The notes under the pieces were generated by a model, which was not told the DNA's origin, did no database searches, and saw nothing but the letters and a program-made list of their open reading frames with translations. The position numbers were made by a program, and so were the translations under genes. 64,000 nt of DNA from an uncultured Alphaproteobacteria bacterium (GTDB lineage Bacteria > Pseudomonadota > Alphaproteobacteria > Rhizobiales > Beijerinckiaceae), in NCBI GenBank assembly GCA_963829505.1, contig CAWHIL010000003.1:1297184-1361183 (forward strand), written 5' to 3'. Each line of letters opens with the position of its first letter. The stretch's first letter is position 1. This document shows positions 1 through 64,000 of this stretch, in pieces.

Positions 1-1219
1 GCGCGGGGGCCATGAGCAGCGTCGCGATCACGTTGACGGTCAGCGTGAGGGCCAGCAACGGCGCGCCCGGGATGAGTACGATGGCGGCTGCGACGAGGGT
101 CGAGGCGACAGCCGCGCCATAGAACAGCCAGCCTTGCGAGAAATCGAGATTGAGGCTGTGGCTTCGGTGCGCGCTCTCGCCGAGCGCATAGGCCGAGCTT
201 GTCGAGATCGTCATCGCGGCGACGACGCCCGCCTCGATCATGCCGAGCGCAAAGAGCGTCGCGCCGACCCCGCCGATATAGGGCTCGAGGGCGGTGGCGA
301 AGTCCGCCCCGCTGGCGAATTTGGAAATGTCGACGCCGTTGGCGAACAGCGGCGCAGCGGCGACGACCGTCGCGATGGCGGCGATCGCCGCGAGCACGGC
401 GCCGAGCGCGGTGTCGAGCCTGCCTGCGGTAAGGTCCTGTGTGGTCAGTCCCTTGTCGACGACCGCGCTCTGCTGGAAGAAAATCATCCAGGGCGTCACC
501 GTCGCCCCGATGTTGGCCATGACAAGCGTGAGGAAGGCGATCGTGACCCCGCCGTGCAGGGGGCGCCACGTGCCGATCGCCCGCACGAGCGCCGCGCCGT
601 CCGGATGGGCGCTGAGCGCGGCAGGAATGAAAAGCAGATTGAAAATCGCGAGCGCCATCACGCTGCGCTCCCAAGTCGCGTAGCGGCGAAACGCCAGCGA
701 AACGACGACGAGCGCGACGCCGATCGCGACGGAGGCCAGAGGGGGCACGCCGAAGTAGAGACCGCCGGCCTGGATCGCCACGAACTCGGTGACGAGCGTG
801 AGCAGGTTGCCGAACACGAGGTCGCCCATCGCGAACCAGCCCCAGAATGGGCCGAACCGCTCGAAGATGAGCTCCGCGTGGCCGCGGTGGGTCGCGGCCC
901 CGAGCCGCACCGTCATCTCCTGCACCGCGAAGGCCATGACGAAGGTGAGCAGGATGAAGGGGACGAAGAATCCGACGCCGTACGTCGCCCCGGTCGTGGC
1001 GTAAGAGACCATGCTCGGGCCGTCGTTCTCGCCGAGCATGACCAGAATTCCCGGGCCAATCAGGAGCCAGAACAGCCTCAGCCAGTGCCGGGCTGAGCGC
1101 TCCTTCAGGACCCTGCGCCGGTCCTCGGCGCGCAGGACGTCCTCGGGGGACAGGCGCCCGCCGGCCGGCGGGAACAAGGGCGGCGGAACCTGCGCGAAGC
1201 TCGAAGCGCTCCGGCTCAT
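1..1219 (-). CDS. NRAMP/SLC11-family divalent metal transporter (3' end outside window)
   Basis: Manual translation of the minus strand from ATG 1219 (GGAGAG SD upstream): MSRSASSF...GPGILVMLGENDGPSMVSYATTGATYG...QEMTVRLG...GATVTPWMIFFQQS...; many TM helices. Missing from the ORF track because it runs off the window edge. Confidence 0.9.
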   Translation of the reverse strand, partial: MSRSASSFAQVPPPLFPPAGGRLSPEDVLRAEDRRRVLKERSARHWLRLFWLLIGPGILVMLGENDGPSMVSYATTGATYGVGFFVPFILLTFVMAFAVQEMTVRLGAATHRGHAELIFERFGPFWGWFAMGDLVFGNLLTLVTEFVAIQAGGLYFGVPPLASVAIGVALVVVSLAFRRYATWERSVMALAIFNLLFIPAALSAHPDGAALVRAIGTWRPLHGGVTIAFLTLVMANIGATVTPWMIFFQQSAVVDKGLTTQDLTAGRLDTALGAVLAAIAAIATVVAAAPLFANGVDISKFASGADFATALEPYIGGVGATLFALGMIEAGVVAAMTISTSSAYALGESAHRSHSLNLDFSQGWLFYGAAVASTLVAAAIVLIPGAPLLALTLTVNVIATLLMAPA

Positions 1220-1273
1220 CGGATCTCTCCTCAGGCGTCCCGATTCGCCGGCCCGCGGGCGGGATCGCGCCCA

Positions 1274-1295
1274 AAATGTAGCCTTGGCTAACTTT
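1274..1295. promoter_or_regulatory. Putative MntR operator
   Basis: AAATGTAGC-CTTG-GCTAACTTT resembles the E. coli MntR box AAACATAGC-N4-GCTATGTTT; lies in the divergent NRAMP/mntR intergenic region. Confidence 0.7.
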
Positions 1296-1427
1296 CTGTC
1301 AAGCAGTGTCAAGATTGCGACAATTCGTTCTTCTCACGACGACGGATTCGCGTGGCGCAGGCGCGGAGATTCTGGTATTTCTCGAAATCGAGAGGCGGCT
1401 GGCGGCGCGGCAGGGTCGGCCGTTGGC

Positions 1428-1943
1428 ATGGACTCGGAGTTTTCGCTTTTGGCGGCGGCGCGCGCATCGACACAATCGGAGAAGCGGGTTCGCACGGACT
1501 GCGAAATGCCGGACGCGCCGGCGCAGGCGCGGCGGTTCGACAAGGCGAGGGCCGAACACTCGAAGGAATTGCTCGAGGACTATGTCGAACTGATCGCCGA
1601 CCTCTTCGCCGCCACCGGCGAAGCGCGCGCCGCGGATGTCGCAAAGCGCATCGGCGTCACCCATCCGACCGCGCTCAAGAACATCGCCCGCCTGCGGCGC
1701 GAAGGACTCGTCACATCTCGCCCCTATCGCGGGCTCTTTCTCACCGAGGCCGGACGCAGGATGGCGGAGGCGGCGCGAGCGCGCCACCGCGTCGTGGTCG
1801 ATTTCCTCATCGCGGTCGGCGCGCCGCGCGAGGCGGCCGAGGCGGACGCAGAGGGCATGGAGCATCACGTGTCGCGGCCGACGCTGCGCGCCTTCGAGCG
1901 TTTTCTCGCCGCTGGCGCGGCGCGAAGGCGGGAGCCGGTTTGA
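1428..1943 (+). CDS. mntR: Manganese-binding transcriptional regulator MntR (DtxR family)
   Basis: [13 protein letters not shown]...[18 protein letters not shown]...RGLFLTEAG...[10 protein letters not shown] matches E. coli-type MntR; start 1428 or 1506. Confidence 0.92.
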
Positions 1944-1992
1944 GGCTGGGAGGCGTTCCGGCCCGGAACGATCCGGGAGGCACGCAAAAAAG

Positions 1993-3246
1993 TCAGATCG
2001 CGGTCTCGAATTCCGCGAACATCGGCAGGTCGCGGTCGAGGGCCGCCTTGTCGATCAGCCGCTCGCGCACCCCGCGCATGATGATATAGGGCCGCAGGAT
2101 CGGGTTGAACAGCCGGTAGCGCAGGCGGTTGACGTCGCCGACCCTGTGCAGGATACGCCCCCGCTCGGGCTCGCTCAAATCTTTCAGCGCGCGCGAGTAG
2201 ATCACCGGTTCGCAGGGCTTGGCGCGGATCAGCGACAGCGGCGCCTTGACGGCGGAGGCAGTGAAGTAACGCTGCTCGTCGACCTCGGCGAGCGCGCAGG
2301 CGAGCAGCACTTCCTTGTAGAAATCGCTGTGCTGCTCGCTCCGGATCGCCTCGTTGTAGAGGCCCTTGACCGACTGCTGCCACTGGTCGAGGGCCCGATG
2401 CATGCCGAGTTCGACATGGTCGGGACCGATCATGAGGCTGCGCGCCGAGAGCGCCGCGCGGGCGCTGTAGATGCTGAGAAGGTGGGTGATATACGGCACC
2501 CCCTGAGAGAAATGGACGAGGTCCTCGCACGCCTCGAAATCGATCTCCATGCCGAGCCGCTCGAAGCCGGCCATGACGATCGCCCGAATCTCGCCTTCCG
2601 ACATCGCCGGCATGTGGACCTGGACGAGCGCCCGCTCGATCGACTGGTGCTCGCGAATCAACTCGTCGACCGAATCGGCGACGCCGATGATCAGAATGGT
2701 GGCGTTGACGGCGTGATCGGACAGCGCCTTGATGGTGTCGGCCATGGCGGTGATGGCCTCAGGACGGCGGATCCGGTCGAACTCGTCGAAGATCACGATG
2801 AGCGAGGCGCTCGCCGACAGGCCCTCGAGCGTGCGCCGGACGCCGTCGGGCGTGTCCGGTTCCTTCAGCGTCTCCTGCGGGGGCGGCGCCGCGAGTGGGT
2901 TCTTCGGCGCGCCGAAACCGATGCTCGGCCGCTGGTTGGCGGCCTCGATGTCCTTGAAGGCTTTCGACCAGAGGGAAGCGTAGGTATCGGAAATGTCGCA
3001 ATTGGTCCGCGACACAATGAAGGCCTGGCGCTTGGCGAGAAAGGCCGAGATCATGTTGGAAAGCGACGTTTTCCCGGTGCCGCGCTCGCCGTAGAGGATG
3101 GCGTGGCAGCCGCGTTGCGAGATGGCGTCGATGATCTTGAGGACCTGCTCCTTGCGGCCCGCGAACAGTTCGCGCTCGTTGATCGGCGCACCCGGTGTGA
3201 AAACCGCGCCGGTGCGAAAGATCAGGGAGTCGAAATCCGGTTCCAT
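1993..3246 (-). CDS. AAA+ ATPase, Orc1/Cdc6-like, function unknown
   Basis: Walker [10 protein letters not shown], Walker [11 protein letters not shown], helical lid and probable C-terminal winged-helix region. Confidence 0.8.
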
Positions 3247-3280
3247 GATCGCCCCCGGAGCACACAAACGACGCCAACGT

Positions 3281-3295
3281 ATAACAGACCGTTAA
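3281..3295 (-). promoter_or_regulatory. CtrA-box-like site upstream of the AAA ATPase
   Basis: Minus strand TTAA-CGGTCTG-TTAT, one mismatch to TTAA-N7-TTAA, 35 bp upstream of ATG 3246. Confidence 0.4.
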
Positions 3296-3778
3296 TTCGC
3301 GGGCTGCCGTCGACTTTCGTTATCCTGAACATGCGCCCCGGGGCGTTTTCGGTCAACTTTGCGCCTGTTCGCGCGAGACTGAATTCCCCTTCGGGAATGG
3401 CGGGCGCCGGTCAGGCCGCGACGTCGGCCAGGCGCGTGAAGACCTCCTCGTCGGACATCCCCGTGACATGCACGACGCCGCCGTCGGCCGGCGCGCGACC
3501 CATGACGTTGCACTTGGCGATCGTACTGGACGCTGGCGGCCGCCTCGACGGCCTTGGTGGAGGTTTTTGGCGGCCTCGTCGTGTCGCAAGCGCCGCTGGC
3601 CTCAAACGCGGCAGATGCGCCCGCCCCCTTGCGCGCCGTTTCTCTTTGACGTATGAGCCGGGTCCTCGAGAACCGCCCGGCTGGGCTGCCGTGGCGGTTC
3701 TTTTCGCTCGTTTCCGTGCGACGGAGCCACAAGCTCCGCTTCCATTTTCCAACAGGGCGTCAAGCCCGGGAGAGCCAA

Positions 3779-3979
3779 ATGCCCAAGCTGAAGACCAAAT
3801 CCGGCGCGAAAAAGCGCTTCAAGATCACCGGGACCGGCAAGGTCGTCTACGCCCAGTCGCAGAAGCGCCACGGCATGATCAAGCGGACGAAGAAGCAGAT
3901 CCGCAATCTGCGTGGCACCTCGATCCTGTTCAAGACCGACGGCGACAACGTCAAGAAGTATTTTCTGCCGAACGGCTGA
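3779..3979 (+). CDS. rpmI: 50S ribosomal protein L35
   Basis: [22 protein letters not shown]... Confidence 0.98.
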
Positions 3980-4005
3980 GGCCCTCTTTTCCCGGAGTTT
4001 TACGC

Positions 4006-4371
4006 ATGTCTCGCGTCAAGAGAGGCGTCACAGCGCACGCCAAGCACAAGAAGATTCTGAAGCAGGCCAAGGGCTTCTTCGGCCGCCGCAAGAACACCAT
4101 CCGCGCCGCCAAGGCCGCGGTCGACAAGTCGATGCAATACGCCTACCGCGACCGCAAGAACCGGAAGCGGGAGTTCCGCGCCCTCTGGATTCAGCGGATC
4201 AACGCGGCGGCCCGCGCGCATGGCCTGACGTACAGCCGGCTCATCTCGGCGCTGACCACGGCGGGAATCGAGGTCGACCGCAAGGTCCTGTCGGAACTCG
4301 CGATCAGCGAGCCCGCCGCATTCGCAGCGATTGTCGAGCAGGCGAAGGGCCATCTGCCGAAGGCGGCCTGA
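4006..4371 (+). CDS. rplT: 50S ribosomal protein L20
   Basis: [30 protein letters not shown]... Confidence 0.98.
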
Positions 4372-4378
4372 CAAAACG

Positions 4379-4482
4379 CCCTCTCCCGCGCGCGGGAGAG
4401 GGTTGGGGTGAGGGCCGTGGCCCTATCCCGCCGGCCCTCATCCGGCGCTCCGCGCCACCTTCTCCCCCAGTCGGGAGAAGGG
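4379..4482. repeat. Intergenic double-hairpin palindromic repeat (family B)
   Basis: CCCTCTCCCGCGCGCGGGAGAGGG...CCCTCATCCGGCGC...CCTTCTCCCCCAGTCGGGAGAAGG; related copies at 23623 and 63487. Confidence 0.8.
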
Positions 4483-4511
4483 CTGCCGTCGCCGCGCCAT
4501 CAAGGCACGCC

Positions 4512-5594
4512 ATGTCCGACCTCGCCGCGTTGAAAGACGAAACGCTCGCCGCCATCGCCGCCGCGCCCGACGAAGCGGCGCTCGAAGCCGTTCGCCTGAC
4601 GGCGCTCGGCAAGAAGGGCGCGATCTCGGCGCTGCTTGCGACGCTCGGCAAGCTCGCGCCCGATGAGCGAAAAGTCCGGGGCGCCGAGATCAATGGCCTC
4701 AAGGACGCCGTCACCGAGGCGCTCGCTTCACGCCGCGTCGTCGTCAAGTCGGTCGCGCTCGAAGCCCAGCTTGCGCGCGAGGCGGTCGATCTGACGCTTC
4801 CGGTCCGTCTGCCCGGCGTCGAGACCGGCCGCATCCACCCGATCACACAGGTCACCGACGAGATCATCGCCATCTTCGCCGACATGGGTTTTGCGGTCGC
4901 CGAAGGTCCGGACATCGAGAGCGACGACTTCAACTTCACCAAGCTCAACTTCCCGCTCGGCCATCCGGCCCGCGAGATGCACGACACGTTCTTCCTCGAG
5001 CCGGACGAAACGGGCGAGCGCAGGCTTTTGCGCACCCATACGAGCCCAGTGCAGGTGCGCACCATGCTGGCTGAGAAGCCGCCGATCCGGGTGATCTGCC
5101 CGGGCCGCACCTACCGCACCGATTTCGACCAGACCCACACGCCGATGTTCCATCAGGTCGAGGGTCTCGTGGTCGATGAGCACGCGACCCTCGCCAACCT
5201 CAAGTGGGTGCTCGAAGAGTTCTGCAAGGCCTTCTTCGAGGTGCCGAAGGTCGGCATGCGCTTCCGGCCGAGCTTCTTCCCCTTCACGTCGCCCTCGATG
5301 GAGGTCGACATCCAGTGTCGCCGGTCGGGCGGCGAGATCCGCTTCGGCGAGGGCGACGACTGGCTCGAAATTCTCGGCTGCGGCATGGTGCATGAGAACG
5401 TGCTGAGGAATTGCGGCATCGACCCGCTCGTCTACCAGGGCTTCGCCTGGGGCATGGGCATCGACCGCGTCGCGATGCTGAAATACGGCATGCCGGACCT
5501 GCGCGATCTGTTCGACGCAGACCTGCGCTGGATCAACCATTACGGCTTCCGGCCGCTCGAGGCGCCGACGCTGGCGGGCGGCTTGAGCGGATGA
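4512..5594 (+). CDS. pheS: Phenylalanine--tRNA ligase alpha subunit
   Basis: [51 protein letters not shown]-like and AWGMGIDR motifs. Confidence 0.98.
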
Positions 5595-5664
5595 TGCGCG
5601 CGGCGAGTGCGTCAGCGCCCCAAACATGATAAGAACCTCTGACTGTTTTCGCAGGCGATATGCG

Positions 5665-5973
5665 ATGTCCCAGGCACAAATCGACCAGGCCGCCGAAGCG
5701 GCGGCGAGATCGGCCATCGTGCGCCTCTTCGGCGAGGACGCCATTGATCGCATCGTCATTTTCCCAACCGAGGATCACAGCGGCGAACCGGGTCTCTCGG
5801 TCACGGTCCACCTCCGCGAGCCCAAGGCAATTGTATCGGGCGCCCGTCTCGGGGACGCGCTCGTCGCGGTCGCGGACGCGCTGCGGGATATCGACGACCA
5901 TCGGTTTGCCTATGTGACCTTCCTCGCGCCCGGTTACGAGCACGCCGCAGACGACGAGCGGCCAGCCGCCTGA
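5665..5973 (+). CDS. Small hypothetical protein, possible degenerate nucleotidyltransferase-fold partner of the downstream HEPN protein
   Basis: 102-aa alpha/beta protein with IDRIVIFPTEDHSGEPGLSVTVHL; directly upstream of a HEPN-like gene. Confidence 0.6.
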   Translation: MSQAQIDQAAEAAARSAIVRLFGEDAIDRIVIFPTEDHSGEPGLSVTVHLREPKAIVSGARLGDALVAVADALRDIDDHRFAYVTFLAPGYEHAADDERPAA

Positions 5974-5982
5974 AGATCCTGC

Positions 5983-6480
5983 ATGTGGCCTCTCGTTCAG
6001 CATCAGATCGACAACGCCCGGCTGCTCGCGTCAGCCGACAAGCGGCGGCCGCGCTCGGCCTCGCTGAGGCGCGCCGTGTCGACCGCGTATTACGCGGTGT
6101 TTCAGGCGCTTTGCGCGGCATGCGCGGATCGGCTGGTCGGAGCGGGCCGGCCCTGGAGCGTGTACACGCCGGTGTTTCGCGCGCTCGACCACTATGCCGC
6201 CACGCAGGCGCTGCGAGATCCTTTCCTTGCGTCAAACGCGGATCTGCGACGGCTGGGCCTGCTTCTGAAGGAACTGCAGAAAGTCCGCGAATGGGCGGAT
6301 TACAATCCTGAACCCAGTCCCGACTACCGGCCGGGAACGAACAAATCCTCTTACACCCGCCAGGAGGCGCTGAGCCTGATCGAGTCCGCCGTCGATGCGG
6401 TCCGGATCATCGATCGGCTCGACGACGACGAGCGGCTGAAACTTGCAACGCGGCTCGTGCCGAGATCTCGGAAGTCATGA
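5983..6480 (+). CDS. HEPN-like domain protein
   Basis: [16 protein letters not shown] and [10 protein letters not shown] motifs typical of HEPN (RxAYYA...RxxADY) proteins. Confidence 0.75.
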
Positions 6481-6490
6481 AGAATCCGAC

Positions 6491-8893
6491 ATGAAATTCA
6501 CCCTCTCCTGGCTGAAAGACCATCTCGACACCGACGCCTCGCTCGCCGAGATCGTCGACACGCTGACGCGGGTCGGACTCGAAGTCGAAGGCGTCGACGA
6601 CCCGGCCGCGAAACTCGCAGGGTTCGTCGTCGCCCGCGTGATCGAGGCGAAGCAGCACCCCAACGCCGACCGGCTGCGGGTCTGCGTCGTGGACGCGGGC
6701 CAGGGCCCGGTTCAGGTCGTCTGCGGCGCGCCCAATGCACGCACCGGAATGAAGGGCGTCTTCTCGCCGGTCGGCACCTATATCCCCGGCAAGCAGGTGA
6801 CGCTCGCCCAGGGCGTGATCCGCGGCGTCGAGTCGAACGGGATGCTGTGCTCGGCCGCCGAGCTCGAACTCAGCGACGATCACGAAGGCATCATCGAGCT
6901 TCCAGACGACGCGCCGGTCGGCGAGCCTTACGCGCGCTTCGCCGGGCTCGACGATCCGGTGATCGACGTGGCGCTGACGCCGAACCGGCCGGACGCGGCG
7001 GGCGTCGCAGGCGTCGCGCGCGACCTCGCGGCCGCCGGCCTCGGCAGGCTGAAGACGGCCGCGCCGGGCCCGATCGCCGGCGCGTTCGACTGTCCGACCG
7101 GCGTCAAGCTCGACTTCGCGCAAGCGGACGCCCATCTCTGCCCTGCCTTCGCTCTCAGGCTCGTGCGCGGCGTGACCAACGGACCCTCGCCCGAGTGGAT
7201 GCAGAAGCGCCTGCGCGCGATCGGTCTCCGGCCGATCAGCGCCCTCGTCGACATCACCAATTATGTGACCTTCGACCGCGGCCGCCCGCTGCATGTGTTC
7301 GACCTCGCCAAGGTCGAGGGCGACCTCGAGGTCAGGCGAGCGCGCACGAACGAGAGCGTGCTCGCGCTCGACGGCAAGAGCTACGCCCTCGACGAGACGA
7401 TGGTCGTCATCGCCGACGCCAGCGGCGTCGAGTCGATCGCCGAAATCATGGGCGGCGAGCATTCTGGCTGCGACGCAGGCACGCGCGATGTCCTCATCGA
7501 GAGCGCGCTCTGGGACCCGACCAACATCGCCCAGACCGGGCGCAAGCTCGGGATCATGACCGACGCCCGCTATCGGTTCGAGCGCGGCGTCGATCCCGCC
7601 TTCTGCCTGCCGGGCTGCGAGCTTGCGACGAAACTCGTGCTCGCGATCTGCGGCGGCGCGGCCTCGCGCATGATCGTGGCGGGCGATCCCTCCACGCCGG
7701 CGCGCACGATCGATTTCCCCTACAGCGAGGTGAAGCGCCTGATCGGCGTCGACATCCCGCGCCCCGAGGGCGAAGCGATCCTCGAAAGGCTCGGCTTTGG
7801 CGTCGAGGGCGGCCGTGTCGTCGTGCCGTCGTGGCGGCCGGACGTTCAGGTGAGGGCCGACGTGGTCGAGCAGATCATCCGCATCGCCGGGCTCGACCGG
7901 GCCCCTGCCGCGCCCCTGCCCCGGCTCGACGAGGGCGTCCCGCGGCCGGTCCTGACCCTCATCCAGAAGCGAACGCGCCTCGCCAAGCGCACCCTCGCGT
8001 CGCTCTCGCTGCGCGAAGCGGTGACGTGGTCGTTCATCTCGCGCAAGGCGGCCGAGCTCTTCGGCGGCGGACAGGCGTCCCTGTCGCTCGCCAATCCGAT
8101 CGCGGCCGACCTTTCCGACATGCGACCGAGCCTCGCGCCCGGGCTCATCGCCGCGGTCGAGCGGAACGCCCGCCGCGGCTTCGCCGACGTCGCCCTCTTC
8201 GAGGTCGGGCAGGTCTTCCTCGGTCCTGGCGAGAACGACCAGCGGATCGCGGCGGCCGCCGTCCGGCGCGGCCGCGCCAAAGCCGGCGGCGAGGGGCGCG
8301 ACTGGCGCGGAGACGGGCCGGTCGACGCGTTCGACGCGAAGGGGGACGTGATCGCGCTTCTCGACGCAATGGGAGTCGCCGCCGCGGTTCAGATCGTCCC
8401 GGGCGGCCCCGATTTCCTGCATCCCGGGCGGTCGGCAAGGCTTCAGGTCGGGCCAAAGAACGTAGTTGGTTGGTTCGGCGAGATCCATCCGCGCGTCGCG
8501 GAGGCGCTCGACGCGGAAGGGCCGATCGTCGCCTTCGAGGTCGTGCTCAACTCGCTTCCCGCGCCGAAAACAAAGGCGACAAGGGCCAAGCCCAAACTCG
8601 AGCGATCGGACTTCATGGCCGTCGAACGCGATCTCGCCTTCCTCGTGGACGACAGTGTCCGCGCCGGCGACATATTGAAAGCCGCGCAGAGCGCCGAGCG
8701 CGCGCTCGTCGCCGACGTCGGGGTGTTCGACGTCTATCGCGGCAAGGGCCTGCCCGAGGGCGCGAAGTCGATTGCGATCAGCGTGACCCTGCAGCCCCGC
8801 GAGCGCACCCTCACCGACGCCGAGATCGAGGCGGCCGTCGAGCGGATCGTCGCGGAGGTCGCGAAGCGCACTGGCGCAAGGCTGAGGGCGTAA
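6491..8893 (+). CDS. pheT: Phenylalanine--tRNA ligase beta subunit
   Basis: [40 protein letters not shown]-terminal FDX-ACB domain. Confidence 0.98.
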
Positions 8894-8897
8894 AGCG

Positions 8898-9197
8898 ATG
8901 CTCCGCGTCCTCATCCTCGCCGCCTGCGCGGCGGCGGCATCGTTGGGCCTGGCGCGCGCCGAGGACGACCCGGCCTGCGCCCGCATCGACGAGCCGCTCG
9001 CCTACAACGCCTGCCTTGCGAGCCACGGGCCCCGGGCACCCGGATTGGGCGGCGCTTCAGGGGGCGAGCGCGCCGTTCCCGACGGCGCGGACGCCGCTCC
9101 CCACGCCGACCGAAGTCCTGCGCCCGCCCGCTTCCGCCGGCAGGCGCGGGTCGTTCGGCATCAGGGTCGCGTCCACGTGGAAATCCCTGTCAGATAG
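8898..9197 (+). CDS. Small secreted hypothetical protein
   Basis: Signal peptide MLRVLILAACAAAASLGLARA, Cys pair CARIDEPLAYNAC; starts 4 bp after the pheT stop. Confidence 0.6.
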   Translation: MLRVLILAACAAAASLGLARAEDDPACARIDEPLAYNACLASHGPRAPGLGGASGGERAVPDGADAAPHADRSPAPARFRRQARVVRHQGRVHVEIPVR

Positions 9198-9297
9198 GCC
9201 CCCTGAAGGCGCGACGCCCGGGCCTTGCGGCTTTGGCCCAAGCGTCGCGCCGCCTTCTACGCCCCGGTGGGAGTCCGGCGCGGAGGCCACCGCCACG

Positions 9298-9335
9298 CCC
9301 CTCCCCTTTTGGGGCGGGCGGCGTCGACCCCTCCC
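9298..9335. repeat. Degenerate family-B hairpin
   Basis: CCCCTCCCCTTTTGGGGCGGG...CCCCTCCC. Confidence 0.35.
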
Positions 9336-9358
9336 TATCCCGGCGTCCGCCTGCCGGC

Positions 9359-9374
9359 TGTGAGGCGTGTCACA
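9359..9374. promoter_or_regulatory. CRP-consensus operator
   Basis: Perfect TGTGA-GGCGTG-TCACA, 75 bp upstream of a Crp/Fnr gene. Confidence 0.7.
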
Positions 9375-9448
9375 CGGTCGACGCCGCGCTCCATACTTGA
9401 CGTCAAGCAAAAGGTCGTTCACCGTTCCGTGAGGCTTGGGTGGAAGCA

Positions 9449-10138
9449 ATGTCTGTCCCTAGCACGCTGGTGGCGCACCCCTATTTTCGAACGCTCGACG
9501 CCAAATCCTGCCGAGTTCTCGACAGGCACTGTACTTGGCTGAAAGCGGTCACGGGCTCGCTCATACTCGATCAGTCGTCCAACGAGCGGGACGTGTATTT
9601 CATCATGTCCGGGCAGCTGCGCGCGGTACACAACAACGCGCGCCAGGACCTCATCTTCAACGAAATGAGAGCGGGCTCGATCTTCGGCGAAATGGCGGCG
9701 ATCGAGGGCGCGCCGCGCGCGGCTAGCGTCTTCGCGGTCGTCAACTCGCTGATCGCCAAGATGCCGCCGCAGATTTTCATCGAGACGATGTACAGCCACC
9801 GGCCCCTGTGCGAGGCCGTCATCCGGACGCTCAGCGAGCGCCTGCGGGCGATGTCGAGCCGGGTGAGCGAACTCGGCGCATTCAATGTCCGCACGCGGGT
9901 CCACGCGGAGCTTCTGCAACTCGCCCGCAAGGACCGGGACGATCCGCGGCGCGCCATCATCGTGACCCCGCCCAACCAGTCCGAACTCGCCGCCCGGATC
10001 AACACGCGGCGGGAGACGGTCTCACGCGAAATCAATGCGATGGAGCGCAGCGGGCTGATCGAGCGGCGTCGCGGCGCCATCGTCATCAATGACGTTCTCA
10101 AGCTCAGCGCGGAGATCCAGCAGGCGAGCAGCGGCTAA
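9449..10138 (+). CDS. Crp/Fnr-family transcriptional regulator
   Basis: cNMP-binding domain (IFGEMAAIEGAPRAASV) and HTH NQSELAARINTRRETVSREI. Confidence 0.93.
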   Translation: MSVPSTLVAHPYFRTLDAKSCRVLDRHCTWLKAVTGSLILDQSSNERDVYFIMSGQLRAVHNNARQDLIFNEMRAGSIFGEMAAIEGAPRAASVFAVVNSLIAKMPPQIFIETMYSHRPLCEAVIRTLSERLRAMSSRVSELGAFNVRTRVHAELLQLARKDRDDPRRAIIVTPPNQSELAARINTRRETVSREINAMERSGLIERRRGAIVINDVLKLSAEIQQASSG

Positions 10139-10476
10139 GCCGTTACTCAAAAAAGCCGAAGAGATCGCCGGCGCGACGGCGACCCAAGATTTCTCTTTTA
10201 TGGAACGATCTCCCCGCCGACGTTCATCGTATCGTGAATTCGGCAGCGGGGTTGCAGCCCGAAAGCGGGTTCCTATCTGACCGATGTCATGCCGATGGCG
10301 GCGCGCCAAGCGGCCCTTGTCCGAGGGAGCCTCGCTGGCGCCGGGTCTGTCCGAGGCTGCGCGTCCCGTACGCTTCGACGGGCGCGTCCCTGGGGCGGTC
10401 CCGTGCGTCCGCCCTTGGGTTGACGAACGTTGTGGGCTCATTTCAAACAGGCAGGACGGGCCCGGGAACGCTCGCG

Positions 10477-12641
10477 ATGACTTCTGGAACGAAAGGGACG
10501 ATCCGCGCTACCGTCGTCACCTTGCCGGGAGTGGGCGAGTACGAGTGGCGCGTCGGCGAGAAGCAGATCGTCTGGTCCGATGAGCTCGTCCGGATCTATG
10601 GCTTCGACGCAGCTCCGGCCAATTCGGGGTTCGACGCGTTTGTCCATCCCGACGACCGCTCCATTCTGGCCGAAACCCACGCACGGCTCTTTCCCGGCGC
10701 TTCCTACGAGCTCGAATTTCGCGTCGTTCGGGCGGACGGCGAGCTTCGCCACATTCACGATCGCGGCATGGTCGTCGTGGCCGACGATGGCGCGCTCGTC
10801 CTGCGGGGCCTGCACATCGACGTCACTCTCTACCGCGCCGCCCTGGAAACCGACCTGCCGGCGATCGACTTCCGCGAGGTGGCGGAATCCCTTCCGCAGC
10901 TCGTATGGACCTGCGATCCGACGGGCGCCTGCGACTACCTCAGCCCCCAGTGGGCGACCTACACTGGCGTCCCGGCCGAGGAGCAGCTCGGCGCCGGCTG
11001 GCTCGAGCGCCTGCACCCGGACGATCGGGAGCCTGCCTGGGCGCGCTGGCAGGAGACGGCCCGCTGGGGTCACGACTACGAGTGCGAGTTCCGCATCCGC
11101 CGCCACGACGGCGCCTATCGCTGGTTCCGCACCCTCGCCAAGCCGCTGCACGATCCTGACGGGCAAATCCGCAAATGGTTCGGCAGCAACACCGACATCG
11201 AGGATCTGAAGCAGGCCGAGGCCGCCCGGCGCGAGAGCGAAGCCGCCGCCAACGCGCGCGCCGTGGAGCTCGAGACGCTCTACAACGCCGCGCCCATCGG
11301 CATCGGGCTCTTCGACCGCGACTTCCGCTTCGTCCGCATCAACGAGCGGCTGGCCGAGATCAACGGCGTCCCCGCCGAGGCGCTCAAAGGAAAACGCATC
11401 GAGGAGGCCCTGCCGGAGGAGACCGTCAGCGCGCTCCGCGCCATCGAGCCGCGCCTCGCCCGCGGCGAGGAGGTGAGGAACGCCGAGGTTTCGGGGTTCG
11501 AGGCGGACGGCCGACGGTTCGCCTACGTCCTGAACTATCGGCCGTTGCGCGGGGAGACGGGCGACATCACCCACTATCTCGGCGCCGTGCAGGACATCAG
11601 CGACCGCAAGCGCATGGAAGACGCGCTGATCGAGAGCGAATTGCGCTTCCGCGGCGTGTTCGAGCACGCTTTCACCGGCATCTCGATCACCGATTTCGCC
11701 GGCCGCCATGTGTCCTGCAATCCGGCCTATGAAGCGATGCTCGGCGTGCGCGCGGAGGGGCTGGCCGGGACGCCGCTCACGGATTCCATTCATCCCGAGG
11801 ACCGCGAGGCGAACCGCGCCGAAGTCGCGCGGCTGATCGCCGGCGAGATCGACGCGTTCGAGATCGAGCATCGCTATCTGCACACGAGCGGCGAAACGAT
11901 CTGGGCGCGCAAGCGCGTGTCGCTCCTGCGCGACGCGCGCAACCGCCCGACGCATGTGATTGCGCTCGTCACCGACATGACGGAGCAGAAGCGCCACGAG
12001 GCGCGCCAGCAGCTCCTCCTGCGCGAACTGAACCACCGGTCGAAGAACCTGCTTGCGCTCATCATGGGCATCGCGCGGCAGACGGCGGCGAAGAGCCCTG
12101 GCGAATTCCTGCCGCGCTTCGAGCAGCGGCTGCGCGCCATGGCCGCGGCGCAGGATCTTCTTGTGCGCAACGAATCGCGCAGCGCCACGATCGAGGACCT
12201 CCTGACCTCGCAGCTCGTCGCGTTCGGCGGCCTCGAGGAGCGCGTCGACGTTTCGGGCGACGACATCGCCGTCACAGCGACCGCGGCCAATCTCTCGGCA
12301 TGGCGTTTCACGAGCTTGCGACCAACGCGGCGAAATACGGCGCGCTCTCGACCCCGCCCGGGCGGATCGACGTCGCCTGGTCGATCGGGCAGGGCGACGG
12401 CTGCCTTGACGTTTTCCGCCTCTCGTGGATCGAGCGCGGCGGCCCGCCCGCGGCCGAGCCGGCGTCGCGCGGCTTCGGCTCAAGCCTGCTCGAGCGCCTG
12501 ATCCCGTCCGCCTTCGACGGCAAGGTCGTCTATGCGTTCGACGCGACCGGCGTCTCCTGGCGCCTCACCTGCCCTGCCGACAAAATCGTCGCCAAAGGCT
12601 CGGTGGCTGGCGACGAGCTTCCGGATATCCCGGCGCATTGA
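10477..12641 (+). CDS. Multi-PAS HWE sensor histidine kinase (1-bp frameshift at ~12287, probably sequencing error)
   Basis: Four PAS/PAC-like repeats, ELNHRSKNLL H-box; HELATNAAKYGALS and WIERGGP continue in the frame of ORF 12300-12641. Confidence 0.88.
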
Positions 12642-12666
12642 TCGTTCGTGCGCGGCAAGCGCCGAC

Positions 12667-12771
12667 AGAGCGCGCGGCGAGAAAAAGTGGGCGCCGGTTT
12701 TTCGCGAAAAGCGCGCTTGAAATCAAAAGAGGCCCAGCGTTTGGCGATTCGACCGAATCGCCGAACGCTCT
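12667..12771. repeat. CIR/Bru-RS-like intergenic palindromic element
   Basis: AGAGCG...CGCTCT termini, AAAAGTGGGCGCCGGTTTTTCG core, internal GGCGATTCGACCGAATCGCC hairpin with GANTC sites; ~105 bp. Confidence 0.65.
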
Positions 12772-13819
12772 ACGGCTCGCCCACGAGTTCAAGACGCCTC
12801 GCCTCCGAGGCCGGCGCGACATTGCGGCGGGCGCCCGAGACGATCTCGAGAAACTGCCTGGCGCATTCGTTCCAGGTGAAGCGCATCGACCACTCGCGCG
12901 CGGCCTCGCCGGGGATCGTCAGCGCCTTGAGGCAGGCGGCGCGCAGGTCCTCGTCGAGGACGCCCGCTTCAGGCCCGACGACGTCGATGGGGCCCGGAAC
13001 CGGAAAGGCGGCGACGGGAAGACCGGACGCCATCGCCTCGACGAGGACGATGCCGAACGTATCGGTGCGGGAGGGAAAGACGAACACGTCCGCGCTCGCA
13101 TAAACCTTAGCCAGCGCCTCGCCATGCCGCGCGCCGAGGAAGTGTGCGTGCGGGTAGCGACGCTTGAGGGAAGCGCGCGCGGGGCCATCGCCGACGATCA
13201 CGGTCGAGCCGGGCAGGTCGAGGCCGAGCATCGCCTCGAGGTTCTTCTCGACCGCGACCCGGCCGACGTAGAGGAAGATCGGTCGCGGCAGATCGAACAC
13301 GCTTTCGCCGCGCGGGCGGTAGAGGGCGTGATCGACGCCCCGCGTCCATAGGCGCACGCGCTCGAAGCCGCGGGCCGTGAGGTCGGCGGCGATGGTCGGC
13401 GTCGGCGCCATGACGGAGGCCGCCGGGGCATGAAAGCGACGCAGGCCGGCGTAAGTCAGGCGCTCGGGGAAGCCCGTCCGGGCGGACACGTATTCCGGGA
13501 AGCGGGTGTGATAGCTTGTCGTGAACGGCCGGCCGCTCTTCATGCACTCGCGGCGCGTCAGCCAGCCGATCGGCCCCTCGGTCGCGATGTGGACGTGATC
13601 AGGCGCCGCGCCCTCGATGCGCCGGCGGATCCGCCACGGCGTCGTCAGCGCAAGGCGGATGTCGGGGTAGGTCGGCATCGGCGCCGTCCACATCCCGTGC
13701 GGGGTCAGAAACTCGAATTCGGCGCCGAATTCGGCAGCCGCCTTGGTCATGCGCTCCAGCGTCGCGACGACCCCGTTGATCTGCGGCCGCCAAGCGTCGG
13801 TCGCAATGAGAATGCGCAT
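12770..13819 (-). CDS. GT4 glycosyltransferase (Agt-like glycolipid synthase)
   Basis: MRILIATDAWRPQINGVV, HIATEGPIG, FTTSYHTRFPEY, FPSRTDTFGIVLVEAMASG. Confidence 0.9.
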   Translation of the reverse strand: MRILIATDAWRPQINGVVATLERMTKAAAEFGAEFEFLTPHGMWTAPMPTYPDIRLALTTPWRIRRRIEGAAPDHVHIATEGPIGWLTRRECMKSGRPFTTSYHTRFPEYVSARTGFPERLTYAGLRRFHAPAASVMAPTPTIAADLTARGFERVRLWTRGVDHALYRPRGESVFDLPRPIFLYVGRVAVEKNLEAMLGLDLPGSTVIVGDGPARASLKRRYPHAHFLGARHGEALAKVYASADVFVFPSRTDTFGIVLVEAMASGLPVAAFPVPGPIDVVGPEAGVLDEDLRAACLKALTIPGEAAREWSMRFTWNECARQFLEIVSGARRNVAPASEARRLELVGEP

Positions 13820-13820
13820 G

Positions 13821-14681
13821 TCAGGCAGCTTCCGCACTTACCTCTTCGGGCTCCTCGTCGAAGGGGGCGAGGTCTTCCTGCGCCATCGCGACCGCCTTCA
13901 GTTCGGGCCAGCGCAACACTTCGAGCCGGCCGTCGAAATGCTCGACGATTAGCGAGCACGATTCGACGAAGTCGCCGATGTTGGCATAAGTCACGCCCTC
14001 GATATCGCGGATCACGGCGTGGTGGATGTGGCCGCAGACGACGCCGTCGACGCCCTGGCGCCTGGCTTCGCCGGCAAGCTCTTTCTCGAACGAGCCGATG
14101 AAGTTGACCGCGTTCTTCACCTTGAGCTTCGCCCAGGCCGAGAACGACCAGTACGGCAGACCGAGCGCCCGGCGGGCGGCGTTGAAGTGCGTATTGACGA
14201 AGAGCGCGGTCGTGTAGGCCCAGTCGCCGAAGAAGGCGAGCCACTTCGAGTGGCGCACCACGACGTCGAACTCGTCGCCGTGAATGATGAGGAAGCGCCT
14301 GCCGTCAGCCGCGGTGTGGATCGCCTGGCGCTTGATCTCGATGCCGCCGAAGGTCAGGCCGAAGAACTGGCGCGCGAACTCGTCGTGATTGCCCGGCACG
14401 AACACCATGCGCGCGCCGTGGCGCACCTTGCGCAACAGCTTCTGGACGACGTCGTTGTGCGCCTGCGGCCAATACCAGCCCGAGCGCAGCCGCCAGCCGT
14501 CGATGATGTCGCCGACAAGAAAGATGGTGTCGGCCTCGACGTGCCGCAGCATGTCGAGGATAAGATGGGCCTGGCAGCCGCGCGTGCCGAGATGAAGATC
14601 CGACAGGAACAGCGTGCGGTAACGATGGGTCCCGGGATGCTTGGACACTCCGGCCTCTCGAAAATACGCTTTGGTTGGCAT
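13821..14681 (-). CDS. Metallophosphoesterase, PlcP/LpxH-like
   Basis: FLSDLHLG, LVGDIIDGW, PGNHDE, HGDEFD, CGHIH motifs; operon with GT4. Confidence 0.88.
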   Translation of the reverse strand: MPTKAYFREAGVSKHPGTHRYRTLFLSDLHLGTRGCQAHLILDMLRHVEADTIFLVGDIIDGWRLRSGWYWPQAHNDVVQKLLRKVRHGARMVFVPGNHDEFARQFFGLTFGGIEIKRQAIHTAADGRRFLIIHGDEFDVVVRHSKWLAFFGDWAYTTALFVNTHFNAARRALGLPYWSFSAWAKLKVKNAVNFIGSFEKELAGEARRQGVDGVVCGHIHHAVIRDIEGVTYANIGDFVESCSLIVEHFDGRLEVLRWPELKAVAMAQEDLAPFDEEPEEVSAEAA

Positions 14682-14818
14682 CCCTTGCTCAGATTCTCGT
14701 GTCGCTTGCGTGACGAGGCGGGGGATTCGGTTGGCGCCGTTATAGAGATCGGCCCGGAGGCTGTCGATACTCGAAAGATTGTCATCCACGAGCCCATGAA
14801 TCAGACGGAGGATAGACC

Positions 14819-15598
14819 TTGGATCTTGGGATTTCGGGCCGAAAGGCCATTGTGTGCGCCTCGAGCAAGGGCTTGGGCCGCGCCTGTGCGGCGGCGCTCG
14901 CGGAAGCAGGCTGCACGCTCGTCCTGAACGGACGCAATTCGGCCACGCTTACGGCGTCGGCGCGCGAGCTGCGCGAGCGTTTCGGCGTGAGCGTCGCTGA
15001 GGCGCCCGGCGACCTCAACGACAAGGCGACGCGCGCGGCGCTCATCGCCGCCGCGCCCGACGCCGACATTCTCGTCAACAACAACGGCGGGCCGCCGTTC
15101 AGGAGCTTCGATGCGATCAGCCGCGAGGACATCCTGCACGGCGTCGAATCGAACATGCTCACTCCGATCGCGCTCGTCCAGGCGCTCCTGCCCGGCATGG
15201 CGAAGCGCAAGTTCGGCCGTATCGTCAACATCACCTCGGGCTCGGTGCGGGCGCCAATCCCGGGCCTCGACGTGTCGTCGGGGGCGCGCGCCGGCCTTAC
15301 CGCCTTCCTCGCTTCCGCCGCGCGCGCGCATGTCGCCGACAACGTGACGATCAACTTCATTCAGCCCGGAACCTTCGCGACCGACCGCTCGCGCTCCGCG
15401 ATCGAGCGGACGGCAGCCCAGCGCGGAGCAGCGGTTTCGGTCGTCGAAGCGGAAGCCGCCGCCCGCAACCCCGCCCGCCGTTTCGGCGATCCGGCGGAGT
15501 TCGGCGCCCTCTGCGCCTTCCTCGCCAGCGCCCACGCGGGTTTCATCACCGGGCAGAACATCCTCATCGACGGCGGCGCCTTTCCCGGCGCGTTCTGA
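14819..15598 (+). CDS. Short-chain dehydrogenase/reductase
   Basis: ASSKGLG Rossmann variant, LVNNNGGP, ITGQNILIDGG; TTG start. Confidence 0.9.
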   Translation: MDLGISGRKAIVCASSKGLGRACAAALAEAGCTLVLNGRNSATLTASARELRERFGVSVAEAPGDLNDKATRAALIAAAPDADILVNNNGGPPFRSFDAISREDILHGVESNMLTPIALVQALLPGMAKRKFGRIVNITSGSVRAPIPGLDVSSGARAGLTAFLASAARAHVADNVTINFIQPGTFATDRSRSAIERTAAQRGAAVSVVEAEAAARNPARRFGDPAEFGALCAFLASAHAGFITGQNILIDGGAFPGAF

Positions 15599-15718
15599 GG
15601 CGCGCGGCCGCGCCCCCTCCACTCGTCCTTCCCCGCCCGTCGCTTCGCGCCGCCCTCTCCCGCTTCAGCACGTCGAGCGACGGGCGTCCTGGCGGACGCC
15701 CTCCCGCAGCCGAGGGGA

Positions 15719-18700
15719 TTACCCCTTCTTCCCGGCGATCTTGGCGATCTCGCGCATCAGCTTCAGCGTTCCGTCGAGGCGGTCGGCGAGTTCCTCGAAA
15801 TCGTCGGCCACCACGATGCGCATGTCGGGGCGGACGCGCGCCCCCTCCCCCTGCGCGGCGACCCACTTCACGAGACCCGTCGGGTTGGCGAAGGCGTTGC
15901 CGCGGAAGGCGAGCGTCACGCCCTTCGCGCCGGCGTCGAGCTTCTCGACATTCGCCTTGCGGCAGAGCGCCTTGATCTGCACGAGCTTCATGAGAAGCCC
16001 CACTTCCGGCGGCGGCGGGCCGAAGCGGTCGACGATCTCGGCGGCCATTCCGTCGATCTCGGCCTCGTCCTCGAGCGAGGAGAGGCGGCGGTAGAGATTG
16101 AGGCGCGTCGGAAGGTCGGCGATATAGCTCTCCGGAATCGTCACCGGCGCGCCGAGTTGGATGGTCGGCGACCACATCTCGTCGGGCGCGGCGTCCTCGC
16201 CCGACTTGATGCGTTCGACCGCCTCGCGCACCATCTGCTGGTAGAGTTCGTAGCCGACCTCCTTGATGTGGCCGGACTGCTCCTCGCCGAGAAGATTGCC
16301 GGCGCCGCGCAAGTCGAGGTCGTGGCTTGCGAGCTGGAAGCCGGCGCCCAGCGTATCGAGCGACTGGAGGACGGCGAGACGCTTCTCCGCCTGCGGCGTG
16401 ATCTTCGCCCGCGCCGGCGTCGTGAAGATCGCGTAGGCGCGCACCTTGGCTCGCCCCACCCGGCCGCGCAATTGATAGAGCTGGCCGAGGCCGAACATGT
16501 CGGCGCGGTGCACGATCATGGTGTTGGCGGAGGGAATGTCGAGCCCCAACTCGACGATCGCGGTCGAGAGCAGGATGTCGTACTTGCCGTCGTAGAAGGC
16601 GCCGATCCGGTCCTCGAGCTGGGTCGCCGCCATGTCGCCGTGCGCCACGACGAATTTCGCCTCCGGCACGTTCGTGCGCAGGAAGGCGGCCGCCTCGTCG
16701 AGGTCGTCGATGCGCGGGCAGACGTAGAAGGACTGGCCGCCGCGGTAGCGTTCGCGGAGCAGCGCCTCGCGGACGATCAGCGCGTCGAACGGCGAGACGA
16801 AGGTCCGGACCGCGAGCCGGTCGACGGGAGGCGTCGCGATGATCGAGAGATCGCGCACGCCCGTCATGGCGAGCTGGAGGGTGCGCGGGATCGGCGTCGC
16901 CGAGAGGGTCAGCATGTGGACCTCGGCGCGCAGATCCTTCAGCCGCTCCTTGTGGGCGACGCCGAAATGCTGCTCCTCGTCGATTACGACGAGACCAAGA
17001 TCCTTGAACGACACCGTCTTGCCGAGGACGGCGTGGGTTCCCACAACAATGTCGACCGAACCGTCGGCGAGGCCCTTCTTCACATCGCGCTGCTCCGCCG
17101 TCGGCACCATGCGCGACAATTGGCCGATCGTGACCGGCAGCCCGGCGAAGCGCTGGCGGAAGACGCGCGCGTGCTGGCGCGCCAGCAGGGTCGTCGGCAC
17201 GACGATCGCGGTCTGCTTCGAATTCATCGCCGCGGCGAAGGCGGCGCGCAGCGCCACCTCCGTCTTGCCGAAGCCGACGTCGCCGCAGACGAGCCGGTCC
17301 ATCGGACGACCCGCGCCGAGGTCGTCGAGCGTGGATTCGATCGCGCTCTCCTGGTCCTGCGTCTCGTCGTAGGGGAAGCGGGCGCAGAACTCGTCGTAGA
17401 GCCCCTCGGGCGTGGTCAGGCGCGGCGCGGGCCGCGTCATGCGCTGGGCGGCGACGCGGATCAGTTCGCCCGCCATCTCGTTGATGCGCTTCTTGAGCCG
17501 GCCTTTGCGCGACTGCCAGGCGGCGCCGCCGAGCCTGTCGAGCTCGCCCGTCTCCGAGCCGTAGCGCGACAGAAGCTCGAGGTTCTCGACCGGGAGGAAG
17601 AGCCGGTCGCCGCCCGCGTAGTGGATCTCGAGGCAGTCGTGCGGCGCGCCCGCCGCCTCGATCGTCTTCAAGCCCACGAAGCGGCCGACGCCGTGATCGA
17701 CATGGACGACGAGGTCGCCCGCGGACAGCGCCGCGGCTTCCGCCAGCACGTCCTGGGCGCGGCGCTTGCGTTTCGCCCGCCGCACCAGCCGGTCGCCAAG
17801 AATGTCCTGCTCGCCGACGATTGCGAAACCGGGCGCCTCGAAGCCCTGCTCGAGCGCGATCACCGCAAGCGGCAGCGCGCCGCCCCTCGCGGTCTTGACC
17901 TGGTGGTAAGAGGAGACGAGCTCCTGGGCTTTCAGGCCATGCTCGGCGAGCACATGGCCGAGTCGCTCGCGCGAGCCGTCGCTCCAGCCGGCGACGACGA
18001 CGTCGAGACCGCTCTTGCGCAGATCCCGGATGTGGCCGACGGCGGCGTCGAAAACGTTGGCCCCCTCCGTCTGGCGCTCGGGAGCGAAGCTGCGCCCGAC
18101 GCGGCCGCCGCAGTCGATCACCGCGGGACCCTCCGGCGCGTCGAAGGGCGCGAGCCGGACGAGCGGGCCGGCGGCGATCCGCTCGCGCCATTCGCCGCCG
18201 GTCAGATAGAGGCGCTCGGGCGGCAGCGGCTTGTAATCCGCCTTCCCCGGGCTTTCCTTGTAAACCGCGCGCCGCGCCGCGTAGGAATCCTCGACCTGTT
18301 CGAGGCGACGCTGAGCCGCCTCCTCGGCGCGCGCGTCGATGACGAAGGGCGCGTCGCCGACATAATCGAAGATCGTGTCGAGGCTTTCGTAGAGAAGCGG
18401 CAGCCAGTGCTCGAGGCCGATCGCCCGCCGGCCTTCGCTGACGGCGGCGTAGAGATCGTCGGCCGGCGTCGGCGCCCGAATTCCTGCGCATAGAGCTGGC
18501 GGAAGCGGCGGATCGTTTCGGTCGAAAGCTGCGCCTCGCTCATCGGCACGAGGTCGAGAGCGCGTAAACTGCCGACGGTCCGCTGCGTCTCCGGATCGAA
18601 GGCGCGGATCAATTCCAGCGTGTCGCCGAAAAAGTCGAGGCGAATCGGATTGGGCGCGCCGGGCGGATAGAGGTCGAGAATGCCGCCGCGCGAGGCGTAA

Positions 18701-19248
18701 TCGCCGACGTCGCGCACGGTGCTGGCGCGCGCGTAGCCGTTCGCCTCGAGCCAGCGGGCCAGATCGTCCATGCGCACGCTGTTGCCGGGCGCGGCGGAGA
18801 AGGCGGCGGAGGCGAGATAGGCGAGCGGGGGGACGCGCTGGGTCAGCGCATTGACGTAAAGCACGAGCACCCGCGGCCGCTCGCGCGACCCCCGCGAGCG
18901 GGCGAGGCGGGCGAGCGCGGTCATGCGCTCGGCCGAGACGGCCGGGTTGGGCGACACGCGGTCGTAGGGCTGGCAGTCCCAGGAGGGCAGATAGAGCGCC
19001 TCGATCTCGGGCGCGGCGAAGGCGAGCGCGTCGATGAAGGCCTGCGCGCGCGCCGCGTCCCGGGCGACGAAGACGAGCGCCGCGCCTCGCTGCTCGCCCG
19101 CCGCGGCGAAGGCGCGCGCCAGTTCTGCGACCACGAAGGCGTCGTAGCCCTCGGGCGCCCGCGACAGCGTGACGGCGCCGCCCGCCTCGAGGCGGCCTGC
19201 GGCGGTGCGGACGTCGACGAGCCGGCTTCGTTCCTTGATTTCGTTCAC
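15719..19248 (-). CDS. mfd: Transcription-repair coupling factor (1-bp frameshift at ~18476, probably sequencing error)
   Basis: N-terminal UvrB-like part in ORF 18202-19248; CarD-like, GDVGFGKTEV, DEEQHFG, QLRGRVGR and TRCF domain in ORF 15719-19324. Confidence 0.95.
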
Positions 19249-19265
19249 GGGCGCCTTCTCTGCCC

Positions 19266-19383
19266 CCTCGTCCCAAGGAGCGGCGCCGAAGGCGGCGCGT
19301 CTCGAAGGACCTTCCAGCGGTCACGGCGCCGCAATGTGGAGCGTCCTTCGAGACGCCCGCAATGCGGGCTCCTCAGGACGAGG
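19266..19383. repeat. Intergenic inverted-repeat element (family A)
   Basis: CCTCGTCCCAAGGAGC / GCTCCTCAGGACGAGG termini and internal GCGTCTCGAAGG / CCTTCGAGACGC; second copy at 26660. Confidence 0.8.
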
Positions 19384-19405
19384 TCCGTGGTATGAAGTAC
19401 GGCGC

Positions 19406-19711
19406 TCACCTGGCTTCGTTCGCCCGTTTCAGCGCCTCGCGCGGCGCGGCGCAGAGGCGCGCGAAGAGGGCCGTATCGAACTCGCTCGGCGTCGGCGCCT
19501 CGCCCGTGACCCAGGACAGGATCACCGGGTCGGGCGCCTCCATGAGGCGCTCGAATTCGTCGAGCTCCGCATTCGTCATGGCCGGCAGGTTGGCGTCGAC
19601 GAACTGGCCCATGACGATGTCCATCTCGCGCATTCCCCGCCGCCAGGCGCGGAACAGGATCTTGCGCCGCCGCTCGTCGAGCGCCGCGCTTGAAAGCATC
19701 GAGCCGGACAT
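19406..19711 (-). CDS. sdhE: Succinate dehydrogenase assembly factor (SdhE/Sdh5)
   Basis: RRKILFRAWRRGMREMDIVMG motif; upstream of mfd as is common in Rhizobiales. Confidence 0.92.
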   Translation of the reverse strand: MSGSMLSSAALDERRRKILFRAWRRGMREMDIVMGQFVDANLPAMTNAELDEFERLMEAPDPVILSWVTGEAPTPSEFDTALFARLCAAPREALKRANEAR

Positions 19712-19963
19712 GGTCAATCCCTCAACTGGGCGGGGGCGCGTCATCCAACGCGGCGCGACCGCAGAAGATCCGCTTCCCCGTCATTCCCCTCGTAGGGCGC
19801 TTATAGCGGCGGGGCGAAGCACTGTCAGCGATCCGATGTGCCATAAGAGCTTTGACGTGGATCCGGCGAACTCGGGCCGCCGTTTCGCCGAAACCGACTT
19901 GAAAGCCGACCCGGCCCGCCCGCGGCAAAGGTGGGGCGGAAACTTTCGAAGGGAACGCTTCGA

Positions 19964-21556
19964 ATGGTCGACATCCTGACGCGCTGGCTCTTCGACGCAT
20001 CCGGCCTCACGCCGCATGGCTTCTGCCTCCTGTGGCAGCCCGGTCTCATCTGGACCTACGCGCTGTCGGACGCCGGCATCGGTCTCGCCTATTTTTCGAT
20101 TCCCGTCGCGCTCGCGGTGATCGCGCGCAAGCGCCAGGACCTCGTGTTCCGCCCTCTGCTTCTCCTGTTCGCCGCCTTCATCATGCTCTGCGGGGCGACG
20201 CACTGGCTCGACGTCGTGACGCTCTGGCTCCCGGCTTACGGCCTTCAGGCCGTCGTGAAGGCTCTCACGGCGGCGGTGTCGATCTTCACGGCGGTCGCTC
20301 TGTGGATGCTTCTGCCCGAGGCGATCAAGCTACCGTCCCCTTTGCAATTCCGCGAGACGAGCGCCGCCTTGCGCGAAACGGAGGAGCGGCTGCGGCAGTC
20401 GCAGAAGATGGAGATCGTCGGGCAACTGACAGGCGGCGTCGCGCACGACTTCAACAACATGCTCCAGGCGATCGGCGGCGGCCTGACCGTGCTCGAGCGG
20501 CGCATCGCCGACGGGCGGCTCGACGACATCGGACGGATCGGCAAGGAGATGCGCCGCGCCCTCAATAGCGCCGCGGGACTGACGGACAGGCTGCTCTCCT
20601 TCTCGCGCCGCCAGACGCTGCGGCCGACCCGCATCGAGCCCGACACATTCATCGCCGGCATGCGCGATTTCCTCCAGCGCACCGTCGGGCCCGAGACGCG
20701 GCTCGCCATGAGGCTCGGGGACGGCAAGTCGGACATCGTGGTCGACGCGCAGCAACTCGAGGCGATGCTGCTCAATCTGGCGCTCAACGCCCGCGACGCG
20801 ATGCCGAACGGCGGGCTGCTCACAATCGAGGTGTCCGACCGGGACGTCGAGCCGGGCGAGATGGCGGATCAGGAGCGGGTGAGCCCCGGAAGCTATGTGG
20901 AGATCAAGGTGGCCGACAGCGGGGTCGGCATGACGCCCGACGTTGTCGCACGCGCCTTCGAGCCTTTTTTCACCACCAAGCCGCATGGGGCCGGCACCGG
21001 CCTCGGCCTGTCGCAGGTCTACGGCTTCGTGCGGCAATCGGGCGGATTTTCGCGCATCGAAAGCCGGCCGGGCGCGGGCGCGAGCGTCATCGTCAGCCTG
21101 CCCGGGCGGCCCCGCGCGGAACGCGAGGAGGCGGCGCCGCCGCAAGCCGCGCCGGCCGAAGCCGATGCGGCGCCGGCGCGCGGCGTCGTGCTCGTGGTCG
21201 AGGACCAGGAGGAAGTGCGCGCGCAGATCGTCGAGGCGCTGGCCGAGGCCGGATGCGAGGTGATCGAGGCGACGGACGGCCTCGCCGCGCTCAACATCGT
21301 CGAGGCGCGGCGCACCCGGATCGACCTCCTGGTCAGCGACGTCGGGCTTCCCGGCCTCAACGGGCGCCAGCTCGCCGACGCCGCGCGCGAGGTCCGGCCA
21401 GGCCTGCCGATCCTGCTCGTCACCGGCTACGCCGCGCGTGCGCTCGACACGATCAAGCTCGCCGAGGGCATGGAAATCCTGCGCAAGCCCTTCGAGCTCG
21501 CGGAGCTTGTCGCGCGGGTCAAGGCGATGATGACGGCTCGGCCTGTCCCCGGATAA
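19964..21556 (+). CDS. Hybrid histidine kinase/response regulator with an ethylene-receptor-like membrane sensor
   Basis: SDAGIGLAYFSIP...FIMLCGATH...VKALTAAVS N-terminus; GGVAHDFNNML H-box; PFFTTK, GTGLGL; receiver with DLLVSDVGLPG. Confidence 0.9.
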   Translation: MVDILTRWLFDASGLTPHGFCLLWQPGLIWTYALSDAGIGLAYFSIPVALAVIARKRQDLVFRPLLLLFAAFIMLCGATHWLDVVTLWLPAYGLQAVVKALTAAVSIFTAVALWMLLPEAIKLPSPLQFRETSAALRETEERLRQSQKMEIVGQLTGGVAHDFNNMLQAIGGGLTVLERRIADGRLDDIGRIGKEMRRALNSAAGLTDRLLSFSRRQTLRPTRIEPDTFIAGMRDFLQRTVGPETRLAMRLGDGKSDIVVDAQQLEAMLLNLALNARDAMPNGGLLTIEVSDRDVEPGEMADQERVSPGSYVEIKVADSGVGMTPDVVARAFEPFFTTKPHGAGTGLGLSQVYGFVRQSGGFSRIESRPGAGASVIVSLPGRPRAEREEAAPPQAAPAEADAAPARGVVLVVEDQEEVRAQIVEALAEAGCEVIEATDGLAALNIVEARRTRIDLLVSDVGLPGLNGRQLADAAREVRPGLPILLVTGYAARALDTIKLAEGMEILRKPFELAELVARVKAMMTARPVPG

Positions 21557-21610
21557 GAAGGCGGCGACGCCCCGCGACAGCCGCGGACTGGGGCGTCCGT
21601 GGGGCCGTGC

Positions 21611-22213
21611 ATGCACATTTTGGCTGAGCGCCGGCGGCGCGATGGAGATCGTAATACGCTCGTGCGAGCGCTTGCGTACACCTGGGGATTGGCGGCGACC
21701 GCGTATATACCCATTTCACAATACATGCGAGAGTATTTCGACACGGATGAAAGGTATCGGTATCACGGGCACATTCGGACTTTCTCAGGAAACGTATATT
21801 TTTTCTCGACGCATACTTTCGCAAACGATACGTGGGCCGCACTCGCATTTTCTTTCGTTGCGATGGCCGCCATCACGACCCTGGACTACCTGCTGTTTTT
21901 ATTGCCGATCCCTGTCTTCATACTGACAAAGACAGGACGCGTTCGGAATGTGATCGGATTTTTGGCGACGTTGCTCGCAATACCTATGACATTATACCTA
22001 ATTGAAGCAGTCAATACAGGAAAGTCGGATCTGGATAGAGAGCCATTTAGTCCTTTTGAAGCGCTTTGGGCTCTAATTTCGATTTCGTCTCTGTTATTTT
22101 TAGTAGGTGAAACTTTCTACAGAGCGAGCGACAGGATCAAAAGATACCTACTCACGTCATCTTTCGTTGTGTTCGCCTGTCTCTTCATTCTGTACTGGAT
22201 CGCCAAGGGCTAA
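21611..22213 (+). CDS. AT-rich hypothetical integral membrane protein
   Basis: Open frame of ~200 aa with about five hydrophobic segments; codon usage visibly unlike the flanks. Confidence 0.6.
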   Translation: MHILAERRRRDGDRNTLVRALAYTWGLAATAYIPISQYMREYFDTDERYRYHGHIRTFSGNVYFFSTHTFANDTWAALAFSFVAMAAITTLDYLLFLLPIPVFILTKTGRVRNVIGFLATLLAIPMTLYLIEAVNTGKSDLDREPFSPFEALWALISISSLLFLVGETFYRASDRIKRYLLTSSFVVFACLFILYWIAKG

Positions 22214-22223
22214 CGACGCGGCG

Positions 22224-23582
22224 TTACTCCGCCGCGGCGGCGCCGAGGACGGGCGCCGGGCGCGGCCTGCCGATCGTCAGCGCCAGCGCGGCCGCTGCGA
22301 GGCAGGCGACGCCCGCGACATAAAGCGCCGGAAGGTAGGTCATGAGCTCGGTGCGGAAGGCGCCGGCCCCGAACGCGGCGGTCGCCGCGCCGAGCTGGTG
22401 GGCGGCGAAGATCCAGCCGAAGGTAAGGTTCGCCTTCTCCGCCCCGAAGCGCTGGACCGTCAGCCGCACGGTCGGGGGCACCGTCGCCACCCAGTCGAGC
22501 CCGTAGAAGACGGCGAAGGCCGAAAGCCCGATGACCGAGAAGTTGGTGAACGGAAGCGCGATCAGCGACAGGCCGCGCAGGCCGTAATAGACGAACAGCA
22601 GCCAGCGATTGTCGTAGCGGTCGGAGAGCCAGCCCGACATGATCGTGCCGACGAAGTCGAAGACGCCGATCGCCGCCAGCGCGCCAGCGGCCGCGACCGG
22701 GGCGACGCCGTAGTCGCCGCAGAGCGAGATCCAGTGCGTCTGGATGAGGCCGTTGGTCGAGAGGCCGCAGACGAAGAAGGTGGCGAACAGCACCCAGAAA
22801 GTGCGGCTGCCGCGCGCGTCGTAGAGGGCGCGCAACGGAGACATGAGCATCGCGCCGAAGGCATGGGCTTCGGCCGGCGGCGGCTCGACCGCGCGGGCGC
22901 CGTAGGGCGCAAGGCCGACGTCGTATGGGCGGTCGCGCAGAAGGAGGAGCGCGATCACGCCGGCCGCGAGCTGCATGACGATGACGAAGGCGAGCGCGCT
23001 TCTCCAGCCGTGGTCTTCGGTGAGCTTGGCGAGGAGCGGCAGGAAGACGAGCTGGCCGGTCGCGGTGCTCGCCGTCAGCATGCCGACGACGAGGCCGCGC
23101 CGATGTTGGAACCAGCGCGCGGCGACCGTGGCGCCGAGCACGAGGGCCACCATGCCGGTGCCGAGGCCGACGACGACGCCCCAGAGCGCGACGAGTTGCC
23201 AAAGCTCGGTCATGAAGGTCGAGGCGAGCACGCCGGCCGACACCATGGCGATCGCGGCGATGACGACCGCGCGGACGCCGAAGCGGTTGATGAGAGCCGC
23301 CGCGAACGGGGCGATCAGGCCATAGATCGCGAGACGGATGGCGAAGGCCGACGAGATGTCCGCCGCGCTCCAGCCGAACTCCTTCTGCAACGGGCCGATG
23401 AAGACGCCCGGCGCGCCCATGACGCCGGCGTTCGACAGCATGACGAGAAAGGTCGAGCCGACGACCGCCCAGCCGTAGAAGATTTTGCGCGCGCCGAGCG
23501 CCGTCGCGAGGCGGTTCGAGAGCGACAGCGGCGCGGGCCGCGCGGCCGGGACGGACCCTGCTCCGATGATGGACTCCGTCAT
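22224..23582 (-). CDS. MFS transporter
   Basis: 12-TM pattern, ALINRFGVR and GWLSDRYDNR MFS motif-A repeats. Confidence 0.92.
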   Translation of the reverse strand: MTESIIGAGSVPAARPAPLSLSNRLATALGARKIFYGWAVVGSTFLVMLSNAGVMGAPGVFIGPLQKEFGWSAADISSAFAIRLAIYGLIAPFAAALINRFGVRAVVIAAIAMVSAGVLASTFMTELWQLVALWGVVVGLGTGMVALVLGATVAARWFQHRRGLVVGMLTASTATGQLVFLPLLAKLTEDHGWRSALAFVIVMQLAAGVIALLLLRDRPYDVGLAPYGARAVEPPPAEAHAFGAMLMSPLRALYDARGSRTFWVLFATFFVCGLSTNGLIQTHWISLCGDYGVAPVAAAGALAAIGVFDFVGTIMSGWLSDRYDNRWLLFVYYGLRGLSLIALPFTNFSVIGLSAFAVFYGLDWVATVPPTVRLTVQRFGAEKANLTFGWIFAAHQLGAATAAFGAGAFRTELMTYLPALYVAGVACLAAAALALTIGRPRPAPVLGAAAAE

Positions 23583-23622
23583 GGCGTTCTCCGTCTTAAA
23601 TTCAAACAAGTCGGAAGGGCGC

Positions 23623-23727
23623 CCCCTCGCCCCGCCCTGGCGGGGAGAGGGGCTTGGCGATTGGCCGCAGCGGCTCGTCCCCAAGGCCCCTCATCCTGAC
23701 CTTCTCCCCGTGAACGGGGAGAAGGGA
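23623..23727. repeat. Intergenic double-hairpin palindromic repeat (family B)
   Basis: CCCCTCGCCCCGCCCTGGCGGGGAGAGGGG...CCCTCATCCTGACCTTCTCCCCGTGAACGGGGAGAAGGG. Confidence 0.8.
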
Positions 23728-23750
23728 CGCTGTCGGCGCGTCGACAAAAC

Positions 23751-24149
23751 TCAAAGGCTGAGCGCCAGGGCGCGGAGCGCTTCCGCGCCCTTCGCGCCGA
23801 GCGCCGCCTCGACCCGGCGCTGCGCCTGGTCCCATAGAGGCGCGCCGCGCGCGATCGCCGCGCGGCCCTCCCCCGTCAGCGCGACCGTCGTCTCGCGCTG
23901 GTCATTGCCCTCCGTCTCCGCGACGAGCCCCATGCGTTCGAGCACCTTGACGTTGCGCCCGACCGTCGAGCGGTCGAGTTCGGCGACGCGCCCGAGTTCG
24001 GTCAGCGAGACGGCGCCCTTCCGCTCGATCCGCCGCATCAGGCTGAACTGGGCGACGCCGATCCCGACCGGCGCGAGGACCGCGTCATAGAGCGCCGTCG
24101 TCTTGCGGGTCGCGGCGCGAAGGGCCGCGCAATAGCAGAGGGTCGGCAT
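23751..24149 (-). CDS. MarR-family transcriptional regulator
   Basis: CYCAALRAATRKTTALYD...AQFSLM...LDRSTVGRNVKVLERMGLV...LTGEG. Confidence 0.92.
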   Translation of the reverse strand: MPTLCYCAALRAATRKTTALYDAVLAPVGIGVAQFSLMRRIERKGAVSLTELGRVAELDRSTVGRNVKVLERMGLVAETEGNDQRETTVALTGEGRAAIARGAPLWDQAQRRVEAALGAKGAEALRALALSL

Positions 24150-24306
24150 AACGCGGGTATATACCCGTAATCGCGGCGGCGCACAAGGGCCTCTCCCCCT
24201 CGCGCAAACCATCGCTTAGCCAAAAGTCAGCCTCTTATTTCCGAAAACGCGGTTGTGGATTAGTTGACGGCGTTATAAAACAATGGGAGGCTGTGGGACC
24301 CCGACG

Positions 24307-26618
24307 ATGTGCAAGAACGCGCTCGCGTTGATGACATCCGTATCGCTTGTCTTCGGCGCCGCGCCGGCGGCGTTCGCCCAGGTTTCTTGCTCGGACGCGC
24401 TTGCGCAGGTGCGGGCGCTGCGGAGCGAGGGGGCCGCCCCTGCCGCGATCCGTCAGATGAAGCAGATCGCGCGTTACGCCTGCGACCCGCAGGCCCAGGC
24501 GCAGTTGGCCCTGCAGCAGCAAATGCAACAGGACGCCGAGAACCAGGCGGCCATGCAGGCGTTCGCCGGCCTGGCGGTCGGCATCATGGGCGGCCTCGCC
24601 CAGAGCGGCGCTTTTTCCGCGTCGACCTCCAATTACGTGGCCCCGCGAATGACGACGAACTTCGCGCCGCGGTTCGTGCCGAACGTTGCGCCGAGATTTC
24701 GCGCCGAACGTTGCGCAGCAAGGCATGCCGATCCGACCCCCGACGTTTGCGCCGAGGTTGGCCGCCTCGCCCACCGGCGCATTCGCCGCGCCCCGGATGC
24801 CGGCCTCCGCCCTGCCGGGCCATCCGATGCCCGCCGGCGCGCCAGTTGCGGGCTTGCGGCCGACGCCGGCGACCGGGTCTCAGGCGGGCTTGCAACGTCT
24901 GCCGGCGAATGCGCCTGGCGCACATTTTGCCGAACCGGGATCGCGCCCAGCGGTCGAATCGGTGGTCGCCGAACGACGAGCGGCGCTTGGCGGGCCGCCG
25001 GAGGAAGGCGCGACGCCCCGGTACCTTGCGGGGTCACGCGTGACCCCGGACATGGCGCCGGCGGCGGCCGTTGCGCCCAAAACTCTCGCGGGCGGCGGCG
25101 CCGCGCCGACAAACGTGGGGTCTCGCGCGCAGCCGGCATGGGCGGTTGCGACGGCGCCGGCCGCGACGCCTGCGGTCGCGGCGGCGCCTGCGGCCTTGAC
25201 AACGGCTGCCCCCACCGCGACGCCTGCGACCGCCGCCGCCCCATCGCCGTCGAGCGGCGGTTCGGCGTCGGCTTCGGTGTCGGGGTCGAATTCAGCAACT
25301 CTCCTCGCTGCTGAACAATACGAACGCCGACGCGCGTTCGCGTCAGTTCGCCAGCGCGGCGTTGAACCAGCCGGTTCCGAGCGCATCGAGCGCAGCCAGT
25401 TCCGGCGTGGCGCAATCGAGCCAGCAGACCACCGTCAGCACGAACGCGCTGATTGCGGCGACGTACAAGCCAGCCGGCGCGCACTACGGCTGCTCGGGGC
25501 TGATGACGGCGATGGACGAAATCCGGGACGCGAACCCGTCGGGATACAATTCCAGTATCCCGCTGTACAACAGCCTTTGCGGAGGCGCCGGCGGGTCCGC
25601 AAGCGGCGGCGTCTCGGCTCTCCTGACGCAAGTCGCGAATGCGACGCCGCTCACAGGCAATTCGCTATCGTCCCTGTCGACGCTTCAGACTTCGACCGCC
25701 GCGGCGACGGTCCCGACGCTTTCGAACGGCGATCCCGCGACGGACCTACTCAGCGCCATCCTGGCCGCACCGTCCGCGGCGCCAGCGAACGCCGATGTGG
25801 CGGGGTGGGAGTCCCTGCTCGGGACTTCCAGCGGATCGCCGACGACCGGCGCGCAGGGCTCAAATTCTTCGCAGCTCCTGGCAGCGCTCGCGGGCGGAGG
25901 AACCGCGGCCGCGTCGACTGGCGCCGTTGTGTCCGCGCAAGCGCCGGCCAACATCACGGTGCAACCCGGATCGCAATCCGTCCAGGATTCCAACACCGTC
26001 CAACTCAATGCCGACGTGAAGACGAGTATTGCGTCGCTGACGCCGCCGTCGGCGTCGGCGTCGCAGACGCAGGCATCGGCGCCGGCAGGTTGGGGCCCCA
26101 TGGGCGTCAACACTTTCACGGCTTCGCAGCCAACGGCGAATTCGGGCGCACAGTCAACGCAGGCGAGCGTTGCAGCCGGATCGACGCTTGCAAAGCCTCC
26201 AATCGTCATCCTCGAGGATACGGCAACTGCCGCGCTTGGCGGAGCGGCGAGCGCAATCTCGCCCGGCGGCGCCGTCAATGTGCTCGGTGACGTCAATGAC
26301 GCCGCAAGCGTCTATTCAGGTTTTCGAAGCGGCGGGACCTTCGGGGCGCTCGACGCGGGAGCCGAAGCGGTCTTCGCCCGGGGCGCCACGGCGGCGGGAC
26401 TGGAAATGGGCGCGTCGGCTGCAATGACGGGCGCGGGAGCAACAGGCATCGCAACAATGACGACGGCGATCGGGGGAGCGGCGATAGGAGGAGGATTGGC
26501 GGCTGGAGTGGCCGTGGGTTCGTTTGAATTCTCCAATGCCTTTATCGCTCCATACGTCGCTCCGCAGTTGGGAACGTTGATGTTCAATGCGGCCCCGTCT
26601 CTCTTCACGCCGCCCTGA
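24307..26618 (+). CDS. Large secreted Ala/Pro/Ser/Thr-rich hypothetical protein (reconstructed across 1-bp insertions at ~24698 and ~25291)
   Basis: Signal peptide in ORF 24283; low-complexity linker in ORF 24686; C-terminal domain in ORF 25362. Removing one T at each junction gives continuous sensible sequence (APRFAPNVAQ; SGSNQQLSSLLNN). Confidence 0.6.
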
Positions 26619-26659
26619 AGCCGCGACGAGCGTGGTTCGGCATTCCATGCCGTCGGTCG

Positions 26660-26777
26660 AGACGCGCATCGGGATGGGCGCGCGTCTCGAAGCACGCTTC
26701 CTCGTGCGCAGGGAACGGCGTCGCGTCCTGGAGCAACCTTCGAGACGCCCTGCTTCGCAGGGCTCCTCAGGACGAGG
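26660..26777. repeat. Intergenic inverted-repeat element (family A), left arm degenerate
   Basis: CGCGTCTCGAAG...CCTTCGAGACGCC...GGCTCCTCAGGACGAGG. Confidence 0.75.
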
Positions 26778-26893
26778 GTCGCGTGTGGCGCCTCGCCGCC
26801 GGCGAGGCTGCTCAGCACGTGGGGGCGCTTGGGAGCTACTCGACTTCGTGTCCGGAAAGTCGGACGCGGTTCAACAAGGAGGATGGGGGCGCG

Positions 26894-27370
26894 ATGAAGA
26901 GTGTTTCTTTCGGCATGATGGCGGCGACCGTGTCCGCGCTCGCCTTGTGCCTCACAGCCTGCTCGCAGACGGCTGGCCAGAACCAGACGCAGGACGCGGT
27001 TCTCGGGGCGGTGGCGGGCGGGCTTCTCGGCGGCGCGATCGGAGGCGCTGCGGGCAACCAGGTCGTCGGGGCCCTGGCCGGCGCCGCGATCGGCGGCATC
27101 GTCGGCGCAGGCATCGGGAACTACCTCGACGAGCAGGACCGCGCCCAACTGGCGGATATGACCGAGGCCACGGCGCAGACAGGAACGGTCGGCCACTACT
27201 ACAACCCTAAGACCAAGGTGCGCCTGACGACCCGTCCCGCCGCTGCAGCGACGGCGTCGGCAACCTCGAACTGCAAGGACGTCGATCAGGAATTGACGCT
27301 CGCCGACGGCACGACAAAGAAGGGCAGCGTTCGCGCGTGCCGCACCGGCAACGAGTGGACCTACTCCTGA
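26894..27370 (+). CDS. Glycine-zipper lipoprotein (17-kDa surface antigen/RT0821-like)
   Basis: Lipobox LTAC, GAVAGGLLGGAIG...GALAGAAIGGIVGAGIGNYLD, C-terminal NCK...RACRTGNEW. Confidence 0.85.
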   Translation: MKSVSFGMMAATVSALALCLTACSQTAGQNQTQDAVLGAVAGGLLGGAIGGAAGNQVVGALAGAAIGGIVGAGIGNYLDEQDRAQLADMTEATAQTGTVGHYYNPKTKVRLTTRPAAAATASATSNCKDVDQELTLADGTTKKGSVRACRTGNEWTYS

Positions 27371-27372
27371 CA

Positions 27373-28234
27373 GTGCGGTCTTCGAGCGTCGCGCGCCGCC
27401 TTGCTCTCCTGTTCGTCCTGCAAGGCCTGGCCTGCGGCGTTGCGCAAGCTCAGGCGCCGGTCGTTCACGACAAGGCGGGCAGACTGCGAGCGACCGTCGT
27501 TCCGGCGACGAACTGGTGCCTGCCCGTCGTCAGTCTCAACGTCGTCGCGGGCAAGGACGTCTTTGAAAAGTCCGCGGAGGACGTCCAGAAACTCATCGGC
27601 GTCGCGCGCTACGCGATCACCGAGAACTGCCCCGAAGCTCAGATCGTGCGCGTCCGTGGCTTCGTCGGCGACACAGGAGTTCTTTCAGGCCTACACCGGA
27701 AGGGCGATCGACTGGCGCATTCAGGTCTTCGCCTCGGTCGGCGGCATTCTGTCGGTCCTCGATGTGAAGCTGCCTCCCGACGAATATGCAAGAAGGCTCG
27801 CCGAGTTCGAAACGCGGACCCAATTCGCGCGCGCCAGACTTCCGGGCGTGACGATCGCCTCCGCGGGCGCGGACGCGGCGAACGGCCGGGTCGGCTGGAC
27901 GATCGATAACGTCGCGGGCAGCACCTACGTGCTCACAGAGCGGTCGAAAAGTTTCACCACTCTGTCCTCAGTCGCAGACATGGTCGCCCATGCACGCGCC
28001 GAAGGCTGCGCAAACCAGGAGAAGGGTTCCGTCGAGAATGCCATCGACGGCGACATCGCTCCCAACATCCAGACACGCTCGTTCGCATGTTCGGTCGAGG
28101 GAAAGACAAACACGATCGGCATCGTCGCTGACGAGGTGGACGACGTCGCGACGGTTTTTGAGTTCGGCTCAGCGTCCGAATCCGCAGCCCGCGCTCTGAC
28201 GGGATATCTTTCCGACAAGGCGATCGTCTACTGA
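27373..28234 (+). CDS. Secreted hypothetical protein (1-bp insertion at ~27673)
   Basis: GTG start, signal peptide, four Cys; N-half in ORF 27337, C-half in ORF 27401. Confidence 0.55.
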
Positions 28235-28270
28235 CGGTGACGGCGGGCGTCGAAAACCCGCCCGGCCCGC

Positions 28271-29680
28271 TCAGTAAAGCCCGGTGAATTCGTAGAAGCC
28301 GATGACGACGAACACCGCGGCCGTCTTCAGGACGGTGACGGCGAAGATGTCCTTGTAGGACTCGCGGTGGGTGAGGCCGGTGACGGCGAGCAGCGTGATG
28401 ACGGCGCCGTTGTGCGGCAGCGTGTCCATGCCGCCCGACGCCATCGCGGCGACCCGGTGCAGCGCTTCCATCGGAATGCCGACGGCGTTGGCGGCCTCGA
28501 TGAAGTCCTTCGACATCGCAGCGAGCGCAATCGACATGCCGCCCGAGGCCGAGCCGGTGATGCCGGCGAGCGAAGTGACGGTGACCGCCTCGCGCACGAG
28601 GACGTTCGGGATGCCGCCGAGCGCGTCGCGAATGGCGAGGAAGCCGGGCAGCGACGCGATGACGCCGCCGAAGCCATATTCGGTCGCCGTGTTCATCGCC
28701 GCCAGCAGCGCGCCCGCGACCGCGAGCTTGCTGCCGTCCGCAAACGTCCGCGACACGGGGCGCCAGGCGAGCAGGAAGACGAGGACGATGCCCGTCAGCA
28801 GCGCGCCCTCGACCGCCCAGACGGCGCGGATCGGCGGGACCGGCGTCGCGATCGCATGGTCCATGGCGAGTTTCAGGTCGTAATTCGCGCCATAGGTCCA
28901 GTCGATCAGGCCGGTGAACACGCCGGGAAAGCCGCCGAGCAGGATGTTGAGGCCGAAGACGACGATAAGCGGCAGAAAGGCGATGAAGGGCGAGGGCAGA
29001 TGGGTCGTGTCGATCGGCTGCGGCTCGTTGATGTGGCCTTCGCCGTAGCCTTCGCCTCGCGCGCGGGCGCGCCGCTTCTGCCATTCGAGATAGGTCATCC
29101 CGCAAACGAGGATGAAGATCGCGCCGACGATGCCGAGGATCGGCGCGGCGCCGGTCGTCGTCTTGAAATAGGTGGTCGGGATGATGTTCTGGATCTGCGG
29201 CGTGAAGGGCAGCGAGTCCATGGTGAAGGAGAAGGCGCCGAGCGCGATCGTGCCCGGAATGAGCCGCTTCGGAATGTCGCCGGCGCGGAAGAGTTCGCTG
29301 GCGAAGGGGTAGGCTGCGAAGACGACGACGAACAGCGACACGCCGCCGTAGGTCAGGACCGCGCAGACGAGCACGATCGCGAGCATCGCCTGGTCCTTGC
29401 CGACGGCGCGGATGATGGTGGCGACGATCGACTTGGCGAAGCCGGAAAGCTCGATCACCTTGCCGAAGACGGCGCCGAGCAGAAAGACCGGGAAGTAGAG
29501 CTGCGCGAAGCCGACCATCTTCACCATGAAGAGGTTGGTGAAGGCGGCGGGCACCGCATGCGGGTCGGTCAGGAAGACCGCGCCCATGGCGGCGATCGGC
29601 GCGAACAGGATGACGCTGAAGCCGCGATAGGCGACGAACATCAGGAAACAGAGCGCCGCCAGCGCAATCAGAAGATCCAT
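28271..29680 (-). CDS. GntP-family permease
   Basis: MDLLIALAAL start, LTYGGVSLFVVVF, TSLAGITGSASGG, LPHNGAVITLL. Confidence 0.88.
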   Translation of the reverse strand: MDLLIALAALCFLMFVAYRGFSVILFAPIAAMGAVFLTDPHAVPAAFTNLFMVKMVGFAQLYFPVFLLGAVFGKVIELSGFAKSIVATIIRAVGKDQAMLAIVLVCAVLTYGGVSLFVVVFAAYPFASELFRAGDIPKRLIPGTIALGAFSFTMDSLPFTPQIQNIIPTTYFKTTTGAAPILGIVGAIFILVCGMTYLEWQKRRARARGEGYGEGHINEPQPIDTTHLPSPFIAFLPLIVVFGLNILLGGFPGVFTGLIDWTYGANYDLKLAMDHAIATPVPPIRAVWAVEGALLTGIVLVFLLAWRPVSRTFADGSKLAVAGALLAAMNTATEYGFGGVIASLPGFLAIRDALGGIPNVLVREAVTVTSLAGITGSASGGMSIALAAMSKDFIEAANAVGIPMEALHRVAAMASGGMDTLPHNGAVITLLAVTGLTHRESYKDIFAVTVLKTAAVFVVIGFYEFTGLY

Positions 29681-29800
29681 GGCACGCCCTCCCGGCGCAT
29701 TCTTGCTTTGAGCGGATCGACCGTTACGCGCGGGGAGACCTGGCGGACAAGCGAGACAAGTGTCGCACGCGACGCTTCGCGCCGCGGCGGATCGCCGCAT

Positions 29801-30730
29801 TCACGCGCGCGTGGCGGCAACTCGCGCAAGCGCAGGCGCCGCCTCGACCGCGACCGCGCCGATCAGGATCAGCACGCAGCCGGCGGCGCCGACAAGCGTC
29901 AGCCGCTCGCCGATGAAAAGCGCGCCAGCGATCGCCGCGAACACCGCTTCCGGCGACAGGATCAGGGCTGCTTCCGCGGGCGGCGTGCGACGCTGGCCGA
30001 CGATGGCGAGCGTATAGCCGAGCGCGCCCGCAAAGAGGCCGGCGAACAGGATTTCGGGCGCAGCCGCGACGACGTCGGCAATGCTCGCCCGCTCGAAGGC
30101 GAAGGAAAAGGCGGCGGCGAGGCCGGCGGTCGTCGCGTACTGGACGAAGGCGAGGGTCAGCGGACGCGCGGCGCGGGCGAGAAAACCCGCCACGAGCGCG
30201 ATCTGCGCAGCCCAGGCGACGTCGGCGATCAGCACGAGGCCGTCGCCGGCCGTCGGCGGCTGCGCGGGGCCGCCTCCGGTCGCGAGCAGCCACGCGCCGA
30301 AGAGCGAGACGGCGCCCGCCACGAGGACAATGGCGCGCGGGCGCGTTCGGGAGAGCGCCCACACGGCGAAGGGCGTCAGCACGACATAGCACGCCGTGAG
30401 GAAGCCGCCGTTGGTGGCGCTAGTCGTCCGGAGACCCGCCTGCTGCAGGCTCGCGCCCAGGAACAGGAGCGCGCCGATCACGATAGCGAGGCGCCATGCG
30501 CCCCCTGGCGCCGGCCTTTCCGCACGCCGCGCCTCGACGAGCGCAAACGGCAGAAGCGCGACGGCGGACACGGCGAAGCGCGCGGCCACGAAGGCGAGCG
30601 GCGGCAGCGCGCCGATGTCCTTCTGCACGACGAAGGTGACGCCCCAGACAGCCGCCGTCGTCAACAAGAGCACGTCGGCGCCGAGGCGCGAGAGGCCCGC
30701 GCTTCGACCGGCATCGAGCCCGAGATTCAG
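29801..30730 (-). CDS. DMT/EamA-family transporter (start uncertain, possibly CTG overlapping the mce stop)
   Basis: Two EamA repeats: LLTTAAVWGVTFVVQK...PLAFVAARF; EAALILSPEAVFAAI. Confidence 0.88.
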   Translation of the reverse strand: MNLGLDAGRSAGLSRLGADVLLLTTAAVWGVTFVVQKDIGALPPLAFVAARFAVSAVALLPFALVEARRAERPAPGGAWRLAIVIGALLFLGASLQQAGLRTTSATNGGFLTACYVVLTPFAVWALSRTRPRAIVLVAGAVSLFGAWLLATGGGPAQPPTAGDGLVLIADVAWAAQIALVAGFLARAARPLTLAFVQYATTAGLAAAFSFAFERASIADVVAAAPEILFAGLFAGALGYTLAIVGQRRTPPAEAALILSPEAVFAAIAGALFIGERLTLVGAAGCVLILIGAVAVEAAPALARVAATRA

Positions 30731-31137
30731 GCCGGAACCTGCTCGATCTCGACCAGCGTGCCGAAAAAGTCCTTCGGGTGCAGGAACAGCACCGGGTTGC
30801 CATGCGCGCCAATCTTCGGCTTGCCGTCGCCGAGCACCCGGGCGCCGGCGGCCTTTAGCTTTGCACCCTCTGCGACGACGTCGGCCACCTCGAAGCACAT
30901 GTGGTGGATGCCGCCGGCCGGGTTCTTTTCGAGGAAGCCCGCGATCGGCGAGTTCGCCCCGAGGGGATGAAGCAGCTCGACCTTGGTGTTCGGCAATTCG
31001 ACGAAGATGACCGTCACGCCGTGCTCGGGCACCGCGTGCGGCGCCGACACCTTGGCGCCGAGGGTCTCGCGATAGGTCGTCGCCGCCTTTTCGAGGTCGG
31101 GCACCGCGATGGCGACGTGATTGAGTTTTCCGATCAT
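30727..31137 (-). CDS. mce: Methylmalonyl-CoA epimerase
   Basis: MIGKLNHVAIAVPDL...GGIHHMCFEV...FLHPKDFFGTLVEIEQ. Confidence 0.96.
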   Translation of the reverse strand: MIGKLNHVAIAVPDLEKAATTYRETLGAKVSAPHAVPEHGVTVIFVELPNTKVELLHPLGANSPIAGFLEKNPAGGIHHMCFEVADVVAEGAKLKAAGARVLGDGKPKIGAHGNPVLFLHPKDFFGTLVEIEQVPA

Positions 31138-31149
31138 GGGGGTCTCCTT

Positions 31150-31248
31150 GGCGAGTGGCGAGTGGCGAGGCGAATGGCGAATGGCGAATGGAAGCGCGGC
31201 GTATCGCTCCCTACTCGCTACTCCCTACTCCCTACTCGCTACTCGCCC
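31150..31248. repeat. Inverted heptamer tandem arrays forming a gene-less hairpin
   Basis: (GGCGAGT/GGCGAAT)n at 31150-31191 facing (CTACTCG/CTACTCC)n at 31209-31248. Confidence 0.85.
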
Positions 31249-31251
31249 CTC

Positions 31252-32919
31252 TTAAACCTCAACCACGAGCGCATGCACCTGCGGCTTCTTGCCCCAGACG
31301 GCGTTGACGGCGGCGCGCACGCCCCGCTCGATCGCGTTCGACAAGAAGTCCGCGTCGCGCCGCTTTCCCTTCGGCAGGCTCTCGAAGGTCTCGAAAATCG
31401 CCGCGTCGATGATCTCGTCGAAGCCGGCGCCGTCGCGGGTGCGCTCGGGCAGCCCGGCGATCATCACGTCCGGATCGCCGGCGAGTTCCCCTTTCGGCGT
31501 CAGCGCGATGGCGATCGAGATCACGCCGGAGAACGACAGCCTGCGGCGCTGGCCGACGCAATCCTGTCCGGGCGGCAGGAGGATGTCGCCGTCCTTCAGC
31601 CTGCGGCCGTGGTCGATCTCACCGATTCCATCGAGATCGCCGGGGGCGAAGCGGATGAGGTCGCCGTTGAAGGCGCGGCGCACCTGCGGCACCCCGAGCG
31701 ACCAGGCCAGCGCTGCGTGCTCGGTCAGGTGCAGCGCCTCGCCGTGCGCCGGGACGGCCATCTGCGGTCGCAGCCAACCGTACATCTTGGCGACCTCTCC
31801 CCGCCGGGGATGGCCGGACGCGTGCACAAGCCCGTTGCGGTCGGTGATGACCTCGATCCCCGCCGAGACCAGCGCGTTGACGATCCGGCCGACCGCCTTT
31901 TCGTTGCCCGGAATGGTGCGCGAGGAGAAGATCACGGTGTCGCCGGGGGCGAGTTCGGCCGCCGGATGATCGTTTCCGGCGATCCGCGCCAGCGCCGCGC
32001 GCGGCTCGCCCTGGCTGCCGGTCGCGAGCGCGAGGATCTTGTCGCGCGGCAGGCGATCGAAGGCGTCGAGGCCGAGGAACGGCGGCACGCCGTCGAGCAT
32101 ACCGAGTTCGCGCGCGATCGCCACGACCCGCTCCATCGCCCGGCCGAGAATGCAGACCTGCCGTCCGGCGGCGTGGCCCGCTTCCGCCGCCGAGCGAAGC
32201 CGCGCCACGTTGGAGGCGAAGGTGGTCACAACGACCCGGTTCCGGGCGGCGCCCACAAGGTCCTTGAGGGTCGCCGCGACCTCGAGCTCGGAGGGGCTTT
32301 CGCCCTCGCGCAGCACGTTGGTCGAATCGCACACGAACGCCAGCACGCCCTCGTCGCCGAGCGCCCTGAGACGGGCTTCGTCGGTCTTCGAGCCGACCAC
32401 CGGGGCTGGATCGATCTTCCAGTCGCCGGAATGGACGACGAGGCCGGCGGGCGTGCGGATCGCCAGCGCCGAGCTCTCCGGGATCGAATGGGCGACGGGC
32501 ACGAATTCGACGTCGAACGGCCCGATCGTCACGCGCCCGCCCGGGGGCACGATCTCGATCGGGATCTTCGGCGCTCCCGGCTCGCCGAGACGGCGCGCCT
32601 CCGCAAGGCCGGCGGCAAAGGGCGAGGCGTAGACGCGAGCCCCGAGACTCGGCCAAAGGTCGGCGAGCGCGCCGATGTGGTCCTCGTGCGCGTGGGTGAT
32701 GACGATGCCGACGAGGTCCTTCCGCACCTTCTCGATGAAGCCGACGTCGGGCAGGATGAGGTCGATTCCGGGCAGGTCGTCGCCGGCGAACGCCACGCCG
32801 AGATCGACCATCAGCCACTTGCGCGCGCGGGCCGGCCCATAGCCGTAGAGCGCGCAATTCATGCCGATTTCGCCAAGGCCTCCCAGCGCCGCGAACACCA
32901 ACTCGCCGTCATCGATCAT
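31252..32919 (-). CDS. rnj: Ribonuclease J
   Basis: LGGLGEIGMN, ITHAHEDHIG, HSGDWK, CDSTN, TGSQGEPRAAL, HASGH. Confidence 0.96.
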   Translation of the reverse strand: MIDDGELVFAALGGLGEIGMNCALYGYGPARARKWLMVDLGVAFAGDDLPGIDLILPDVGFIEKVRKDLVGIVITHAHEDHIGALADLWPSLGARVYASPFAAGLAEARRLGEPGAPKIPIEIVPPGGRVTIGPFDVEFVPVAHSIPESSALAIRTPAGLVVHSGDWKIDPAPVVGSKTDEARLRALGDEGVLAFVCDSTNVLREGESPSELEVAATLKDLVGAARNRVVVTTFASNVARLRSAAEAGHAAGRQVCILGRAMERVVAIARELGMLDGVPPFLGLDAFDRLPRDKILALATGSQGEPRAALARIAGNDHPAAELAPGDTVIFSSRTIPGNEKAVGRIVNALVSAGIEVITDRNGLVHASGHPRRGEVAKMYGWLRPQMAVPAHGEALHLTEHAALAWSLGVPQVRRAFNGDLIRFAPGDLDGIGEIDHGRRLKDGDILLPPGQDCVGQRRRLSFSGVISIAIALTPKGELAGDPDVMIAGLPERTRDGAGFDEIIDAAIFETFESLPKGKRRDADFLSNAIERGVRAAVNAVWGKKPQVHALVVEV

Positions 32920-33735
32920 CCCTGAGAATCCCCTCGCGCGAGCGAACCGCGCCCGCCGACTGCGCCGGCGCTTGCGTCGCCGCCCGGCGATAGAAAGAGG
33001 TCCGCGGCCTCGATCGTCTCGAGACCTTGGCCGCCGCGAAACAGAAGCCGCCCGCTGCCGTCGATTCCATCGAACACGCCCTCGCGGCGCCCGCGCGCGT
33101 CCTCGATGCTGACGACCGCGCCGATCGCGTGCGCCCGCTCGAGCCATTCCGCGCGAACGGCGTCGAAGCCGTCGCCCGCGTCCCAGAGATCGAGCGTCTC
33201 GGCGAAACGCTCGGCGAGGCGCTCGAAGAGCCCGGCGGCGGCGATCGCTCGGCCGTCGGCGCGCCTCAGCGCCGCGGTCGGGTAGCCGACGCCGTCGGGC
33301 GCGGTCGCGCAATTGACCCCGACGCCGATGACGCAGGCGAGCCTGCGGTCGGGCAGCGCCGCCCCTTCGAGCAGGAGGCCGGCGCATTTCGCGCCCGACG
33401 ACACGAGATCGTTCGGCCATTTGAGCTTTGCGTCCATCGCGCCGGCGTCCTCGGCCGCGCGCGCGAGCGCCACGCCTGCGACGAAGCCGAGCTGCGGCGA
33501 GCGGGCCTGTGGGCAAGGGTCAATCAGGAGGGCGCTCGCGTGCAGGTTTCCCTTCAGCGACACCCACGTCCGGCCGTGACGGCCGCGCCCGGCGGTCTGT
33601 TCGTCGGCGACGATCCACAGGCGCCCGGATCATCGTCGAGGGCGCGGCGCCGCGCCTCCTCGTTGGTGGAGTCGATCGCCCGGAGACGGTCGACCCGCCA
33701 GCCGAACGGCGCGGCCCCCCGCGTGGCGCCGATGG

Positions 33736-33739
<4 letters not shown>
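32916..33739 (-). CDS. birA: Biotin--[acetyl-CoA-carboxylase] ligase (1-bp deletion at ~33625)
   Basis: IDSTNEEA...[25 protein letters not shown]...LKWPND...KCAGLLLE; TTG start overlaps the nuoN stop. Confidence 0.92.
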
Positions 33740-35170
<1,431 letters not shown>

Positions 35171-35204
35171 GGGTCTCGTTCTTGATCTCGCCAGATGTCG
35201 TTCT

Positions 35205-36704
35205 TCAGAGGCCTGCGGTCTTCGTCGCCGTGACCGCCTGCTCGAACCCCTTGAGCAGCGCGTCGATCGAGGACGCGCTTGCGTCGATGATCGGCTGCGG
35301 GTGGACGCCGAAATAGACGACGAGGAGGCCGAGCGGCAGGAGCGTCGCGATCTCGCGAGCGTCGAGGTCGAGGATCGACTTCAGGTTCGCTTTCTCGATG
35401 ACGCCGAAAACCACGCGCCGGTAGAGATAGAGCGCATAGCACGCCGAGAGGATGACGCCGGTGGTGGCGAAGAACGCGACCCAGGTGTTGGACTGGAAGG
35501 CGCCGATCAGCGTCAGGAATTCGCCGATGAACCCGGTCGTGCCCGGAAGTCCGACATTGGCCAGGGTAAACAGGAGGAAGGCCACCGCATAGATCGGCAT
35601 GCGCTGGACGAGGCCGCCGTAGCTCGCGATCTCGAGGCTGTGCGTGCGGTCGTAGACCACGCCGACACAGAGGAAGAGCGCGCCCGACACGAGGCCGTGG
35701 CTGATCATCTGGTAGACCGCGCCTTGCACCCCTTGCGTGTTGGCGGCGAAGATCCCCATCGTCACGAAGCCCATGTGGGCGACCGACGAATAGGCGATCA
35801 GCTTCTTCATGTTCTCCTGCGCCAGCGCGACCAGCGAGGTGTAGATGATCGCGATGACCGAGAGCGTGTAGACGAGCGGCGTGAAATAGACCGAGGCGTC
35901 GGGAAACATCGGCAGCGAGAAGCGGATGAAGCCGTAACCGCCCATCTTCAGAAGGATGGCGGCCAGGATGACGGAGCCCGCCGTCGGCGCTTCGACATGC
36001 GCGTCAGGGAGCCAGGTGTGGACCGGCCACATCGGCATCTTGACGGCGAAGGACGCGAAGAAGGCGAGCCAGAGCCACGTCTGCATCTTCGGGTCGAACG
36101 CCGTCTTGAGCAGCACCGTGATGTCGGTCGTGCCCGCCGTCCAGTACATCGCCATCACGGCGAGCAGCATCAGCACCGAGCCGGCGAACGTGTAGAGGAA
36201 GAACTTGAACGCCGCATAGACCCGGTTGTCGTGTCCCCAGATGCCGATGATCAGGAACATCGGAATGAGGCCGCCCTCGAAGAACAGGAAGAAGAGCACG
36301 AGATCGAGCGCCACGAACACGCCGATCATCAGCGTCTCGAGCACGAGGAAGGCGATCATGTACTCCTTCACCCGATTGTCGATCCGCCACGACGCCGCGA
36401 TGCTGATTGGCATGAGGAACGTCGTCAGAAGGACGAAGGGCATCGAGATCCCGTCGACCCCGAGCTTGTAGAGGATGGCGTGCGAGAACCAGTCGTGCTG
36501 CTCGACGAGTTGGAAGCCCGGCTGCGAGGGATCGAACCGCCCCCATGCCACGAGGCTGAGAGCGAAGGTGACGAGGGTGGCGAAGAGCGCGGTCCAGCGC
36601 GCATTGCGTCGCGTCGCCTCGCTGTCGCCCGGCAGAAGCAGGATGAAGGCCGCGCCGACGAGCGGCAGTATCAGGAGGCCGGTGAGGATCGAGATCCCGA
36701 ACAT
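35205..36704 (-). CDS. nuoM: NADH-quinone oxidoreductase subunit M
   Basis: [36 protein letters not shown]. Confidence 0.97.
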
Positions 36705-38707
36705 CAGCGCGCTCCCCCGAACAGGTACCAGGTGGCGAACGCGGCCGCGCCCAGCATCATCGCGAAGGCGTACTGATAGACAAAGCCGGACTGCAGACGG
36801 ACCGCGCCGCGCGTCACGTCGAGCACCCGCGAGGCGACCCCGTCAGGTCCGATGCCGTCGATGACCGCGCCGTCGCCGGCCTTCCAGAAGAAGCGGCCGA
36901 CAGCAAACGCCGGGCGGACGAAGATCAGGTCGTAGAGCTCGTCGAAATACCACTTGTTGAGCAGGAAATCGTACAGCTGCGGGAAAGTCGCCGCGAGCCG
37001 CTCCGGCGCTTTCCGGTCGACCATGTAGAAGTAATAGGAAATTCCGATTCCGATCACCATCATCAGGAACGGCGACAGCGAGACGAGCCAGGGGACGTGC
37101 TCCATCTGCTCGAGGATCTCGTTGTCCTTGGCGAGGAAGAGGGCATTGCGCCAGAAGTCCGAATAGCCGGCGCCGATGAACCAATGGCGGAAGATGACGC
37201 CGGCAAAAGTCGCGCCGAGCGCAAGCAGCACGAGGGGCGCCAGCATCACCGGCGGCGATTCGTGGGCCGGGCCGGCCCCGTGGCCGTGGCCGTCGTCGCC
37301 GTGGGCGTGGTCTCCTCCGGCGTCATGCGGCAGCCAGGACGCAAACTGGCCGCGCTCGCCGAAGAAGGTCATGAACATGAGGCGGAAAGTGTAGAAGGCG
37401 GTGAACGCCGCCGCGAGATTGACGCACCAGAACGCGTAGCTCGCGCCGAACCGCTGCGAGGCGAACGCCGCCTCGATGATCGGGTCCTTCGACACGAAGC
37501 CGGCGAAGCCGATCGAGGTGAAGGGTATGCCGACGCCGCTCAGCGCCAGCGAGCCGATCATCATGAGCCAGAAGGTGAAGGGGATCTCGGTTCTGAGGCC
37601 CCCCATCCGGCGCATGTCCTGCTCGTGGTGCATGGCGATGATGACCGAGCCCGCGCCGAGGAACAGCAGCGCCTTGAAGAAGGCGTGGGTGAAGAGGTGG
37701 AACATGCCGAGGCTGTAGCCGCCGAGGCCGAGAGCGACGAACATGTAGCCGAGTTGCGAGCAGGTCGAATAGGCGATGACCCGCTTGATGTCGTTCTGCA
37801 CGAGGCCGACGGTCGCGGCGAAGAACGCCGTCGTCGCGCCGACGATGAGGACGACGCTGAGCGCGGCGGGCGCAAGCTCGAAGAGCGGCGAGAGACGCGC
37901 CACCATGAAGACGCCGGCCGTCACCATGGTCGCGGCGTGGATCAGGGCCGAGACCGGCGTCGGGCCCTCCATCGCGTCTGGCAGCCAGGTGTGAAGCAGG
38001 AACTGCGCCGACTTGCCCATCGCGCCCATGAAGAGGAGGAGGCAGGCGAGCGTCAGCGCGTCCCAGTCGAAGCCGATGAAGTGGAAGGTCTTGCCGGCGA
38101 GCCCCGGCGCCGCGGCGAACACCTGGTCGAAGGTGACCGAGCCGGTCAGCGTGAAGACGAGGAAGATGCCGAGGGCGAAGCCGAAGTCGCCCACCCGGTT
38201 GACGACGAAGGCCTTGATCGCCGCCGCGTTGGCCGACGGCTTCTCGTACCAGAAGCCGATCAGCAGGTAGGACATGAGGCCCACGCCCTCCCAGCCGAAG
38301 AAGAGCTGCACCAGATTGTCCGACGTCACCAGCATCAGCATGGCGAAGGTGAAGAGCGACAGATAGGCGAAGAAGCGCTGCTTCGACGGGTCCTCCTCCA
38401 TGTAGCCGATCGAATAGACGTGGACGACGAACGAGACGGTCGTGACGACGACCAGCATGACCGCGGTCATCGTGTCGATCTTGAGCGCCCAGGCGACCGA
38501 GAGCTTGCCGGAGGTGAACCAGTTGGCGAGCGGGATATGCGCGTCCGCTCCGGCCGCAACCATGAAGAAGGCGATCCACGACAGGACGAAACAGACGCCG
38601 AGGAAGGCAGAGGTCGCGTATTCGGCGCCCTTCGGTCCGACCCAACGCCCGAAGACGCCGGCGACGATGAAGCCGAGAAGCGGAAGAAAGACGATCAGCT
38701 GATACAT
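36704..38707 (-). CDS. nuoL: NADH-quinone oxidoreductase subunit L
   Basis: [47 protein letters not shown]. Confidence 0.97.
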
Positions 38708-38714
38708 TGCCCGC

Positions 38715-39026
38715 TCAGCCCTTCAGCGCATTGATGTCTTCGACCGCGATCGAGCCGCGGTTGCGGTAGTAGGCGACGAGGATCGCAAGGCCGATGGCCG
38801 CCTCCGCCGCGGCGACGGTCAGGATGAAGAGGGCGAAGGCCTGTCCGGTGAGATCGCCCGAGAAGGTCGAGAAAGCGACGAGGTTGATGTTCACCGACAG
38901 CAGGATCAGCTCGACCGACATCAGGATGACGATGATGTTCTTGTGGTTGAGGATGATGCCCGCGATGCCGATCGTGAACACGATCGCCGCGAGGATCAGA
39001 TAGGCGGAAAGGTCCATGGGAATCAT
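38715..39026 (-). CDS. nuoK: NADH-quinone oxidoreductase subunit K
   Basis: [31 protein letters not shown]; start 39017 or 39026. Confidence 0.97.
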
Positions 39027-39033
39027 CGATCCT

Positions 39034-39636
39034 TCAGATGCCGGCGCGCGAGGGAACCTTGCGCAATTCGACGGCGGTCTCGGGCGTGCGGGCGTTTTGG
39101 GCGCCGACGTCCTGTCGCTTGACGCCCGGCTTGTGGTGGACCGTGATGACGATCGCGCCGATCATGGCGGTGAGCAGGATCATGCCGGCGGCCTGGAAGA
39201 AGTAGAAGTAGCGGGTGTAGAGCACTTCGCCGAGCGCCGCGGTGTTCGACAGCGTCCCCGACGGCGTCGCGGCCGCGGCCGCGTTCGGCGAGGGCTTCCA
39301 GCCTGCGACGACATAGACGAGTTCGGCCCCGACGATGAAGGCGATCAGGAGCCCTTGGGGCAAGTACTGGACGAACCCCTGCTTCATCCGCGCGAAGTCG
39401 ACGTCGAGCAGCATGACGATGAACAGGAACAGGATCGCCACCGCCCCGACATAGACGACGATCAGGATCATCGCCAGGAACTCCGCCCCCATGATGATGA
39501 AGAGGCCCGCCGCGCTGACGAAGGCGAGGATGAGGAACAGCACCGAATGCACGGGATTGCGCGCCACGATGACGGAGAGCGCCGATCCGACGAGGACCAC
39601 CGCGAAGATCCAGAAGAAGAACGCCGTCCCGGCCAT
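39034..39636 (-). CDS. nuoJ: NADH-quinone oxidoreductase subunit J
   Basis: [29 protein letters not shown]. Confidence 0.96.
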
Positions 39637-39757
39637 GTCGTAAGCCTCGTGTCCCGATCGCTTGCGGCGCGCGTCGCCTGAACGCCGGCGCCTGTCGTGC
39701 TTAAAGGGGCGAGCAGCCCCTTCCCCATTGTTCCTGCCCCGGCAGCCGGGGTTCACG

Positions 39758-40252
39758 TCACCTGTAGGGCGCGTCCATCGCGATGTTGCGCGCGAGCTCC
39801 CGCTCCCAGCGCTTGCCGTTCGCCAGGAGGCGGTCCTTGTCGTAGAAAAGCTCTTCGCGTGTTTCCGTGGAGAACTCGAAGTTCGGCCCCTCGACGATGG
39901 CGTCCACCGGGCACGCCTCCTGGCAGAAGCCGCAGTAGATGCATTTCGTCATGTCGATGTCGTAGCGGGTGGTCCGGCGCGTGCCGTCGTTGCGCCGGGG
40001 CCCCGCCTCGATGGTGATCGCCTGGGCCGGGCAGATCGCTTCGCAGAGCTTGCAGGCGATGCACCGCTCCTCGCCGTTGGGATAGAGTTTGAGCGCATGC
40101 TCGCCGCGAAAGCGCGGCGACAGCGGCGACTTCTCGTTCGGGTAGTTCAGTGTCGCCTTCGGCTTGAAGATATAGCGGACCGACAGCGCGAACGCGGCGA
40201 GAAACTCGGTCAGGAACACCGAGCGCGCGGATTGGGCGAGCCTCATGGCCAT
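39758..40252 (-). CDS. nuoI: NADH-quinone oxidoreductase subunit I
   Basis: Two 4Fe-4S motifs [12 protein letters not shown] and [12 protein letters not shown]. Confidence 0.97.
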
Positions 40253-40256
40253 GGCG

Positions 40257-41438
40257 TCATCCTCCCACACCCGAGCCGGCGGCGCCGAGCCCGGTGAACT
40301 CGAGCACGGCCGCGACGACGACGACCATGACCAGCGAGATCGGCAGGAACACTTTCCAGCCGAGCCGCATGAGCTGGTCGTAGCGATAGCGCGGCACGAA
40401 CGCCTTCACCATCGAGAAGCAGAAAATCACGCTCCACGCCTTGAAGAGGAACCAGAAGACGCCCGGGATCCAGGTAAACGGCGGGAACGGCAGCGGCGAC
40501 AGCCAGCCGCCGAGGAAGAACACCGTCGTCATCGCCGCCATCGTGAGGAGAGCGACGAGCTCGGTGAGAAATTGCAGGAGGAAGAGCGAGGCGGAATATT
40601 CGACGGAATAGCCGGCGACGAGCTCGGATTCGGCCTCGGTCAGATCGAACGGCGGCCGGTTCGTCTCGGCGAGCGCGGACACGAAGAAGATGACGAACAT
40701 CGGCAGAAGCGGCAGCCAGTACCAGCCCAGGAAGCCGAAGCGGGTGTCCTGCGCGCGGACGATCTCGGAGAGGTTCAGCGAGCCCGCGCACATGACGACG
40801 GTCACGATGACGAAGCCGATCGACACCTCGTAGGAGACCATCTGCGCCGCCGCGCGCAGCGCCGAGAGCAGCGGGTATTTCGAGTTCGACGCCCAGCCCG
40901 CCATGATGACGCCGTAGACGCCGAGCGAGGAAACCGCGAACAGGAAGAGGACGCCGACATTGATGTCGGAGACCACCCAGCGGTCGCTGACCGGGATAAC
41001 CGCCCAGGCCGCGAAGGCCAGGATCACCGAGACCAGCGGCGCCGCGACGAACACGCCCTTGTTGGCGCTCGCCGGGATGATCGGCTCCTTGATGACGAAC
41101 TTGCCGAAGTCGGCGAAAGGCTGCAGCACGCCCCACGGGCCTACGACGTTCGGGCCGCGCCTGAGCTGCACCGCTCCCCAGATCTTGCGCTCGATGTAGA
41201 TCAGCGCCGCCGTCGACAGGAGCACGCAGACCAGCATCGCGAAGCTCTCGAGGATGTACCGGATCGCCGAGCCGAGGCTCGTCTCGTGCAGCCACTGACC
41301 GAGCGCGGCGAAATAGCCGCCGCTGATCAGGAGCCAAAGGAGCCAGACGACGACGATCGCCGCAACGAGCAGGACGACGCCGGCGATCGCGAGGAGATGC
41401 GACGGCGATTGGGGACGGGAGGGCGTTGCGCTGCTCAT
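40257..41438 (-). CDS. nuoH: NADH-quinone oxidoreductase subunit H (N-terminally extended)
   Basis: [46 protein letters not shown]. Confidence 0.96.
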
Positions 41439-41444
41439 GTCCGC

Positions 41445-43509
41445 CTATTCCGCGGCCTGCCGCGCCCGCGCCTGCGCCAGGGCCGAGCATTCGGCCATGA
41501 CGCGCGAGGCGCGCGCGATCGGGTTGGTGAGAAAGAAATTGTCGATCGCCGAGCCGAACGGCGCGCGTCCGACCGCGGCGGGGTGAGCCGCGACCGCCTT
41601 CAGCGCGGCCGGGTCGGCGGGCGCGATCCGGTCAAACTGGACGAGATGGGGATGGGCGCTCGCCAGCGCCGCGCGCAGTTGGCCGAGGGAATCGTAGGGC
41701 AGCTTCGCGCCGAGCGCGTCGGAGAGGGCGCGCAGGATCGACCAGTCCTCGCGCGCGTCGCCCGGCGGGAAGACGGCCCGTTCGGCGAACTGCGGCCTCC
41801 CCTCGGTGTTGACGTAAATCCCGCTCTTCTCGGTGTAGGCGGCGCCCGGCAGAATGACGTCGGCGCGATGCGCGCCGCGGTCGCCGTGCGTGCCGATATA
41901 GACGACGAAGGCGCCCGGCTCGACGTCGGTCTCGTCGGCGCCGAGGTTGATGAGAACGTCGAGCGCGCCTGCTTTCGCCATGCCCGGGACGTCGAGACCG
42001 CCCTCCCCCGGCACGAGGCCGAGATCGAGCCCGCCGACGCGCGAGGCCGCGGCGTGCAGGACGTTGAAGCCGTTCCAGCCGTCCTTGACGAGACCGAGCG
42101 AGAGCGCCGCCTTCGCGGCGAGCGCGAGGATGGCTTCGCCGTCGGGACGGGCGAAGGCCGCCGCGCCCAGGATGAACGCGGGCTTCTCCTTCGCCGCAGG
42201 CGGATGATCGGCGAAGCCGCTGAGCGTCTCGGGACCGGCGCCAAGATAATTGGCGCGGTAGGTGAGGTCTGCCTGTTCGCCGATCACGCCGAGGAGCGCG
42301 CCTCCTTTGAGCCACCGCTTGCGAATGCGTGCGTTCAGCACCGGCGACTCGAGCCGTGGGTTGGATCCGACGATCATGATCGCGTCGGCCTGATCGAGCC
42401 CGGCGACGGTCGAGTTGAAGAGATAGGAGGCGCGGCCGAACTTCGGATGAAGCTTCGACCCGTCCTGCCGGCAATCGACGTTGGGCGACCCGAGCTTGCC
42501 CATGAGCCCCTTGAGGGCGAACATCTCCTCGACCGCCGCGAGATCGCCGACGATGGCGCCGATGCGTTCCGCCCGGGCGGTCTTGACCTTTGCGGCGACC
42601 GCGTCGAACGCCTCGCGCCAGCTCGCAGGCCGGAGCTTGCCGTCGACGCGCACGTAAGGGCGGTCGATGCGCTGGGTCTTGAGCCCGTCGACGATGTGGC
42701 GGGTCTTGTCCGAGATCCACTCCTCGTTCACGGCGTCGTTGACGCGCGGGAGGATGCGGACGACTTCACGACCGCGCGAATCGATCCGGATCGCCGAGCC
42801 GAGCGCGTCCATCACGTCGATGGAATCGGTCTTGACGTATTCCCACGGGCGCGCGTGAAATGCGGTCGGTTTCGAGGTCAGCGCCCCGACCGGACAGAGG
42901 TCGACGACATTGCCCTGAAGCTCGGAGGTCAGCGCGCTCTCGAGATAGGAGGTGATCTCCATGTCCTCGCCGCGGCCCGTGGCGCCGAGTTCCGGCACGC
43001 CGGCGACCTCGGTGACGAAGCGGACGCAGCGCGTGCACTGGATGCAGCGGTTCATCGAGGTCTTGACGAGCGCGCCGATGTACTTGTCCTCGACCGCCCG
43101 CTTGTTCTCGGCGAAGCGCGACGAGTTCCGCGCCGTAGGCCATCGCCTGATCCTGCAGGTCGCACTCGCCGCCCTGGTCGCAGATCGGGCAGTCGAGCGG
43201 GTGGTTGATGAGCAGGAACTCCATCACGCCCTGACGGGCCTTGCGCGCCATCGGCGAATTCGTCAGCACAACCGGCGGCTCGCCGTTGGGGCCAGGCCTC
43301 AGGTCACGCACCGCCATGGCGCAGGAGGCGGTCGGCTTCGGCGGCCCGCCTTTCACCTCGACGAGGCACATGCGGCAATTGCCGGCGATCGTCAGACGCT
43401 CGTGGAAGCAGAAGCGCGGGATCTCCGCGCCCGCCGCCTCGCAGGCCTGAAGCAAAGTGTATTCGGCCGGAACGTCGACTTCCTTGCCGTCGATGATGAT
43501 CTTGCTCAT
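41445..43509 (-). CDS. nuoG: NADH-quinone oxidoreductase subunit G (1-bp insertion at ~43126)
   Basis: [52 protein letters not shown]. Confidence 0.96.
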
Positions 43510-43835
43510 GCGTCCTTCGCCCCATGGCCCGACCGCCAATAGGCGAGCAAATCCGCGACGGCAATACCGTCGATGGTCATGCCCTCCATCCGGGCGTCGG
43601 CGATCGAGGCGCCTGCGAGGTTCGCCTTTTCGATGCGCAAGCCGGCCAAATTGACGTCGTGGACGCGCCAGCCGGACATGTTCGCATCCTCGAACGATGA
43701 GCCCGAGAGATTGATGTTATGAAAGCGCGCGCCGGAAAAATTCACGTCGTCGAAGGCCGATCCCGAGAGATCGGCTTTGTGCACGTCGAGCCGAAGCTTG
43801 CGCCCCTCGATCCGCCTCTCCCCCGGCTCCGTCAT
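43506..43835 (-). CDS. Pentapeptide-repeat protein inside the nuo operon
   Basis: [35 protein letters not shown] repeats; ATGA overlaps at both ends. Confidence 0.85.
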
Positions 43836-44296
43836 CCGCATCTCCTGCTCAGCCAGAGCTTGATGTGCGGCAGCCAGCTCCAGGCGAAGGCGTGATCGCT
43901 GTCGCCGTTCGCCTGAAGATGCTCGAGCCGCGCCATCGCCTCAGCGAGGTCGGGAATATGCCCGGCCGGTATCGTCCACATGACGAAATGCGCCTTTTCC
44001 GCCTTCTCGAACCATTCGCCCTTTCGATTGTAGACCTGCTTGTGAACGGTCGCCCAGACGAAGCGTTCGAGCGCCTCGGCGCTTTCCCACACGGAGAGGT
44101 TGACCGCCATCGTCGGATCGGCGTCGGGGCGGATGGCGGTCGCATTGTTGCTGTCGTCCTTGAGGCGCCAGACGAAACCTTCGCTGCGCTCGGCGAGCGC
44201 GTTGATCCGGTCGAGATTGTCCATGAACGCGGCCATCCGGGCGTCGTCCGTCGCATAGCGGAAGCGGCCGACGTTGAGCTGGGCGATATGGGTCAA
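43832..44296 (-). CDS. DUF3291-like protein inside the nuo operon
   Basis: HIAQLNVG...AFMDNLDRINALAERSEGFVWRL...VNLSVWESAEALERFVW...EWF, recognised from memory as DUF3291. Confidence 0.75.
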   Translation of the reverse strand: MTHIAQLNVGRFRYATDDARMAAFMDNLDRINALAERSEGFVWRLKDDSNNATAIRPDADPTMAVNLSVWESAEALERFVWATVHKQVYNRKGEWFEKAEKAHFVMWTIPAGHIPDLAEAMARLEHLQANGDSDHAFAWSWLPHIKLWLSRRCG

Positions 44297-44586
44297 TGGC
44301 CCGCCTCCAGCTTTTCGACGCGGCGCGGGAGCTCTGCGATCTGCTTGCGAAGGTCGACATGCCCGCGGCTCGCCTGCGCGGCGTAACCGATCGCCGTCAC
44401 TGCCCCTTCGCGAATGGTCTCGACACGCTCTTCGATCGCCTCGAGACGCAATTCGTGACCCGCGAGCGTCCGCTGGACGTCGCTCAAAACGGAGTCGATT
44501 CCGTCGAAACGCGCCGAGTGGTCGTCCTGCTTCGCCCGGATGAGCCGAAGCATCTGAAGTACAAGATTGTCGGCCTCCTCCGCCAC
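44293..44586 (-). CDS. Small coiled-coil hypothetical protein inside the nuo operon
   Basis: GTG start 5 bp after the nuoF stop; heptad pattern LVLQMLRLIR...HELRLEAIEERVETI...VEKLEA. Confidence 0.7.
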   Translation of the reverse strand: MAEEADNLVLQMLRLIRAKQDDHSARFDGIDSVLSDVQRTLAGHELRLEAIEERVETIREGAVTAIGYAAQASRGHVDLRKQIAELPRRVEKLEAGH

Positions 44587-44591
44587 CGGCC

Positions 44592-45896
<1,305 letters not shown>

Positions 45897-45899
45897 CGT

Positions 45900-47051
45900 T
45901 CAGGCTTCCGGCTTCTTGTCCGAACGTGCGGGCTGGGCTTGATCCTTGAGCCCCACGCCCCCCTTGGCGAGAGTGCTCGCCTGCGCCACCCAGCGTTCGC
46001 GATGGATCCGACCGGGAAAGGCGAGATACGTCCCGACCCAGCGGATCTCGGCAAGCGTCCACGCGGCGATCTGATCGAAATGAAAGACGCCGAGCGCGTG
46101 CAGGTGCTTCTCGTTGACCGGGCCGACGCCCTTGATGCGCTTGAGGTCGTCGGGCGCGCCGGTGCGCGGGGCGGGCAGAGCCGCGGGCCGCTCGCCGACG
46201 GCGTTGGCCTTCTGCTCGGGGGTCGCGTCCGCGGGCAATTTGGCGAGCGCGGCCTTGACGTGGGCCTCCTCGGCCTCCGCGTGCGCATGCGCGGCCGCGT
46301 CGTCGGCCGAGACGGGCTTCGTGTCGCTCGCCGAAGGGGGGGCGGGCGGCGAAGCTGCGCCAGCCGACGGCGCGGCCTCACCCGTCTTTGAAGCAGGCGC
46401 CGTCGCGTCGTTGGCCGGCGCAGGCGCGCGGACCGCGCCCTTGCCGTCGGCGCCGTAGAGCGACGTCAGCGTGGTCAGGCCGCCGACCGGCTCGGACGAG
46501 ACGCGGCCGATCTGCGAGCCGACCTTCACGGGACGCCCCGCCGCAAGATCGTCGAGCAGTTTCGCGAAATTCTCGGGCGTCAGGTCCTCGTAATAATCGT
46601 CGTTGATCTGCACCATCGGCGCGTTGCAGCAGGCGCCGAGGCACTCGACCTCGCTCCACGAGAAGAGCCCGTCGGCGCTGACGTGATCGGCCTCGCCGAC
46701 GCGCTTGCGCAGCACCGCCCTGATGTCGTCGGCGCCCCGGAGCGCGCATGGCGTCGTGCCGCAAAGCTGCACGTAATGGCGCCCGACCGGCTCGAGGTTG
46801 AACATCGTGTAGAAGGTCGCGACTTCGAGCACGCGGATCTTCGGCATATCGAGCATCTCGGCGACCTTCTCGATCGCAGGCCGCGACAGCCAGTAGCTGT
46901 TCTGCTTCTGCGCCCGCCAGAGGAGCGCGATCACCGCGGAGGCCTGGCGGCCCTGCGGATATTTGGCGATCTCCTTCTCTGCCCAGGCCTTGTTCTCGGG
47001 CGTGAAATCGAAGCTCGGCGGTTGCTTCTCGGCAAGTCGGCGGACGGACAT
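45900..47051 (-). CDS. nuoE: NADH-quinone oxidoreductase subunit E with C-terminal HhH-like extension
   Basis: VATFYTMF, CGTTPC, ECLGACCNAPM; Pro/Ala linker then DDLKRIKGVGP. Confidence 0.96.
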   Translation of the reverse strand: MSVRRLAEKQPPSFDFTPENKAWAEKEIAKYPQGRQASAVIALLWRAQKQNSYWLSRPAIEKVAEMLDMPKIRVLEVATFYTMFNLEPVGRHYVQLCGTTPCALRGADDIRAVLRKRVGEADHVSADGLFSWSEVECLGACCNAPMVQINDDYYEDLTPENFAKLLDDLAAGRPVKVGSQIGRVSSEPVGGLTTLTSLYGADGKGAVRAPAPANDATAPASKTGEAAPSAGAASPPAPPSASDTKPVSADDAAAHAHAEAEEAHVKAALAKLPADATPEQKANAVGERPAALPAPRTGAPDDLKRIKGVGPVNEKHLHALGVFHFDQIAAWTLAEIRWVGTYLAFPGRIHRERWVAQASTLAKGGVGLKDQAQPARSDKKPEA

Positions 47052-47092
47052 GGGTCAGATGATCCCGGTCGCGGGTTCGGGGAAACGACGCG

Positions 47093-47293
47093 TCATCGCC
47101 CGCCTCCCCGAACGTCGCTGAGGACGAAATAGAGGGCGACCATCGCGATCCCGATGACGACCCCGATGTCGGATTGCGGCTGAACGAGCGGCTCGCCGGA
47201 AGCGAGCCGCATTCCGCCGACGAGCACCACGAACGACGCGGCCCCCGAGACGATGAGCCCGGCCCGGTTGCGGAGCGACTCGAGGATCGTCAC
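47093..47293 (-). CDS. Small two-TM hypothetical membrane protein between nuoD and nuoE
   Basis: GTGA overlap with the nuoD stop; 66 aa with two hydrophobic helices. Confidence 0.6.
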
Positions 47294-48480
47294 CGGTCGA
47301 CCTCTCCGAAGACGATGTCGATCGAGCCGAGGATGGCGCTGACGTCGGCGAGCATGTGCTTGCGGCAGAGGAAATCCATAGCCTGCAGATGGGCGAAGCC
47401 CGGGGCGCGCAGTTTGACGCGGTAGGGCTTGTTCGTCCCGTCCGAGACGAGATAGACGCCGAACTCGCCCTTCGGCGCCTCGACCGCGGCGTAGACCTCG
47501 CCGGCCGGCACCCGGTAGCCTTCGGTGTAGAGCTTGAAGTGATGGATCAGCGCCTCCATCGAGCTCTTCATCTCGGCCCGTCGGGGCGGTACCACCTTGC
47601 CGTCGTCGCTGGCGACGGGACCCTCGCCGCCGCGCGATCTGAGCTTTTCGCAGGCCTGCTTCATGATCCGCGCCGACTGGCGCATCTCGGCCATGCGGAT
47701 CACGTAGCGGTCGTAGCAGTCGCCGTGCTTGCCGACCGGGATCTCGAACTCCATCTCCTCGTAGCACTCGTAAGGCTGCGCCTTGCGCAGGTCCCACGCC
47801 GCGCCCGAGCCGCGCACCATGACGCCCGAGAAGCCCCACGCCCAGGCGTCCTCGAGCTTCACGACGCCGATGTCGACGTTGCGCTGCTTGAAGATGCGGT
47901 TGCCGGTGAGCAAAGTCTCGAGGTCGTCGCAGACTTTCTCGAACGGGTCGCAGAAGGCGTAGATATCGTCGATGAGCTGCGGCGGCAGATCCTGATGGAC
48001 GCCGCCGGGGCGGAAGTAGGCCGAATGCATGCGCGACCCGCTGGCGCGCTCGTAGAACACCATCAGCTTCTCGCGCTCCTCGAAGCCCCAGAGCGGCGGC
48101 GTCAGCGCGCCGACGTCCATGGCCTGCGTGGTGACGTTGAGAAGATGCGAGAGCAGCCGGCCGATCTCGCAGAAGAGCACCCGGATGAGCTGCGCCCGGC
48201 GCGGCACTTCGATGGCGAGGAGCCGCTCGACGGCGAGCGCCCAAGCGTGCTCCTGGTTCATCGGCGCGACGTAATCGAGCCGGTCGAGATAGGGCACGTT
48301 CTGAAGGTAGGTGCGCGCCTCCATCAGCTTTTCGGTGCCGCGATGCAGGAGGCCGATGTGCGGATCGACGCGCTCGACGACCTCGCCGTCGAGCTCGAGC
48401 ACCAGTCTCAGGACGCCGTGGGCCGCCGGATGCTGAGGTCCGAAGTTGATCGAGAAGTTGCGCAGGTTCTGGTCGGTCAT
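47290..48480 (-). CDS. nuoD: NADH-quinone oxidoreductase subunit D
   Basis: [39 protein letters not shown]. Confidence 0.98.
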
Positions 48481-48523
48481 TGAAGGTCGGTCATTGAAGG
48501 GCCCCGCGGAACGCCAAAGACGG

Positions 48524-48561
48524 TGAATGGCGAATGGCGAATGGCGAGTGGCGAATAGGGG
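48524..48561. repeat. Heptamer tandem array (left arm)
   Basis: TGAATGG CGAATGG CGAATGG CGAGTGG CGAATAG GGG. Confidence 0.88.
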
Positions 48562-48568
48562 CGGCGCA

Positions 48569-48967
48569 TCACTCGACCTCTTTGTCCGATCCGCTGCGAC
48601 GCGCTTGAAGCGAGCGGATCAGGCGACGCAGCATTTTTCCGATGGCTTCGCATCGATCGAGAAGAGGCTCGACCCTTCCTGGTTCCGTCAGTCCGACCCT
48701 CGCCGCCAGCAACAAATGAGTCTCCAACTCTTTCAACGATCCTTGCAACACTCGCAAGAACTGAACAAACGATCCTGTTGCTTCTCGGCCATGACCTTCA
48801 GCGACATTCGCCGCAATTGAAGCCGCAGCCCTGCGGATCTGCGCCGTCATGCCGTACACCTCCTCCCGCGGAAAGCTCCTGGTCAGAACGTAGCAGTCTG
48901 CCGCCACGGTCATTGCCTCTTGCCACACCCGCAGGTCTCGATAGGACCTGATTCCCTCGCCGTCCAG
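48569..48967 (-). CDS. Four-helix-bundle protein (23S rRNA IVS-protein-like family)
   Basis: [14 protein letters not shown]...[30 protein letters not shown]...[10 protein letters not shown]. An in-frame TAA just upstream leaves CTG 48967 or GTG 48928 as start. Confidence 0.9.
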
Positions 48968-48973
48968 ACCTTA

Positions 48974-49004
48974 CCCCACTCGCTATTCGCTATTCGCCAT
49001 TCGC
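48974..49004. repeat. Heptamer tandem array (right arm, inverted relative to the left)
   Basis: CC CCACTCG CTATTCG CTATTCG CCATTCG C. Confidence 0.88.
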
Positions 49005-49014
49005 GTCTCTCAAC

Positions 49015-49623
49015 CTACTGCGTACTGCCTCCCGACGCCTTCTCGTCGCCCGGCAGCGGCGGACCCTCCCAGGGGCTCAGGAAGTCGAACTGACGGAATT
49101 CTTGGCTCAGGCGCACCTTGTCGTAGCGCACGCGCTTCTCCTGGTCGTCGTAGCGCACCTCGACGAACCCGGTCATCGGGAAGTCCTTGCGAAGCGGATG
49201 GCCCTCGAAGCCATAGTCGGTGAGGATGCGACGCAGGTCCGGATGGCCGGCGAAGACGACGCCGAAGAGGTCGTAGGTCTCACGCTCGTACCATTCGGCG
49301 CCCGGCCAGACGGAGACCGCGCTCTCGACGGGCGTCGCCTCGTCGGTCGCCAACTTGACGCGAATCCTGCGGTTCAGCTTCGGCGACAGCAAATGATAGA
49401 CCACGTCGAACCGCTTCTCCCGCTCGGGATAGTCGGCTCCGCAGATGTCGATGATGGCGATGAACTGTCCGGCCGGATCGTCGCGCAGAAACTTGAGCAC
49501 CTGGATGTTGCAGTCGGCGTCCACGGTCAGCGTCAGCTCGCCCGCCGCGAAGGTCTGATCGAGGACGGCGCCCGGAAAGGCCGCAGCCGTCTTGTCGCCG
49601 ATCGTTTTGAGAAGCTCATCCAT
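49015..49623 (-). CDS. nuoC: NADH-quinone oxidoreductase subunit C
   Basis: [30 protein letters not shown]. Confidence 0.97.
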
Positions 49624-49656
49624 TGCGCGGCTCTTTTCCGCCTTCGATCCGAAGGG

Positions 49657-50232
49657 CTAGCGTTCGATCGTGCCGGTCCGGCGGATCTTCTTCTGCAGGA
49701 GCAGCACGCCGTACAGCAGCGCTTCCGCCGTCGGCGGGCACCCGGGCACGTAGATGTCGACCGGCACGACCCGGTCGCAGCCGCGCACGACCGAATAGGA
49801 ATAGTGGTAGTAGCCGCCGCCGTTGGCGCACGAGCCCATCGAGATGACGTAGCGCGGCTCCGGCATCTGGTCGTAGACCTTGCGCAAGGCGGGCGCCATC
49901 TTGTTGGTCAGCGTGCCGGCGACGATCATCACGTCCGACTGGCGCGGGCTGCCGCGCGGGGCGAAGCCGAAGCGCTCGACGTCGTAGCGCGGCATCGAAA
50001 GCTGCATCATCTCGACCGCGCAGCAGGCAAGCCCGAACGTCATCCACATGAGCGATCCGGTGCGCGCCCAATGAATCAGCTCGTCCGTCGTCGTGACGAG
50101 GAAGCCCTTGTCGGCCAGTTCGTCGCTAATCTGGCCGAAATAGGCGCTGTCCTCGCCGAGCGGCCTGCCGGTCCTCGGATCGACGAGGCCGGTCGCGGGC
50201 GGCGCGACGAGCGGACCGGAGCTCAATCCCAT
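49657..50232 (-). CDS. nuoB: NADH-quinone oxidoreductase subunit B
   Basis: [27 protein letters not shown]. Confidence 0.98.
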
Positions 50233-50588
50233 TCGAGGGCTCCCTTGTTCCATTCGTAGACGAACCCGACGGTCAAGACCGCGAGGAAGAGGATCATCGA
50301 CCAGAAGCCGAGCGCGCCGAGATCATGGAAGACGATCGCCCATGGGAACAGAAACGCCACCTCGAGGTCGAAGATGATGAACAGGAGCGACACCAGGTAG
50401 AAGCGTGCGTCGAAGCGCATGCGGGCGTCGTCGAACGGGTCGAAGCCGCATTCGTAGGGCGACAGCTTCTCCGAATCCGGCGCCTTGAACGCGAGCAGGA
50501 AGGGCGCGACCAGCAGACCCGAGCCGATCAGCGCGGCGATCACGACGAATACGACAAGCGGCAGGTAGTCGGATATGAGGCTCGGCAT
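50223..50588 (-). CDS. nuoA: NADH-quinone oxidoreductase subunit A
   Basis: [31 protein letters not shown]. Confidence 0.97.
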
Positions 50589-50802
50589 CAGCCCGGCTCG
50601 CGGTTTTTGGATCAGGCGCGGACGAAGGTCTTCAGCCGCAATCCCCCTTAACCGCCTATCGCAGCGCAGCGCCGCATGCAAGGCGAAACGCGCTCGGCCG
50701 ACGTACGTCTCATTGATGACGCCGGGCCTCGTTTTCGCGGTCCGAACGCGCTGCGGCGGCCTGAGAAAAGCCGCTTCGCCGCTTGCGATTTCGAATGGAA
50801 AG

Positions 50803-50879
<77 letters not shown>

Positions 50880-50972
50880 GCAAAGGGTGGCCGGGGATAA
50901 GCCAGCCGTAACGCCAAGTCAATATGGCGACGCTGGCGCGAAAGCCCTTCCGGGACGCCGGGACCGGCCTCT

Positions 50973-51646
50973 TCAGAAACGCGCGGTCGCGAACGACCAG
51001 CGACGCATCTCCTGCGGGCTGAGCACATGCATCGTGTCCGGCGGCAGCGATTCCGCGATGCGCACGAGCGTCGGGTTGACGCCCATCCGGGCGGCGTAGC
51101 GGGCAAGCACCGCGACCATTGGCGCGTCGGCGAAACTGCGCGTCGTGTGCTGGCCGAACAGTCCCTGGCCTTCGGTCTCGACGATCGACATGCGGTGCAG
51201 CGCCACCTCGCTGCCCGGCGGCGCGACGCGCCGGACAGCCCCCATCATCGCGTAGACGCAGGCCGACAGGCACTCGCCGACGAACGGCCCGGATGCGCCG
51301 GCGCCCGAAAACCGGCCGACCACGCCCGCGACGCGAAGCTCCCTGAGGATGCGCCCGAACACCATGGAGGCGACCACATTGCCGCCCCGCGAGTTGAAAA
51401 AGACGATCCGCTTCAGGCTCTTGTCGTCGGCCCCCGACTTCAGGAAGTCGACGAAGTCCTGCGGCGTCGTGGTCTCGATCACGCCCTCGGCGACGATGAC
51501 GTGCGGGCACCTTGCGCCGCAGCCGGCGGCTTCGAGCGGCTCGACCCGGAAGGTCATCGTGCCGGACTGCGCCCGCGCCGCCTCAGGCCCGACAGTGAGA
51601 CAGAGCGCCGCCAGAAGGCCGACAAGGCCGATCAGCGCGCGAAAAA
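50973..51646 (-). CDS. Periplasmic ClpP/crotonase-fold-like hypothetical protein (COG3904-like); start unresolved
   Basis: Signal-like IFRALIGLVGLLAALC...AARA, FNSRGGNVVASM..G..LR, GECLSACVYAMMGA..R, VALHR. Confidence 0.7.
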
Positions 51647-51722
51647 TGGTGGGCGGTGACGGGCTCGAACCGCCGGCCCTCTCGGTGTAAGCGAGATGCT
51701 CTACCAACTGAGCTAACCGCCC
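51647..51722 (-). tRNA. tRNA-Val(TAC)
   Basis: GGGCGGTTAGCTCAGTTGGTAGAGCATCTCGCTTACACCGAGAGGGCCGGCGGTTCGAGCCCGTCACCGCCCACCA. Confidence 0.97.
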
Positions 51723-51937
51723 CTGCCTCATCGCGTGCGAGATTACAGACTTGCGCCCACGGGGCCAAGACGTTCCCTCGGGCAAGGCGCAAAGAAAGGC
51801 CCTCGAGCCCGCCGCGCGAATTTTGGCCGCGCCGCGAATAAGAAAAGGAGGGGGCGAGCCCCCTCCGTTCGCGGAAACCTTCGGCTTGCTTTGGCCGGCA
51901 AAGCGGCCCGCGACGCGTTTGGAGCGTCAAGGCGCCG

Positions 51938-52231
51938 CTATTTCTTGGCCGACTTCGACTTGTTGAGGGCGGCCCGGAGCGCGGTGCTCGGCTTGAAGCG
52001 CGCATTCTTGGACGCGGCGATCTTGATCTCTTTTCCGGTCGCCGGATTGCGGCCCTTGCCGGCGGCGCGCTCGCGCACCGAGAAGGTTCCGAAGCCGACG
52101 AGGCGCACTTCCTCGCCTTTTCTCAGCGTCTTTTCGATGCCTTCGAGCACGGCCTCGAGCGCCTTGGCCGCCGAAACCTTGGTCAGTTCCGCTTCCGTCG
52201 CAATGTGATCGACGAGTTCGAGCTTATTCAT
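51938..52231 (-). CDS. hupB: DNA-binding protein HU
   Basis: MNKLELVDHIA...VRLVGFGTFSVRERAAGKGRNPATG...FKPS. Confidence 0.95.
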   Translation of the reverse strand: MNKLELVDHIATEAELTKVSAAKALEAVLEGIEKTLRKGEEVRLVGFGTFSVRERAAGKGRNPATGKEIKIAASKNARFKPSTALRAALNKSKSAKK

Positions 52232-52533
52232 CCCATTCTCCGTTTCAAACGGCCTTGTCGCCTTGGCCCTTCCTACCGCAGCGTTCAATGGTTCGCCGCG
52301 CCCACCTTCGTCCGTCGCGTCCGAACCAAGTCCGTTTAAGGACGCTCCTTGCCTCGAATCGACGGCCGAGTTCGGCCCCATTGCTCATGTTTCGATGAGC
52401 CCGCGCAAGGCTTTGCCGGCGCTGGAAGCCAAAAAAGATGGGATTTTCGGGCAAAAAATGCAGGAGACGCCGCAAAAAGCGCCGCGAATCCGTCAGGGAC
52501 TCGCGGCGCTTCCTTGGCAAAGACAGCGTGAAA

Positions 52534-54957
<2,424 letters not shown>

Positions 54958-55046
54958 GTCGTTCCTTTTTCGGAAGGAAGGCCAACGCCGCCGCCAGATT
55001 TTGGCGGACCGGTGAGGTCCGCCTTCGGATCAGACCTTTAACGCGA

Positions 55047-55075
55047 AGATGGCCCCAAGGCGCCGGAGTTTCAAG
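55047..55075 (-). promoter_or_regulatory. RpoH (sigma32)-type promoter of lon
   Basis: Minus strand CTTGAA-N17-CCATCT. Confidence 0.65.
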
Positions 55076-55105
55076 CCGCCCGGGCGCCAGCCCTGGGGAC
55101 AGCCT

Positions 55106-56365
55106 TCAGCCCGCCCCCGCCCGCTCGGCCCGCTCCGCGTAGATGTAGAGAGGGCGAGCCTTGCCCTCGACCACCTCGGGCCCGATCACGACCTGCTCCA
55201 CTCCGTCGAGGCCGGGCAGATCGAACATCGTGTCGAGCAGAATGCCCTCCATGATCGAGCGGAGGCCGCGCGCGCCCGTCCGGCGCTCGATCGCCTTCTT
55301 GGCGACGACGTTCAAGGCCTCGTCCTGGAAGGTGAGGTCGGTGTTCTCCATCTCGAACAGCCGCTGGTACTGTTTGACGAGCGCGTTCTTCGGCTCGGTG
55401 AGGATCTTCTTCAGCGCGTCCTCGTCGAGATCCTCGAGGGTGGCGATGACCGGCAGGCGTCCGACGAACTCGGGGATGAGGCCGAACTTGAGAAGGTCCT
55501 CCGGCTCGACGTCGCGGAACACTTCGCCGGTGCGCCGGTCGTCGGGCGCCTGCACCTTCGCCGCAAAGCCGATCGAGGTGCCCTTGCCGCGCGCCGAGAT
55601 GATGCGTTCGAGGCCCGAGAAGGCGCCGCCGCAGACGAAGAGGATGTTGGTCGTGTCGACCTGCAGGAATTCCTGCTGCGGGTGCTTGCGGCCGCCCTGC
55701 GGCGGAACGCTGGCGATCGTGCCCTCCATGATCTTCAGGAGCGCCTGCTGGACGCCCTCTCCCGAGACGTCCCGGGTGATCGAGGGGTTGTCGGACTTGC
55801 GGCTGATCTTGTCGATTTCGTCGATGTAGACGATGCCGCGCTGGGCGCGCTCGACATTGTAGTCGGACGCCTGGAGGAGCTTGAGAATGATGTTCTCGAC
55901 ATCCTCGCCGACGTAGCCGGCTTCGGTCAGCGTCGTCGCGTCGGCCATGGTGAAGGGGACGTCGAGGATGCGGGCGAGGGTCTGGGCGAGCAGCGTCTTG
56001 CCCGACCCCGTCGGGCCGATGAGAAGAATGTTGGACTTTGCGAGTTCGACGTCGCCGTGCTTCGAGGCGTGATTCAGGCGCTTGTAGTGATTGTGCACCG
56101 CGACCGACAGGACGCGCTTGGCCGTCGACTGGCCGATCACGTAATCGTCGAGGACCTTGCAGATCTCGCGCGGCGTCGGGATGCCGTCCTTGCTCTTGAC
56201 CAGCGAGGTCTTGCTCTCCTCGCGGATGATGTCCATGCACAGTTCGACGCATTCATCGCAGATGAACACCGTCGGTCCGGCGATGAGCTTGCGCACTTCG
56301 TGCTGGCTCTTGCCGCAGAAGGAGCAATAGAGCGTGTTCTTGGCGTCGCCGTCGGCCTTGGCCAT
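55106..56365 (-). CDS. clpX: ATP-dependent Clp protease ATP-binding subunit ClpX
   Basis: CSFCGKSQ...CDEC zinc finger, [22 protein letters not shown]. Confidence 0.98.
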
Positions 56366-56529
56366 CGTTCTCTCCAACCCGGCCAGGACGCCGCGATTTC
56401 GAATCGCGGTCCAGCCTAAGCTTGCTCACCTAACGAAACGTAGCCTTCGACCCTCCCCGTCGTCCGCCCGTCCCAACCACCCTAGCGTCGGATCGCTCCG
56501 GGCTAAAGCCGAAAAACCCGCCGTACCCC

Positions 56530-56549
56530 GAACGGACTTAAGTCCGTTC
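56530..56549. other. Perfect 20-bp palindrome in the clpP-clpX spacer
   Basis: GAACGGACTTAAGTCCGTTC. Confidence 0.8.
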
Positions 56550-56607
56550 TCGGGAACATGGCGCCAAGATGACGCAGCAAGAAACAAGCCAGCCGAAGGC
56601 CGGCGCG

Positions 56608-57252
56608 TCAAGTCCGCGCCTTTACCTCTTCAGGCTCGACGGGCGCGCGCTTGGTCGTCACCTCGTCGATGATGCCGAAGGCCTTGGCTTCCTCGGCAGA
56701 CATGAAGTGGTCGCGGTCGAGCGTCCGGTCGATCGCCTCGTAGCTCTGGCCGGTATGCTGCACGTAGATTTCGTTCAGCCTTCGCTTGACCTTGAGAATG
56801 TCCTCGGCGTGCCGCTGAATATCGGACGCCTGGCCCTGGAAACCGCCGGAGGGCTGGTGAACCATGATTCGCGAATTCGGCAGGGCGAAGCGCGAGCCCT
56901 TCTCGCCAGCCGCCAGCAGGAGCGACCCCATCGAGGCCGCCTGGCCGATGCAAAGGGTCGTGACCTTCGGCCGAATAAACTGCATCGTGTCGTAGATCGA
57001 CAGGCCCGCCGTCACCACACCGCCAGGCGAATTGATGTAAAGAGCAATATCCTTCTTCGGGTTTTCCGCCTCCAGAAACAGGAGCTGGGCGACCACCAGC
57101 GACGCCGACACGTCCTCGACCGGCCCGACCATGAAGACGATGCGCTCCCGGAGGAGGCGGGAGAAAATATCGAACGACCGCTCGCCGCGCGCCGACTGCT
57201 CGATCACGATCGGCACGAGATTGTTGGTGTAATAATCGACGGGATCGCGCAT
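56608..57252 (-). CDS. clpP: ATP-dependent Clp protease proteolytic subunit
   Basis: [32 protein letters not shown]. Confidence 0.98.
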
Positions 57253-57297
57253 TGGCTAAAGGTCCCCCAGGAGAAGCCGGCCCGGCTCGTCTCGACT

Positions 57298-57326
57298 AGA
57301 TAGGCGCCCGGCGGCGCTCCGAAAAG
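57298..57326 (-). promoter_or_regulatory. Possible RpoH promoter of clpP
   Basis: CTTTTC-N16-CCTATCT on the minus strand; good -10, weak -35. Confidence 0.4.
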
Positions 57327-57387
57327 GGGCGCCGAAAGGGCCGTCGCGGGCCGCCGGGCCTCGAACGGGCCCGCCCGCGGCTTCGCC

Positions 57388-58800
57388 TCACTCGGGCGCT
57401 GCTTCCGCCTCGGCCCCGCTAAGATCGGGCGGCGCCGCCGGCGCGGAGGGCGCCTCGTCCTCGAGCGGCGCCAGAAGCTCCTCCTTCGACACCTTGCGCT
57501 CGGCGATCCTGGCGACGCCGAGGATATGGTCGACCACCTTCTCCTCGTAGATGGGAGCGCGCAGTTCGGCGAGCGCCTGCTGGTTGTTGCGATAGAAGTC
57601 CCAGACCTGCTTTTCCTGACCCGGGAACTGCCTCGCCCGAGCGATCAGCGCCTGCGTCATCTCTTCGTCGCCGACCTTCACTTCGGCCCTCGTCCCGACT
57701 TCGGCCAGCAGCAGGCCAAGGCGCACCCGACGTTCGGCGATCTTGCGATAATCGGCGCGCGCCGCCTCTTCGGTGGTGTTCTCGTCGGCGAAGCTGCGGC
57801 CGGCGGCGGTCTGCTCCTGCATGACCTGGGCCCAGATGCCCTCGAACTCCTGGTTGACCAGGCCCTCGGGCAATTCGAACGTGTAGAGCTCGTCGAGCCT
57901 GTCGAGCAGGTGACGCTTGAGCCTGTCGCGCGAGGCGCGGGCGTGCTCGCCGGCGATCTGGTCCTTGAGCTTCTGCTTGAGGTCGTCGACGCTGTCGAAC
58001 GCCAGGCCCTTGGCGAATTCGTCGTCGAGCGCGAAAGGCTCGGGCGCCGCAACCGCCTTGACGGTCACGTCGAACTCGCCGGTCTTTCCCGCGAGCTTGC
58101 GCACCGCGTAGCTCTCGGGAAACGTCGCGTGAATGACGCGCCGGTCGCCGGCGGCGACACCCAGAAGCTCCGTCTCGAAGCCGGGGATGAACGTGTTCGA
58201 GCCGATGAGGACCTCGATGTCGCGGCCCTCGCCGCCTTCGAACGGCACGCCGTCGATCTTGCCGTCGAAATCGACCGTCACGCGGTCGTTCGTCTCGGCC
58301 TTCGCGCCCTCGGGCCTGGCGGCGAAGGTGCGCCGGCTGTCGGCGATCCGCTCGAGCGAATTGGCGACGTCCGCGTCGTCGACGTCGGCGGTCAGCCGTT
58401 CGAGCTCGATCTGCGAGAAATCGCCGATTTCGAACGTCGGCAGCACTTCGAGCGCGACCTTGAACGTGAGATCGCCGCGCGCCTCGAGCGCGGCGTCGAT
58501 CGAGGCCTGGTCGGTCGGCAATTCGACCTTCGGCTCGCGGGCGAGGCGCAGGCCGTTGTCGTCGACGATCTTCTTGTTGGCGTTGTTGATCGCCTCCTGG
58601 ACGACGTCGGCCATCATCGACTTGCCGTAGATCCGGCGCAGGTGCTCGACCGGCACCTTGCCGGGGCGGAAGCCCTTGATCTGCGCCTTCGACTTGAGTT
58701 CGGCGAGTTGGCCGTTCAGCTTTTCGGCGAGATCGCTCGCGGGCAGGAAAATGTCATATTCGCGCTTCAGCCCCTGGCTTAGCGTCTCCGTCACCTGCAT
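57388..58800 (-). CDS. tig: Trigger factor
   Basis: GFRPGKVP signature, FKBP domain with FIPGFE. Confidence 0.97.
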   Translation of the reverse strand: MQVTETLSQGLKREYDIFLPASDLAEKLNGQLAELKSKAQIKGFRPGKVPVEHLRRIYGKSMMADVVQEAINNANKKIVDDNGLRLAREPKVELPTDQASIDAALEARGDLTFKVALEVLPTFEIGDFSQIELERLTADVDDADVANSLERIADSRRTFAARPEGAKAETNDRVTVDFDGKIDGVPFEGGEGRDIEVLIGSNTFIPGFETELLGVAAGDRRVIHATFPESYAVRKLAGKTGEFDVTVKAVAAPEPFALDDEFAKGLAFDSVDDLKQKLKDQIAGEHARASRDRLKRHLLDRLDELYTFELPEGLVNQEFEGIWAQVMQEQTAAGRSFADENTTEEAARADYRKIAERRVRLGLLLAEVGTRAEVKVGDEEMTQALIARARQFPGQEKQVWDFYRNNQQALAELRAPIYEEKVVDHILGVARIAERKVSKEELLAPLEDEAPSAPAAPPDLSGAEAEAAPE

Positions 58801-58945
58801 CGTCCCATCCGCCTTGTCATTTTAGCGCCAAGGTTTCCCTTAGCCGATTTCCGACTGTCGCCAAAGGTTCAAAAGTCCGCCGCCCGCGAGGCGCCGCCCC
58901 GAAAGCGCCCTTCAAGGATCGACCTTTGAAGGACGGACGGGCGGT

Positions 58946-59030
58946 TGGTGCGGGCGGAGGGACTCGAACCCCCACAACTTTCGTCACCGGAACCTAAATC
59001 CGGCGCGTCTACCAATTCCGCCACGCCCGC
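58946..59030 (-). tRNA. tRNA-Leu(TAG)
   Basis: GCGGGCGTGGCGGAATTGGTAGACGCGCCGGATTTAGGTTCCGG...GGTTCGAGTCCCTCCGCCCGCACCA, long variable arm; upstream of tig as is common. Confidence 0.97.
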
Positions 59031-59274
59031 GGCCGGCGCCGGCCGCGTGAGCTTCGCGGGCGGGGCCTTGAGCTTCGGGCGGGCTCTATATCAGCTTGCC
59101 CGGCGAGCGCCAGAGGAAAAAGGACCGGAGGCAGATGTGCGCCGCCCTCGGCGCCGTCGCGGCAAAGGTTGCCTCACCCGGCCGCTCCGCTAAGAAGAGC
59201 GCCGGGCGAAGCGGAGGGGCGCGCCTCGGCGTCCCGGTTTTTAACGGCCTGTCCCGACTTTTCTCTCGTGGTCC

Positions 59275-60693
59275 TTGCGAAAGAGTCCCGGTTTGAACCT
59301 CCCGCCGCATCGACGACGACCCCCGCCGCTCCCGGCGCCGAGCAGGCGGGCCTTTCTCGCCGGCGGCCTCGCGGCGACCGCGTGGGGCCTCGTCCCGGCA
59401 GACGCCGGGTCCGCGGACCCGGGCCCCCAGGGCGTGACGCTGATCGAGGCGGCGCCGTCGCCCCTCCAGCTTCTGCCCCCGCCCGCCAAAGCGGCGGCGG
59501 GCCTCGCCTATTCGGGCGCGATCCCGGGGCCGCTCCTGCGGCTGAAGAAGGGCGAGGAACTGAGGCTGAAAGCGTCGAACAGGCTCGCGGAGCCGACGAG
59601 TCTGTGCTTTGCGGGCCTGCGCTCGGCAAACGCCGTCGCCGGCTACGGCGGCCTCACCGGACCGCGCCTCGCCCCCGGGACGAGCGCCGACCTCCGCTTT
59701 ACGCCTCCCGACGCGGGCTTCAATCTCTACCTGCCGCATGCGGGGGCGACCGACGCCGGCCAGCAGGGCCGCGGGCTTTTTGGACCGATCGTCGTGGACG
59801 AGGCGGAGAAAGTCGATGTCGACCAGGATTTCGTCGTCGTGCTGTCGGACTTCAACGCCGACGACAAGGGTCAGATCCCCGACGATTTTTCCGATCCCGG
59901 CGTTGCGCGGGGCGCCGGGCGCAAGGCAGGCCTGATCTTCGCCAACGGCGCGGCGGCCCCCTTGAGCCTCGCGGCGCGCCCGGGCGCGCGCGTCCGCCTG
60001 CGCCTCGGCAACGCCGCCACCGCACGCCTGACCAATGTCGCGATCGACGGGGCGAAGGCGGTCATCGTCGCCGTCGACGGCCAGCCGAGCGAACCCTTCG
60101 AACCCCTCCACAACCAGTTCCCGATGGGCCCCGGCGCACGCTTCGAGCTTATCTTCGACATGCCGGCGCAGGCGGGCGCGGAGGTGAAATTCGCCCTGCG
60201 CTCGGACCCGGGCGCGCCCGACCTGCCCTTCGTCGCCATCGCCGCCTCGGGCAATTCGGTCGCGCCGCGGGGAAGCCCGCCGCGCCTCCCCGCCAATCCG
60301 GCGTTGCCGGCGGAAATCGCGCTCGAGGCGGCCCGGACCTTCGAGATCGCCGTCACCGGCGGCGGCGCGGCCCCTTTCGCGGTCAACGGCGCGACCTTCA
60401 CGGACTGGGGGCCGAAGCCGCTGGCCAGCGTTGCCCGCGGCGCCCCGACCGTCTTCGCCTTCGCCAACAGGACGGCGGTCGTTCAGGCGATGCGGCTCGG
60501 CGGTCACGTCGCCCGCCTCCTTCATTCGATGGACGACGGCTGGGAGCCCTATTGGCGCGACACCATCCTGATCCAGCCCGGCCGCACGCTGCATGTCGCC
60601 TTCGTCGCCAGCAGTCCCGGCAAGTGGCCGGTCGAATCGGCGATCCCCGAGCACCGCGCGGCGGGCGTCGGGGCCTGGTTTCAGGTGGGGTGA
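59275..60693 (+). CDS. Tat-exported multicopper-oxidase-fold protein lacking copper ligands
   Basis: SRRAFL twin-arginine motif; PGPLLRLKKGE, RGLFGPIVVDE, RVRLRLGNA, WRDTILIQPG cupredoxin landmarks. Confidence 0.88.
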   Translation: MRKSPGLNLPPHRRRPPPLPAPSRRAFLAGGLAATAWGLVPADAGSADPGPQGVTLIEAAPSPLQLLPPPAKAAAGLAYSGAIPGPLLRLKKGEELRLKASNRLAEPTSLCFAGLRSANAVAGYGGLTGPRLAPGTSADLRFTPPDAGFNLYLPHAGATDAGQQGRGLFGPIVVDEAEKVDVDQDFVVVLSDFNADDKGQIPDDFSDPGVARGAGRKAGLIFANGAAAPLSLAARPGARVRLRLGNAATARLTNVAIDGAKAVIVAVDGQPSEPFEPLHNQFPMGPGARFELIFDMPAQAGAEVKFALRSDPGAPDLPFVAIAASGNSVAPRGSPPRLPANPALPAEIALEAARTFEIAVTGGGAAPFAVNGATFTDWGPKPLASVARGAPTVFAFANRTAVVQAMRLGGHVARLLHSMDDGWEPYWRDTILIQPGRTLHVAFVASSPGKWPVESAIPEHRAAGVGAWFQVG

Positions 60694-60783
60694 GAAAAGC
60701 CGAACGCTCCCGCCGGGGCGGAACGCGAGCGTACGCGAGCCCCGGGCCGGTTTCTCGTCATTGGGGGATGGTCGGAGCCGTCC

Positions 60784-61125
60784 TCAGGCTGGCCGCTTCG
60801 CCGCACGGGCCATCGTCGGCCGACTACGAACCACGCCATTGGCGTCGTGACGCACGTCGATATTCCCGACGTTCGGCTTGTAAGTCACGATCACCCTCTT
60901 TCCGCCGGTCGGCCTGTCCTGCTCCACCATTGCCCGCTTCGCGACGCGCAAGCGCGCGCCGATTGGGGGCTTCGTCGTGCTGAGGCCCAGCTTGAGGCGC
61001 AGATTCTCAACCGCCTCCAGCATCCCAGGGTCGACCTCGGCAATGGGGCGCAACTGTTTCGCCTCGGCCCTCGTCAGCGGCCGGATAACCTCGCCGTCCT
61101 TATTCGTGAGAGGCTTCTTCGACAT
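60784..61125 (-). CDS. Putative antitoxin, BrnA-like N-terminus with atypical C-terminus
   Basis: MSKKPLTNKDGEVIRPLT...RPIAEVDPGMLEAV; ATG overlaps the brnT 3' end. Confidence 0.6.
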   Translation of the reverse strand: MSKKPLTNKDGEVIRPLTRAEAKQLRPIAEVDPGMLEAVENLRLKLGLSTTKPPIGARLRVAKRAMVEQDRPTGGKRVIVTYKPNVGNIDVRHDANGVVRSRPTMARAAKRPA

Positions 61126-61377
61126 ACCGATTGGTCTCGCGTTGATTGGCCTTGCGAAAGCTGATGACGCGGCGGGAAGAGCCCCGGATCGTGAAGCTAC
61201 CACGTGAACCCTGCCCTCCAAAGGGACGTAGGCGACGAACCGTTCCTCGCCGTACGCCCGGCGGGCATCAGGGCGAACGACCGCCTTCGACCAATCGCAA
61301 AGCACGACCATCTCGAACGAAAGCCCACGGCTCAAGAGGTTTTTGAAACTCTTGGCGGGGTCAAACTCGATTTCCAA
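61100..61377 (-). CDS. brnT: BrnT-family toxin (1-bp deletion at ~61197)
   Basis: MEIEFDPAKS..N...RGLSF...D.RRAYGEERF...RVHVV, continuing in the other frame as FTIRGSSRRVISFRKANQRE. Confidence 0.8.
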
Positions 61378-61523
61378 CCGTCAGCCCCCCGGCGAATTGT
61401 CCGGCAGACGGCCTTCATGCGCAAGCCGCCGTCCCAGCGCCGCCAGCGCCTTCAATCGCCGCGCTGACGCCAGCGCATCGCCCGGATTCGGGGGCGTCCG
61501 CGTGGCCGGAGCCGGACGGGCGG

Positions 61524-61538
61524 TTAACTCCGAAATAA
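61524..61538 (+). promoter_or_regulatory. CtrA-box-like site upstream of the MCP
   Basis: TTAA-CTCCGAA-ATAA, one mismatch to TTAA-N7-TTAA. Confidence 0.45.
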
Positions 61539-61595
61539 GCCCCGTCGTCTACCTAAGGTTGTACGCAGTGCAACCTGACTGGCCGGCTTTTTGTC

Positions 61596-63449
61596 ATGCT
61601 CGGGGCTCCGAAATCGTTAACCGTCCAGACCCGCTTCATGGCGTTCGCCGCGATCGGGGTGCTTGCGGTCGTCGCCGCCGCGGTTGCGCTGGTCGGCTGG
61701 GCGGAACGCCAGTCGCTCGAAGCCCGCGTCCACGCGCTCTCGGAGAACGAGCTGCAATCCTTGAACGCGCTCGTCGAAACCGCCATGCGACAGCGTCTCG
61801 ATGACAGCCAGGACGTGGCGATCAAGGTGTTCAACGGCTGGTTCGAGAGCCGCAACAAGAACTATCCAGGCGAACTCTGGAGCGTCTGGAGCCCCAAGGT
61901 CACCGCTTTCGTCGCCGAGGCGTCGCCCGGACGCCCGCCCAAGGCCGCGCGCGACGCGATCGACGCCGAGGCGATGGCGACCGGGCGCCCTGCCGCGGGC
62001 TTCGTCGGCTCCTCCTACCGCTACAGCGTGCCGATCGTGCTCGGCCAGACGCTCGCCGAGCCGAAAGAGACCTGCATGATCTGTCACGGGCAGGCGATGG
62101 GGCTGAAGGAAGGCGAGACGATCGCCGTCTTTTCCTCGAGTCTGTCCGCCGCGAAGGATTATTCGGCGCTGAACGCCCTTCTGTGGCGCATCGCGGGCGC
62201 GGGGCTCGTCGTCAGTCTCCTCGTGATCGCGGTCATCTGGAGCCTGCTCGGCCGGGTCGTGACGCGGCCGCTCGCCCGGATGACGGAGATCATGGGCCGG
62301 CTTGCCGAAGGCGACACGAAAGTCGTCGTGCCGGCCGAGGACCGGGGCGACGAGATCGGCGCCATGGCCAAGGCGATCCTCGTCTTCCGCGACGCCGCAA
62401 TCGACAAGGCGCGCCTCGAGAGCGAGGCCGAAGAGCAGCGCCACGCGGCCGAACGCGCCCGCGCCGCAGCGGAAGAGGCGCAGACGAAGGCGATCGCGGA
62501 CGAGCGCAAGCTCGTCAACGATTCGATCGGCGTCGCGCTCGCGAGACTGGCGCAAAAGGACCTCTCGTGGCGGATGACGAGCGACATCCCCGCGTCTTAT
62601 CGAAAGCTTCAGTCGAATTTCAACGATGCGATCGGCGAGCTCGAGGGCGCCATGCAGGACGTCCGGTCCGCGGCCCAGACGATCGATGCGGGCGTCGACA
62701 GAATAACCTCCGGCGCCGACCGCCTCGCCGCGCGCGCCGAGCAGCAGGCGGCGAACCTCGAGGAAACCAACGCCGCGCTCGGCGAAATCACCCATGCGAC
62801 CGAGCTTTCCGCCGGGAACGCGGCCGCGGCGCGCAAGGTGGCCGCGATCGCCGACAAGGACTCGCAGAAAAGCCTGTCGGTGGTGCGCGAGGCGGTCGGC
62901 GCGATCGATTCGATCTCGCGAACCTCGGCCGAGGTCGGCCAGGTGATCGGCGTCATCCAGGAGATCGCCTTCCAGACGAACCTCTTGGCGCTGAACGCGA
63001 GCGTCGAGGCGGCGCGTGCGGGCGATGCGGGCAGAGGCTTCGCCGTGGTCGCAACGGAGGTCAGGACGCTTGCGCAACGCGCTTCCGACGCGGTGAGGGA
63101 GATCAAGACCCTGATCTCCGCCTCCGCAGCCGAGGTCGGGCGCGGCGTGGGTCTCGTGCACGACACCGGCTCGGCGCTCGAGCGCTCGATCGCCAAGGTC
63201 GAGGACATCAGCCGCATCGTCAACGACATCGCCGACAGCGCGAAACGCCAGGCCTCGGGCGTGGCCGAAATCAGCGCGACGATCGACGCGATGGACAAGA
63301 CGACGCAGGAGAACGCCGCGATGGCCGACCAGTCGACCGCCGCGGCTCATTCGCTTTCGGACGAATGCCGCAAGCTCAGAGACCTCGTCGCCCTCTTCCG
63401 GCTCGGCCCCGCGACGCATGCGGCGGACACGCGATCGCGCGCGGCGTGA
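61596..63449 (+). CDS. Methyl-accepting chemotaxis protein with periplasmic CxxCH
   Basis: Two TMs, CMICH at 62073-62087, HAMP (RGDEIGAMA), signalling hairpin [39 protein letters not shown]. Confidence 0.93.
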
Positions 63450-63486
63450 GACGCCGAGCGAAACGGGAGATGGCGGACATGAACGT

Positions 63487-63632
63487 CCCTTCCCCCCTTG
63501 TGGGGGAAGGACAGGAAGGGGGGTCTCTCCGACCGTCGAGATGAGGACGACTACTAGTCCAAATGTCGACGCCCCTTCGCCTCAACGCGAAACGTACGGC
63601 GCGACCCCCCGCCCTGCCCTGGTGGGGGAGGG
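63487..63632. repeat. Intergenic palindromic repeat (family B)
   Basis: CCCTTCCCCCCTTGTGGGGGAAGG...CCCCCCGCCCTGCCCTGGTGGGGGAGGG. Confidence 0.7.
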
Positions 63633-63668
63633 TACGCACACAACGCGCGTCGTCTCTCGTGTCGCCCC

Positions 63669-64000
63669 TCAGACAGCCGCCGCGTCGATCGCGGCGAGCC
63701 ATTTCCACGCGAGAAGCTGAAAGCCCGCCGGATAGGGATGCAGTTCGTTCGCCCAGCCGTTCTGCACGCCGGTCTGGCGGACAAGCGTATTGCGCGTGTC
63801 GATGAGGACGAAGCGGTTCGTGGCGTCGGCCGCGAGGCCGGTCAGCATCGTGGCGAACATGTCGATCATGGTCGAGACGATGGTCAGAACTCTCGCTGAG
63901 ATCATAGCCGCTGAATTCGAGCGAGGGTTGCAGCCACGGACCGGCGCAGACCGGCGCGACGCCGTTCGGCACGGCGTAGTCGTAGCAATGGCCGAAGACG
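63669..64000 (-). CDS. C-terminus of a probable SGNH/GDSL hydrolase (5' end outside window; 1-bp insertion at ~63888)
   Basis: HCYDYAVP...GPWLQP then WANELHPYPAGF (DxxH-like block V) in the next frame. Confidence 0.6.
   Translation of the reverse strand, partial: SSAIATTTPCRTASRRSAPVRGCNPRSNSAAMISARVLTIVSTMIDMFATMLTGLAADATNRFVLIDTRNTLVRQTGVQNGWANELHPYPAGFQLLAWKWLAAIDAAAV

Follow-up and report, generated by a model that had tools for sequence, protein, structure and literature searches.

The gene at positions 19964–21556 of the window (by which we mean the whole 64-kb stretch of DNA that was analysed) encodes a hybrid sensor histidine kinase, in which a three-helix membrane domain of the ethylene-binding type is joined to a complete kinase core and a receiver. 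Judged from its sequence, the protein probably acts as a Cu(I)-dependent sensor of ethylene or a small alkene that feeds a phosphorelay, a reading to which we assign a probability of roughly 0.7. This functional assignment is a prediction based on strong homology, the sensor matching the ethylene-binding fragment of the Azospirillum receptor AzoEtr1 at 47% identity and without a gap.

Only two bacterial ethylene receptors, SynEtr1 and AzoEtr1, have been tested, and each has extra domains between sensor and kinase. The protein described here belongs to a widespread subfamily in which one helix of unvarying length appears to connect a copper/ethylene-type site directly with a complete kinase, and which therefore offers a minimal object for structural work, for direct autophosphorylation assays and for the design of biosensors. 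Structural work would be worthwhile because sequence comparison with the PDB revealed no entry that matches an ethylene-binding domain; for the sensor alone, there was no match even at E <= 10. Waterlogged soils accumulate ethylene gas, and the kinase is a further indication that free-living Alphaproteobacteria of soil and peat, not plant associates alone, may monitor it.

The gene and its architecture

The open reading frame extends from 19931 to 21556 on the plus strand and gives a protein of 541 residues if it is translated from its start, or of 530 residues from the ATG at 19964. This ATG is the start in 104 of 120 aligned homologues, and the gene is therefore taken to be 19964–21556, encoding 530 residues, in agreement with the coordinates proposed in the first-pass annotation. 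Residues are numbered here according to the 530-residue form, the exception being the range of the NCBIfam match, which is given for the 541-residue form. The peptide strings quoted in that annotation were all located, PHGFCLLW at residues 17–24, SDAGIGLAYFSIP at 35–47, FAAFIMLCGATH at 69–80 and VKALTAAVS at 98–106. The architecture, too, is as it had been described, namely a direct fusion of the sensor to HisKA, HATPase and receiver domains with neither GAF nor PAS: ETR1_N, HisKA, HATPase_c and Response_reg are the only four domains shown by Pfam, which has no match to a PAS or GAF domain in the kinase, and sensor and kinase are connected by a helical linker of approximately 40 residues. The features are summarized in Table 1.

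Table 1. Features of the kinase gene and its product, by position in the window.
Feature	Position	Strand	Details	Evidence
Presumed promoter region	19745..19963	.	219-bp intergenic region between divergent sdhE (-) and kinase (+)	Gene positions
Whole gene, hybrid sensor histidine kinase	19964..21556	+	ETR1_N - helix - HisKA - HATPase_c - REC; 530 aa + stop	
N-terminal tail motif	20015..20035	+	H18-G19-F-C21-L-L-W24, with P17 ahead; predicted periplasmic side, just before TM1	Conservation
Ethylene-binding-type domain	20039..20326	+	Three TM helices, aa 26-56, 63-88, 92-121	Pfam ETR1_N, AF2, conservation, alignments
Putative ligand and signalling residues	within 20039..20326	+	TM1 D36, Y43, I46, P47; TM2 I73, C76, H80; TM3 K99	
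Hinge and signalling helix	20327..20443	+	I-K-L-P124-S125-P (aa 122-127), then helix into DHp	AF2, conservation
DHp/HisKA	20420..20614	+	H-box A-H161-D-F-N-N, phospho-accepting His	Pfam HisKA aa 153-217
HATPase_c	20744..21106	+	ATP-binding catalytic domain	Pfam E 1.2e-17; invariant columns; Foldseek
C-terminal receiver	21188..21523	+	E413-D414, phospho-acceptor D459, T487, K508	Pfam Response_reg E 2.9e-18

An exact-sequence look-up of the kinase product gave no match, and it should be noted that a gene caller may have chosen another start codon. A promoter scan for the kinase gene found no sigma-70-type consensus, and a terminator scan was uninformative. The only runs that contain sequence of the kinase locus are low-coverage runs of soil DNA.

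The sensor domain and its putative ligand residues

The Pfam model ETR1_N (PF25487, ‘Ethylene receptor 1-like, N-terminal domain’) matches the protein from residue 28 and over model positions 2–97 of 97, with E 3.2e-34; the score of 117.5 bits, against a cut-off of 27, puts the match far beyond chance. By BLASTP, the sensor is 35% identical to the N-terminus of Arabidopsis ETR1 over 110 residues (E 9e-17). The numbering of the ETR1 query reproduces the published D25, C65, H69 and K91. In this alignment D36, Y43, I46, P47, I73, C76 and H80 are the equivalents of ETR1 D25, Y32, I35, P36, I62, C65 and H69, with identical spacing. K99 is the equivalent of K91 after one gap of three residues, the loop between TM2 and TM3 being shorter than that of ETR1 by this number. 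The residues altered in the classical etr1 alleles, A31, I62, C65 and A102, are conserved as A42, I73, C76 and A110. The complete ligand set that had been claimed for the protein, consisting of seven ETR1 residues together with K91, is thus present, as is seen in the alignments with both ETR1 and AzoEtr1.

These seven residues of ETR1 (D25, Y32, I35, P36, I62, C65 and H69) are the ones that ethylene binding requires (PMC11819568). D25 has been assigned a role in copper binding or in the orientation of H69, and a bridge between D25 and K91 is considered to pass the signal on to TM3 (PMC10266040). In the kinase, the Cys/His pair corresponding to the Cu(I) ligands lies one helical turn apart on TM2 (C76-G-A-T-H80), and the polar pair D36–K99, the counterpart of D25–K91, is also present. 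Among 112 close homologues with 56–79% identity, the seven binding residues show no variation, and K99 is nearly invariant. Amongst the best 150 representatives (46–84% identity), C76, Y43 and I73 each occur in 150/150, followed by H80 (149/150), P47 (146/150), K99 (141/150), D36 (139/150, with Asn in nine) and I46 (137/150, with Met in ten). The replacement of D36 by Asn in 9/150 agrees with the 3.67% Asn given in PMC10266040.

The structural model predicts three transmembrane helices, with the N-terminus outside and the output domains in the cytoplasm; the Arg- and Lys-rich loop at residues 55–63, between TM1 and TM2, fits the cytoplasmic side when read from the sequence. A six-frame profile search of the 64-kb window found no ethylene-binding gene besides the kinase, and a second copy in the window is thereby ruled out.

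Comparison with characterized ethylene receptors

AzoEtr1 was recovered when a plasmid collection was searched with the sensor, as an open reading frame of 525 residues (L087 2480..4057) on plasmid p1 of A. brasilense Sp7. Its identity was checked by the length of 525 residues and by the positions of D35, C75, H79 and K98 against PMC11819568. The gapless alignment of the kinase with AzoEtr1 spans 139 residues, of which 47% are identical and 66% positive (E 6e-41). D35, C75, H79 and K98 correspond to D36, C76, H80 and K99 with an offset of one, and all of the binding residues are identical; the two proteins also share the shorter TM2–TM3 loop, the P-H-G-x-C-x-x-W motif and a P-S hinge after TM3, and both are alphaproteobacterial sensors with a canonical histidine-kinase output. 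Since the alignment is gapless, the shorter loop would appear to be the bacterial norm. The differences lie beyond the sensor. AzoEtr1 has a PAS domain between sensor and kinase, no fused receiver and a response-regulator gene directly downstream, whereas the window protein has no PAS domain, carries its own receiver, lacks an adjoining partner and has a core of the CckA type (AHDFNN).

Binding of 14C-ethylene by the fragment AzoEtr1[1-130] is saturable, and genes with the mutations D35A and C75A have been built as predicted ethylene non-binders (PMC11819568). SynEtr1 and AzoEtr1 are both experimentally shown bacterial ethylene receptors, which bind ethylene and mediate responses (PMC11819568), and the statement of the first-pass annotation that functional bacterial receptors are known from Synechocystis and Azospirillum is correct. 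SynEtr1 (slr1212 of Synechocystis sp. PCC 6803), compared here by its description, responds to light as well as ethylene and signals to the adjacent slr1213.

Arabidopsis ETR1 resembles the kinase in its three-helix Cu(I)/ethylene domain, in the seven residues and K91, in the identical C-G-A-T-H segment and in the order of sensor, histidine kinase and receiver. It differs, apart from the modest identity of 35%, in having a GAF domain after the sensor, a TM2–TM3 loop that is three residues longer, and a C4-x-C6 segment, which links the dimer by disulfides, in place of H-G-x-C; moreover, it signals mainly via CTR1 and not by a phosphorelay (PMC11819568).

From the membrane domain to the kinase core

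An AF2 model, run on 112 sequences (mean pLDDT 78.7), has the three helices of the sensor (26–56, 63–88 and 92–121) followed by a break at 122–125 (L-P-S-P), a long helix from 126 to 183 that includes H161, a second DHp helix at 189–215 and then the CA and receiver domains. The approximately 40 residues between the end of TM3 and H161 are thus predicted to form a single continuous helix. P124 is invariant and S125 nearly so in the 112 homologues. In every one of the 105 subfamily members in which both motifs were located, C76 and H161 lie 85 residues apart, such that no insertion or deletion is tolerated between them, as would be expected if a movement of TM3 is passed on mechanically.

This constancy also bears on the suggestion that the three-helix domain serves mainly to conduct ions or to anchor the protein in the membrane, with the kinase under other control. 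Plant ETR1 and ERS1 have recently been reported to be permeable to Ca2+ (bioRxiv 10.1101/2025.10.20.683334; PMC13261662); these are, however, plant proteins, and such permeability is compatible with ligand sensing. The kinase has no other sensory domain according to Pfam, as might suit an anchor, but invariance of C76, H80, D36, Y43, I73 and K99 in thousands of relatives is not what a mere anchor would show, and the fixed spacing of 85 residues between copper ligand and H161 argues for direct conformational coupling. Because the site is invariant and its distance from H161 is fixed, a purely structural or channel role is very improbable.

By its sequence, the kinase core is catalytically complete in its motifs. 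The Pfam match to HisKA is weak (22 bits, under the cut-off), although the H-box, AHDFNN, is of the textbook kind. The HATPase_c domain has its N box (N271/N275), G1 box (D318-x-G320-x-G322), F box (F-E-P-F-F-T-T-K339) and G2 box (G344-x-G346-x-G348). In the 112 homologues, N275, D318, G320, G322, K339, G344, G346 and G348 are invariant and H161 is nearly invariant. The same homologues keep D414, D459, T487 and K508 of the receiver without exception; this domain is modelled with the (beta-alpha)5 pattern at a pLDDT of about 90.

The closest relatives of the core are kinases of the CckA type (PDB 5idj and 5idm; NCBIfam PRK13557), with which it shares the arrangement DHp–CA–REC. The best solved relative is the CckA DHp–CA structure 5idj (E 1.3e-41). 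A Foldseek search with the full model returned kinase cores only, including the CckA CA domain 5idm with a TM score of 0.78–0.80 on the target; identity is 37% over about 240 residues of DHp–CA. The NCBIfam models PRK13557 and CckA match the core only, at residues 148–535 of the 541-residue form, with scores of 334 against a cut-off of 631 and 322 against 1000. As all NCBIfam scores are far under the family cut-offs, identity with CckA is ruled out; moreover, the sensor bears no relation to CckA's PAS domains.

A His/Cys motif ahead of the first helix

The PHGFCLLW segment, which the first-pass annotation had placed ahead of the ligand residues, falls outside, and in front of, the Pfam ETR1_N model. 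P-H18-G19-x-C21-L-L-W24 is invariant in 112 members of the subfamily, and amongst the best 150 representatives the His is found in 144, the Gly in 145, the Cys in 147 and the Trp in 145, a conservation as strict as that of the copper ligands. AzoEtr1 carries the counterpart P-H17-G-V-C20-L-F-W23, and the motif also occurs in the homologues from Bradyrhizobium sp. AT1 and a Rhodospirillales MAG. With low confidence (pLDDT 48–65 for the first 30 residues), AF2 draws it as a short helix that immediately precedes TM1. Going by the positive-inside pattern of the loops, the motif should face the periplasm.

The tail has a single invariant Cys, C21, with H18 before it, where ETR1 has the pair C4 and C6. 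These two are stated to form a disulfide (Schaller 1995, as cited in PMC10266040), and on a conservative reading C21 is the counterpart of the cysteines of that disulfide. Alternatively, the motif might belong functionally to the metal site, either as an entry or capping site for Cu(I) that faces the periplasm or by supplying extra ligands, a proposal that we regard as distinctly unlikely. Were it true, bacterial receptors would acquire or coordinate copper unlike ETR1, which has C4-x-C6 without a His there, and the PAS-less subfamily with its fixed linker would be the simplest system for observing how a histidine kinase is controlled from a membrane-embedded Cu(I)–alkene site. Term searches of PMC11819568 and PMC10266040, including H17/C20 and Cys4/Cys6, found no discussion of the motif.

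Distribution of the family

A phmmer search with residues 1–146 against 1.84 billion representative proteins returned 8,559 at E <= 0.001, 6,222 at E <= 1e-10 and 916 at E <= 1e-30. Copies of the sensor are also borne on plasmids of Novosphingobium, Rhodovastum, Blastomonas and cyanobacteria. The search with the full-length protein yielded over 110 clusters, formed at 90% identity, whose proteins have 520–550 residues and contain ETR1_N, HisKA/HATPase_c and Response_reg and nothing else, together with a few longer relatives that have an inserted PAS domain. In a set of 72 long and diverse representatives, PAS (58/72) and HATPase_c (56/72) are the most frequent domains, followed by the receiver (37/72), GGDEF (10/72), EAL and Hpt (7/72 each) and GAF (2/72). 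Since about 80% of these 72 have a PAS domain, the PAS-less fusion is a minority form (about 20%), yet it is abundant. A scan of genome contigs with the full-length alignment was dominated by the core: among the matches listed, 78 of the 80 loci were unrelated kinases with the pattern GG[IV]AHDFN, and the sensor domain was found only in the Bradyrhizobium sp. AT1 and Rhodospirillales MAG loci.

Proteins of proteobacteria with ethylene-binding domains have been reported repeatedly (PMC11819568, PMC7700396, PMC10266040). The first-pass annotation had overrated the rarity of the kinase, given a curated Pfam family, more than 110 clusters of the same architecture and these repeated reports; going by sequence, the kinase is a further member of a large recognized bacterial family and not a new kind of system. 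Putative proteobacterial ethylene receptors have reportedly been in print since at least 2016, and so nothing here should surprise the field.

Proposed mechanism and nature of the ligand

The scheme that we infer covers the binding of copper and of ethylene, the direction of the response, the phosphorelay partner and the output in the cell. In it, the protein would be a homodimeric sensor kinase of the inner membrane that holds one Cu(I) per monomer, with C76 and H80 of TM2 and D36 of TM1 as ligands, as has been proposed for C65, H69 and D25 of ETR1. The copper would bind ethylene, or a small alkene much like it, that has diffused into the membrane; binding would alter the polar bridge between D36 and K99 and so shift the position of TM3. 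The shift could then be transmitted through the P-S-P hinge and the helix of fixed length to the DHp helix bearing H161. By analogy with ETR1 and SynEtr1, the ligand would most likely lower autophosphorylation; inhibition of the kinase by ethylene has been reported for AtETR1 and, indirectly, for SynEtr1 (PMC11819568). Phosphate would pass from H161 to D459 of the protein's own receiver, and from there either to an Hpt protein and a response regulator encoded elsewhere or no further, the receiver acting as an internal sink. The output could be a surface or biofilm behaviour, by analogy with Azospirillum and Synechocystis.

The Cu(I) site of ETR1 also takes other pi-acceptor ligands, amongst them other alkenes and, weakly, CO; the sequence therefore does not fix the physiological ligand. 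The fold and the Cu(I) site might have been kept for a signal other than ethylene, for example a small unsaturated or pi-acceptor molecule of soil or peat (propylene, isoprene, acetylene, CO or isocyanides). The copper site might also give the signal itself, by its occupancy or redox state, and the protein would then be a Cu(I) or redox sensor of the membrane. The host is a free-living soil organism and not a known plant associate, which we count against the ethylene reading, and the family is very large (8,559 representatives, with plasmid-borne copies) and occurs in many organisms without a plant association. Next to the bacterial domain is an additional invariant His/Cys pair (H18 and C21), and there are no ethylene-related genes near the kinase. 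Against this, AzoEtr1 has the same N-terminal motif, its alignment with the kinase is gapless with each binding residue identical, and both of the tested bacterial members, SynEtr1 and AzoEtr1, bind ethylene and mediate responses to it (PMC11819568). We consider a different signal rather unlikely, and favour ethylene over other ligands because the kinase aligns without gaps to a protein proven to bind ethylene.

Genomic context and host

Upstream of the kinase are mfd and the divergent sdhE; downstream are genes for an MFS transporter and a MarR regulator, in convergent orientation. Of the loci examined, the two closest, at 76% and 71% identity, retain the order mfd–sdhE–kinase, and three more distant orthologues are in unrelated contexts. 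The nearest genes, sdhE in divergent and the MFS gene in convergent orientation, show no conservation, and an operon partner is thereby ruled out. The adjacent cognate response regulator that accompanies SynEtr1 and AzoEtr1 is absent, and the kinase carries a fused receiver in its place. There was no response-regulator or Hpt gene among the scanned open reading frames of the 64-kb window, and no gene for copper handling, ethylene formation, alkene oxidation or ACC deaminase near the kinase. Nor do five related loci have, near the kinase, a conserved gene for a response regulator or an Hpt protein or one connected with copper or ethylene. As conservation of the neighbours is confined to close relatives, the context lends no functional support.

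The taxonomy of the host was taken from Mfd, the best named relatives of which, at 85% identity, belong to Roseiarcus sp. MAGs; Roseiarcus is a member of the Hyphomicrobiales. Soil-metagenome runs hold fragments of the locus with zero mismatches. On this sequence evidence the host is a Roseiarcus-like (Hyphomicrobiales) soil bacterium, and the earlier suggestion of a Rhizobiales organism from soil or peat was reasonable.

Elsewhere in the window are the housekeeping genes pheT, the nuo operon, a gene for RNase J and what is presumably a tig–clpP–clpX–lon group, as well as genes for a Crp regulator, a PAS-HWE kinase, a multicopper oxidase and an MCP. Rfam models found three tRNAs in the window and nothing else. 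PADLOC had no match for the kinase, and PADLOC and PHROGs had none for the open reading frame downstream. Just downstream of the kinase is an orphan gene of low GC content.

Annotation of the relatives of the kinase

The plasmid-borne matches to the sensor domain of the ETR1_N-HisKA-HATPase_c-REC kinase, including those at loci L087 and L088, carry no ethylene-receptor-like label in public annotation; the names given to matches are 'PAS domain-containing protein', 'ATP-binding protein' or 'sensor histidine kinase'. For the region of AzoEtr1, the ethylene receptor of Azospirillum brasilense Sp7 (L087, plasmid p1, 2480..4057), no feature is listed in the plasmid table. At L088, on a plasmid of Rhodovastum atsumiense, the annotated CDS begins at locus position 4292, within the sensor match (4001-4411); the start may therefore have been called too late, with loss of the first helices.

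Two further ethylene-binding-domain proteins, both of the PAS-containing type, were chance finds, lying near or at generic kinase matches in loci L071 and L049 (Table). The L071 protein has leucine at the equivalent of ETR1 I35 (Y-F-S-L-P), and keeps all of the remaining binding residues together with the N-terminal H-G-x-C motif.

Table. Features of the window and of two other retrieved loci; coordinates are window positions unless a locus is named.
Feature	Position	Strand	Remarks
Ethylene-binding-domain protein, PAS-containing type	L071 2095-4413		Rhodospirillales MAG
Ethylene-binding-domain protein, PAS-containing type	L049 7896-9956		Bradyrhizobium sp. AT1
STAND-type NTPase ORF	1996-3291	-	432 aa; AAA_16, nSTAND1 and KAP NTPase matches
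Crp/FNR-type regulator gene, then slightly overlapping sensor kinase gene	9401-12498	+	
mfd frame change	18475-18496	-	within mfd (15722..19225), transcription-repair coupling factor gene
Island ORF	21611/21725..22213	+	product 162-200 aa
Low-GC island	21650-22215		~600 bp; GC 0.42-0.55 vs ~0.67 in surroundings
Region without a clean gene	24268-28231	+	~4 kb
Three-domain multicopper oxidase and HAMP-MCP chemoreceptor	59245-60690 and 61557-63446	+	far end of window

The surroundings of the kinase gene

The kinase gene and the MFS transporter gene run towards each other, and the low-GC island lies between their ends. At L081, a related locus syntenic with the window, the island is absent and the two genes lie 19 bp apart; a zero-mismatch copy of it occurs in a Logan contig (L086), and fragments from two soil runs likewise match it with zero mismatches. 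The product of the island ORF looks, from a reading of its sequence, like a four-helix membrane protein. Its sole match in a search of 5.8 billion proteins was to itself, no match was obtained in PHROGs, PADLOC or NCBIfam, and the match to Bac_rhodopsin was below threshold.

In the region without a clean gene, overlapping ORFs on the + strand are chained in shifting frames, with third-position GC that is moderate only (0.74-0.79). The first of these ORFs has a signal-peptide-like start followed by Ala/Pro/Gln-rich repeats, and the whole could be a frameshifted gene for a large secreted protein. The place of this region is occupied at L081 by a CoA-transferase gene.

A change of frame is seen in mfd, near Mfd residue 241-247, where the tblastn match to a Roseiarcus Mfd is divided between frames -2 and -1; the long mfd ORF is covered by homologues over only 79% of its length. 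Either the frameshift is real or the assembly contains an indel here. At L081, too, mfd is broken up, being called as three pieces, a hint that these assemblies contain sequencing errors.

Other genes in the window

The sensor kinase encoded after the Crp/FNR-type regulator gene is ~800 aa long and combines three PAS domains with an HWE kinase domain. It adds a second orphan sensor to the window, at a distance of 8 kb from the ETR1_N kinase gene. The multicopper oxidase is the sole copper-related gene seen within the window; it lies ~38 kb from the kinase gene, and nothing points to a link between the two. STAND-type NTPases are frequent in defence or signalling islands, and the NTPase ORF of the window adjoins an Nramp transporter gene.

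Follow-up and report, generated by a model that had tools for sequence, protein, structure and literature searches.

A four-helix-bundle gene enclosed by inverted heptamer arrays between nuoC and nuoD: a candidate insertion cassette of the IVS type

Between nuoC and nuoD of the 64,000-nucleotide stretch of DNA analyzed in this study (the window), a gene of the four helix bundle/S23/IVS protein family (PF05635/TIGR02436) is enclosed by two inverted, complementary arrays of tandem heptamers. With moderate confidence, we read this region as a compact and widespread insertion cassette of the type found as intervening sequences (IVS) in 23S rRNA, with a protein that works with its own arrays. The cassettes have a common layout of a G-rich array of about 4-5 heptamers, the PF05635 gene, and the inverted complementary array, together about 480-520 bp. 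Gene and arrays travel together across bacterial phyla, archaea, and phage contigs, as would be expected of an insertion cassette with a wide distribution. Separate publications exist on heptamer arrays and on IVS proteins; in the literature on PF05635, TIGR02436, S23p, and IVS proteins and on heptamer repeats, no paper linking the protein family with the arrays was found. The following features of the window were used (arms in mRNA sense):

31149-31246, no strand assigned: hairpin without a gene, from the same heptamer family; its arms (31149-31191, 31207-31246) leave a loop of about 15 nt
45900-47051, minus strand: nuoE
47290-48480, minus strand: nuoD, host gene downstream; Complex1_49kDa family in orthologous loci
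48471-48522, minus strand: spacer from the 3′ arm to nuoD, in which 14 bp at the nuoD start are duplicated in tandem
48523-48560, minus strand: 3′ arm, C-rich heptamers, CCCTATTCGCC ACTCGCC ATTCGCC ATTCGCC ATTCACC, complementary to the 5′ arm
48569-48958, minus strand: PF05635/TIGR02436 four-helix-bundle gene, translated over 129 codons and ending in TGA 48569-48571
48974-49004, minus strand: 5′ arm, G-rich heptamers, GCGAATG GCGAATA GCGAATA GCGAGTG GGG
49015-49623, minus strand: nuoC, host gene upstream; Complex1_30kDa family in orthologous loci
49657-50253, minus strand: nuoB

A preliminary description of this DNA had placed the gene between nuoC and nuoD, bracketed by inverted GCGAATG-type arrays, and its coordinates were confirmed. 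The 5′ arm begins 10 nt past the nuoC stop codon. Both arms were recovered by TRF as period-7 arrays, and the pattern GCGARTRGCGARTR was matched 14 times in the window versus 0.63 matches expected from shuffles. Thirteen of these matches lie at two loci, namely the nuoC-nuoD cassette and 31149-31246, and the fourteenth is a single match with one mismatch at 28628. In the repeat search, the arms were complementary over 31 nt at 84% or, in an alternative register, over 27 nt at 93%. Folding of the 521-nt cassette RNA with ViennaRNA paired them in the MFE as well as in the centroid structure, in agreement with the imperfect stem of about 31 bp around the ORF proposed before. A promoter and terminator scan found none for the window cassette. 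Rfam gave no match, for rRNA or otherwise, in 47000-50500; the insertion site is formed by the nuoC and nuoD flanks and not by a 23S rRNA helix. In the spacer, the nuoD start is present twice (TTCAATGACCGACC at 48471-48498, a 14-bp tandem), with a single copy in the orthologue L005. This duplication creates a mini-ORF of five codons (MTDLQ and stop), the stop of which overlaps the nuoD ATG. The last codons of nuoC (49014-49029, GGCAGTA CGCAGTA GG) resemble a two-unit relic of a GGCAGTA-type array, and arrays of this type occur at the nuoC-nuoD junction in relatives.

The family has thousands of members, and a crystal structure has been available since 2006. The window protein matched Pfam PF05635 (E 9.5e-33, 113 bits, cut-off 33.8), TIGR02436 (110.9 bits, cut-off 24), NCBIfam NF008911 (170.6 bits, cut-off 137), and, over residues 4-120, PDB 2GSC (E 2.3e-20), the solved structure of XCC0516, which is pentameric. 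All family-invariant residues are present, and the GxxRxxxSxxxNxxE spacing is kept (G36, R43, S47, N51, E54; alignment A1). The median pI of the PF05635 proteins is 9.0. Towards same-site orthologues, dN/dS of the window protein is 0.08-0.10 (median 0.20 over all pairs), with synonymous sites saturated among orthologues and a dS of about 2 within the nuo operon. These substitution rates (dN/dS about 0.1) show that purifying selection acts on the PF05635 protein. Matches to Avd models were weak (PF22296, E 0.006; NF033474, E 1e-4), the equivalog score for Avd being 22.6 bits versus a cut-off of 80. Avd (bAvd, PF22296) is a basic pentameric four-helix bundle which binds nucleic acid and acts on RNA with cooperating upstream and downstream segments. 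The statement in the preliminary description that the function of the family is unknown needs qualifying in this respect, because this distant homologue is a reverse-transcriptase cofactor in diversity-generating retroelements; we know of no role of PF05635 proteins outside Avd and of no catalytic activity. Unlike in such a retroelement, the window gene has no adjoining reverse transcriptase, template, or variable repeat, its neighbors being nuoC and nuoD. Also, no transposase domain was found in the window protein, which gave solely the PF05635 and Avd-like matches, and PADLOC assigned no defence family to it at E ≤ 0.01.

To follow the gene across taxa, an unbiased sample of 80 PF05635 loci from many phyla was taken among the matches listed in a genome scan, a listing that samples the genomes and is not exhaustive. 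The best inverted repeat between the gene flanks had a median score of 18 versus 8 in displaced controls, and in 66 of 79 sampled loci it lay above the control 95th percentile. In the 23.8 kb adjoining the genes 151 period-7 arrays were detected versus 129 in the remaining 398 kb, and 61 of the 80 loci carried arrays on both sides of the gene. Complementary G-first array pairs enclosed a PF05635 gene in 46 cases and another ORF in one, the rest being short empty hairpins. Copies on phage (viral) contigs had arrays as well (21/24). Cassettes are co-oriented with their host genes: the neighbors on both sides ran in the same direction in 40 loci and were both opposed in 2. The enrichment of four-helix-bundle genes for flanking inverted 7-mer arrays supposed earlier is thus strong and cross-taxon, whereby horizontal transfer of restriction-modification genes with a cassette inside them may account for part of the cross-phylum signal. 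The G-rich arm was located upstream in 86 of 89 loci. This was rejected as a rule of gene orientation, since an inverted repeat begins with its G-rich arm whichever strand is read, and the observation describes the type of hairpin and not the orientation of the gene.

The heptamer unit differs among lineages and tracks the protein, not the host taxon. Divergence of unit and protein was correlated (Mantel r = 0.25, p ≤ 0.0005), also when only between-taxon pairs were used (r = 0.20, p ≤ 0.0005). At the sequence level, this co-divergence fits a protein tied to its arrays, without proving binding.

Gene-less forms with the cassette's own heptamer unit occur in the same genomes as cassettes. The empty version expected at 31150 was borne out, with both arms, a loop of about 15 nt, and no gene. 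This hairpin (31149-31246; dG -60 kcal/mol, z = -4.7) is flanked by the minus-strand genes for RNase J and a glyoxalase-family protein and is built from GCGAGTG/GCGAATG units in the arm 31149-31191 and from the complement of GCGAGTA/GGGAGTA in 31207-31246. The nuoC-nuoD junction has no insert in some relatives, with overlapping stop and start codons, and in others it carries a full cassette with one of three heptamer types, a truncated gene, a hairpin without gene, or the relic of a single arm. A filled locus (L105) and a locus with a 27-nt relic junction (L101) shared a nuoD identity of 94.7%. At a Rhizobium locus with a 492-nt cassette, a related strain has 72 nt in its place; RNA contigs of Rhizobium reflected solely strain-level absence of the cassette. 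Thereby, the polymorphism of empty and filled sites that had been anticipated was found at the nuoC-nuoD junction and at one Rhizobium site. Orthologous sites thus show gain, loss, and replacement of the cassette, and its decay products are hairpins without a gene and relics with one arm. Comparison of filled and insert-free nuoC-nuoD junctions revealed no flanking direct repeat and hence no target-site duplication; the two 14-bp copies at 48471-48498 are in tandem on a single side of the insertion and do not flank it. A search for a mobility mechanism or catalytic motif in cassette and protein found none. From the IVS-like element originally proposed, the cassette layout, the link to the arrays, and the gene-less forms were upheld, and the searches for a mobility mechanism, target-site duplication, and catalytic motif were negative.

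The closest known counterpart is the 23S rRNA IVS. Cutting by RNase III has been shown for the Leptospira IVS. ORF-bearing 23S rRNA IVS of Leptospira were reportedly described by Ralph and McClelland in 1993. In Coxiella burnetii, the 23S IVS has a 28-bp stem with the S23p ORF in its loop and is cut by RNase III in mid-stem (Warrier et al. 2016, PMC4990558). Cassettes and 23S IVS have in common a PF05635 "S23p" protein in the loop, a size of about 430-520 nt, terminal inverted repeats with a stem of about 28-31 bp around the ORF, dependence on host transcription, sporadic distribution, and signs of horizontal transfer. Unlike the IVS, the window copy resides in an mRNA operon at nuoC-nuoD and not in 23S helix 25 or 45, and related copies inside ORFs appear to be translated through and not excised. 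The window arms are explicit tandem heptamers, whereas IVS stems were compared by their inverted-repeat description only. Cutting by RNase III, a shown property of the IVS, may be supposed for the window cassette by analogy.

The same arrangement could have a regulatory meaning for the host. PF05635 would then be a sequence-specific RNA- or DNA-binding regulator and the hairpins its operator sites at operon junctions, which control mRNA stability, intercistronic translation, or local DNA structure, with autoregulation by the hairpin at its own gene; we consider this unlikely. Hairpins do lie between co-oriented genes near stop and start codons, as also reported by Rehm et al. 2015 (PMC4692102). 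Strong purifying selection and retention of the protein in the essential nuo operon over a dS of about 2 also speak for this reading, the divergence of unit with protein is what would be expected of an operator and its regulator, and the authors of the Geobacter genome independently termed their 4x heptamer elements "global regulatory" (PMC2700814). Arrays are also stable, both between Xanthomonas species, where 83% of the repeats are conserved (Rehm et al. 2015, PMC4692102), and within populations: unit number was identical in 10 contigs from different samples with nearby SNPs present, although these contigs were chosen for identical encoded proteins, which biases against finding variants of the 5′ array; the 3′ arrays were invariant too. 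Such stability is equally compatible with an element resident in the host and with a mobile element. Against a regulon stand the cassettes and hairpins inside ORFs, 23S rRNA, and phage contigs, and the same junction being empty, filled, or of another type in close relatives, which is not expected of a conserved regulatory site. Decayed PF05635 copies with internal stops exist, and no regulatory phenotype is known.

Alternatively, the arrays could be generic structural repeats born by slippage (G-quadruplex or hairpin, terminator-like or mRNA-stabilizing, like REP), with PF05635 merely accumulating in permissive or recombination-prone loops. Heptameric intergenic repeats of cyanobacteria (STRR), Xanthomonas/Nostoc, and Geobacter indeed resemble the arms in their 7-nt tandem units, a preferred number of about 4, a position between co-oriented ORFs by stop and start codons, frequent convergent inverted pairs, and occurrence also within genes. 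Rehm et al. 2015 (PMC4692102) described quadruplex-forming GGGAATC/GGGGAYT repeats in Xanthomonas and Nostoc, with G4 formation by oligonucleotides of both types and arrays that number hundreds in each genome, far exceeding the genes, and 4x GGGACCG elements are present in Geobacter metallireducens (PMC2700814). Unlike in our reading, the repeats are regarded in these papers as DNA with a regulatory role or G4 formation, without connection to PF05635. In the table of Rehm et al. 2015 (PMC4692102), a repeat is listed that overlaps XCC0516 at its start, and we found a GGGAATC x4 array over the start codon of this crystallized member, just after bccP. Generic repeats would also account for the common empty hairpins and for another palindromic element in the hairpin loop of locus L147, and the order of unit variants was not mirrored between the arms (mean z 0.26, not significant), without sign of stem-specific selection. 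Still, we judge this explanation very unlikely. PF05635 is almost the sole gene inside G-first pairs, the unit follows the protein and not the host taxon, and arrays on both sides of intact orthologues persist despite saturated synonymous sites. The window units GCGAATG, GCGAATA, and GCGAGTG have no GGG, and GGG-tract units were present in only 27 of 64 related loci; without a G-tract GCGAATG cannot form G4, and the G4 explanation is thus not transferable from the repeats of Rehm et al. Array length was equal for units with and without GGG (median 4.4 units, IQR 3.9-5.0, about 31 nt). G-quadruplex formation was rejected as a common explanation, since most units contain no GGG and arrays with and without it do not differ in length.

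Two further kinds of palindromic elements are comparable to the cassette. With REP/REPIN and RAYT it shares many gene-less palindromic copies, a repeat-flanked protein gene, and a lineage-specific repeat tied to that gene; the many gene-less repeat copies together with presence/absence polymorphism are a trait of REP/RAYT- or MITE-type elements. RAYT, however, is a Y1 (HUH) transposase of known chemistry, whereas PF05635 is a small four-helix bundle, and the window arms consist of heptamers in tandem instead of one imperfect palindrome. Rickettsia palindromic elements (RPE) were reportedly described by Ogata and co-workers in 2000. Like RPE and in-frame MITE-like insertions, window-related loci contain stop-free in-frame palindromic repeats that would be translated within the host protein, but RPE carry no gene and no known associated protein, whereas cassettes can embed a whole gene.

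Such in-ORF copies bear directly on RNA excision. In 10 of the 80 sampled loci, the cassette lies within a long ORF that stays open through it, which argues against obligatory excision. As deduced from these open frames, the mRNA of in-ORF cassettes is evidently translated through and not cut or spliced, so that excision is not universal. Some of these copies embed a whole second gene overlapping the host frame (+2), and some restriction-modification genes hold an embedded second gene in an overlapping frame. Sense G-U versus A-C mismatches in the stems (91 versus 68, p = 0.08) showed no significant bias; together with the mirror-order test, this gave no support either way for RNA-specific selection on the stem. 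Stop trinucleotides were found in 52% of the 5′-arm units versus 44% of shuffled units (p = 0.11), and ATG/GTG/TTG were not enriched; a general rule by which period 7 supplies stops or starts in all three frames was therefore rejected. In some loci, nuoC takes its tail and stop from array-like sequence. A sequencing-run search found no RNA run containing the window organism; the best hit shared 0.19 of the sampled words and was DNA.

The start of the window gene deserves separate mention. The closest orthologues have their ATG within the array, and the N-termini MANSEW/MASGEW are array-encoded. In the window copy, the conserved N-terminal SYRDL lies upstream of the first canonical start (GTG 48926-48928), and no canonical start codon is present upstream of SYRDL in the copy as translated. 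Its ancestral in-array ATG (48998-49000) is in frame and is followed by TAG 48983-48985 within the 5′ arm and TAA 48971-48973 just 3′ of the arm. Compared with the P0001 type, the window copy carries one heptamer more and has lost 1 nt, which introduces both stops. Therefore, the start is either damaged or non-canonical, or the repeat is misassembled, and expression of the window copy is uncertain. A heptamer tract overlapping the ORF start with a unit that is not a multiple of 3 could also act as a phase-variation switch with the window copy "off", as the in-array start codon of the orthologues and the changes relative to the P0001 type might suggest, but this is highly improbable, as unit number was constant in the 10 contigs selected for identical proteins despite nearby SNPs, only 4-5 units lie below typical contingency tracts, the 3′ array, inverted symmetry, and empty hairpins would be left unexplained, and Rehm et al. 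2015 (PMC4692102) judged it unlikely too.

For the preferred reading as an IVS-type insertion cassette, the following mechanism is proposed. The basic, probably pentameric protein would bind the heptamer arrays of its own cassette, in the form of DNA or RNA, with five subunits for about five units, and this binding may maintain or propagate the arrays. In untranslated contexts such as rRNA or intercistronic spacers, e.g. nuoC-nuoD, the arms would pair to a stem of 27 bp or more. By analogy to the Coxiella and Leptospira IVS, RNase III would cut this stem and detach the insert, and the host transcript would not be harmed. A cassette inside an ORF would survive solely where it leaves the host frame open over its whole length. 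New copies might arise by recombination between arrays or by template switching at hairpins.

More tentatively, and at a confidence clearly below that for the window region itself, PF05635 and its own inverted heptamer arrays may constitute an unrecognized class of genetic elements, spread over bacteria, archaea, and phage contigs. The 23S IVS would be its first special case, the STRR, Xanthomonas, and Geobacter repeats would be gene-less derivatives, and the small, probably pentameric protein, which is no transposase, would recognize about five heptamers and drive maintenance or spread of the arrays. If true, there would be a common explanation for the function of the four helix bundle/S23/IVS protein family, for the origin of ORF-bearing 23S rRNA intervening sequences, and for the tandem heptamer repeats of cyanobacteria, Xanthomonas, and Geobacter. 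The link between protein and arrays makes these questions testable with existing reagents, e.g. the XCC0516 protein. It also matters for genome annotation: start codons of PF05635 genes often lie in the array, upstream genes borrow stop codons from it, and some restriction-modification genes hide a whole second gene in an overlapping frame.

The open reading frame (ORF) between nuoC and nuoD was assigned to Pfam family PF05635, 23S rRNA intervening-sequence (IVS) protein (E 9.5e-33), and was also matched by NCBIfam NF008911 and TIGR02436, 'four helix bundle protein', and by the crystallised XCC0516, PDB 2GSC (E 2e-20). It is the only PF05635 gene in the window. Together with the two flanking arrays of 7-nt units, here called arms, it forms the cassette located as follows.

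Features of the nuo region and the gene-less hairpin
45900-47051, minus strand: nuoE
47290-48480, minus strand: nuoD
48523-48560, minus strand: mRNA 3' arm, complementary to the 5' arm
48974-49004, minus strand: mRNA 5' arm, GCGAATG GCGAATA GCGAATA GCGAGTG GGG
49015-49623, minus strand: nuoC
49657-50253, minus strand: nuoB
31149-31246: gene-less hairpin between an RNase J gene and a glyoxalase-family gene, dG -60 kcal/mol, z = -4.7

The arms are complementary over 31 nt at 84% or, in a shifted register, over 27 nt at 93%, and predicted folding of the 521-nt cassette RNA pairs one arm with the other in the MFE as well as the centroid structure. The motif GCGARTRGCGARTR was matched 14 times in the window versus 0.63 expected; 13 of these matches lie at the PF05635 cassette and the hairpin at 31149-31246, and the remaining one is isolated, with one mismatch, at 28628. 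Profile matches, arm complementarity and motif counts confirm the preliminary description of a gene bracketed by inverted heptamer arrays, and the empty version placed at 31150 was recovered as the gene-less hairpin. Neither a promoter or terminator signal (in the scan) nor an Rfam match was found for the window cassette.

The Pfam match of the window ORF starts upstream of its first canonical start codon. The closest homologues, proteins from Roseiarcus MAGs with 72-84% identity, begin with MANSEWG, MASGEWG or MANGERG, which is the translated heptamer array (ATG GCG AAT AGC GAG TGG; DNA of the related loci L001 and L005). The window also has an in-array ATG (48998-49000) in frame with the PF05635 ORF, but a TAG (48983-48985) and a TAA (48971-48973) separate it from the conserved SYRDL, because the array differs from that of the P0001 type by one extra heptamer and a 1-nt loss. 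Since the remainder of the ORF is intact and keeps all family-invariant residues, three explanations are left: use of a non-canonical start, recent loss of the start, or misassembly of the repeat.

Further features of the nuo region were recorded. A 14-bp segment of the nuoD start region is perfectly duplicated in tandem (TTCAATGACCGACC twice; 48471-48498, minus strand), which gives rise to a mini-ORF of 5 codons, MTDLQ*, with its TGA overlapping the nuoD ATG; the segment is single-copy in the orthologue L005. Between nuoD and nuoE, a 66-codon ORF with an apparently hydrophobic product (47096-47293, minus strand) has a GTG start overlapping the nuoD stop, and Roseiarcus loci carry an ORF of 65-70 aa without Pfam match at the same position. 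In the nuoE product (383 aa), the 2Fe-2S thioredoxin-like domain is confined to residues 25-169; a long linker rich in Ala and Pro and an additional C-terminal region come after it. Directly upstream of nuoA, on the same strand, are tRNA-Asp (50803-50879), tRNA-Val (51647-51722) and an apparent HU-like gene (51938-52381), called from its translation; L005 has an HU gene (PF00216) upstream of nuoA.

A genome scan seeded with internal protein motifs gave at least 80 PF05635 loci among the matches listed, from cyanobacteria, Chloroflexi, Acidobacteria, Alpha-, Beta- and Gammaproteobacteria, Bacteroidota, Planctomycetes, Gemmatimonadetes, other phyla and two archaea. Among these listed matches, the highest-scoring inverted repeat joining the two 150-nt flanks had a median score of 18 versus 8 in displaced controls, and 66 of 79 loci exceeded the 95th percentile of the controls. 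TRF detected 151 period-7 arrays in the 23.8 kb adjoining the listed PF05635 genes and 129 in the 398 kb beyond; 61 genes were flanked by arrays on both sides, 14 on one side and 5 on neither. Where neighbouring arrays were complementary and the G-rich arm came first, the pair enclosed PF05635 in 46 cases and another ORF in one among the listed matches, the remaining G-first pairs being short-loop empty hairpins; 45 of 116 distant arrays shared the unit of the local cassette. Arrays were also carried by 21 of 24 copies on viral contigs. The proposed enrichment of these genes for flanking inverted heptamer arrays was thus borne out across taxa. The unit varies by lineage (e.g. GCGAATA, GGTGAAT, GGCAGTC, GGGAGTA, GGGAACA, CAGGTGT, GTCAGTA, AGGATTG), and distances between units correlate with those between proteins (Mantel r = 0.25, p ≤ 0.0005), a correlation also seen for cross-phylum pairs (r = 0.20, p ≤ 0.0005).

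The single non-PF05635 gene within a G-first heptamer pair among the listed matches (L020, 89-949) has 217 codons and no Pfam match; its opening residues, MSYRDF, resemble the N-terminus of PF05635 proteins, and the sequence diverges thereafter. Replacement or fusion of a cassette may have produced it. Plasmids gamma (L171, 2504-2854) and alpha (L172) of Nostoc sp. PCC 7120 encode an identical four-helix-bundle protein (WP_010994075.1), in both cases next to transposase genes; homologues occur in 22 plasmid records, all cyanobacterial. For the copy in L171, which was inspected at sequence level, a C-rich period-7 array (CTTCTGC/CCTCTGC) follows the gene and no clear matching arm precedes it.

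In every contig that encodes one of the two nearest named homologues, P0007 and P0009, and reaches the flanking genes, the gene lies at the nuoC-nuoD junction, flanked on each side by arrays. Scanning metagenomes with the window nuoC as query yielded 80 junctions, among which the site is polymorphic. Insert-free junctions, with the nuoC stop overlapping or abutting the nuoD start, include L092 (nuoC identity 83%, gap 2 nt), L096, L115, L116 and L124. Full cassettes occur with GCGAATA-type arms and also with GGCAGTA-type or AGTCGGC-type arms, the proteins of the latter two being only 50-62% identical to that of the window. Other junctions hold a truncated PF05635 gene (L127), an empty hairpin (L130) or single-arm relics (L159, L167, L168, L101, L108). 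In L147 (junction ~1204-1454), the loop of a gene-less GCGAAT-type hairpin contains another, G/C-rich palindromic element (CCCTCCCCCC...GGGGGGAGGG), which suggests that the loops accept other small elements too. L105, with a full GCGAGTA-type cassette, and L101, with a 27-nt junction bearing an AGTCGGC-type relic, are 94.7% identical in the first 300 nt of nuoD, so cassette turnover is fast relative to host-gene divergence. The last nuoC codons of the window (49014-49029, GGCAGTA CGCAGTA GG) might tentatively be read as a two-unit relic of the GGCAGTA-type cassette seen at this junction in relatives. Other alphaproteobacteria carry unrelated small genes there without heptamer arrays, e.g. an FlK-type fluoroacetyl-CoA thioesterase-like gene or a GFA-family gene (L113, L128, L131, L135, L137, L138, L145, L148, L150, L151, L156, L160, L166); the junction is evidently permissive to insertions and a general hot spot for extra genes. 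At a Rhizobium locus, 492 nt are replaced by 72 nt in RNA contigs of a related strain lacking the cassette, which is a DNA-level polymorphism. The suspected empty/filled site polymorphism was accordingly found, and in generalised form.

In 10 of the 80 loci among the matches listed (L011, L016, L020, L028, L034, L037, L049, L057, L071, L076), the reading frame of a long host ORF is uninterrupted across the whole cassette, always in frame +2 relative to PF05635 and with hundreds of codons on each side, so that ~350 nt are apparently coding in two frames. At least three types of host gene or site are involved; the host ORFs checked against Pfam (L028, L071, L076) encode Eco57I/MmeI-type restriction-modification methylases or an N6_N4 DNA methylase. 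Gene-less hairpins in the same host ORFs are in-frame, stop-free inserts of ~26 aa, one translating as ...GSGELGVGSREEENAVPTPHSPLPTPS.... Since just 10 of the other 70 listed loci have an open +2 frame, the openness reflects selection for read-through. Being in-frame and stop-free inside genes, these copies resemble Rickettsia palindromic elements. Judged from the reading frames, their transcripts would be translated through the insert and neither cut nor spliced, and RNA excision at the stem would thus not be obligatory for the element. The earlier interpretation as an IVS-like or selfish element is supported in part: array association, gene-less forms and polymorphic sites were confirmed and generalised, and the copies inside ORFs speak against excision as an obligatory step.

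Arm mismatches comprised 91 G-U in sense RNA versus 68 A-C (p = 0.08), and the order of unit variants was not mirrored between the arms beyond expectation (mean z 0.26, p 0.14-0.28). Neither comparison supports selection on a particular stem; arm complementarity arises because both arms are arrays of the same unit, as expected if the unit, rather than the helix, is conserved. At 86 of 89 loci the 5' arm is the G-rich one, which describes the hairpin type and not gene orientation, since an inverted repeat reads alike on both strands. By a crude neighbour-gene call, neighbours were co-oriented on both sides at 40 loci and opposed on both sides at only 2, with a divergent upstream gene at 21 and a convergent downstream gene at 11.

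The window gene and its orthologues at the same site have dN/dS 0.08-0.10 at dS ~2 (median 0.20 over all usable pairs), and arrays persist on both sides of intact orthologues despite saturated synonymous sites; three PF05635 copies contain internal stops. The proteins are basic (median pI 9.0). A host regulon, in which the PF05635 protein would act as regulator on hairpin operators, is a serious rival that is compatible with a selfish origin; we consider it rather unlikely. For Xanthomonas GGGAATC repeats (186 arrays, 70 inverted pairs) and Nostoc GGGGAYT repeats, which favour four units and are located between ORFs of the same orientation, G-quadruplexes were proposed (Rehm et al. 2015, PMC4692102). 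Readings that explain the arrays by G-quadruplexes or by slippage alone fit our data poorly and appear improbable; array length is tightly constrained (median 4.4 units = 31 nt, IQR 3.9-5.0) and is the same whether or not the unit contains GGG. Phase variation also fits poorly and is very improbable.

In 23S rRNA, ORF-bearing IVSs encode a PF05635-family protein in the loop of a 28-bp stem, which is cleaved at mid-stem by RNase III; in Coxiella the IVS RNA has a short lifetime and its protein was undetected in vivo (PMC4990558). Geobacter metallireducens has 49 elements of four GGGACCG units between and within genes, listed as putative regulatory (PMC2700814), and PF05635 genes are inserted in cas operons (Zhang et al. 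2013). The supplementary table of Rehm et al. 2015 (PMC4692102) contains, without comment by the authors, a 4-unit repeat overlapping the XCC0516 start directly after bccP. Full-text searches found no paper linking a PF05635-family protein to heptamer arrays within the literature covered, and the link appears to be new.

The best-supported reading, to which we give about an even chance, is an IVS-type insertion cassette of a gene and its cognate inverted heptamer arrays. Such a cassette would occupy permissive transcribed sites, namely intercistronic junctions, tolerant in-ORF positions and rRNA helices; it is gained, lost and replaced and decays to gene-less hairpins. The PF05635 protein may bind its own arrays, with about five units per pentamer, and RNase III would cut the stem in untranslated contexts.
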